Shown here: positions 1 through 26,635 of the stretch, one piece after another
Layout: each line of letters begins with the position of its first letter
Numbering within the stretch: the first letter of the stretch is position 1
IMG/VR virus record: IMGVR_UViG_3300043447_000372
Span: 1 to 26,635 of that record
Source: a virus
Lineage: Duplodnaviria; Caudoviricetes
Strand: one strand, 5' to 3'
Length of the DNA stretch: 26,635 nucleotides
Notes under the pieces: model-generated
Told to the model about the DNA's origin: nothing
The model's input: the letters and a program-made list of their open reading frames with translations, nothing else
The model's database searches: none
Position numbers and translations under genes: made by a program

Positions 1-312
1 CTCAAGAACTGACTCTACTACTTTTAGGTAAATAGGGATTCCAGCATTAGCATTATAAAATGATTCAAGCCATGCTGCTCCATAATTACCGTCAGCAGTT
101 TCTGCAGTCTTGGTTGGAAGGAAGTTCCATCTTGTTGAAATTTTATGCTTTTTTGCAATAATATATTTTCTTAAACTTCCATTAGCCATTCTTGACTGGT
201 TTTCAATAAGCTCTGGTTCAATATCAATAGGATCACGATTATGGTCTGTAAGCTTATACCAAGTAGTACCATTTAATGAAACCTGTAGTCCCGATTGAAT
301 TGCATATGCCAT
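1..312 (-). CDS. Partial gene (runs off the window) after the tape measure gene; probable distal tail / minor tail protein
   Basis: Not in the ORF track. ATG at 312 overlaps the tape measure TAA (TAATG) and the frame stays open to base 1: MAYAIQSGLQVSLNGTTWYKLTDHNRDPIDIEPELIENQSRMANGSLRKYIIAKKHKISTRWNFLP... Function inferred from position. Confidence 0.8.
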   Translation of the reverse strand, partial: MAYAIQSGLQVSLNGTTWYKLTDHNRDPIDIEPELIENQSRMANGSLRKYIIAKKHKISTRWNFLPTKTAETADGNYGAAWLESFYNANAGIPIYLKVVESVLE

Positions 313-3300
313 TATGGTGTCACCGCATTTGTCTTGTTATTCTGTGTATTTTTTACACCAAGCTTCTTAATTACTTGGTTAGCAATATCCGCTGCATTTG
401 CATTAGCCCCATTTACTGTCATAGTAACATTATACACTGTTCCAGAAGTTGGTGTAGTTGAAGATGGAGTATTATTAAATGTATTTGAAACTCCAGGCAC
501 TCCAGTCTGTAGTGCTGCTGCCTTTGTTAGGTCTGGGCTAAATGCTCTTAGCTGCTCTATTCCAAGCATTCCTTGACTTAATGTTGACTGGATCAATGCC
601 TGTTGCTTAGGGTCTTTAAGCTTTGAGTTGCTAATAACCTTAAGGGCTTCCTTCATTGTAGCAAGCTTGCTATTAAAATCAATGTTCTTTGACTCAGCGT
701 TAAAGTCTGAAACTTCCTGAATTTTTTGTTGACCAATCATTGCTGATCCAATATAATCTCCAGCAATCTTTGACTCTGTTGCACTCTTTTGTAGTGCCAT
801 AATCTTTTGCTGATAGTCGTACTGTCTCTTTAACTCATCATTAATATCCGCAAAATATTTCTTTGGGTCGGTCATAGCAAGGGTTAATTCAGCTTGTTGC
901 TTTGAAGTCTTCCACTCATCAACCATCTTCTTTATTTCGCTAGAGCTCTTCTGTGAAGATATTGCGATTGCAAGGTCAGATTCTGCAACTAAGTCAATCG
1001 CTTCTGTAGTTTCAACTCCTGCGATTTTTAGCTTTAAAAATGCTGTTCTTTGAGCCTTTGCAGCCGTAATTGCATTTTGTGACTCTGCACTAAATCTTCC
1101 GAGAGCTCTTTCGTCAAAAGCCTTCTTTGCAGCATTTCCAAGTGTTGTAAGGGCGACTGCACCATTTTTAGCAACTCTTATTAGCTTATTCTGAACATTC
1201 TTTTCTAAGCTTCCTATCCAGTCAATAAATGCTGTGTTTGCGCCAAGCTTAGCTAACTGTTGGTCAAGCCCCTTAAAGATTGTTATATCTTTCTTTCCAC
1301 CAAGAATACGAAGCAATTCTTTTGCTCCCTTTGTTACGTCAATGGTGCCATCTCTAGTGCGCTTTAGGTCATTAAGAATTTCATCATAAGTAGTGTCTCT
1401 GTCTTTAGCTCCACCGTTACCGTTACCGTTTGGTCCCATTACTGGTGTTAGATTTGGGCTTTCGGTTGTTATCTTTTGAGCTTTTCCTTCAGCATAGGTG
1501 TTTGCCCACCATTGTCTTGAATGCTTTTGACCTGCATATTGTGCTCCACCATATTTTCCAGTTTCACCCATCCATGTCTTAAAGTCATCGCTTTCTGTAA
1601 TGATCTTTGGATCTTTAACATCTAAGATTTGTGCAATAGTTGTGGTGTATACGTGACGAGCATTTTGATCAAGATTATTAAAATAATCCTGGTTAAATGC
1701 TCCAAGAATTTTTGGAGGCAAGAATGTTTGAAGAACTTGAATATCAAGCTTTCCACTATTAGCCTGAACTGCCTCAATCTGCTTTTCTAGCTCTGCTGCA
1801 GCTTTAGGATTTTTTTGATAGTAAGAAACAAGCATTCCAACATCAAGGAATCCGCTACCAGCTGCAAGAGTTCCATAAAGATTCAACAGCTTGTCAACAT
1901 CACCCTGTGTCTTTGCTGTTCTGATATCAACATAGAATTTAGCTGTTGCTTCTTCATTTGGGTTATTTAGTAGATCGGTAAAACCAGAAGCAATATCTGT
2001 TGCTTGTCCTGGTACTATGCCACCCCATTTAGTATCAATCTGGGCAACAATATTGAACATCTTAGTCTTTGTTCCCTTGTCAGCAAACATGTTATCAAAG
2101 GCAACAATTTGTGATGGTGTCATTGATCCATAATTCATCATCATTTGAATCTTGCCTTCAAGGGTACCGCTCATGTTTTTGCCTACATCGGTTGCTGCAG
2201 ATACATATTGAGACTGAGTTGCATCATCCTTATACTTACGCTTTGTTGTTTCTTCAAGAGCTTTTCTTGTTTCTCTTCTGGTTAAGCCCACCGAGTTTGC
2301 ATAAAAATCAACAGCAGACTGTCTTGTTCTTGCACCTTGTTGCTGTAATCTTAAGCTTTTTTCTGCAAGTTCTAGCTCAAGTCTTTTAACCTTTTCAATA
2401 TCTCCGTCAAGCTTAGCTCTTTTAATTGCATCAGCGTATGATAGCTGTAGTGCTGCCTGCATCTGATTGCTTAAATCGCTTGCTGACTTATAGGCAGTTG
2501 TTGTTTGTGCAGCAAATCCTGCTACTCTTGCTGAAGCTTGTCCCATGTACTTGGCTGCTAAGACAGCTCCAGTACCAATACCTATGATTCCTCCCACAAC
2601 AGACCCAATAGCGGCTCCTGGGGCTGCTCCAACGCCTCCAAACAGTGCTCCTACACCTGCACCTGCTGCAGCTCCTAGCTGAACTCCAGTTGATGCTGTA
2701 CCCAAGATTGACAAACCAGTAAATAGGCCCTTGTCCATTCCTCCGCCAAGGACTCTATTATCTCCTATAGGAAGTTTTCCTCCCATAAGTCCAGCATCTC
2801 CTGTTGCCATCTTTGCCAGGTTTTGTGCTTTTGCAAGTTGATCTTCTACTAAGTTAACACGAAGATTAATTCCATTTGTTCCCAAAATATTTTTACCGTC
2901 TGGACCAAATAGGTTTGCAAGCTCTGCGTTTACCTGAAGTCCTACTTGTAGATTTCCAACTTCTCTTCCAATGCTAAGAGCAATACTTCTAGCTTGTGCT
3001 GTTGAAAAGACTCCAGAAGCCACGGCTGCAGATAGTTGTGTCTTTAATGTTTCTATTCCTTCTTTGGTTCCTTGCTTGCTGATGATTTCACGTAATCCTG
3101 CTGCAGTTGCCTTACCTTGCTCTGACTGAGCAAACATTTCTCCAAAGCTACTCTTGCCTTGTGCTACAGTAAGAGGACTAATTGCCTTACTCTTTTTGTA
3201 GTTTAATAATTCTGCTGCACTTACAGTTCCAGCAAACTCAGAAAGCTTCTTCATGTTTTCTGAAGTAGAACCTGTTGCATCTGCTAAATCCAGCATCTTA

Positions 3301-6300
3301 TCTCTTGCCTTGCTTGCAGAAGAATTAATCCACATCTGTGCACCAACAAATGCAGCGACTGTAAGTCCAAGCATTCCTTGCCATTTAACTAATGCTGGAA
3401 GAAGCATCGCAACACCTTGCAAACCAAAAATAAATGGCATCATCTTTTGTGCCATCTCTCCAACAGATCCGCCAGCAAATGATGCAGCAATTGTTAAGCT
3501 GCTAAGTGCACCCATTCCAGCAGTTGCCTTTTCACTAAACTTAGTTAGTCCAGCTCTTGCTTTTGCTGAAACCTTGGCATCTTCTCTAGCCATTCTAAGT
3601 CGGTTTGCTTCTGCTTGCTTAGCTCTAGTCTGCTCTTGTTGCTTTAGTCTTGCCTCTGCTCTAAGTGCTGAAAGTCTTCTTTTTTCTTGTAGTTCAATCT
3701 GACGACGTAAAGAGTTTTGTTCTGCTCTAAACTGTCTATCCATATTTGAAACAGCTGTTGATGGAGGAGTTCCATCTAGTCCGCTAATAGCACCTCTAAC
3801 TCTTACTCCTCTTGGAATAATAGATGCGCCTCTTGGAATGTTTGCAACTCTGTTGTCTGCTACGTTTCTGCTTGTTGTCTGCATTCCCGCAGGTTTTGGT
3901 TCTGTATTCTGTCCTGTTAGGGTTACTGGTCTCTTTCCCTTAGCAACAACCTTTTCTCCCTTAGCAACAGCCACAACCTCAGCAAGTGGCTTTGGTGTTG
4001 GACCAAGCTTAACGATTGTCTTTGCAATATCCTTATAGAATTCTGGAGTTCTAACCTTTGCTAATGCAAGTACACCCTTAGCCTGGAAAACCTTATCTAT
4101 CTTAGCAATTCCAGCATTATTTGCAGCAACTTCAAGACCCGCAATTCTTGCTATCTTTGCAAGCTCACCTGGGTTAGTTGGATGCTTCTGAGACTGAGCA
4201 AATCTATAGTCATTTTTTAATTGCTTAATTTCTTGCTGGCTTAGACCTAAACCACCTTGAGATCTTGGAAGACCAATCTTTGGGTTATTGACAAGCTTAC
4301 CAACAGCAGATCCACCAGCACGATTTAAATAGTTATTAAGTCCTGTGTGATCAGATATTGTATGTCCACTTTGCCATTTTGTAGCTGAATCCTTTGGCTT
4401 AAGGATGTGAGACTCATCCTTTGTCCCCATAAACTTTTTAATTTCTTGATCGTTAAGTCCAGACTTCTTCAGCTCAGTGTGAAGCTTAGCTCCTTCTTTG
4501 TCTGGGAACTGAGCATTAAGTTTTGCTCTAAGTGCTCTTACAGCAGCAGGAGCTCCTGTTCCAGGCTTACCAAGTCTTCCAAGATATCTATCAAGTGTTG
4601 ATGGTGTTGTTGGTCTATTGGATGTACCACCCATCTTACTTTGTGTCTCTTTAAATGTGTACTTGATTTGCTGTTCAAGTTGCTTTGAGGTCATTACAGA
4701 TAGTGGCTTACCATCTTTACCAAGATATGTATACATCTTTGTCTTATTATCATAAACAAGTCTAGAAGATAAATCCTTAAAGCCATTTCTATTTGACTCG
4801 TATGCTGCTTTCATTGCTGGGGTTGCAGAAGACTTTGGTCCATACTTAAGATCAAAGTATCTTTGAATAGCCTGTTGTTTTCTTGTTACTAGAGCAGACT
4901 TGCCATTACCCGCTGTTTGAGGCTTTCCTGCATATGTAATACCAGCCTCGTGCATTCCAATTCTTCCATTTACCATACCCTCAATAATTGGCTTAAAGTT
5001 AGGATCTTGAGCAACTGGAGCAGGAATAACAGCTTCTCCAGGAGATAGCAGTGATGGGACAATATCACCAGCACCCTTTGGTCCAGGGACACTTGTTGTT
5101 CCTGTTGCAAACTTTGTTGGTCTAGCTCCACCTGCACGAGGAGGAAGCATTGCTCCTGGGTTTGTTCTTGCGAACTTTCCTGCTGCAACAGTTGCCTCAA
5201 CGTATGCATTTCTTAGTGCTCTAACTGCTGCTGCTTCAAACTCAAACTTTTGTGTTAGCTGTGAGTGTGCCTGATTAAGTGATGCTGCTACAGTTGCTGA
5301 CTCAAGTTGTGCTGCATTTAAGTATGTAGTTTGTTCTGCAAGTATTTTGCTACTTCCACCAATTTTACTAAATCCCATACGCATTGCCAAGAAAAGCTTA
5401 ATAATATTTGCAACACCGTTTGCTACCAAACCAAATGTCATCAATAGTATTGGACCAATAATTCCTACAAGAGCTCCAGCTGTGACAATAAACTTCTTAA
5501 CACCATCATCTAGTCCGTTAAACTTTTCTAAAACTTTTCCGACAAACTTTACAATTGGTGTTACAGCTTCAAGGAAAGCTTTTCCAATTGGAACCATGGA
5601 AACCTTAAGGCTTTCTAGAGATGCTTTAAAGTTTGTTCCAACAGCATCTTTAACCTTTGCCATTTCTCGTTCGGACAAGATAGCAAGTTCTTCAACACTA
5701 GCATTTGTCAATCCAAGAACACGATTTGCCTGTGTTCCATCTTTAGTTATGTTCTGGAATAATGTTGATAATCTTGCAAACTGAAACTTGCCAAACATTT
5801 GCTCAATTGCTCTAGCACGATCAAGCGGTGCTAACTTGTCTAGTGCTTGTGCAAACCCTATTACTGTTGCTTTCAGGTTTCCTGCATTTCCTTCAACAAT
5901 AGAGTTAATGTTAATCCCCATGTCGGCAAGCATTCCTGCTGCTTTTTTACTTGGGTTGATAAGAGAAGCTAATCCAGACTTAAGTGCGTTAGCACCTTCT
6001 GATGCATTGATTCCACCTTCCTTCATTGCTGTAAGGAAGAAAGCTAGGTCTTCTACGCTACCACCAAGTTGCTTAACAACTGGTCCTGCCTTTGGAATAG
6101 CTGTTGTAAGGTCTTCAATGTTTACTACAGTCTGGTTTTCAACTGCGTTAAGAAAGTTAATCTTATTTGCAAGTTGATCTGCAGAAATACCAAATGCATT
6201 AGTTAAAGAAATTGTTGTTTCTAGTGCCTTCTCTTGTTCAACGCTACCAAGAACTGCAAGCTTTGTTGCTTGTGCAACCTGAGCGGTAAGTTCTGCACCC

Positions 6301-7118
6301 ATTTTACCCATTGCAGCAGCATCTGCTGCCATCTTCATGGTATCTTCCATCTTGACACCATACTGAATAAAGCTCTTTGCTAAGCCTTCTATATCCTTAA
6401 GTGCCTTATCAGTTTGATCTGATGTTGTAAACATTTCACCATAAACACGTTTAAATCTGATAGCTTGTGCTTCTAGTGCCATAAATGTTTTAGCTGCAGC
6501 AGCTCCAAAATATGCAAGAGGGATAGAGAAACCAACCATGAGCTGACGACCAGCCCACTGAGTATTCTTACCAAAGTTGAGTAAGTTAGTTGAACCTTGC
6601 TTTACAAGCTGATTAAATAAAGCTTGCTTTTGTGCTGCGATTGCTGCTTGAGTTCCAAAGTCTTTCATATTTAATGTCAGTGGTGTAACCGACATTGCCT
6701 TAGTTGCTCCTGCTGCATCACGACCCATCTTGATGTACTGGGTCTGCATCTTCTTTACACGGTCTTGAGCTACCTTGCCAATTGTGTCAAACTCTGATTT
6801 AAACATTCTTCCGAATGTCTTTGTTGATGCTCCAGCGTACCTGAAGTACTGGCCCATTGAAAGCTTATTATTTTCAAGAGCATGAGTAAAGGATTCTGTT
6901 GATGTTCTAACAAGGCCCATCTTGGCCGTGAACATACCTGTTGCATTGATTGAGTTTAATAAATTAGTTTGCAGGCTTCTTTGAGCTGCTGCTGTTTGTG
7001 CACTTCCTTGTGCAACAGATGAGTGAAAGGTAGCTAGTTGTCGCTGTAAGTTTTTAAGTCCCGCAAGTGCTTGGGTCGTATCAATATGTACGCCTATATT
7101 AGCATTTACGTCAGCCAC
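312..7118 (-). CDS. Tail tape measure protein (2268 aa)
   Basis: Very long Ala/Gly/Lys-rich helical ORF after the tail chaperones. N-terminal TP901-like core (AQATKLAVLG...NFLNAVENQT...GGINASEGANALKSGLASL), hydrophobic segments, GTG start with SD GGAGGTG. Confidence 0.95.
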   Translation of the reverse strand: MADVNANIGVHIDTTQALAGLKNLQRQLATFHSSVAQGSAQTAAAQRSLQTNLLNSINATGMFTAKMGLVRTSTESFTHALENNKLSMGQYFRYAGASTKTFGRMFKSEFDTIGKVAQDRVKKMQTQYIKMGRDAAGATKAMSVTPLTLNMKDFGTQAAIAAQKQALFNQLVKQGSTNLLNFGKNTQWAGRQLMVGFSIPLAYFGAAAAKTFMALEAQAIRFKRVYGEMFTTSDQTDKALKDIEGLAKSFIQYGVKMEDTMKMAADAAAMGKMGAELTAQVAQATKLAVLGSVEQEKALETTISLTNAFGISADQLANKINFLNAVENQTVVNIEDLTTAIPKAGPVVKQLGGSVEDLAFFLTAMKEGGINASEGANALKSGLASLINPSKKAAGMLADMGININSIVEGNAGNLKATVIGFAQALDKLAPLDRARAIEQMFGKFQFARLSTLFQNITKDGTQANRVLGLTNASVEELAILSEREMAKVKDAVGTNFKASLESLKVSMVPIGKAFLEAVTPIVKFVGKVLEKFNGLDDGVKKFIVTAGALVGIIGPILLMTFGLVANGVANIIKLFLAMRMGFSKIGGSSKILAEQTTYLNAAQLESATVAASLNQAHSQLTQKFEFEAAAVRALRNAYVEATVAAGKFARTNPGAMLPPRAGGARPTKFATGTTSVPGPKGAGDIVPSLLSPGEAVIPAPVAQDPNFKPIIEGMVNGRIGMHEAGITYAGKPQTAGNGKSALVTRKQQAIQRYFDLKYGPKSSATPAMKAAYESNRNGFKDLSSRLVYDNKTKMYTYLGKDGKPLSVMTSKQLEQQIKYTFKETQSKMGGTSNRPTTPSTLDRYLGRLGKPGTGAPAAVRALRAKLNAQFPDKEGAKLHTELKKSGLNDQEIKKFMGTKDESHILKPKDSATKWQSGHTISDHTGLNNYLNRAGGSAVGKLVNNPKIGLPRSQGGLGLSQQEIKQLKNDYRFAQSQKHPTNPGELAKIARIAGLEVAANNAGIAKIDKVFQAKGVLALAKVRTPEFYKDIAKTIVKLGPTPKPLAEVVAVAKGEKVVAKGKRPVTLTGQNTEPKPAGMQTTSRNVADNRVANIPRGASIIPRGVRVRGAISGLDGTPPSTAVSNMDRQFRAEQNSLRRQIELQEKRRLSALRAEARLKQQEQTRAKQAEANRLRMAREDAKVSAKARAGLTKFSEKATAGMGALSSLTIAASFAGGSVGEMAQKMMPFIFGLQGVAMLLPALVKWQGMLGLTVAAFVGAQMWINSSASKARDKMLDLADATGSTSENMKKLSEFAGTVSAAELLNYKKSKAISPLTVAQGKSSFGEMFAQSEQGKATAAGLREIISKQGTKEGIETLKTQLSAAVASGVFSTAQARSIALSIGREVGNLQVGLQVNAELANLFGPDGKNILGTNGINLRVNLVEDQLAKAQNLAKMATGDAGLMGGKLPIGDNRVLGGGMDKGLFTGLSILGTASTGVQLGAAAGAGVGALFGGVGAAPGAAIGSVVGGIIGIGTGAVLAAKYMGQASARVAGFAAQTTTAYKSASDLSNQMQAALQLSYADAIKRAKLDGDIEKVKRLELELAEKSLRLQQQGARTRQSAVDFYANSVGLTRRETRKALEETTKRKYKDDATQSQYVSAATDVGKNMSGTLEGKIQMMMNYGSMTPSQIVAFDNMFADKGTKTKMFNIVAQIDTKWGGIVPGQATDIASGFTDLLNNPNEEATAKFYVDIRTAKTQGDVDKLLNLYGTLAAGSGFLDVGMLVSYYQKNPKAAAELEKQIEAVQANSGKLDIQVLQTFLPPKILGAFNQDYFNNLDQNARHVYTTTIAQILDVKDPKIITESDDFKTWMGETGKYGGAQYAGQKHSRQWWANTYAEGKAQKITTESPNLTPVMGPNGNGNGGAKDRDTTYDEILNDLKRTRDGTIDVTKGAKELLRILGGKKDITIFKGLDQQLAKLGANTAFIDWIGSLEKNVQNKLIRVAKNGAVALTTLGNAAKKAFDERALGRFSAESQNAITAAKAQRTAFLKLKIAGVETTEAIDLVAESDLAIAISSQKSSSEIKKMVDEWKTSKQQAELTLAMTDPKKYFADINDELKRQYDYQQKIMALQKSATESKIAGDYIGSAMIGQQKIQEVSDFNAESKNIDFNSKLATMKEALKVISNSKLKDPKQQALIQSTLSQGMLGIEQLRAFSPDLTKAAALQTGVPGVSNTFNNTPSSTTPTSGTVYNVTMTVNGANANAADIANQVIKKLGVKNTQNNKTNAVTP

Positions 7119-7151
7119 AAACTAGCACCTCCCTCTTTTTAATTGTTTTTT

Positions 7152-7484
7152 TTAGTTATTTGCAAGCACTGTATTAAGTAGTGCATTTGCGTCTGTTAAC
7201 TTAACTCCTGATGCTGCTTCAATAATGTCATAGACTGTTGGAAGATCAAGAATATCTTCCAAAGCATTTACATCCTTAGCTAGATCTGGATTGTACTGCT
7301 CCATAGCAATTTGTACGCATTCCATAAGGAGAGCCATTGACTTCTCGTTATCTTCTGCCACCTCTGCCACCTTTTCAAACTTAGTCATGAATGGTCGTAG
7401 TAATGAAATCTTGAGAGGTCTCACCTTGATTACTGTTCCATCCATGAGTGTAAGCTCTTTACTCTCATGTACTGTTGTTGCCAT
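7152..7484 (-). CDS. Tail assembly chaperone, short (G-like) form
   Basis: 110-aa acidic ORF between tail tube and tape measure genes; SD AGGAGG; paralogous to the N-terminal half of 7511..8218. Confidence 0.75.
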   Translation of the reverse strand: MATTVHESKELTLMDGTVIKVRPLKISLLRPFMTKFEKVAEVAEDNEKSMALLMECVQIAMEQYNPDLAKDVNALEDILDLPTVYDIIEAASGVKLTDANALLNTVLANN

Positions 7485-7509
7485 TTTTCCTCCTATATAG
7501 GCTACACTA

Positions 7510-7518
7510 ATTATAGCA
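7510..7518 (-). promoter_or_regulatory. Extended -10 promoter TGCTATAAT
   Basis: Matches TGnTATAAT, overlaps the upstream stop codon, and lies 25 nt before the ATG at 7484 with an SD in between. Confidence 0.7.
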
Positions 7519-8218
7519 TAAGAGAAGGGTCTCTTCCGTCTTCATAGTCCAGACCCATCCCAATACCAAACCCTAACTTTTGAGCATTTACTCCCTGCAA
7601 GGCAAGCACATCATCTGCATCAGATGTTGCGCCCTTACTAAATACTCTAGCTTTAAGGTCTTCCCATTCTTTCTGCCCACCCTTGCCAGTTTCGGCATCT
7701 AGGTCAACACCTTGGATAGCAGCAAGAAATTTCTTTTCTGTATAGTCCATCTCTCTACCTATCTCCAGGGTTGCTATTAACTCTGGCATAGATAAGGATA
7801 GTTCTAGTTCTTGATAATCTTTCCATATACCCAGCAAAAATACTTCTGACTCTAGCTTAGCAAGATCAAAATCTTCCCAGGTTGTATTACTTTCTAATGC
7901 TTGTGTTTTTACTGGTTGCTCTGAACCACTATTGACCTTAATTCCTGCAGCAAAATCAAGGACCTGATATATACCTGGCAAATCAAAGTTATCTTCTATA
8001 TCTGACACTGATCTTGATATTGCTGGGTAATACTGCTTCATGCATATTCTGACACACTCAACCAAAACATCTATGGCTTCATCATCATTTTTTGTTAACT
8101 TAATTCTGTCAAAATTGGTCATAAATTCACGAAGATACTTAATCTTCAAAGGAATGATTTCTAGTTCTTCCCCGCCAAATAAAATAACTTTATTTATTGG
8201 ATATATTGTTGTTGCCAT
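7511..8218 (-). CDS. Tail assembly chaperone, long (GT-like) form
   Basis: 235 aa, directly after the tail tube gene. The first ~95 aa align with the 110-aa ORF and are followed by an extra C-terminal domain. Confidence 0.7.
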   Translation of the reverse strand: MATTIYPINKVILFGGEELEIIPLKIKYLREFMTNFDRIKLTKNDDEAIDVLVECVRICMKQYYPAISRSVSDIEDNFDLPGIYQVLDFAAGIKVNSGSEQPVKTQALESNTTWEDFDLAKLESEVFLLGIWKDYQELELSLSMPELIATLEIGREMDYTEKKFLAAIQGVDLDAETGKGGQKEWEDLKARVFSKGATSDADDVLALQGVNAQKLGFGIGMGLDYEDGRDPSLML

Positions 8219-8227
8219 AGTCTATCT

Positions 8228-8236
8228 ATTCTAGCA
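8228..8236 (-). promoter_or_regulatory. Extended -10 promoter TGCTAGAAT, (near-)leaderless
   Basis: TGCTAGAAT-AGATAGACT-ATG; no SD; immediately downstream of a terminator. Confidence 0.6.
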
Positions 8237-8237
8237 T

Positions 8238-8270
8238 AAAACAACAAAGCCCACCTCCGAAGAAGTGGGC
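8238..8270 (-). terminator. Intrinsic terminator after the tail tube gene
   Basis: GCCCACTTC-TTCG-GAGGTGGGC stem with a C(UUCG)G tetraloop, followed by TTTGTTGTTTT. Confidence 0.85.
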
Positions 8271-8291
8271 CAAGTCGTATAATTTATTAAA

Positions 8292-8930
8292 TTATGATGC
8301 TGGTGTCCAAGTACGATCTACGATCTTACCGTATGAACCAGATGTGTCCTCTGGGAGGAGACGGAATGAAACTTCAAACATTGAAGCCTCATCACGCTTA
8401 GCAGATACTGTAACATTCTCAATTGAGAGTGCACGGTACGCTGTGTAAACACGCTCTACATAAGCTGAGTCTACGCAATCTCCTGTTCCTGGACCTACTG
8501 CTACGATACCACGCTCAACTGGGCACTCGCCAATGTCTCCTGCAGAAAGGTCAAGTGCCTGTCCTGCTGAAGTTGACTTTGTTCCTGTAAGCTTTGAATC
8601 GCTGTAAGCCAAAGAAAGAAGAAGGTTTTCTAATGTTGCTTCAGCAAATGCTGTCTTAAGTGAGACCTGCATTCCCTGCTTGTAAAGCTTTGCAACGTCA
8701 AGAATCTGGTCAACCTTAACTTCACCGAAGTCAGGCTGGAACTGCAGTTCAAGACCATTCATTGTGTAACCAACGTTTGTATAGTCAGCATCGTTAGTAA
8801 GTGTGTCTCTGAAAGTCTTTGAAGACTCAAAAGCTGTAACTGAAGATGCGTCTAGTGTTGTATCTGCAACGAATACTGCTGCTGCACCAACGATAATGTT
8901 GGTTGATGTACCACGACTGTAATTAGCCAT
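8292..8930 (-). CDS. Major tail (tube) protein
   Basis: 212 aa; NIIVGAAAVFV...VGYTMNGLELQFQPDFGEVKVDQ...FAEATLENL pattern typical of siphovirus tube proteins; SD GAGGTG; flanked by a promoter and a terminator. Confidence 0.85.
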   Translation of the reverse strand: MANYSRGTSTNIIVGAAAVFVADTTLDASSVTAFESSKTFRDTLTNDADYTNVGYTMNGLELQFQPDFGEVKVDQILDVAKLYKQGMQVSLKTAFAEATLENLLLSLAYSDSKLTGTKSTSAGQALDLSAGDIGECPVERGIVAVGPGTGDCVDSAYVERVYTAYRALSIENVTVSAKRDEASMFEVSFRLLPEDTSGSYGKIVDRTWTPAS

Positions 8931-8995
8931 ATTTTCACCTCTTTTTCCTAAATAGGGTTATTAAATTGTATTGGCGTTGTGTTTCCTCAAAGTAC

Positions 8996-9004
8996 AGTAT
9001 ATCA
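8996..9004 (-). promoter_or_regulatory. Extended -10 promoter TGATATACT
   Basis: Intergenic, upstream of the tail tube gene; same motif as the other intergenic sites. Confidence 0.65.
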
Positions 9005-9010
9005 GCTTTT

Positions 9011-9559
9011 TTAAGTGTATAATGTGCCCATGGTATGGTAGTCATACTCAATGATAAGCTTGCCACGGTAATTGAACTTAATTGAGCCAAGTTCAACCAA
9101 GTCCCTGGTTTCGTCAACCTGGAACACTCTAGAGCTATGGAAAAATACATTGTTATTGAGGTTGCCCAAGGAGGCTTTATTCTCTATAAGCCACTGGTTA
9201 ATGTCCTGTCCAGATGAGTCTTGACGATCAAGAGCTTCAATGATAACTCTTGATATGTCTAGTCCAGCTGCCTCATCCAAGGCATGAATGGTATAAATCA
9301 GTTGTTCTCTCTTGTGTCTATAGAATGTGCTTGGCTTATAGCGAACCAGCCTGTCATAAGCAATTAAAAAGGTTCCGCCTTCTGGTATTGAAATCTCTTT
9401 AAAGAGGTCGTCAATGTTAGTTGACTGAATGGTTACTATAGGAGAACTCATACCACTGTTTGGGTTTGGGGTATATAGGCCATGAAGCTCTAACTGTGCT
9501 AAAACATACTTGTTTAACAGTAGTGGGGGAAACCCTGTTGTTTGTTTTACATCTGCCAT
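9011..9559 (-). CDS. Probable tail terminator / tail completion protein
   Basis: 182 aa, immediately before the tube gene; SD GGAG; function from synteny. Confidence 0.55.
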   Translation of the reverse strand: MADVKQTTGFPPLLLNKYVLAQLELHGLYTPNPNSGMSSPIVTIQSTNIDDLFKEISIPEGGTFLIAYDRLVRYKPSTFYRHKREQLIYTIHALDEAAGLDISRVIIEALDRQDSSGQDINQWLIENKASLGNLNNNVFFHSSRVFQVDETRDLVELGSIKFNYRGKLIIEYDYHTMGTLYT

Positions 9560-9560
9560 A

Positions 9561-10238
9561 TTATTCTACTCCTATTTGTGCATTTGCTATCCACTTGAAT
9601 CCTACTGAAACTCCCGCCGAGGCTCCTGACTTAGATCCAGCATAGAAGTTTTTCTTGTACAGCTTTGGTTTTTTGATGTGTTCATATAATCCAGAAGCTC
9701 TTAAGAATGACTGTCTAAAGTAAATATTAAAAAACTCATCCGCAATCTTTTCAAAAGATCCTTGAACAAATTGTCCTCCTGGGGTGTCAACCTCTACTGA
9801 GTTTTTTGTAAACACTGTCTGCCCATCTATTTCAAATGCAAGAACATCAGATTTCTTTGGAGAAATTTTTACTGGAATTCCCTCTTCCATTATTTTTGCT
9901 TTATTGTAAAATGGAACATTTGATCCATTGGCAAGGCTAGATGACTGCTTAAAGCTTGACTTAAAAGATAGACCTATTCCGCTTACAGTATAGTTAAAGT
10001 CATACAGTCTTGCTGCTGGACTTCCTGTTTGGTACCACTCATAAATATGGTGTAATGCTTTTGGGTTTGACCTTGCTTCTGCATCTATGTATTCCTTTAG
10101 AACAACAAGAGTGCTTGCTCCTAAATTTTTTAACATAACAGATTTTCCTTTTTGAGCACCATCCAAAAACCCAATAGAATAGTTAGCTATATTGTTAAGC
10201 TTTTTCTGAAGATCTTTTACGTCTACTGTGACTTTCAT
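9561..10238 (-). CDS. Neck / tail completion protein (HK97 gp10-like position)
   Basis: 225-aa basic protein (MKVTVDVKDLQKKLNN...), TAATG-coupled to the upstream gene; function from synteny. Confidence 0.5.
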   Translation of the reverse strand: MKVTVDVKDLQKKLNNIANYSIGFLDGAQKGKSVMLKNLGASTLVVLKEYIDAEARSNPKALHHIYEWYQTGSPAARLYDFNYTVSGIGLSFKSSFKQSSSLANGSNVPFYNKAKIMEEGIPVKISPKKSDVLAFEIDGQTVFTKNSVEVDTPGGQFVQGSFEKIADEFFNIYFRQSFLRASGLYEHIKKPKLYKKNFYAGSKSGASAGVSVGFKWIANAQIGVE

Positions 10239-10687
10239 TAATCACCAACTGTCTGGTTTTCAGATCTGCGCCACATCATTGAGTAGTATTCAATAGACTG
10301 AAGACCACCAATAAAAGGCTCAAGACTGGCAACCTCAAACATTGTACCTCTACCGCTTCTTGGGCCAGCCGTTTCTCTATAAACTAAATTGTCTCCTGGA
10401 AATCTTATATTTGTTACAAGTATATTTGTTAGTGCATGGTTTTCATTTTTTGAGGATGTTCTAATATCTTCTCTAGATCTAGCAATTAGCTTGCCATCTT
10501 GTTGTAAAAATACAGCTGGGCTAATTTCTTCTTGTGTTTTTTTTGCAATTGGCTGAGCATTACAAGCTATTGTTCTATCAAATATCCACTCTTTTGTAGG
10601 CTTACCATAGTCATTTTGTGTAATAATTGCATAATACACATCAGCTAACAATGGATTCATAAAGTCTGTAGACCCACAAGCAACCAT
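10238..10687 (-). CDS. Probable head closure (stopper) protein
   Basis: 149 aa with a QNDYGKPTKEW-type motif, following the adaptor; TAATG coupling at both ends. Confidence 0.55.
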   Translation of the reverse strand: MVACGSTDFMNPLLADVYYAIITQNDYGKPTKEWIFDRTIACNAQPIAKKTQEEISPAVFLQQDGKLIARSREDIRTSSKNENHALTNILVTNIRFPGDNLVYRETAGPRSGRGTMFEVASLEPFIGGLQSIEYYSMMWRRSENQTVGD

Positions 10688-11667
10688 TACAACATCCCAG
10701 GTGTACGTAAGTTTGTCATATACTTATCAAGAATAATGTCAACTAAAATATTTCCTGTCCCAAAGAACTTTGATGAATCATATTTTAATCTAAAATGGTC
10801 TGTTTGATACTCAGTAATGTATGCCTTATAGTGATCCATCTTTCCACACTTTAAGTCATCAATCAGCATATTCATTGCATCACGAACATCGCTTGGTATA
10901 ACCTTGTACCCTGCCTCATAGACAAACACATAATCAAACCCCTCTGGGAATGCTACTGCTGGATTTCTTGTATTTGTCCACATATTGTCAAAGTTTTCAT
11001 ATGGAGCATATGCATAAAATGAATCTGATCCAGCATCTCTATACTTTAGAGGCTTTCGTTCTGATCTATTTTTTGGTTCATACTGTGATGAGTCTGATGG
11101 TACTTTTACTAATGCAGTTCTATCTTTTGTAATTACATAGTTAAATCCAGCAAGTGCTGATGGTGATTGCTTAGAGTCAAAAACCAGAACTCCATTTTCA
11201 TACACTTCATCAATCTTATAAATTGTTTCCCATACTGGCATATAGTCAGTACCTTGGCCTACTACCTCAAGAACCTTTTTCTCAAACGTAAAACCACGAC
11301 TAATCAAAGAGTCAATAATCGCTCTTGCAATTCTTTCGTTATACTGTGCTTGTGCAATTTCTGTTGCTGTAGTTCCAAGTGTTCGTGGGTCAACATATGG
11401 TCTAATAATGCTGAGAATATCTTGAACTAAAATATGCTCTTCTGCCTCATTGGTAATTTCATAGATGGCGACAGAATAATCATGGTCGTAGGTAACAAAA
11501 TCACCTGTTAGCAAAAATGTAATCTGAGAGTTTTCATCAGATACTAATATTTCGGATGCCTCAATAGTCTTTGGTGCATTCTCAATTGTAAACAGATATT
11601 CTGTATCGGGCAAAGGAACATCATATTTTACTTCAATTGGAAATGGTGGGAGTCTAAGAATGATCAT
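10687..11667 (-). CDS. Probable head-to-tail adaptor
   Basis: 326 aa; ERIARAIIDS, YEAGYKVIPSDVRDAMNMLI and VDIILDKY motifs resemble gp15/gp6-like adaptors. Confidence 0.65.
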   Translation of the reverse strand: MIILRLPPFPIEVKYDVPLPDTEYLFTIENAPKTIEASEILVSDENSQITFLLTGDFVTYDHDYSVAIYEITNEAEEHILVQDILSIIRPYVDPRTLGTTATEIAQAQYNERIARAIIDSLISRGFTFEKKVLEVVGQGTDYMPVWETIYKIDEVYENGVLVFDSKQSPSALAGFNYVITKDRTALVKVPSDSSQYEPKNRSERKPLKYRDAGSDSFYAYAPYENFDNMWTNTRNPAVAFPEGFDYVFVYEAGYKVIPSDVRDAMNMLIDDLKCGKMDHYKAYITEYQTDHFRLKYDSSKFFGTGNILVDIILDKYMTNLRTPGML

Positions 11668-11669
11668 AA

Positions 11670-12008
11670 TTATTTACCGTAGTGTTTTGCCACTTCTTGT
11701 GGTGTCGCTATGCGAACCTTGCTGTGGGTAAGCCACTTTTCGGAAACCTCCTTGGTTACTATGTTATAGCCTTTTACGACTTCTCCAACACCGTTCCAGA
11801 ATATATTGCGCTCTGAGAATAGTGCTACTTTTTCTACCTTTGGCTTTTCCTCTTGTACTATGAATGTTGGCTCTAGTGGTATCCAACCTTCAATAATACT
11901 AAGCATTTCAGCCTTTTTTGTTGCCCCCACTAAATCAATGTTATTCTTTTTAGCAAAAGACTTTATTTCCATAACTGTCTTTTTTGATAAATCATCTTCA
12001 ATAAACAT
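11670..12008 (-). CDS. Small protein with N-terminal helix-extension-helix (Rho_N/HeH-like) module
   Basis: LSKKTVMEIKSFAKKNNIDLVGATKKAEMLSII fits the HeH pattern; SD AGGAGG; own promoter. Confidence 0.6.
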   Translation of the reverse strand: MFIEDDLSKKTVMEIKSFAKKNNIDLVGATKKAEMLSIIEGWIPLEPTFIVQEEKPKVEKVALFSERNIFWNGVGEVVKGYNIVTKEVSEKWLTHSKVRIATPQEVAKHYGK

Positions 12009-12024
12009 TAATTCCTCCTAAGTC

Positions 12025-12033
12025 ATTATACCA
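12025..12033 (-). promoter_or_regulatory. Extended -10 promoter TGGTATAAT
   Basis: TGGTATAAT-GACTTAGGAGGAATTA-ATG; intergenic. Confidence 0.75.
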
Positions 12034-12036
12034 GAA

Positions 12037-12276
12037 TTAGCGTCGTCTTCCTCTACCAAAATTATTTTGAGATGGAAGCCTAATTCCGTTCGGTGTTCCA
12101 GATGGATTAACAGCATTCGGACCAGATGTATCCCCCATGTTTGCTTGCCCCATAGTGCCCATTGTATTGGCCTGTAAGCCCCCTGGACCCATGATTATGA
12201 CTCCTGGGTTACCCAATGTCACAATAGCCCCTTCAGCGACGTGTGTATGGTTTTCTGATGTTCCTGGATATGACAT
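12037..12276 (-). CDS. 79-aa paralog of the major capsid protein N-terminal arm
   Basis: SD AAGGAG; shares YPGT, HTH, EGA, MG, ANxGD and VNPxGTPxGIxLPxQ, in order, with the capsid N-terminus. Confidence 0.8.
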   Translation of the reverse strand: MSYPGTSENHTHVAEGAIVTLGNPGVIIMGPGGLQANTMGTMGQANMGDTSGPNAVNPSGTPNGIRLPSQNNFGRGRRR

Positions 12277-12287
12277 ATTATTCTCCT

Positions 12288-12331
12288 TATAAAAGACTGA
12301 AGGGAACGGCTTTTACACCGTTCCCCAAGTC
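12288..12331 (-). terminator. Intrinsic terminator after the major capsid gene
   Basis: GGGAACGGT-GTAAAA-GCCGTTCCC stem, extendable by GACT/AGTC, followed by TTTTAT. Confidence 0.75.
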
Positions 12332-12345
12332 AATCGTTTTAGCGA

Positions 12346-13455
12346 TTATGAGTTGTTTGCTGCTGTTGCGAATGCGACTGCATCAAGCTCTTCCCATTGG
12401 ATACCAAAGCGGACGAATACTGTGTACTCAATTGTGTCCTTCTTTGGCTGGTAGAAACGGTTTACAGTGATATCACGCTGGAATCCCCATACACGGTTCT
12501 GTGGGAATGTAAGATCTACATATCCTGCAGGGTAGTAAGGAACTTCCTGAACCTCAACACCGAGAACACGTGTTGTACGTGCTCCACCAAATGTCTGAGC
12601 GTTTCCATCATAGTATGACTGACGCATAGCCTCTGTACCACCAAGACGTGGAGTAAATGCTTCTGCAATTGCATCTGCAAGTGTTCCGTTGTTCTTGACA
12701 ATACCCTGGAATGCATCTGTACCAGCATAGAACTTAAGGTTGTTCTTGATTGCACGGTACTTACGTGGCATAGCAAGGATGATATCCTGAAGTACTGGTG
12801 TTGTCCAGTTGTTATTCTCAACTGTTACGAGAGACTCGTGTGAATCTCCACCCTGTACCTTTGAAACGAATCCTTCCATGATTGAAAGGAAGTCGCCTGT
12901 TGAACCGTCACCGTTGATCGCAAGATCTTCAATGTCGTTAGCAAAAGCTGTTGTCATCAAACGTACGAGATGGTCTTCAAGAGCTCCACCTTCTACGTTA
13001 TCTTCAAGAGCTTCTGTTGAAACTTCCCAGTCAAGACGAATCTTCTTAGTAGTCAATTCAACCTTAGAGAAAGTTGCGCCTGCATTTGTAAATGTAGGGT
13101 CTGCCTGTGCTGCTGCACGAATTACACGCTCACCAACGTTAACCTTTTCAAGTTCCATTGTGTTAGCTCGCATTGTAACTCTACGTCCATCCTTAGCGAG
13201 AACTGTAGCATCCCACACATAATCAATGAAGCGACGAGCTTGTTCAGGCAATAGGATACCACCAGGTGTACCAACTGGATTTACTCCGAGTTGTGCATCA
13301 CCGTAGTTTGCACCATCAATGTTACCCATGACACCAACACGACCATTAACAATGGCTGCTGCGTCTGCGGTAGAACCAGATGCTACTGCGCCTTCACCTG
13401 TATGGGTGTGGCCTTGTGTTGTACCTGGATAGTTTTTTACGATATCTTCTGACAT
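12346..13455 (-). CDS. Major capsid protein (HK97-type fold expected), 369 aa
   Basis: GGILLPEQARRFIDYV, EALEDNVEG and NDIEDLAINGD motifs; follows protease/scaffold. Start moved to ATG 13455 because the upstream GTG is part of the SD GGAGGTG. Confidence 0.92.
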   Translation of the reverse strand: MSEDIVKNYPGTTQGHTHTGEGAVASGSTADAAAIVNGRVGVMGNIDGANYGDAQLGVNPVGTPGGILLPEQARRFIDYVWDATVLAKDGRRVTMRANTMELEKVNVGERVIRAAAQADPTFTNAGATFSKVELTTKKIRLDWEVSTEALEDNVEGGALEDHLVRLMTTAFANDIEDLAINGDGSTGDFLSIMEGFVSKVQGGDSHESLVTVENNNWTTPVLQDIILAMPRKYRAIKNNLKFYAGTDAFQGIVKNNGTLADAIAEAFTPRLGGTEAMRQSYYDGNAQTFGGARTTRVLGVEVQEVPYYPAGYVDLTFPQNRVWGFQRDITVNRFYQPKKDTIEYTVFVRFGIQWEELDAVAFATAANNS

Positions 13456-13482
13456 ATTGTTCACCTCCTAGTGATTTTTATG

Positions 13483-14037
13483 TTAGTTGTATAGGTCGGA
13501 GAATTTGAGGAAACGTCCGCCCCATAGGGATTTTTGAACTGGGGTTGAGTCCAATTCCTGCACGATCTCGCCTAGATCGCCAGACTTGCGGAAAGCTGTG
13601 TCCTTTTCTACGGAATCAACTCGCTTTCCAATTTCATTAAAAGTACCCTTGATCTGATTTACATCAGTTGTTGTGGCATCAAGAGACTTCTTCATATTAG
13701 CAACTTCATCACTAAGTGACTTAATTGTTGCTGTTAGATCGCCAAAGGCATTAGTAACAGACTCCTTGATTTCTGCAATTGCACTTGCAATTACTTCGTC
13801 AGCCTTTGCAGCTTCTTCTGCTGCTGGTGCTTCTGGAGCCTGAATCGCATCTTCTGGTGAAGATGTAGCACTATCTTCTGCAACTGCATCAGACTTTTCA
13901 GCTTCAGCAACTGGTGCTTCTGCTTCAACTACTGCTTCAGGTGCTTCTGTTGGTTGTGCCTCTGGAGTGACCTCTACAGATACTGCTTCTGCTTCTGCAA
14001 CTGGTGCTTCAACTACTGCTGTTGTATCTTCTGACAT
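13483..14037 (-). CDS. Nested in-frame scaffolding protein (184 aa, MSEDTTAVVEA...)
   Basis: Strong internal SD AAGGAGGT (14052-14045) lies 7 nt before an in-frame ATG at the protease/scaffold boundary. Confidence 0.7.
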   Translation of the reverse strand: MSEDTTAVVEAPVAEAEAVSVEVTPEAQPTEAPEAVVEAEAPVAEAEKSDAVAEDSATSSPEDAIQAPEAPAAEEAAKADEVIASAIAEIKESVTNAFGDLTATIKSLSDEVANMKKSLDATTTDVNQIKGTFNEIGKRVDSVEKDTAFRKSGDLGEIVQELDSTPVQKSLWGGRFLKFSDLYN

Positions 14038-14796
14038 AGGGTTTACCTCCTTTGTAATCTTAGATGTATTAATGCCTTTAGCACTATCAACTAAGAACTT
14101 TATCATATTTGCTTTATCTGAGTCATTCTTTTCTACAAAACCAATGTTCTTCATTTCGTTGCCACTTACTGGGCTAACATATGTTTCTTCATCAGAGGTT
14201 AGAACGATGCCTGTCTCTTCGTCATAGAAAACATTTTCTACAACAACATCTGCAAACTCTCCCTTAATTACATCAACGCCATCAACTTTTTCAACTGACA
14301 TGATGCTAGCAAACTGATTTGCTGGAGAATCTACTAAAGACAATTCTACCAGATCATAGTCCTTAATGATGCGGATTGTCTTATCAAGTTCTTCATTGTA
14401 TGCGTCATCCCACTTATTCATTCTGCCGCCGATAGAAAAACCAGTGTATGTTCCGTCTAAAACCTTTTCCCATGCATCCTGTGCACCCTTGGAAATATAT
14501 GTAGATACGTAGACACCCTTATAGAACTTTTTTGTTGCTGGATCAAAATACTTTTCTTCTTTAAAGTTAAGCATCTTGCCAACTGCTGATGGCTGATGCA
14601 TTTCTCTAATGTTCCCACGGAACTTTGCAAAAGCACTCATAGACGCTTCTGTTGTTACAATGTCATACTGCTTGTCAACATTGTCAAGTGAGGCAAACCC
14701 AGAGACAATTCTCTTCTCTGTATCTACTTTGCCAAAAGGCATTGAGAGGCGAACATTGTCGCCATCAGTGGTCCAAAAAGCTTTATTTATGTTCAT
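13483..14796 (-). CDS. Prohead protease-scaffold fusion
   Basis: N-terminal HK97-type protease motifs (VSGFAS, IREMH, GFSIGG, ELSLVDSPAN), then an Ala/Glu-rich linker and coiled coil. Confidence 0.9.
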   Translation of the reverse strand: MNINKAFWTTDGDNVRLSMPFGKVDTEKRIVSGFASLDNVDKQYDIVTTEASMSAFAKFRGNIREMHQPSAVGKMLNFKEEKYFDPATKKFYKGVYVSTYISKGAQDAWEKVLDGTYTGFSIGGRMNKWDDAYNEELDKTIRIIKDYDLVELSLVDSPANQFASIMSVEKVDGVDVIKGEFADVVVENVFYDEETGIVLTSDEETYVSPVSGNEMKNIGFVEKNDSDKANMIKFLVDSAKGINTSKITKEVNPMSEDTTAVVEAPVAEAEAVSVEVTPEAQPTEAPEAVVEAEAPVAEAEKSDAVAEDSATSSPEDAIQAPEAPAAEEAAKADEVIASAIAEIKESVTNAFGDLTATIKSLSDEVANMKKSLDATTTDVNQIKGTFNEIGKRVDSVEKDTAFRKSGDLGEIVQELDSTPVQKSLWGGRFLKFSDLYN

Positions 14797-14805
14797 ATCG
14801 TATCT

Positions 14806-14814
14806 ATTATACCA
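14806..14814 (-). promoter_or_regulatory. Extended -10 promoter TGGTATAAT, (near-)leaderless
   Basis: TGGTATAAT-AGATACGAT-ATG; no SD before the protease start. Confidence 0.7.
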
Positions 14815-14836
14815 AACCTTTTATAACGTTTCTTAA

Positions 14837-16471
14837 TTATTGAGACGCTCTGCCTTCGCCCTTGGGATTTCTTCCAGATACAGTTGCAGTGCCGTCTGAC
14901 TGGTTGTTCAATCTTTCTCCATCACGAGAACGATTTCCGTTTGCCCTGGCATCTGCTGCCTGTCTTGGACTTAGCTCAAGAGGTTCATCTCCATGCTCTG
15001 CCTGTGGCAGATCAAGAATCTCACGAGCTTCGTTAGGAAGCATAATCTGATTCTTAACATAACGCTCAAGAATCTGTGACTGAGCAATTTCATCTGTCAG
15101 TGTGAGCTCATTGAACTTAAACTGAAGAATGTCTGTTTTTTCTTTGATGAGCTTGCCAATAACCTTTTCAAGATGCTGTTGCTCTGGGCGAGAAACTTGC
15201 TCCTTGAATGTACGGTCTTGTGAAAGAGCTGCTGCAATTGCTCCAGAGTCTGCCCCTCCAAGCTTTGATATTGGCACTTGATGTGCAATTAAAATGTCAT
15301 CACGGTTTTGCTTGCGATACTCCTTAAACGAACCATCTTGAATTCCATTTTCAATTGGCTTCATGTCAAACTCAACCTTAGAATGATCATTATCTCCAGG
15401 CAAAGGAATATAAAGGGTTCTATGAGACTGAGACTTAAGACCAGTCTGCAAGAACCTAAACATCTTATCTTCAGCATCTGCAGATAGCTTTGCACCCTTT
15501 AATGTGATTACATATCTTGGTACCGCTTTATTTTCAAAATAGTCAATATTGTACTGTGAAGCAAGCTGGTCACCAATCAAAGACGGCAAAGCTGCAACAA
15601 TATCTGGCACACCGTAGTAAGTGTTTAAAGGTGAGTAGTCCTTAAAATGAATAATCTCATTTGGACGAGAATCTGCTGTTAAAGGATTCTGGTTTGTAGC
15701 ACCAAAGTTACGGAAGTAAACAACTTTTGGACCAATGATTTGAACAAATCCATCACGGATACGACGAACACGAACTGTTGTAGAAGGAATATGTCCCACA
15801 TACCCAATCTCACCAGCAACAGTTCTACCAACTTCCATATACCCATTTCCAGTTGCCTGTAAGTCTGTATAGATCTTCTCCATTGTACGTGTAAAACTAT
15901 CATCATCGTTTAATGACTCTAACCAGTCACGCAATTCAAGCTTTGCTTTTTCAATGCGCTTACGAGCACGATCTGTTGCTGCCTTATCTGTATTGGTTTC
16001 AAGACTAAGCATTGTTCTATCTGTAACATCAAAGCGGTATCCAAGACCAACAACATTTTCTACCTTAGCATCAATAGCAGCATGGTTTGCAAAAGATGTG
16101 TCATAAAAGTTTGCTAATTCATATAAATTGTATGGTGGTGTGATTACATCAAAGAGTCCATATCCATTGCGATAAACCAAACCAGGGTTAATTGCCTTTG
16201 ATCCAGAATCTTTAAGTCCCTTTGGATCAGCATTTGCAGAATCAAGATATTGTGGACTAAGAAGATTAATGTTTGCATTGGTAGCAAGGTACCCCTCTTG
16301 GGTCATTGCCTTATTTACTTGCCTTGTAACACGACGCTTAAAGTTTTCCTCAATACCGCCAAGAGCTTTAAGTTCGTCCCAAGATTTATTAAATGGGTCG
16401 CTATTCTTAAACTGACTTTCTTGCTTTTCTGCTGTACTAAGTCTTGCCTCTAGGTAGTCGCTATTACTCAT
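14837..16471 (-). CDS. Portal protein (PBSX/HK97-like family)
   Basis: HAAIDAKVENVVGLGY, TGNGYMEV, EIIHFKDYSPLNTYYGVPD and YFENKAVP motifs; precedes the protease; ATG at 16471 overlaps the upstream stop. Confidence 0.92.
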   Translation of the reverse strand: MSNSDYLEARLSTAEKQESQFKNSDPFNKSWDELKALGGIEENFKRRVTRQVNKAMTQEGYLATNANINLLSPQYLDSANADPKGLKDSGSKAINPGLVYRNGYGLFDVITPPYNLYELANFYDTSFANHAAIDAKVENVVGLGYRFDVTDRTMLSLETNTDKAATDRARKRIEKAKLELRDWLESLNDDDSFTRTMEKIYTDLQATGNGYMEVGRTVAGEIGYVGHIPSTTVRVRRIRDGFVQIIGPKVVYFRNFGATNQNPLTADSRPNEIIHFKDYSPLNTYYGVPDIVAALPSLIGDQLASQYNIDYFENKAVPRYVITLKGAKLSADAEDKMFRFLQTGLKSQSHRTLYIPLPGDNDHSKVEFDMKPIENGIQDGSFKEYRKQNRDDILIAHQVPISKLGGADSGAIAAALSQDRTFKEQVSRPEQQHLEKVIGKLIKEKTDILQFKFNELTLTDEIAQSQILERYVKNQIMLPNEAREILDLPQAEHGDEPLELSPRQAADARANGNRSRDGERLNNQSDGTATVSGRNPKGEGRASQ

Positions 16472-16859
16472 CAAACATATCCTTACCCGCCTTATTCAGC
16501 GTCTGTTGGGCTGCATGCCATGCACCAAGGTCATTCATTGAAGGAATAAGACCAGACTTCATGCGATCCATCTGCTCTGTATATTCTTCATCGGTGATTC
16601 GTGTCAAACCAGGAACAAAGACTGCTTCTCCGTCGCCTTCATCTCCATAATGCTTTGCTGCAGCTTTAAGTTCTGCTATTTTTGTTATATCATTACGCAT
16701 TGATTCAATATTAAGGACGTTGCCTTCTCCATCTGTAAACCACTTGCCATTTGACTTCTTGTACACGTATAGTCCCCAGTTATATTTCTTTTCAATAACT
16801 TGTCTACGTACATTTTTGACGATTGGTTCGCCAGTTTCAGGGTTAATTAAGGAATCCAT
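16464..16859 (-). CDS. Hypothetical protein upstream of the portal (131 aa, MDSLINPETG...)
   Basis: Coupled to the portal gene. Start reassigned to ATG 16859 because a promoter lies within the longer ORF-track N-terminus. Confidence 0.75.
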   Translation of the reverse strand: MDSLINPETGEPIVKNVRRQVIEKKYNWGLYVYKKSNGKWFTDGEGNVLNIESMRNDITKIAELKAAAKHYGDEGDGEAVFVPGLTRITDEEYTEQMDRMKSGLIPSMNDLGAWHAAQQTLNKAGKDMFDE

Positions 16860-16866
16860 AGCTATT

Positions 16867-16875
16867 AGTATACCA
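16867..16875 (-). promoter_or_regulatory. Extended -10 promoter TGGTATACT, leaderless
   Basis: TGGTATACT-AATAGCT-ATG; the 7-nt spacing places the expected start site at the ATG. Confidence 0.7.
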
Positions 16876-16894
16876 TATATCAATCAAGAATGCA

Positions 16895-16929
16895 TCAAGC
16901 CCTACCAGATTTTCTCCAGTAGGGCCTGA
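16895..16929 (-). terminator. 15-bp hairpin after the reductase gene (terminator-like, weak U tract)
   Basis: TCAGGCCCTACTGGA-GAAAA-TCTGGTAGGGCTTGA; pairs fully only on the minus strand, through three G-U pairs. Confidence 0.7.
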
Positions 16930-16946
16930 TATTGTACCTGTTGTGT

Positions 16947-18980
16947 TTAGTACAGCTTGATCTCACATGCATCGGTTGAGCAATAAGCTTCACCCTCTGC
17001 CTCAAGATTTTCTACACCATCATAAATAGCAGACCAGTCAATCTTACCAATCTTGCCTACATATGCGTTGTATTCTTCTCTTGTGATTTCTGTGTATGGC
17101 TGCTGAGGATAAGTCTTATTCCCCATTGGAAGGAATGAAACTGCCTTCAACTGTCCCTCGTACATATTAAGTGCTGGAGCGACAAACTTCTTCTCTTCAT
17201 CCTTATCAAATGATAATGTCACGGAAACACCATTATCTGACCAGTACTTCTGAGCAGTTGCTGCCAAACCAATCTTCTCAAATAGGCTTACCTGCTTCTC
17301 AGAACGCTTATGTCCTGATGCCACTGGGAAATAGACTACTGAAGTATTTGCTGATACTAGGTCAGATTCAATCTTGTACCCTGCTGCCTTGAACAAGTGG
17401 AGCATTGGATCCTGATTGCCAAAGCGAATAGCACGAAGGTAGAATTCTCCACCAGGCCCCCAGTGAACTCCAGGAGTTGCTCCAGAAAGAAGTGAAACTG
17501 ATCCTGATGGTTTAACTGTTGTTACACGAACTGACTCACGAACGCATAGCCACTCTGAATACTGATGGTCATACTTACGGATTGTATTATATCCTTCATC
17601 CATCCACTCACGAGTTGTTGGAAGACCGTGCTCATCAGCAAATGCTGCAATACCTGTAAGAGATGTTCCAATGCGACGGTTTCTCTGCATGATACCGTTT
17701 GTCTGCTGCCAGTGTGTTGGCATAAGAGTTACAGTCTTTCCATAGAGGTAAGCAAACTTCAATGTCTTGAGGAAGTCTTCCTTTGACTCATGTCGGTTTA
17801 GGTGAACCTCTACAAGAGTACAAAGTTCATATGACTCTAGTGGCTGCTCTGCACAAGGGTTGAACCCCATAATGCGAGTATCCTTGTAGTCTGGAGCATC
17901 TGCAAGACGACCATAGTTACGAGCAACATCAAGCCAGATAAAACCTGGTTCTCCGTTGTCTGCAATTAAATCTACATAATCTTCATACTTAGTCCCAACT
18001 TCAGCAGCGATTGAGTTATTACTCATCCATGCCCAGCCTGGCTTTTCTGGATCATATGAATTTCTTTCTGGGAAGACTTCAGGATTCTTAAGGTTAATAA
18101 AGCCTTCATCCTCTGGTGTTCCCAAAGCAAGTGTTGCAGAACGACGAACATTTCCTGAAACAACACATGTTCCAATAAGGTTAATAATATCTACAATTGC
18201 ACGGCTATCAAGATGTTCTCCAGCTCTAGACCCGATTACATTACGGATGCGTGTGTGTAGATCAATAAGTGGTGCTGGACCGCTAGCAACGCCTCCAAAG
18301 CCCTTAATGGGTGCTCCTAGAGGACGGATAAGATCGTAGTTAAACTCTTGAACTGGTTGGTTTTGACGAAGGAATGAGTTAATCAAAAGACGAACTGATT
18401 CTACCCATCCTTCACGAGTATCAGGGATATCGTAGATTGATGCTGGCTCTGTTGGAGCATAGATTGGCATCTGCTTGTCTTGTCCAAGAGTATCAAACCC
18501 TACACCAATACCCAACATTAATGCATCCATTACCCAAGCAAAAAGAGCACCTGGATCATTGCGATCAATGTCTCTTGTTGAAACCATTGCACAGTTTTGA
18601 AGAGAAGCAGAGTTACGCTTTTCCATAGTCATTGGGGTACCAAATGCCCATAGGCCACGTCCTGGAGGTGTCCACTTTAGCTCAAACATTCTTTGAAATG
18701 CTTCCTGAGCAGACTTCTGAGCCTTGTTATCATTCCAAGGTAGGCGATTATCCTTAGCGTGGTTCTTCTGCACTGAGTACATACCCTCAATTACACGACG
18801 GCACACCTCATACCATCGTTCTTTTGTTCCATCCTCCTTGACACGGGAGTAAGTACGAATAAAGGTAATCTCTCCCAAAGAGTTAGACCCAGCATCCGAG
18901 AAGCCAAATGGTGCTGCTGTTGTTGAGTACTTATGGATAAAGTCCTCTGATAGACGAAACGAAAAAACGCTTTCTGACAT
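16947..18980 (-). CDS. nrdJ: Class II adenosylcobalamin-dependent ribonucleotide reductase (monomeric RTPR-like)
   Basis: WTPPGRGLW, LQNC, GNVRRSA, GFNPCAEQPL, ELCTLVE and TTVKPSGSVS motifs, plus the C-terminal redox pair CSTDAC; no beta subunit nearby. Confidence 0.93.
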   Translation of the reverse strand: MSESVFSFRLSEDFIHKYSTTAAPFGFSDAGSNSLGEITFIRTYSRVKEDGTKERWYEVCRRVIEGMYSVQKNHAKDNRLPWNDNKAQKSAQEAFQRMFELKWTPPGRGLWAFGTPMTMEKRNSASLQNCAMVSTRDIDRNDPGALFAWVMDALMLGIGVGFDTLGQDKQMPIYAPTEPASIYDIPDTREGWVESVRLLINSFLRQNQPVQEFNYDLIRPLGAPIKGFGGVASGPAPLIDLHTRIRNVIGSRAGEHLDSRAIVDIINLIGTCVVSGNVRRSATLALGTPEDEGFINLKNPEVFPERNSYDPEKPGWAWMSNNSIAAEVGTKYEDYVDLIADNGEPGFIWLDVARNYGRLADAPDYKDTRIMGFNPCAEQPLESYELCTLVEVHLNRHESKEDFLKTLKFAYLYGKTVTLMPTHWQQTNGIMQRNRRIGTSLTGIAAFADEHGLPTTREWMDEGYNTIRKYDHQYSEWLCVRESVRVTTVKPSGSVSLLSGATPGVHWGPGGEFYLRAIRFGNQDPMLHLFKAAGYKIESDLVSANTSVVYFPVASGHKRSEKQVSLFEKIGLAATAQKYWSDNGVSVTLSFDKDEEKKFVAPALNMYEGQLKAVSFLPMGNKTYPQQPYTEITREEYNAYVGKIGKIDWSAIYDGVENLEAEGEAYCSTDACEIKLY

Positions 18981-19039
18981 TTATATACCTTTCAAAGTAA
19001 TTTTATATGAGTACTTCGCAATTTCCGAAGTAGTCCTTA

Positions 19040-19048
19040 AGTATAGCA
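19040..19048 (-). promoter_or_regulatory. Extended -10 promoter TGCTATACT for nrdJ
   Basis: Intergenic, downstream of a terminator, about 60 nt before the ATG, with SD-like AAAGGT. Confidence 0.65.
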
Positions 19049-19072
19049 CCATTCTCAAACAAAAACAAGCGT

Positions 19073-19107
19073 AAATAAAAAGGCTATACCTTATCTTTAG
19101 GTATAGC
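19073..19107 (-). terminator. Intrinsic terminator ending the fibre/accessory operon
   Basis: GCTATACCT-AAAGATA-AGGTATAGC perfect 9-bp stem followed by CTTTTTATTT. Confidence 0.75.
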
Positions 19108-19137
19108 ACTTTTGTATATTAAAAGTAGTCTTAGATA

Positions 19138-19404
19138 TTAAGATTTTGGCAATCCGTCATCGGTTATGCCATCTTTAAGGTTTGACTTAACCTGTTCCCA
19201 CTTATGCAAAGGACAAGAAGCATTGGGAAGCTTAACCTTTAGATTCATAATACATCCACACTCTTTGCATTGGTGAGTAGAAGAAATATACTTTGGACAC
19301 TGTTTGCAAATATCTAGTCTTTTTTCGGCAATCTCCCCCTCAACACGACCTATGCTTTTATTCAAAAGGTCCCAAGGTCTAGCTGGTCTATTCTGTTCAC
19401 TCAT
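19138..19404 (-). CDS. Small six-cysteine putative metal-binding protein (DUF6171-like)
   Basis: RLDICKQC...QCKECGCIMNLKV...SCPLHKW; overlaps the upstream stop. Confidence 0.7.
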   Translation of the reverse strand: MSEQNRPARPWDLLNKSIGRVEGEIAEKRLDICKQCPKYISSTHQCKECGCIMNLKVKLPNASCPLHKWEQVKSNLKDGITDDGLPKS

Positions 19405-20245
19405 TTGGCTTATCCTTTATTCTTTTCTGATGATTTTTATATGGTTTCTGGTTTATGTGAATGCCCTTGAAATATCTTCTACCTGAATCATTTACTTTTC
19501 CAATATCCCCACCTTCTCTTTCTGGGTTTTGTCTTTCCCACTGAAGGTTTTCAGCACTCATTCTTTCATTATACAACAATTCTTCAGGAAAAAGCTTTTT
19601 TGCTGGAACAAGCTCAAAGTTTTCAACATAGAATCTTGGGATTGGAATAAATCCAGAAAGCCAATCACCCTTTTTGATCTTAATAATTTTATTTGGGGTT
19701 GTAACCCTAACGTTAAACGTAAAAGATCTTCTTAGATTATCTGACTCAACAACACCATTCATAAAGTGTAGGCCATCTATATAATGGTTAGGTGGCTGAG
19801 TTACAAGAATATTTACGTTGGGAGGAGTCTTAAGAATAAATTTATTTTCAATACTTAAAACACCATTTCTAAAGTTATTCAGATAAGATTGAATTGACTG
19901 TAGATTGTTAAACCCTTCAGACTTTACCTCAACTGGATTTTCTGTTCCGTCCCAGAATAACTCTGCGTCGTGTTGTGCCTTAACTACAAAGCCATACTGG
20001 TTTGCAATTGTTAATGGCAAGCACATAGAAAATGCAATATGATTAAACCAATCACGATTAGGTTGACCAACTAATGTTTCAACAACATCGTCTATATTGT
20101 ATCCTTGTTCAGAATAGTTATACCAAGCAATAGTATTATCTGGAACTTCATACCCTGGATCATTGATGTATGGCTTATTTTCTTTTTCAACAAACCTATT
20201 TTTTAATGAAGATTTATATTCTTCCCAAAGTGATTTATTGGACAT
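19397..20245 (-). CDS. DUF6065-like protein (dUTPase-like fold suspected), paralog 3
   Basis: RDWF...CLPLTIANQYGF, KTPPNVNILVTQPPN, GVVESD and IKKGDWL motifs. Confidence 0.7.
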   Translation of the reverse strand: MSNKSLWEEYKSSLKNRFVEKENKPYINDPGYEVPDNTIAWYNYSEQGYNIDDVVETLVGQPNRDWFNHIAFSMCLPLTIANQYGFVVKAQHDAELFWDGTENPVEVKSEGFNNLQSIQSYLNNFRNGVLSIENKFILKTPPNVNILVTQPPNHYIDGLHFMNGVVESDNLRRSFTFNVRVTTPNKIIKIKKGDWLSGFIPIPRFYVENFELVPAKKLFPEELLYNERMSAENLQWERQNPEREGGDIGKVNDSGRRYFKGIHINQKPYKNHQKRIKDKPNE

Positions 20246-20901
20246 TAGCTATAAAGCTTTCTCTTCCAAAACTTTCTCTTGTACTTTGAAAAAGGTGGAT
20301 CTGACCACTTCCAGAACTCCTTGTATGCGTAAGATTCTTCTTCATCTCCAAAATCAGACTTCCAGTCATCTCTCTTAATTGGAATAGCTTGAACAATTGG
20401 TGTTCCTGCAGGGATCAATCCGCTAAAACCCTTTTTGATAAAGAATGGAAATTGTACAGAAAGAGGAAACTCATCTGTATCAACGACTGCACTTAAGGAT
20501 GTGAATGGCAAATCTGCACGATTTAAGGGATGAACAAAAAGTGTACTATACCCTTTTGGAGTTTGCAAGAAAAACTTATTGATCCACTTGTATGGGTGTG
20601 GCTCTACATCATCTCCATAGTGCCAACCATCAAGCTGAAAGTCTGCATGGTAGGTGACAACTTCTGAAACACCATTATCTGTAAATCTTTTTAGCTCTGC
20701 GTCGTAGTATACATCAGCTGATGTTTTAAAAACATACCCCGTTGTTAATGCATCTAATACAGGAACACATTTTTTTATTGTCATATTATTATTAACAATA
20801 GGAGGAATATCCTTAAACCACTGAGGAATTTGTTTTACAGATGGCTCAGGCTTTACCCAATCAATTGAAACATCTTCTGATCTAAATTTAATTTTCTTCA
20901 T
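20245..20901 (-). CDS. DUF6065-like protein, paralog 2 (218 aa, MKKIKF...)
   Basis: IPQWFK, KKCVPVLDALTTGY, TPKGYSTLFVHPLNR and IPAGTPIVQAIPIKRDDW; start chosen by alignment with paralog 1 (MKLIKF). Confidence 0.75.
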   Translation of the reverse strand: MKKIKFRSEDVSIDWVKPEPSVKQIPQWFKDIPPIVNNNMTIKKCVPVLDALTTGYVFKTSADVYYDAELKRFTDNGVSEVVTYHADFQLDGWHYGDDVEPHPYKWINKFFLQTPKGYSTLFVHPLNRADLPFTSLSAVVDTDEFPLSVQFPFFIKKGFSGLIPAGTPIVQAIPIKRDDWKSDFGDEEESYAYKEFWKWSDPPFSKYKRKFWKRKLYS

Positions 20902-21163
20902 GATTATGTTCAAACTCACCCTTCTCAGAGCTATATTTAACTCCAATCCCTGGCTTCATTTCTAGGTCTGTTATGTCCACAAAAGTAGGATCACTTAAAA
21001 GCATTGCTGCAAGCTTTGTCTCTGTTCTAATAACATCTTGCACCTCATCGTCAAGAACAATAGCAATACTGTAAATCTTAACATCAGAGTGCATGCTTTT
21101 TGGTTCTTTTACTGAATCAACAGTAGGGCTAGACTTTTGTATCTTTTTCTTTTTATTAAACAT
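20888..21163 (-). CDS. Small hypothetical protein, paralog of 21893..22108
   Basis: AIVLDDEVQDVI...LAAMLLSDPTFVDI...PGIG; coupled to genes on both sides. Confidence 0.7.
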   Translation of the reverse strand: MFNKKKKIQKSSPTVDSVKEPKSMHSDVKIYSIAIVLDDEVQDVIRTETKLAAMLLSDPTFVDITDLEMKPGIGVKYSSEKGEFEHNHEEN

Positions 21164-21888
21164 TATTTAAACTCTTTTCTCGTCCAAAGCTTTTTCTTGT
21201 AGCTTCCCTCTTTTGTTCTGAGGTGTTTTGCAATCTTTTCACGTCTTTCATCATTAAAGATTCCGCCCCTCTCAACAAACATTTGCCACTTATCTCTCTT
21301 GAATGGATAAATTTGTGCAAATGGAGTTCCTGCTGGAATAACACCTTCAAAGTCACTCTTTAGGAAGAATGGAATATTTCCACCTAAAGTAAACTTATCA
21401 CTATCCATAATAGCACTTAAAGTCATAAATGGCAAGTCGTGCCTATTAAATGGGTGCGTAACAAATGTACTGTATCCTCTTGGTGTTTTCCAGGACCAGT
21501 AGGTATACCAAGTAAACCCTGTCTTTTGAAAACCAACTGGCCGTGGGATTGTTGGTCCAAGTTGTGGTGGACGCTGCCCAACAAAAGGCATAACATCGTC
21601 TTCTTCTATGTTTGGAGCATTAAATTTTATCTCTGTTTCTCCATTTTCATTTTTAATAACATAAATATCAAATGGAGTTAAAAGAGTATATCCAGTCATC
21701 ATGATTTCCATAAATGGGATGCAGGCTTTCATCCCAGCATTATCTTCATGTTCACTATGCTTAGGGTGTAGTGGTGACTCAAATGTTAACTCCCCGTCTT
21801 TCCACCACTGAGGTAATTCTGTTCTAATTGGACGAGGCGTTGTTTCTTCTATAACCTTTGACCAAGGAATAAATTTGATAAGCTTCAT
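21163..21888 (-). CDS. DUF6065-like protein, paralog 1
   Basis: LPQWWK, KACIPFMEIMMTGY, TPRGYSTFVTHPFNR and IPAGTPFAQIYPFKRDKW. Confidence 0.75.
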   Translation of the reverse strand: MKLIKFIPWSKVIEETTPRPIRTELPQWWKDGELTFESPLHPKHSEHEDNAGMKACIPFMEIMMTGYTLLTPFDIYVIKNENGETEIKFNAPNIEEDDVMPFVGQRPPQLGPTIPRPVGFQKTGFTWYTYWSWKTPRGYSTFVTHPFNRHDLPFMTLSAIMDSDKFTLGGNIPFFLKSDFEGVIPAGTPFAQIYPFKRDKWQMFVERGGIFNDERREKIAKHLRTKEGSYKKKLWTRKEFK

Positions 21889-21892
21889 GGCT

Positions 21893-22108
21893 TTATGCCT
21901 TTGCTTCTTCTATTGTCATTCCTGGTACTGTTGTTGGCTTGCATTTAATAATCTCAGGATTGAGGTCATAAAGGCTTCCCAGTAATTCATCAACAGTAAC
22001 TGTAATCTGAACTACTCCGTCAATACATAGAGCATATACATGTGCGTCTGGATCTACATGATACTGAACGTGCTCTTTTTCTGTTACAATCTCCCACTTT
22101 TTTGTCAT
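21893..22108 (-). CDS. Small hypothetical protein
   Basis: 71 aa filling the gap between neighbours; ALCIDGVVQITV...LGSLYDLNPEIIKC...PGMT aligns with the 91-aa ORF. Confidence 0.7.
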   Translation of the reverse strand: MTKKWEIVTEKEHVQYHVDPDAHVYALCIDGVVQITVTVDELLGSLYDLNPEIIKCKPTTVPGMTIEEAKA

Positions 22109-22122
22109 TTTTTTTGCTCTTT

Positions 22123-23208
22123 CTATTGTATTGTAATCTCGTCTGTAGATAATGACTGATTATAAGCACTATCTGATGCAATTATACCATAATTGGTCAC
22201 AATTGTAACTCCAGTGGCGTTGTGAACTAGGTCGCTACCAATTTGTGTTACAGCGGATGTATCAGAAAATGCCTTTGCCGTAACTGTAGCTGTTCCATTT
22301 GTTTTATTTGAGTTTGTAATTGCAACCTTGATTGCTCTAATGGCTGAAAAAGATGTTATAGAATCAAGAGTTACAGATGCAATTTCGCTAAGTGTGTTTG
22401 ATGCATACTTATATAACTTAAGATATCTTGGGTATGTATTTGCATAAGATGCACAGCTTCCTCCAGTACCTACACAAGGGTTTGTATATCCGCATGGGTT
22501 ATATGGGTTTGTAGCTCCACAAGGATTATATGGGTTTGTAGATGCACAAGGGTTATATGGGTTTGTGTATGCACAAGGGTTATATGGATTATAATATCCA
22601 CCTGAGCAACAAGAGTTATAATATGAGTAACTGTATGATGGATTTGTATAGCTGTATGTATATCCATACTTACAACTTCCGCCTGGATTATACATAGAAC
22701 ATGTATAGGATGATGCTGGGTTTCCAGAAACTGGAACTGTGGTTGAACATCCAGAACAAGGAACAGCGTTTCCTCCAGAACCTACGCAGTTACCGCTGGC
22801 CCCATTGCAGTTTCCTCCTGTACCAATACATCCACCACCTGTACCAACACAGGTTCCTCCAGAGCCACATGGGTTATAAGGGTTGTAAGAACTACAGGCT
22901 CCACATCCAGAACATGTCTCTTGCTTTGAAACAACAGACCACCAGGTGCCAGAATCAGAAACCCAAAGTGCAGCACCTGTTCCAACTCCTGGGTCCTTTA
23001 ATGTGATTGTTACGTTCTGATTTGTCATCTGAACTGTACGAATTGGATAGTTAGTATCTGCAGCTGTTGCTGTTCCTGCAGATGCTGACCAAGATCCTCT
23101 TACTGTTTTCCACCCTGAAGCAAAACCAGAGCCGAAGCTATCAGAGAACGATAGAAATGATTTCAATCTAGAAACTGTTACTTGCGTTTTTCTGGTTTTC
23201 TTTGCCAT
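22123..23208 (-). CDS. Putative virion adhesin: beta-sandwich (lectin-like) domain split by a 20-Cys repeat insert (361 aa)
   Basis: ATG at 23208 overlaps the fibre gene TAA. Flanks are beta-rich (FSDSF...GW...GSW, LWVSDSGTWWSV / YLKLYK, IKVAIT, YGII). All Cys lie in residues 99-252. Confidence 0.7.
   Translation of the reverse strand: MAKKTRKTQVTVSRLKSFLSFSDSFGSGFASGWKTVRGSWSASAGTATAADTNYPIRTVQMTNQNVTITLKDPGVGTGAALWVSDSGTWWSVVSKQETCSGCGACSSYNPYNPCGSGGTCVGTGGGCIGTGGNCNGASGNCVGSGGNAVPCSGCSTTVPVSGNPASSYTCSMYNPGGSCKYGYTYSYTNPSYSYSYYNSCCSGGYYNPYNPCAYTNPYNPCASTNPYNPCGATNPYNPCGYTNPCVGTGGSCASYANTYPRYLKLYKYASNTLSEIASVTLDSITSFSAIRAIKVAITNSNKTNGTATVTAKAFSDTSAVTQIGSDLVHNATGVTIVTNYGIIASDSAYNQSLSTDEITIQ
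22492..22599. repeat. Four imperfect 27-bp tandem repeats encoding xxT/YNPYNPC
   Basis: Units start at 22492, 22519, 22546 and 22573; consensus on + is acaagggttatatgggtttgtagatgc. Confidence 0.9.
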
Positions 23209-26060
23209 TATGCTGCTGTGTCTCCCACTACTATCCATGAGTTAGCTGCAATTTTTTCCAAAACAATTTCGCTGTACTGTACACGAGACTTGAATTGGCT
23301 ATCTGTTGCAACTACTGTAGTTGTTGCTGGTGTAGCTGCTGCTACTGTAATCTGTCCTGTTCCCATTTGGCGAATATTTACATATGTACCAATTGGCCAG
23401 TCATCGGACGCATCTGTTGGGATGCTTACTGATACTGCTGAATTGCTTGTGCAATGTACTGTTTTAAACATGTGCGTTGACTGAGCAACCGTTAATGATG
23501 TACCGCTGACAGAAACATAAGCAACCTTGTTGTCTTCTTGAACATAAGCGGTTGTAGCAACCTGTGTTGTGTTTGTAAGTGCTGCAGCTGTTGGAGCTGT
23601 TGGAGTTCCAGTTAGTGCTGGAGACTCTAGAGGAGCCTTATCATCTAGCTGTGTCTGAATTGCTGAGGTAACACCATTTAGGTAACCAAACTCAGTATTA
23701 GAAACATCTCCTACTGTAATTGATGAGGCAGTAAGTCCACCTACGCTAATGTCATCAAGTGATCCTTGTCCAAAGTTGACTGTGGATGTTGGTTCATCAG
23801 TTACGCCCTTGAAGAGTTTCCAAGTTCCTGCTGATGCATCACGAACAAGACCTACGTGCTGGTAAGTGCCGTCGTTCATTGCTCCAACAAATCCAATGTC
23901 ATTGATATTTGCTGTATTTCCTTCAGCAAGATAAATCATTGGATCTTCAAGTGTTAGGTCAGTCTGATTAATCTGTGTTGCTGTACCGCTAAAGGTTAAA
24001 GCTCCACCAATTTCAAGATCGTCAACAGTTACTGTTCCTGTGAATGTTCCTCCATCAAGAACGGCATCTACTGCATTATCAACATATCCCTTTGTAGCAA
24101 CTTCATTTCCTGCAACTGATGAGTCATTTATGTATACTTCATAACCAGGGTTTACATAGAGCATCATGTCTCCATCTATTGCTCCAAGCCCTAAACCAGA
24201 CCCACCTTGAATCTGGAGAGATACTCCTGTATTTGAAGCAATGTTCATTGATCCGTCAAGGAATCCGTAATCTTGCACTACTCCAGCGGTTCCAACAGCA
24301 AACTTGCCAACTGCAGTTATATCGTTAGCAGAAAAATTACCTGAACTGTCACGCTTTACTACCTTATTAGCAGTGTTTGCTGAAACAGCATCTGCTGATG
24401 CAAGTTTAGCCTCTATCTGTGTCTGAATCGCTGAGGTAACACCCTCAAGATAGCCAATTTCAGTATCTGTAACGTTTCCAACTCTCTTCTGAATAACACT
24501 TGTTCCCCACTTAATGTCTTTTCCAGAACCTGGGGTGAGGACTATGTTATCGTTAGAGCTTATTGTGAAGTCACCTGTATTATTTAGTGTGATATCTCCA
24601 GTAAATGTTGGAGAATCGCTTTGTGCTTTTGCATCAATCTGTGTTTGAATTGCAGAAGTGACACCATCAAGATATCCAATTTCTACCGAAGATACTCCAG
24701 ACACAACATCTTGTTTTGTACTTAGATCAATGTTACCTACTGCTGTGTCTACATATGTTGTTGTTGCAAGAGCTGTCATGTCTGCAACTCCATGAACGTT
24801 TGTAGTCTCTGATGCATGTGTTGATAAATCTGAAGATGTTGCAACAGTAGTTCCACTAAGCTTTAATGATGGAACATCAATTGATCCTCCAGTAATTGTG
24901 GAACCGTCAATTGTTGCAGTCTCTATTGTTGCAGACAATAATGTTTTGTTTTGTAGTGACTCTGTTCCAGAAATTGTAGCAATATTGGCATCTGTTACAG
25001 ATGTGTTTAATTCTGATAAAGTCATTGTTACTGAGTTATTGGCAAAATCAATACCCTTATTTGTAAGGGTCTGAGCATCACTAAGGGTTGCAACTGTGTC
25101 ATCAATACCAATTACGCCAGGAGCTGTCTCCCAGAGTCCTGTACCAGCAACTACTGTCTTTCCAGCATTAAATGGTGCGTAGGTAACTTCTGTTGTTCCT
25201 ACTGTGATTGCTCCAGATGTTGAGTTTACGAATCCGTACCCTGCATTTACATCTCCAGAAATAACTAGATTAAAGTCTCCAGCTTTGAACTCTCCAGCTG
25301 GTGAGTTATCTGCATCTGATGCACGAACAAGCTCCCAGTTAACCAGGGGTGATCCTACTACGGAAACAACATATACACCATTTTGCTTAGCATCTGTTTG
25401 ATCCTTGACAAGGACTCTATCATCTGCTAAAAGTGTTACTCCATCAATGACAAGCCCTGCCATTGTTCCTGAGTTAGTAAGTGTTGCACCAACTCCGCTT
25501 GTTCCGTTTGAGTATGATGCTGTAAGGGCTTCAACTGTGGCTGCTTTTACTGCCTCGTGAAAATTAATTCCTGAAACTACATTGTCAACGTAAAGCTTTG
25601 TTGCTGCTTCAAGGTCTGCTGTTGGTGCCTGAGATAGTGTAAGTGTTCCCGTAATTTCAACGTCATGGGATAGAGCAATGGTAATTGTGTCAGCTCCATC
25701 ATTGTATTCCTTGGAGATACCGTTTCCTGCTGTTATTGCTGATGCTACTGCATCCTGAGAAATTTCATCAATGTTTGGAATCTGTGAAGATAAAAGCTTT
25801 CCTGATCCATCAAGTGTTGCAACTCCAAGTGGCTGAGCAAGATCTGATGTTGGTACAAACCCATCAAGGCTGCCTCCGATAGATGCCTCATCAAGGAAGT
25901 ACTGAAGATCAACCCAGTGGTTAACGCCGTCACCAATCTTAAACTTGTTAGTATCTGATTCGTATCCAACTTCACCAGCTGCTAGAATTGGACCATTTCC
26001 ATTGTTAGTAGAGATCCACTGTGCTGCGGTTCCTCTACGCTGTTGCATTCTTGTTGACAT
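23208..26060 (-). CDS. Fibre-like structural protein (950 aa) with Mtd/hyaluronidase-type N-terminal anchor
   Basis: N-terminal QRRGTAAQW...LAAGEVGYESDTNKFKIGDG..W, repeated ATKxYVD and GYLxGVTSAIQTQ modules, Thr/Gly/Ser-rich; SD AAGGAG. Confidence 0.85.
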   Translation of the reverse strand: MSTRMQQRRGTAAQWISTNNGNGPILAAGEVGYESDTNKFKIGDGVNHWVDLQYFLDEASIGGSLDGFVPTSDLAQPLGVATLDGSGKLLSSQIPNIDEISQDAVASAITAGNGISKEYNDGADTITIALSHDVEITGTLTLSQAPTADLEAATKLYVDNVVSGINFHEAVKAATVEALTASYSNGTSGVGATLTNSGTMAGLVIDGVTLLADDRVLVKDQTDAKQNGVYVVSVVGSPLVNWELVRASDADNSPAGEFKAGDFNLVISGDVNAGYGFVNSTSGAITVGTTEVTYAPFNAGKTVVAGTGLWETAPGVIGIDDTVATLSDAQTLTNKGIDFANNSVTMTLSELNTSVTDANIATISGTESLQNKTLLSATIETATIDGSTITGGSIDVPSLKLSGTTVATSSDLSTHASETTNVHGVADMTALATTTYVDTAVGNIDLSTKQDVVSGVSSVEIGYLDGVTSAIQTQIDAKAQSDSPTFTGDITLNNTGDFTISSNDNIVLTPGSGKDIKWGTSVIQKRVGNVTDTEIGYLEGVTSAIQTQIEAKLASADAVSANTANKVVKRDSSGNFSANDITAVGKFAVGTAGVVQDYGFLDGSMNIASNTGVSLQIQGGSGLGLGAIDGDMMLYVNPGYEVYINDSSVAGNEVATKGYVDNAVDAVLDGGTFTGTVTVDDLEIGGALTFSGTATQINQTDLTLEDPMIYLAEGNTANINDIGFVGAMNDGTYQHVGLVRDASAGTWKLFKGVTDEPTSTVNFGQGSLDDISVGGLTASSITVGDVSNTEFGYLNGVTSAIQTQLDDKAPLESPALTGTPTAPTAAALTNTTQVATTAYVQEDNKVAYVSVSGTSLTVAQSTHMFKTVHCTSNSAVSVSIPTDASDDWPIGTYVNIRQMGTGQITVAAATPATTTVVATDSQFKSRVQYSEIVLEKIAANSWIVVGDTAA
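23650..24665. repeat. Three dispersed 26-bp repeats encoding GVTSAIQTQ
   Basis: 23650-23675 and 24418-24443 differ at one base; a more diverged copy is at 24640-24665. Confidence 0.8.
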
Positions 26061-26084
26061 TTATACTCCTTCAGGGTTGGTTAC

Positions 26085-26093
26085 ATTATATCA
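26085..26093 (-). promoter_or_regulatory. Extended -10 promoter TGATATAAT
   Basis: Intergenic, upstream of SD AAGGAG and the fibre gene ATG. Confidence 0.7.
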
Positions 26094-26098
26094 GATTA

Positions 26099-26566
26099 TT
26101 AATTATATGGATCTGTTGGGTTTCCGCCATCAAATACCAAATCTGGGTCTGTCGTGCTATAGAACTCTCCGTCAATTGTTACTACTTGGAGAGTGTCGTA
26201 GTATCCAGCATCCTGGAATATTGTTGTGATTAATCCATTACCACCAATAGATGTATCATGGATATGCTGGTGAAGATTGGCTGTATCTTCAAATGTAGCG
26301 ATCATTATCCAGGAAGATGTGTCAGAAGAATAGATGGATAGGTGACGAGAAACTGTATCAAAATACATTTGCCCATCAACTGGATTTGCTGGAGCTTCTA
26401 TCTCTGTTGATACAACAACTGTTCCTGTATGATTATCAACATATTCTTTTGTTGCTGCATGTGCTGCTTCTGTAGGAGTTCCTACTACAACTGAGCCACC
26501 AAAACTTCCCCCAAGGGCAACAACTAAGCCATTCTTGACTTTAAAATCTTTTTCTACTGTTGCCAT
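26099..26566 (-). CDS. Small virion/fibre-associated protein
   Basis: DFKVKNGL, PTEAAHAATKEYVD and APANPVDGQMYFDT modules typical of fibre-type proteins; SD AGGAG. Confidence 0.7.
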   Translation of the reverse strand: MATVEKDFKVKNGLVVALGGSFGGSVVVGTPTEAAHAATKEYVDNHTGTVVVSTEIEAPANPVDGQMYFDTVSRHLSIYSSDTSSWIMIATFEDTANLHQHIHDTSIGGNGLITTIFQDAGYYDTLQVVTIDGEFYSTTDPDLVFDGGNPTDPYN

Positions 26567-26595
26567 TTATCTCTCCTATTTGTTAATTTTATTGT

Positions 26596-26618
26596 GGGGG
26601 ATTTTGAAAGGATCCCCC
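26596..26618. terminator. GC-rich hairpin, possible terminator of an upstream gene
   Basis: GGGGGAT...ATCCCCC inverted repeat; no U tract on the minus strand. Confidence 0.45.
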
Positions 26619-26635
26619 GAACCTTTAGTTAATTA

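Follow-up and report, generated by a model that had tools for sequence, protein, structure and literature searches.

The window, i.e. the whole stretch of 26,635 nucleotides of a Caudoviricetes virus that was analysed, contains a run of eight open reading frames, all on the minus strand, which starts with a fibre gene and ends with the gene of a small six-cysteine protein. Their order is that of the preliminary description, in which the run was considered a single coupled operon, and the intergenic gaps of -1, 14, 4, -1, -14, -1 and -8 nt (negative values are overlaps) agree with this. The genes and other features are:

26085..26093, minus: promoter-like element of the extended -10 type, TGATATAAT, before the fibre gene
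23208..26060, minus: fibre / minor tail protein, 950 aa, N-terminal Mtd_N (matches phrog_8780 minor tail protein, E 4.6e-17)
22123..23208, minus: ladder protein, 361 aa, with conserved N and C flanks around a variable insert
22453..22914, minus: Cys insert, residues 99-252 of the ladder protein, 20 Cys
22181..22189, minus: second element, TGGTATAAT, inside the 3' end of the ladder gene (consensus match only)
21893..22108, minus: small protein A, 71 aa, paralogue of small protein B (no family match)
21163..21888, minus: DUF6065-like 1, 241 aa, one Cys (KxCxP; phrog_7084, E 2.4e-32)
20888..21163, minus: small protein B, 91 aa, 0 Cys, retained beside Cys-free ladders
20245..20901, minus: DUF6065-like 2, 218 aa, start at 20901, predicted dUTPase/dCTP-deaminase fold (phrog_7084)
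19397..20245, minus: DUF6065 protein 3, 282 aa (PF19541, 112.5 bits, cut-off 26.6)
19138..19404, minus: DUF6171 six-Cys protein, 88 aa (CxxC, CxxCxC, CP...W; PF19668, 33.7 bits, cut-off 27)
19083..19107, minus: intrinsic terminator-like hairpin with a U-tract that extends to about 19074

Organization of the cassette

The gene run is real and travels as a cassette, with its order kept in 9 of 10 close loci and preserved across several differing flanking contexts. A ribonucleotide reductase (RNR) gene comes after it in the window and mostly does not adjoin it in those other contexts. The promoter earlier placed at 26085 corresponds to the TGATATAAT element, though a -35/-10 promoter scan does not list it; the pattern TGnTATAAT occurs five times on the minus strand and 0 times on the plus strand, and the TGATATAAT motif is also found before the starts of three further genes of the window. 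By its match to the consensus, TGGTATAAT could drive the accessory genes separately, as an internal promoter. The terminator expected near 19073 is recognizable as the hairpin and U-tract listed above. The accessory part is indeed AT-rich, at 36.3% GC vs 41.8% for the head genes. A foreign origin of the accessory genes, for which this AT-richness might be taken, was rejected: there is no sign of it, since their GC3 (0.26-0.34) is in line with that of the rest and two more virion-block genes also have 36% GC. The carrier of the cassette is a lake phage; three freshwater DNA sequencing runs contain matching sequence, and in the one RNA run the share was 0.06.

The fibre protein ends in a conserved domain of about 110 aa that lies before the ladder gene in most loci and had no significant match in a PDB sequence search. 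Small proteins A and B resemble each other closely (hhalign 98.6%) and are likely general assembly chaperones; neither they nor the ladder protein had an HMM match to the gp38-type adhesin or Tfa chaperone families.

The ladder protein and its cysteine insert

All 20 cysteines of the 361-aa protein, which had been called a 20-Cys repeat protein, are confined to the insert. The protein had no sequence match in Pfam, PHROG, NCBIfam or PDB, and none among cultured phage records. Its N and C flanks together likely form one beta-rich domain, and our impression is that the fold of this scaffold is lectin-like. Among the homologues (85 hits, of which 15 were left out by a flank filter) the insert is hypervariable between the flanks, with 130-380 residues and 8-42 cysteines in the Cys-bearing members.

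The number of cysteines is even in 66 of the 68 complete Cys-bearing homologues and in 35 of the 36 Cys-rich clusters at 85%. Over 38 clusters, 287 mirror-spacing matches were counted vs a shuffle mean of 209 and a shuffle maximum of 223, and the window's own protein has 7/8 mirror matches (p=0.003). Both arms of the insert expand together across homologues, and in the window's subfamily they have equal Cys counts in 14/18 (rho 0.97). The sequence marks of a cystine-ladder hairpin, i.e. an even number of mirror-symmetric cysteines on co-varying arms, are found here. It is likely, as judged from the sequences, that the insert is a nested disulfide-ladder hairpin in which the cysteines staple the loop into a rod, and that these are disulfides and not metal sites. 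The mirror spacing suggests a register with nested pairs 170-179 (tip), 154/151 with 200/201, 141-212, 134-221, 127-230 and 120-239, probably followed by 114-245 and 105-252 and a basal pair 99-102. Most rungs consist of one cysteine each, at spacings of 5-12 residues; the arms of P0002/P0003 have expanded in step, one with three CxxC units and the other with three CC units. Cys-free inserts exist as well, so the architecture works without disulfides.

DUF6171 and the DUF6065-like proteins

The families PF19668/phrog_13558, to which the six-Cys DUF6171 protein belongs, and PF19541/phrog_7084 are of unknown function, and no paper naming DUF6065 or DUF6171 was found in a search of the main text of papers outside subscription journals. 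The six cysteines are invariant in 47 aligned DUF6171 sequences and the terminal Trp is conserved; Bacillota members have eight cysteines, the phage form six. No sequence resemblance to known redox enzymes was found, the only weak matches being zinc ribbons (E 0.08 or worse). A PDB sequence search gave nothing significant, and the model of the 88-aa protein had no PDB match above Z 2.0, whether to the FAD-binding helical bundle of Erv/ALR sulfhydryl oxidases or to another fold, which establishes neither a new fold nor an absence of kin and does not speak against such a bundle; the relatives found in the fold search are uncharacterised viral proteins only. None of the cassette proteins matched the Erv/ALR sulfhydryl oxidases or the thioredoxin family in Pfam and NCBIfam, and A1 and A3 scored under 1% against the thioredoxin profile. 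In other phages, a domain fused to DUF6171 may be thioredoxin-like (hhalign 5.8%, E 0.0065, 32 columns; 30 shuffles gave at most 0.85%), with no match in PDB or Pfam. Other sequences have DUF6171 fused to small A/B, GlcNAc transferases or 2OG oxygenases. Apparent fusions of ladder and DUF6171 (P0206-P0209) were discarded as most likely read-through gene calls, with a TAG at the junction in the two close DNA loci on which this check rests (P0207 was not among the DNA inspected).

The DUF6171 motif occurs in an estimated 5,600 stored viral stretches, and in phages DUF6171 tracks Cys-rich clients. It adjoins 35 of the 36 Cys-rich ladder clusters vs 0 of 7 Cys-free ones; the Fisher P of 2.5e-7 for this comparison is not independent evidence, as the Cys-free rows form one clade, and a tally into which DUF6171-selected loci had entered was left out. 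Ladder and DUF6171 also occur together without DUF6065 (L033, L048, L071, L079, L092, L745 and L746), and further copies of DUF6171 come after unrelated PASTA/Fn3 Cys-tip genes. In a pattern-drawn sample of 74 viral DUF6171 loci, a Cys-cluster gene was among the first two upstream genes in 21 (with an even Cys count in 18 of these), vs 2/153 for downstream genes. Directly upstream of DUF6171 lie the annotated gp37-gp38 adhesin (11 Cys) of the cultured phage S-SRM01 and, in Leptospira phage LE1, an ORF with 12 Cys in 129 aa, and where DUF6065-like loci have a Cys-rich gene, DUF6171 is present too (11/11). Whole records of the contigs with Cys-free ladders, 11-44% complete, contain DUF6171 in 1/7, beside a second, 16-Cys ladder. 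Another Cys-free clade of ladders, independent of the first (L365, L403 are its members), retains DUF6171, so that cysteines and DUF6171 were lost together in one case of two; L059 has a Cys-rich ladder without DUF6171 nearby and two copies elsewhere in the same genome. No cysteine-cluster neighbour is found at 53 of the 74 viral loci and in 6/13 cultured-phage regions.

In Bacillota, DUF6171 lies beside the Cys-type of GH51 arabinofuranosidases in 15 of 20 cases and beside the Cys-free Asn-type in 1 of 24, an exception accounted for by an adjacent Cys-type gene that directly precedes this DUF6171 copy. Many of these DUF6171-bearing Bacillota are anaerobes, which speaks against a role as an O2-using oxidase. 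The adjoining Bacillota enzymes are without signal peptide. In other phyla, DUF6171 was found beside GH51 in 0/53, and 44/56 of the Cys-type enzymes have signal-like N ends; within 3.5 kb of the 12 signal-less ones, DUF6171 was absent. The link with GH51 goes back to a single Bacillota clade that inherited it and in which it was lost in places later on. All 28 full-length GH51 neighbours of DUF6171 have the motifs PGGC and WGCGG, the cysteines of which would, by motif, be the pair of TxAbfD3 and XacAbf51 that is reported as a disulfide in crystals in the accessible text of PMC6087011.

The three proteins described earlier as DUF6065-like are related, although the Pfam cut-off for PF19541 is passed by protein 3 only. 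Proteins 1 and 2 have 0 Pfam families and are connected to DUF6065 via phrog_7084, weak PF19541 matches (72 of 116 aligned members) and Atlas clusters. Each has exactly one cysteine, in a K-x-C-x-P motif that is invariant in 116/116 aligned sequences; these single cysteines, and their absence from small B, qualify the earlier picture of Cys-bearing accessory proteins. The model of DUF6065-like 2 (pLDDT 93.9, residues 4-218) resembles dUTPases (Foldseek best E 1.3e-3; VIA Z 10.0, rmsd 2.7, 114 aligned), and all 23 structural rows with Z of at least 5 are dUTPase-fold chains, the next unrelated row having Z 3.0. DUF6065 is accordingly predicted from the model to have the beta-barrel fold of trimeric dUTPase and dCTP deaminase. 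PF00692 matched neither the cassette proteins nor the 116 members, and no other dUTPase-family sequence match or significant PDB sequence match was found. Of the five dUTPase catalytic motifs, compared by eye, a motif-III-like VDTD is seen and the Gly-rich motif V is not evident.

DUF6065-like genes are present beside 33/36 Cys-rich ladder clusters (missing beside 3) and are kept in 7/7 Cys-free ones, and of the 60 DUF6065-like loci that span at least 8 kb, 43 contain no Cys-rich gene and no DUF6171. The suggested co-occurrence with Cys-rich fibre-adjacent genes is real, with DUF6171 as the one accessory gene that tracks Cys-rich clients. Among 82 neighbours scanned, 30 were oxygenases, glycosyl- or sulfotransferases or APS kinases and one was a nucleotide enzyme. 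The DUF6065 proteins, of which a cassette has two to three diverged copies, would belong to a toolkit of its own for virion decoration, together with 2OG oxygenases and with glycosyl- and sulfotransferases, and this toolkit would not be cysteine-specific.

Possible mechanism, alternatives and related systems

The preliminary description proposed that the whole cluster tailors the cysteines of the fibre-tip protein. The mirror-spaced ladder and the clients of DUF6171 are in line with part of this, whereas a role of the entire cluster is not supported, given the distribution of the DUF6065-like genes. We favour the reading, with a probability of about 0.5, that a fibre-tip ladder protein is accompanied by DUF6171 as a candidate thiol-pairing factor. 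The 361-aa protein would be the adhesin at the tail-fibre tip, attached to the C-terminal domain of the fibre as its gene position suggests, and the mirror-spaced cysteines of its insert would pair as a nested hairpin. DUF6171 likely acts as a dedicated thiol-handling factor that helps these cysteines to pair correctly in the host cytoplasm, with four of its cysteines possibly holding a metal in a zinc-ribbon-like manner and C51/C64 exchanging with client thiols; its action could be net oxidation, isomerisation or protection. Small A/B would serve as general assembly chaperones, and the DUF6065 proteins as dUTPase-fold members of the cysteine-independent toolkit. A bolder version, which we regard as tentative and rather doubtful, is that DUF6171 is a small disulfide catalyst of metal-Cys type, new as a class and at work in the bacterial cytoplasm, with which thousands of aquatic phages would staple their Cys-rich receptor-binding tips and Bacillota would set the active-site disulfide of a cytoplasmic GH51 enzyme. 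It would then be the first phage-encoded oxidative-folding factor, and the adhesin would be of a new type, a disulfide-ladder rod of tunable length. Counting against the favoured reading are L365/L403, L059, the 53/74 loci and 6/13 cultured-phage regions, the single GH51 clade and the 12 signal-less GH51 enzymes of other phyla, the anaerobic hosts (as regards an O2-using oxidase), the lack of resemblance to redox enzymes, the Cys-free inserts and the chance that disulfides form unaided after lysis.

It is also conceivable, if unlikely, that the ladder disulfides oxidise by themselves at or after lysis and that DUF6171, itself redox-inert, is a zinc-ribbon protein serving as chaperone, adaptor or cap, which binds clients (or small A/B) and leaves their thiols untouched. 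Unaided formation after lysis is raised in the accessible parts of PMC13576161 and of the phage Jabs preprint (10.64898/2026.07.24.740622), and the zinc-ribbon-like motif with its weak matches, the fusions reminiscent of a portable adaptor and the retention in one Cys-free clade would fit, but a sequence-blind preference for Cys-bearing clients whose folds are unrelated, from the ladder and PASTA/Fn3 tips to Cys-type over Asn-type GH51, is hard to obtain with a plain binding surface. That the ladder cysteines bind zinc or iron, with DUF6171 as a metal-delivery chaperone, is distinctly improbable: CxxC facing CC could make four-Cys sites, as the co-expanding units of P0002/P0003 would allow, thiolate-metal sites form readily in the cytoplasm, and six cysteines in the phage form against eight in Bacillota may mean a half-open metal site, but the single-cysteine rungs and the GH51 crystals (PMC6087011, accessible text) argue for disulfides.

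Catalysis of ladder oxidation or modification by way of the invariant cysteine of the three DUF6065-like proteins is suggested by K-x-C-x-P, by their presence beside most Cys-rich clusters and by tight gene coupling; it is very unlikely in view of the Cys-free clusters that keep them, the minimal ladder cassettes that lack them, the many loci without a Cys-rich gene and the predicted dUTPase fold. They may still be modifiers of other residues in the insert (Tyr, Pro, Asn or Thr) or of attached sugars. Least credible of all is that they are working dUTPases or dCTP deaminases in a cassette that brought tail and nucleotide genes together by chance beside RNR. The earlier account had itself named nucleotide-metabolism enzymes as what would speak against it, and the structural rows, the neighbouring RNR and the absence of a canonical dUTPase from 5 related genomes point that way, whereas no dUTPase-family sequence matches, the cassette order persists mostly without RNR, only one of 82 neighbours is a nucleotide enzyme, diverged copies are multiplied, and DUF6171 would be left unaccounted for.

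The papers found describe no helper like DUF6171, the likely candidate for cysteine pairing, in bacterial viruses. With its 88 aa it is a definite candidate, and its clients fall into two unrelated classes, of which one is found in culturable Bacillota. If the favoured reading is true, DUF6171 would explain how phages of freshwater Actinobacteria (whiB was found in 5/5 related genomes) display long, hypervariable, rigid binding loops, and it could help to produce disulfide-rich proteins in the cytoplasm. The DUF6065 family gains a predicted, dUTPase-like fold.

In this model-based comparison, DUF6065-like 2 is like the trimeric dUTPase/dCTP deaminase superfamily, including the repurposed HCMV pp71, MHV-68 ORF10 and baculovirus TLP20 (Z 10.0 to 5.7), but sequence identity is 7-15%, a PF00692 match is missing, and there are an invariant KxCxP of its own and several paralogues among modifying enzymes. 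A fibre gene followed by an adhesin or chaperone gene is known from T4/T2 gp37-gp38, lambda stf-tfa and Mu S-U. The cassette likewise has a fibre, a translationally coupled likely tip protein with conserved scaffold and hypervariable part, and small helpers, and the gp37-gp38 parallel extends to the adhesin preceding DUF6171 in S-SRM01; unlike in those systems, the variable part would be one mirror hairpin of 130-380 residues with 8-42 cysteines, and HMM matches were absent. The poxvirus cytoplasmic disulfide pathway (E10R, A2.5L, G4L) and mimivirus R596, an Erv-family sulfhydryl oxidase, are virus-encoded help for disulfides of virion proteins that are made in a reducing cytoplasm, to which DUF6171 may be analogous. 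The accessible text of PMC13576161 names both. Here, however, the virus is a bacteriophage and the candidate factor has 88 aa and six Cys, and neither a sequence match to Erv or thioredoxin nor a fold match in PDB was obtained for it. Comparable in setting are siphophages with disulfide-cross-linked virions, i.e. that of the tail-tube gp39 paper (PMC13576161) and phage Jabs (10.64898/2026.07.24.740622), in which structural proteins of tailed phages are reported to carry disulfides despite cytoplasmic assembly. Their links are inter-subunit, and the accessible parts of both sources name no catalyst and leave the machinery undescribed or open, whereas the ladder bonds proposed here would be intrachain, with a candidate factor encoded alongside.

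The cassette and its phage

The 26.6-kb window is a siphovirus contig with portal, protease, capsid, tape measure and class II RNR genes. WhiB is encoded in 5/5 related genomes, which points to actinobacterial hosts, and the three best-matching sequencing datasets, one of which may be the source, are from freshwater. The gene run of the preliminary description (fibre, a 361-aa 20-Cys ladder protein, small A, DUF6065-like 1, small B, DUF6065-like 2, DUF6065 protein 3 and the 88-aa six-Cys DUF6171) was confirmed, the whole order being kept in nine of the ten loci retrieved with DUF6065-like 1, in several differing flanking contexts; in the tenth the cassette is cut off. Intergenic gaps range from -14 to +14 nt, and the cassette is bounded by:

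26093-26085, minus strand: extended -10 element (5' boundary)
19107-19083, minus strand: terminator (3' boundary)

Elements of the form TGnTATAAT and TGnTATACT precede gene starts across the virion region (minus strand, 14814, 12033, 7518 and 19048, 16875, 9004); neither occurs on the plus strand of the window, and they likely represent a phage promoter class.

The ladder protein

The 85 homologues found for the ladder protein have roughly 95 residues at the N terminus and 105 at the C terminus in common. Between these flanks lies a variable insert, 133-380 residues long, in which G, N, C, T, S, Y and P are abundant. Cysteine counts are even in 66 of the 70 homologues passing the flank filter (two odd, two none) and in 35/36 clusters when loci are clustered at 85%. 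The cysteine spacings are palindromic around a central tip; arm repeat numbers increase in step (2+2, 3+3 and 7+7 in homologues P0011, P0012 and P0016), and P0002 has three CxxC on one arm opposite three CC on the other. A mirror test on 38 clusters at 70% (80 usable of the 85 homologues, 1000 shuffles) gave 287 matches against a shuffle mean of 209 and maximum of 223, with p<0.05 in 21/38 clusters and p=0.003 for the window's protein. Arm cysteine counts are equal in 14/18 and 17/29 members of two subfamilies. Palindromic spacing, arms rising together and mirror matches are as predicted for an antiparallel hairpin with nested cross-links, and judged from sequence the insert quite probably forms a hairpin with nested disulfides. 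The cross-links are presumably disulfides, and the protein may cap the fibre.

Variants of this design were also seen. At L062:5980-7004 and L068:5827-6917 two ORFs, each with about 10 Cys, stand in place of the single gene, the break falling at the tip of the hairpin; their products would then pair as separate chains. L043:4735-7567 holds a tandem pair of Cys-free paralogues with Tyr/Thr-rich repeat inserts, and L153, L160 and L172 encode fibre-tip proteins that carry long PPFFPPFF repeats and end in a Cys knob, in one case within a ladder insert.

DUF6171 and apparently paired cysteines

The preliminary description proposed that the Cys-bearing accessory proteins fold, oxidise or chemically modify the Cys/Asn-Pro/Tyr repeats of a fibre-tip protein, an idea that is now narrowed from six helpers to one. 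In 78 ladder loci, 60 complete ladder ORFs of 83 were grouped into 43 clusters. A DUF6171 gene is present downstream, at a distance of up to 4.5 kb, in 35/36 Cys-rich but 0/7 Cys-free clusters, whereas DUF6065-like genes adjoin 33/36 and 7/7, respectively. Since the seven Cys-free clusters form a single clade (support 100/100), the absence of DUF6171 counts as one event. In a wider tree of 50 rows (seven ORFs missed by the filter; Cys-rich rows thinned from 53 to 38) DUF6171 is retained by another Cys-free clade, L365 + L403; the Cys-free clades thus give one event for the link and one against. Among 60 loci of at least 8 kb (80 picked by DUF6065-like pattern), 43 had neither a Cys-rich gene nor DUF6171, 11 had both, six DUF6171 only and none a Cys-rich gene only.

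In near-complete genomes DUF6171 is present two or three times. Of the additional copies, three sit behind unrelated proteins of PASTA or Fn3 type that have 8-14 Cys. Another comes after a 16-Cys ladder, the second ladder of its genome; the Cys-free ladder there lacks a DUF6171. A further two are isolated, and one is preceded by a different gene. In 74 counted viral loci (80 picked by DUF6171 DNA pattern), one of the two genes nearest upstream was a Cys-cluster gene (at least 120 aa and 8 Cys, with 5 Cys in 60 aa) in 21, versus 2/153 downstream genes; the other 53 of this pattern-drawn sample had none. Cultured phages have DUF6171 in 84 records. Translations were inspected for 13 of 15 regions taken from these: S-SRM01 and Leptospira phage LE1 have a clear Cys-cluster gene immediately upstream, S-LBS1, S-CBS2, S-IOM18, ct2os315 and Sf-FP1 are weaker cases, and six have none.

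DUF6171 ORFs are unannotated in Sf-FP1, PSS2, S-CBWM1, RP13, X1, LE1, S-LBS1 and syn9 (GenBank regions L093, L096, L097, L099, L102, L103, L104, L106), as is the 12-Cys ORF of LE1. S-IOM18 has, at L094:2598-3011, a thioredoxin-like ORF with a CxxC (Pfam E 0.0014) that separates DUF6171 from a 9-Cys protein. Some Cys-free cassettes have other small 6-8-Cys proteins after the DUF6065 genes (L386:3902-4267, L081:2239-2730), for which no Pfam match was found.

In 80 bacterial loci the most frequent DUF6171 neighbour is a GH51 arabinofuranosidase. All 28 neighbours in which both motifs were readable have PGGC and WGCGG, whose cysteines we take, from motif position, to be the disulfide pair of PMC6087011. 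Two such cysteines are reported as disulfide-bonded in XacAbf51 and TxAbfD3, and other GH51 structures have Asn and Gln there (PMC6087011). Sampling in reverse, from GH51 genes, DUF6171 was found within 3.5 kb of 15/20 Cys-type but 1/24 Asn-type Bacillota genes; in the single exception (L622) it overlaps a Cys-type gene at that gene's stop codon. In other phyla it was found within that distance in 0/53 and 0/51. By a crude hydrophobicity rule a signal-like N end is present in 0/24 Bacillota enzymes versus 44/56 others, and the 12 signal-less enzymes outside Bacillota all lack DUF6171 within 3.5 kb. The pairing traces to one Bacillota clade, with losses. An eight-Cys DUF6171 directly adjoins Cys-type genes in arabinan-use operons (L232-L311, L476-L554) of Paenibacillaceae, Bacillaceae, Enterococcaceae and Clostridia. 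Phage and GH51 data together indicate that DUF6171 accompanies cytoplasm-made proteins with paired-looking or known-paired cysteines in two unrelated settings; not all such proteins need it.

Nature of the accessory proteins and known systems

Six cysteines are invariant across 47 phage DUF6171 sequences, and Bacillota members have an additional N-terminal CxxC. The model (pLDDT 79.6, core above 90) had no match in the PDB, and in BFVD its matches were all to uncharacterised viral proteins or to entries labelled as zinc ribbons. A four-Cys metal site with a spare Cys pair may be envisaged. Among 120 fusion proteins listed of 253, partners include GlcNAc-transferase-like domains (at least 22), small A/B, 2OG oxygenases, DUF6065 and, in at least 30, a two-Cys domain with faint thioredoxin likeness (hhalign 5.8%). 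We put the probability that DUF6171 is a thiol-handling factor at about 0.5; that it is a true disulfide-forming catalyst is rather doubtful.

A phage family of about 220 aa combines DUF6171 with a domain with two invariant Cys amid collagen-like fibre genes (L747:4001-4663; P0289-P0325); in P0323 DUF6065 is joined to this fusion. PF11397 GlcNAc-transferase-like fusions (L030:8736-10178, L042:5903-7195) are followed by a methyltransferase and a GT2-TPR protein. Apparent ladder-DUF6171 fusions (P0206-P0209) were rejected as probable TAG read-through calls, with TAG read as Gln; in L745:1817-3445 and L746:2501-4123 the two are separate genes under table 11.

DUF6065-like 2 has a predicted dUTPase/dCTP-deaminase fold (pLDDT 93.9), and none of 116 DUF6065-like members matched PF00692. 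Their neighbours (82 scanned of 118 listed) comprise 17 2OG-Fe(II) oxygenases, five sulfotransferases, five glycosyltransferases, three APS kinases, one RNR subunit and 10 proteins of other families; the remaining 41 gave no Pfam match. The most likely place of the DUF6065-like proteins is in a surface-decoration toolkit, where they would act as enzymes that bind nucleotides or nucleotide sugars, or serve as pseudo-enzyme scaffolds. Small A and small B are paralogues (hhalign 98.6%) that adjoin both Cys-rich and Cys-free tips, as expected of assembly chaperones.

The literature search found no papers naming DUF6065 or DUF6171. By the tests run, no part of the cassette is a member of the fibre-adhesin-chaperone cassettes, although the layout works alike; likewise, none belongs to the families of the poxvirus disulfide pathway, to which the cassette nevertheless bears a functional likeness.

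Follow-up and report, generated by a model that had tools for sequence, protein, structure and literature searches.

The window analysed here is the whole of a 26.6-kb virus record (26,635 nucleotides), in which the genes for the portal, prohead protease, capsid, tail tube and tape measure proteins and a class II ribonucleotide reductase lie on the minus strand. The closest relatives of the capsid protein are found in large Streptomyces phages (~43–44% identity), and the three sequencing runs that hold much of the window are freshwater metagenomes from two studies, runs with small shares of the window having been left out of this habitat reading. The source is likely a large freshwater siphovirus with a probably actinobacterial host. 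Before the tape measure gene, two frames (7152–7484 and 7511–8218) both match phrog_10504 and resemble a duplicated tail assembly chaperone. The features considered below are as follows:

23208..26060, minus strand: tail-fibre-type protein of 950 aa with an Mtd_N domain (Pfam and PHROG matches)
22123..23208, minus strand: gene of the ladder protein, 361 aa, its ATG overlapping the stop of the fibre gene (TAATG)
22915..23208, minus strand: N-terminal half of the ladder protein (residues 1–98), predicted ConA/CBM66-like beta-sandwich (AlphaFold pLDDT 95–98 over residues 21–100; fold search)
22903..22914, minus strand: basal C1-x-x-C2 pair, outside the ladder and lacking in many homologs
22699..22896, minus strand: outgoing arm, C3–C11, with one NP rung, Gly-rich rungs (degenerate 21-nt repeat) and a CxxC
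22672..22701, minus strand: apex loop C11-SMYNPGGS-C12, then KYG; likely binding tip
22453..22674, minus strand: returning arm, C12–C20, with a Tyr-rich segment, a vicinal CC, NP-rich rungs (27-nt repeat) and one Gly rung
22123..22452, minus strand: C-terminal half of the ladder protein (residues 253–361), predicted beta-sandwich (AlphaFold, fold search)
21893..22108, minus strand: s71, cassette protein of 71 aa with no family assigned (in 19 of 82 sequences scanned)
21163..21888, minus strand: phrog_7084/DUF6065-like protein A with a conserved C-x-P, retained next to Cys-bearing and Cys-free ladders alike
20888..21163, minus strand: s91, cassette protein of 91 aa with no family assigned (comparison of related loci)
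20245..20946, minus strand: phrog_7084/DUF6065-like protein B (PHROG match)
19397..20245, minus strand: DUF6065 protein (Pfam match)
19138..19404, minus strand: DUF6171 protein of 88 aa with six invariant Cys and two CxxC, a candidate thiol or metal helper

The ladder protein had no match in Pfam or PHROG, and an alternative in-frame ATG 30 bases upstream (371 aa) falls within the fibre gene. A fibre-like gene precedes the ladder gene in most related loci, and the 950-aa fibre protein, which matches head-decoration PHROGs as well, is likely the carrier of the ladder protein, which would place the latter on the virion. Some phages (L032, G005) possess two versions of the ladder gene. None of the cultured phages searched holds the ladder protein, the search giving one weak, partial match, and a search of prokaryote genomes returned two loci, both on MAG contigs. 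A 165-base RNA contig matches the insert exactly, a single contig being too little for a claim of expression. Run X2, from another study, covers the insert in a single contig with one synonymous difference, which rules out an assembly artefact at this locus.

The insert (22453–22914, minus strand) encodes 154 aa with exactly 20 cysteines, from C1 (22912–22914) to C20 (22453–22455), a count that the initial annotation had made and that run X2 repeats. The spacers between the cysteines had been described as mirroring one another around the loop C11-SMYNPGGS-C12, and the quoted loop, spacers and pairings are all present as written, with SSYNPYNP opposed to VGTGGS, GSGGT to GYTNP, VGTGGG to GATNPYNP, IGTGGN to ASTNPYNP and NGASGN to AYTNPYNP, and with the Tyr-rich segment near the tip lying between C12 and C13. 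From the C3–C20 pair inwards, the lengths of opposed spacers are 8/6, 5/5, 6/8 three times, 9/10, CxxC/CC and 15/20, closed by the 8-residue loop. The mirror stands as one of complementarity at unequal lengths (6 versus 8, 5 versus 5, CxxC versus CC) and leaves over the C1–C2 pair (CxxC), which has no partner on the returning arm; the opposition of Gly rungs to NP rungs is clean in five of the eight rungs and not in the other three. In the query alone, six of the eight rungs obey the length rule, a result equalled by 0.0003 of all 40,320 orderings of the returning arm, although this fraction is optimistic, the rule having been read post hoc off the same sequences, and it is the tests on homologs that carry weight. 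In composition, the insert is 19% Gly (29/154) and 10% Pro (16/154), with no His, Asp or Glu.

At the DNA level, direct repeats occur on the returning arm (27 nt) and, in degenerate form, on the outgoing arm (21 nt). No inverted repeat joins the arms, the only such pair (12 nt, 83%) lying within the returning arm itself, and the insert RNA folds no better than shuffled sequences (z +1.06), results that together rule out a DNA or RNA hairpin as the origin of the mirror. Because each arm has its own direct repeat and no inverted repeat links the two, a matched change of the arms needs two separate events.

A search in which the top 8,000 candidates were scored yielded at least 85 homologous proteins, a lower bound on the size of the family; a second search using the C-terminal domain as query added one more, and scans of viral contigs identified 91 loci with the ladder family. 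The flanks of these relatives are conserved and the number of Cys in their inserts ranges from 8 to 46; the Cys count is even in 130 of the 136 distinct Cys-bearing proteins and odd in the remaining six. Where the apex could be fixed by its motif (29 of 83 proteins had no recognisable apex motif and were left out), the arms had equal numbers of Cys in 34 of 54 proteins (13/17, 17/28 and 4/9 for three tip types). Seventeen of the 20 proteins with unequal arms differ by an even number, a difference that would need local Cys pairs. From a flank tree built by a quick method (144 rows, with two rows lacking the anchor motif dropped), we took 32 nearest pairs, disjoint and with the apex defined by motif; the Cys number differs within 19 of them. 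The two arms change equally in 13 of these 19 pairs, mostly in line with the earlier expectation that homologs would gain or lose rungs in matched pairs, independent variation of the arms not being the rule; with the largest pair removed, the proportion is 12 of 18 compared to a shuffled mean of 2.8. The six unequal pairs consist of three with an odd member, two unequal even changes and one that includes P0030 (17 Cys on one arm, 13 on the other), which may be a true counter-example or a repeat misassembly.

The register of the arms can be followed through the mutual information of opposed spacer lengths, which among 17 dereplicated close relatives was 1.69 bits in the nested arrangement, compared to 0.76–1.07 bits when the arms were slid by one or two rungs and at most 0.82 bits in 500 shuffles. 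For 39 mostly distant relatives, the corresponding values were 1.47 (nested), 0.70–0.83 (slid) and 0.57 (shuffles), and the length code of the query fails to apply in this set. As read from the sequences, the mirror is general across the family and the length code is clade-specific. Nodes in which CC faces CxxC are common in the relatives, with P0002 possessing three CxxC units that face three CC units (the query has one of each), and in P0020 the arms are exchanged, with the NP rungs running outward and the Gly rungs running back. The nested hairpin appears well supported by evolution. In two loci (L055, L063) the ladder gene is split near the apex into two ORFs (~174 and 160 aa, 10 Cys each). 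Other relatives start with a Trp-repeat module (phrog_25859; L092:1417–3219, L093, L103) or with Ig/FN3 domains (L111, L114, L141), which might serve as alternative attachment modules.

Ten distinct proteins of the family lack Cys and form one clade in the flank tree, with Tyr/Phe rungs seen, for example, in L082:5626–7053, L084:2583–4172, L087, L088, L090 and L091. In the six longest Cys-free proteins, 7-residue YTxGxTT repeats dominate the basal quarter of the outgoing arm and 6-residue YTSNxP repeats the basal quarter of the returning arm, with 6-mers in the distal outgoing quarter and a mixture in the distal returning quarter; the Gly-bearing strand is again opposite a Pro-bearing strand. 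Since this clade keeps the mirror, the hairpin mirror, which is itself real, does not need Cys. We infer that side-chain complementarity sets the register and that Cys pairs lock it.

AlphaFold2, run on an 81-row alignment, assigned a pLDDT above 90 to the flanks (95–98 over most) and below 50 to most of residues 124–238, with confidence falling symmetrically from the base in paired ten-residue blocks (90/92, 68/69, 46/43). Short strands were predicted at the base on both arms (residues 105–108, 112–116, 246–248 and 252–255), and the limits of these strands alone do not fix the Cys register. A fold search with the flanks recovered CBM66 (Z 16.2, rmsd 2.5, 148 aligned), residues 116–308 of the Douge baseplate structure 8zdo_a (Z 14.4) and the receptor-binding domain of TM4 gp23 (Z 13.7). 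In Foldseek, the lectin and Douge fibre rows found with the predicted model were all weak. A BFVD search recovered six proteins from uncultured phages, all uncharacterised, at E 1e-11 or better, and then DUF7257 proteins and minor tail proteins of actinophages at E ~1e-3 and weaker. None of 81 family members matched the lectin, CBM or DUF7257 family models at E 0.01, the insert splitting the domain. The joined flanks are predicted to form one ConA/CBM66-like two-sheet beta-sandwich, and the model agrees with the lectin-like sandwich that had been foreseen for them.

Across 70 relatives, 133 of 251 Lys/Arg residues and 50 of 60 basic-aromatic-Gly motifs are in the apical fifth of the insert, and aromatic residues rise from 8% at its base to 19% at its apex; Cys is spread evenly (10–14% in each fifth). 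The conserved tip stays at the midpoint of the insert whatever the insert length. A basic-aromatic apex is likely what a putative binding tip would look like, and the earlier suggestion of a binding tip finds support in this concentration of residues, with binding as a prediction.

Downstream of the ladder gene, most loci repeat the order of the cassette, in which small proteins come first, followed by two phrog_7084 genes, in many cases a DUF6065 gene, and finally DUF6171. Of 72 Cys-bearing ladders with sufficient flank, 70 (59 of 60 distinct) are followed by a DUF6171 gene no more than 4.1 kb downstream, compared to none of nine Cys-free ladders. Four ladders with short flanks and seven incomplete or split loci were left out of this count, and a second entry in L029, counted among the 70, is an artefact. 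Because the Cys-free loci form one clade, the absence of DUF6171 from them amounts to one loss; the same loci retain both phrog_7084 genes and s91. In G005, the Cys-free ladder lacks DUF6171 and a paralogue with 16 Cys has DUF6171 immediately after it; G002 has a DUF6171 copy after an unrelated 14-Cys gene, and for the copies in L176 and L178 no Cys-rich gene lies within 1.5 kb. Among the best 80 of 602 DUF6171 loci, 44 include the ladder family (all with at least 8 Cys), a number inflated by a query built from ladder-linked copies, 19 have another Cys-rich gene upstream, 11 have neither, five are too short and one is uncalled, compared to a control in which 1 of 262 downstream ORFs was as Cys-rich. 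Six of the 11 with neither lie directly after a gene with 6–10 Cys. More distant DUF6171 relatives are present in 82 cultured-phage records; in five such phages, two of them with the gene in a tail module, no Cys-rich neighbour was found among the adjacent genes translated. Unannotated DUF6171-like frames are present in the cultured cyanophages Sf-FP1 (L181:4001–4177), PSS2 (L183:4001–4186) and S-CBWM1 (L182:4001–4183), within the tail module in Sf-FP1 and PSS2.

The predicted DUF6171 model is small (pLDDT 81), with no structural match above Z 2.6 among known folds and no match among solved-structure sequences (best E 0.32), and an Atlas search recovered only DUF6171 and unnamed clusters. A thioredoxin gene is part of the cassette in five related loci, absent from the query window, and in one phage group (L037:6917–7192, L038, L076) a thioredoxin (WCSFC) ends directly before DUF6171. 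In three loci (L029:5903–7195, L031:9772–11202, L049:9736–11178), DUF6171 is fused C-terminally to a domain of 350–400 aa that resembles the GlcNAc-transferase (PF11397) which other cassettes encode as a separate protein. Frequent additions to the cassette are a methyltransferase (22 loci), a GlcNAc-transferase (21) or a 2OG-Fe(II) oxygenase (4), for example L079:11916–12638, L033:8285–9229 and L034:11336–11926, which hints at modification of the tip or fibre. The unrelated tips that precede DUF6171 (L133, L136, L160, L162, L139, L148) include FN3 domains whose Pro-rich spacers hold PFFP or TPV repeats, together with a Cys-rich knob, and some end in what we take to be a Hint-like domain. Based on gene neighbourhood, the chances that DUF6171 acts on tip thiols would be about even, and a role as catalyst of virion disulfide formation would be less probable than that.

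The three paralogous DUF6065/phrog_7084 genes (window 19397–21888) share the conserved C-x-P and dUTPase-like motifs, and the sole match in a phrog_7084/DUF6065 search was a dUTPase at E 1. A role tied to Cys is ruled out for this family, since the Cys-free ladders keep both phrog_7084 genes. A phrog_7084 relative in haloarchaeal HF2-like viruses (HRTV8_36; L186:6860–7696) lies between a Gly-rich adhesin cluster and a ribonucleotide reductase gene, and 49 of the 50 records matched are haloarchaeal viruses.

The explanation that we favour, and hold to be reasonably probable as a whole, is that the ladder protein is a fibre-tip adhesin with a lectin-fold base, a rung-matched antiparallel stalk locked by disulfides and a binding loop at its end; the disulfides, the geometry of the stalk and the binding are all predicted. 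The base would likely dock on the fibre, and the two arms would find their register through the complementarity of a Tyr/Asn-Pro strand with a Gly strand, with no need for Cys. This register would align the Cys in pairs, so that likely nine nested disulfides lock the stalk, with oxidation occurring late, at or after lysis, and DUF6171 guarding or handing over the thiols. The stalk may reach at most ~20 nm in the query, an upper limit given by 61 residue steps along the shorter strand at ~0.33 nm per step, and would carry the basic-aromatic tip through the host surface layer, extending the reach of the phage. Stalk length would be tuned by separate tandem duplications in each arm, of which selection keeps those that match.

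Among the alternatives, the one that comes next in probability, though unlikely, retains the out-and-back stalk and has the Cys bind metal (Zn or Fe), either at four-Cys nodes within a chain (CC facing CxxC, or CxC facing CxxC) or at rungs shared by two to three chains, with DUF6171 as a metallochaperone. The T4 gp37 needle, in which trimeric hairpins are bridged by iron through His ligands, is a precedent, and both the frequency of CC-facing-CxxC nodes and the two CxxC among the six invariant Cys of DUF6171 would suit such a role. Virions also assemble in a reducing cytoplasm, and the part of the Jabs preprint available calls disulfide formation in phages an open question (10.64898/2026.07.24.740622). 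Most rungs, however, offer two Cys per chain with the next Cys 5–8 residues away, the residues that might complete a site (His, Asp, Glu) are absent from the query insert, one whole clade keeps the mirror without any Cys, and extensive disulfides have been reported in several phage virions. Somewhat less probable again is a structure that has the nested register and folds its polyproline-II/polyglycine-II strands into a compact bundle or solenoid resembling the gp38 tip. The Gly and Pro content of the insert and the 6-versus-8 spacers, which are unfit for a regular beta-ribbon, are consistent with such packing, as is the use of glycine-rich motifs in a polyglycine-II sandwich by gp38 adhesins, described in the available part of PMC12032242. 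Rungs come and go freely over a range of 8–46 Cys, as suits a linear element, and both the beta-strands predicted on the two arms at the base and the conserved tip at the midpoint at every length argue against the bundle.

It is improbable that the arms are independent tandem repeats with local, sequential disulfides, the mirror arising as a side effect of their expansion or of a hairpin in the DNA or RNA. In favour of this reading, the direct repeats of the two arms (27 and 21 nt) do expand separately, certain knots (CSCC, extra CC) have to form their bonds locally, and a few proteins contain rungs that lack a partner. Sequential pairing is nevertheless disfavoured by the matched change of the two arms and by the vicinal CC pairs, of which strict pairing would bond 48 of 97 to themselves, a half that is the chance level; spacers inside and between sequential pairs are alike (means 7.9 and 7.3), and a hairpin origin is countered by the absence of an arm-joining inverted repeat and by the RNA folding score given above. 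There is only a very slight chance that the ladder protein is a decoration or non-virion protein with the insert as a spacer or decoy, as might be read from the matches of the upstream fibre to head-decoration PHROGs and from the two versions of the gene in some phages. The stop-start overlap with the fibre gene, a predicted fold common to baseplate receptor-binding domains and the conserved basic-aromatic apex speak for the fibre-tip adhesin instead.

If the favoured explanation is true, the ladder protein represents a new way for phages to extend their reach. Paired duplications of the repeats would set the length of its single-chain rod, and the tip would be free to change independently of the base. 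Each disulfide is predicted by the pairing code (6/8, 5/5, 9/11 and CC/CxxC, with 7/6 in the Tyr version), and a stalk built on this code could find use as a rigid spacer for designed proteins. A wider claim is doubtful taken as a whole: that freshwater actinophages possess a length-tunable zipper of two repeats with up to ~23 nested disulfides, and that DUF6171 is a dedicated thiol-folding factor that also serves unrelated Cys-rich tips. The link to DUF6171 provides a named candidate, with natural controls, for the question, treated as open by two papers of 2026, of whether phages encode help for virion disulfides, and a thiol-folding role, if true, would make DUF6171 the first machinery of this kind known from phages.

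Among openly licensed PubMed Central papers and bioRxiv preprints, no paper was found on a phage disulfide-ladder hairpin, on Cys-rich fibres of freshwater actinophages or on the DUFs of the cassette; what related searches did yield was reviews and reports of disulfides between subunits. Judged against that literature, the ladder protein appears to be a real variant of the phage lectin-type adhesin, of a design not found there. The nearest known systems are CBM66 and the ConA-like CBMs of mycobacteriophages (Douge BppU/gp23, PDB 8ZDO; TM4 gp23, PDB 9N6A; DUF7257), to which the predicted fold of the flanks (Z 13.7–16.2) and the tail-module context are alike. The Douge BppU CBM (residues 116–311) binds M. 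smegmatis and mycobacterial glycans, according to the accessible portion of PMC13033339. The ladder flanks differ from these domains in sequence (7–12% identity) and in being split by a mirror insert of 150–400 residues.

The adhesins of the T-even gp38 and hafunavirus type likewise consist of a separate Gly-rich gene right after the fibre gene, with a variable middle and conserved ends, and in HRTV-8 the phrog_7084 relative also follows a Gly-rich gene cluster. In gp38, five glycine-rich motifs form a compact polyglycine-II sandwich (PMC12032242, in the part available), set with hypervariable segments on a beta-helix base, whereas the ladder protein has a predicted ConA-like sandwich as its base and complementary, Cys-punctuated arms as its insert. 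The Pfam and PHROG searches gave no gp38 family match for the ladder protein, and HRTV8_33 has no Cys and no nested Cys pattern.

Disulfide-cross-linked virions (Jabs, Milano, PD491P1, the gp39 tail tube) provide examples of many disulfides in structural proteins made in the cytoplasm; in the portions of these reports at hand the links mostly join subunits, and an intrachain ladder that varies in length is not described for any of them. The Jabs preprint, in its available part, leaves open spontaneous versus enzymatic formation (10.64898/2026.07.24.740622), and according to the available text of PMC13576161, a dedicated thiol oxidoreductase machinery is yet to be described in phages. A sulfhydryl oxidase or thioredoxin-fold carrier, as in the thiol-oxidation pathway of poxviruses and NCLDVs, was sought; the DUF6171 model gave no structural match above the Z value noted above, and a thioredoxin gene lies in the cassette of the five related loci mentioned earlier. 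Cystine-ladder peptides (theta-defensins, protegrin, hepcidin) have antiparallel strands crossed by parallel disulfides, as the putative ladder would, but with two to four rungs in under 30 residues. The needle of T4 gp37 is an out-and-back hairpin inserted in a collar domain, similar in layout to the ladder insert and different in being a trimer held by His-bound iron.

The bovine ultralong CDR H3, with which the initial annotation had compared the insert, shares the overall idea of a scaffold loop extended into a two-stranded stalk (inferred for the ladder) with a variable tip, and that part of the analogy holds. In the accessible part of PMC8602281, the bovine knob is disulfide-rich and the CDR has little over 50 residues. 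The bovine scaffold is an immunoglobulin and that of the ladder protein is ConA-like by fold search, and the analogy gives way at the cysteines, which in the ladder protein would run along the whole stalk and not in the knob, in 4 to 23 rungs, the arms being different repeats that have to expand together.
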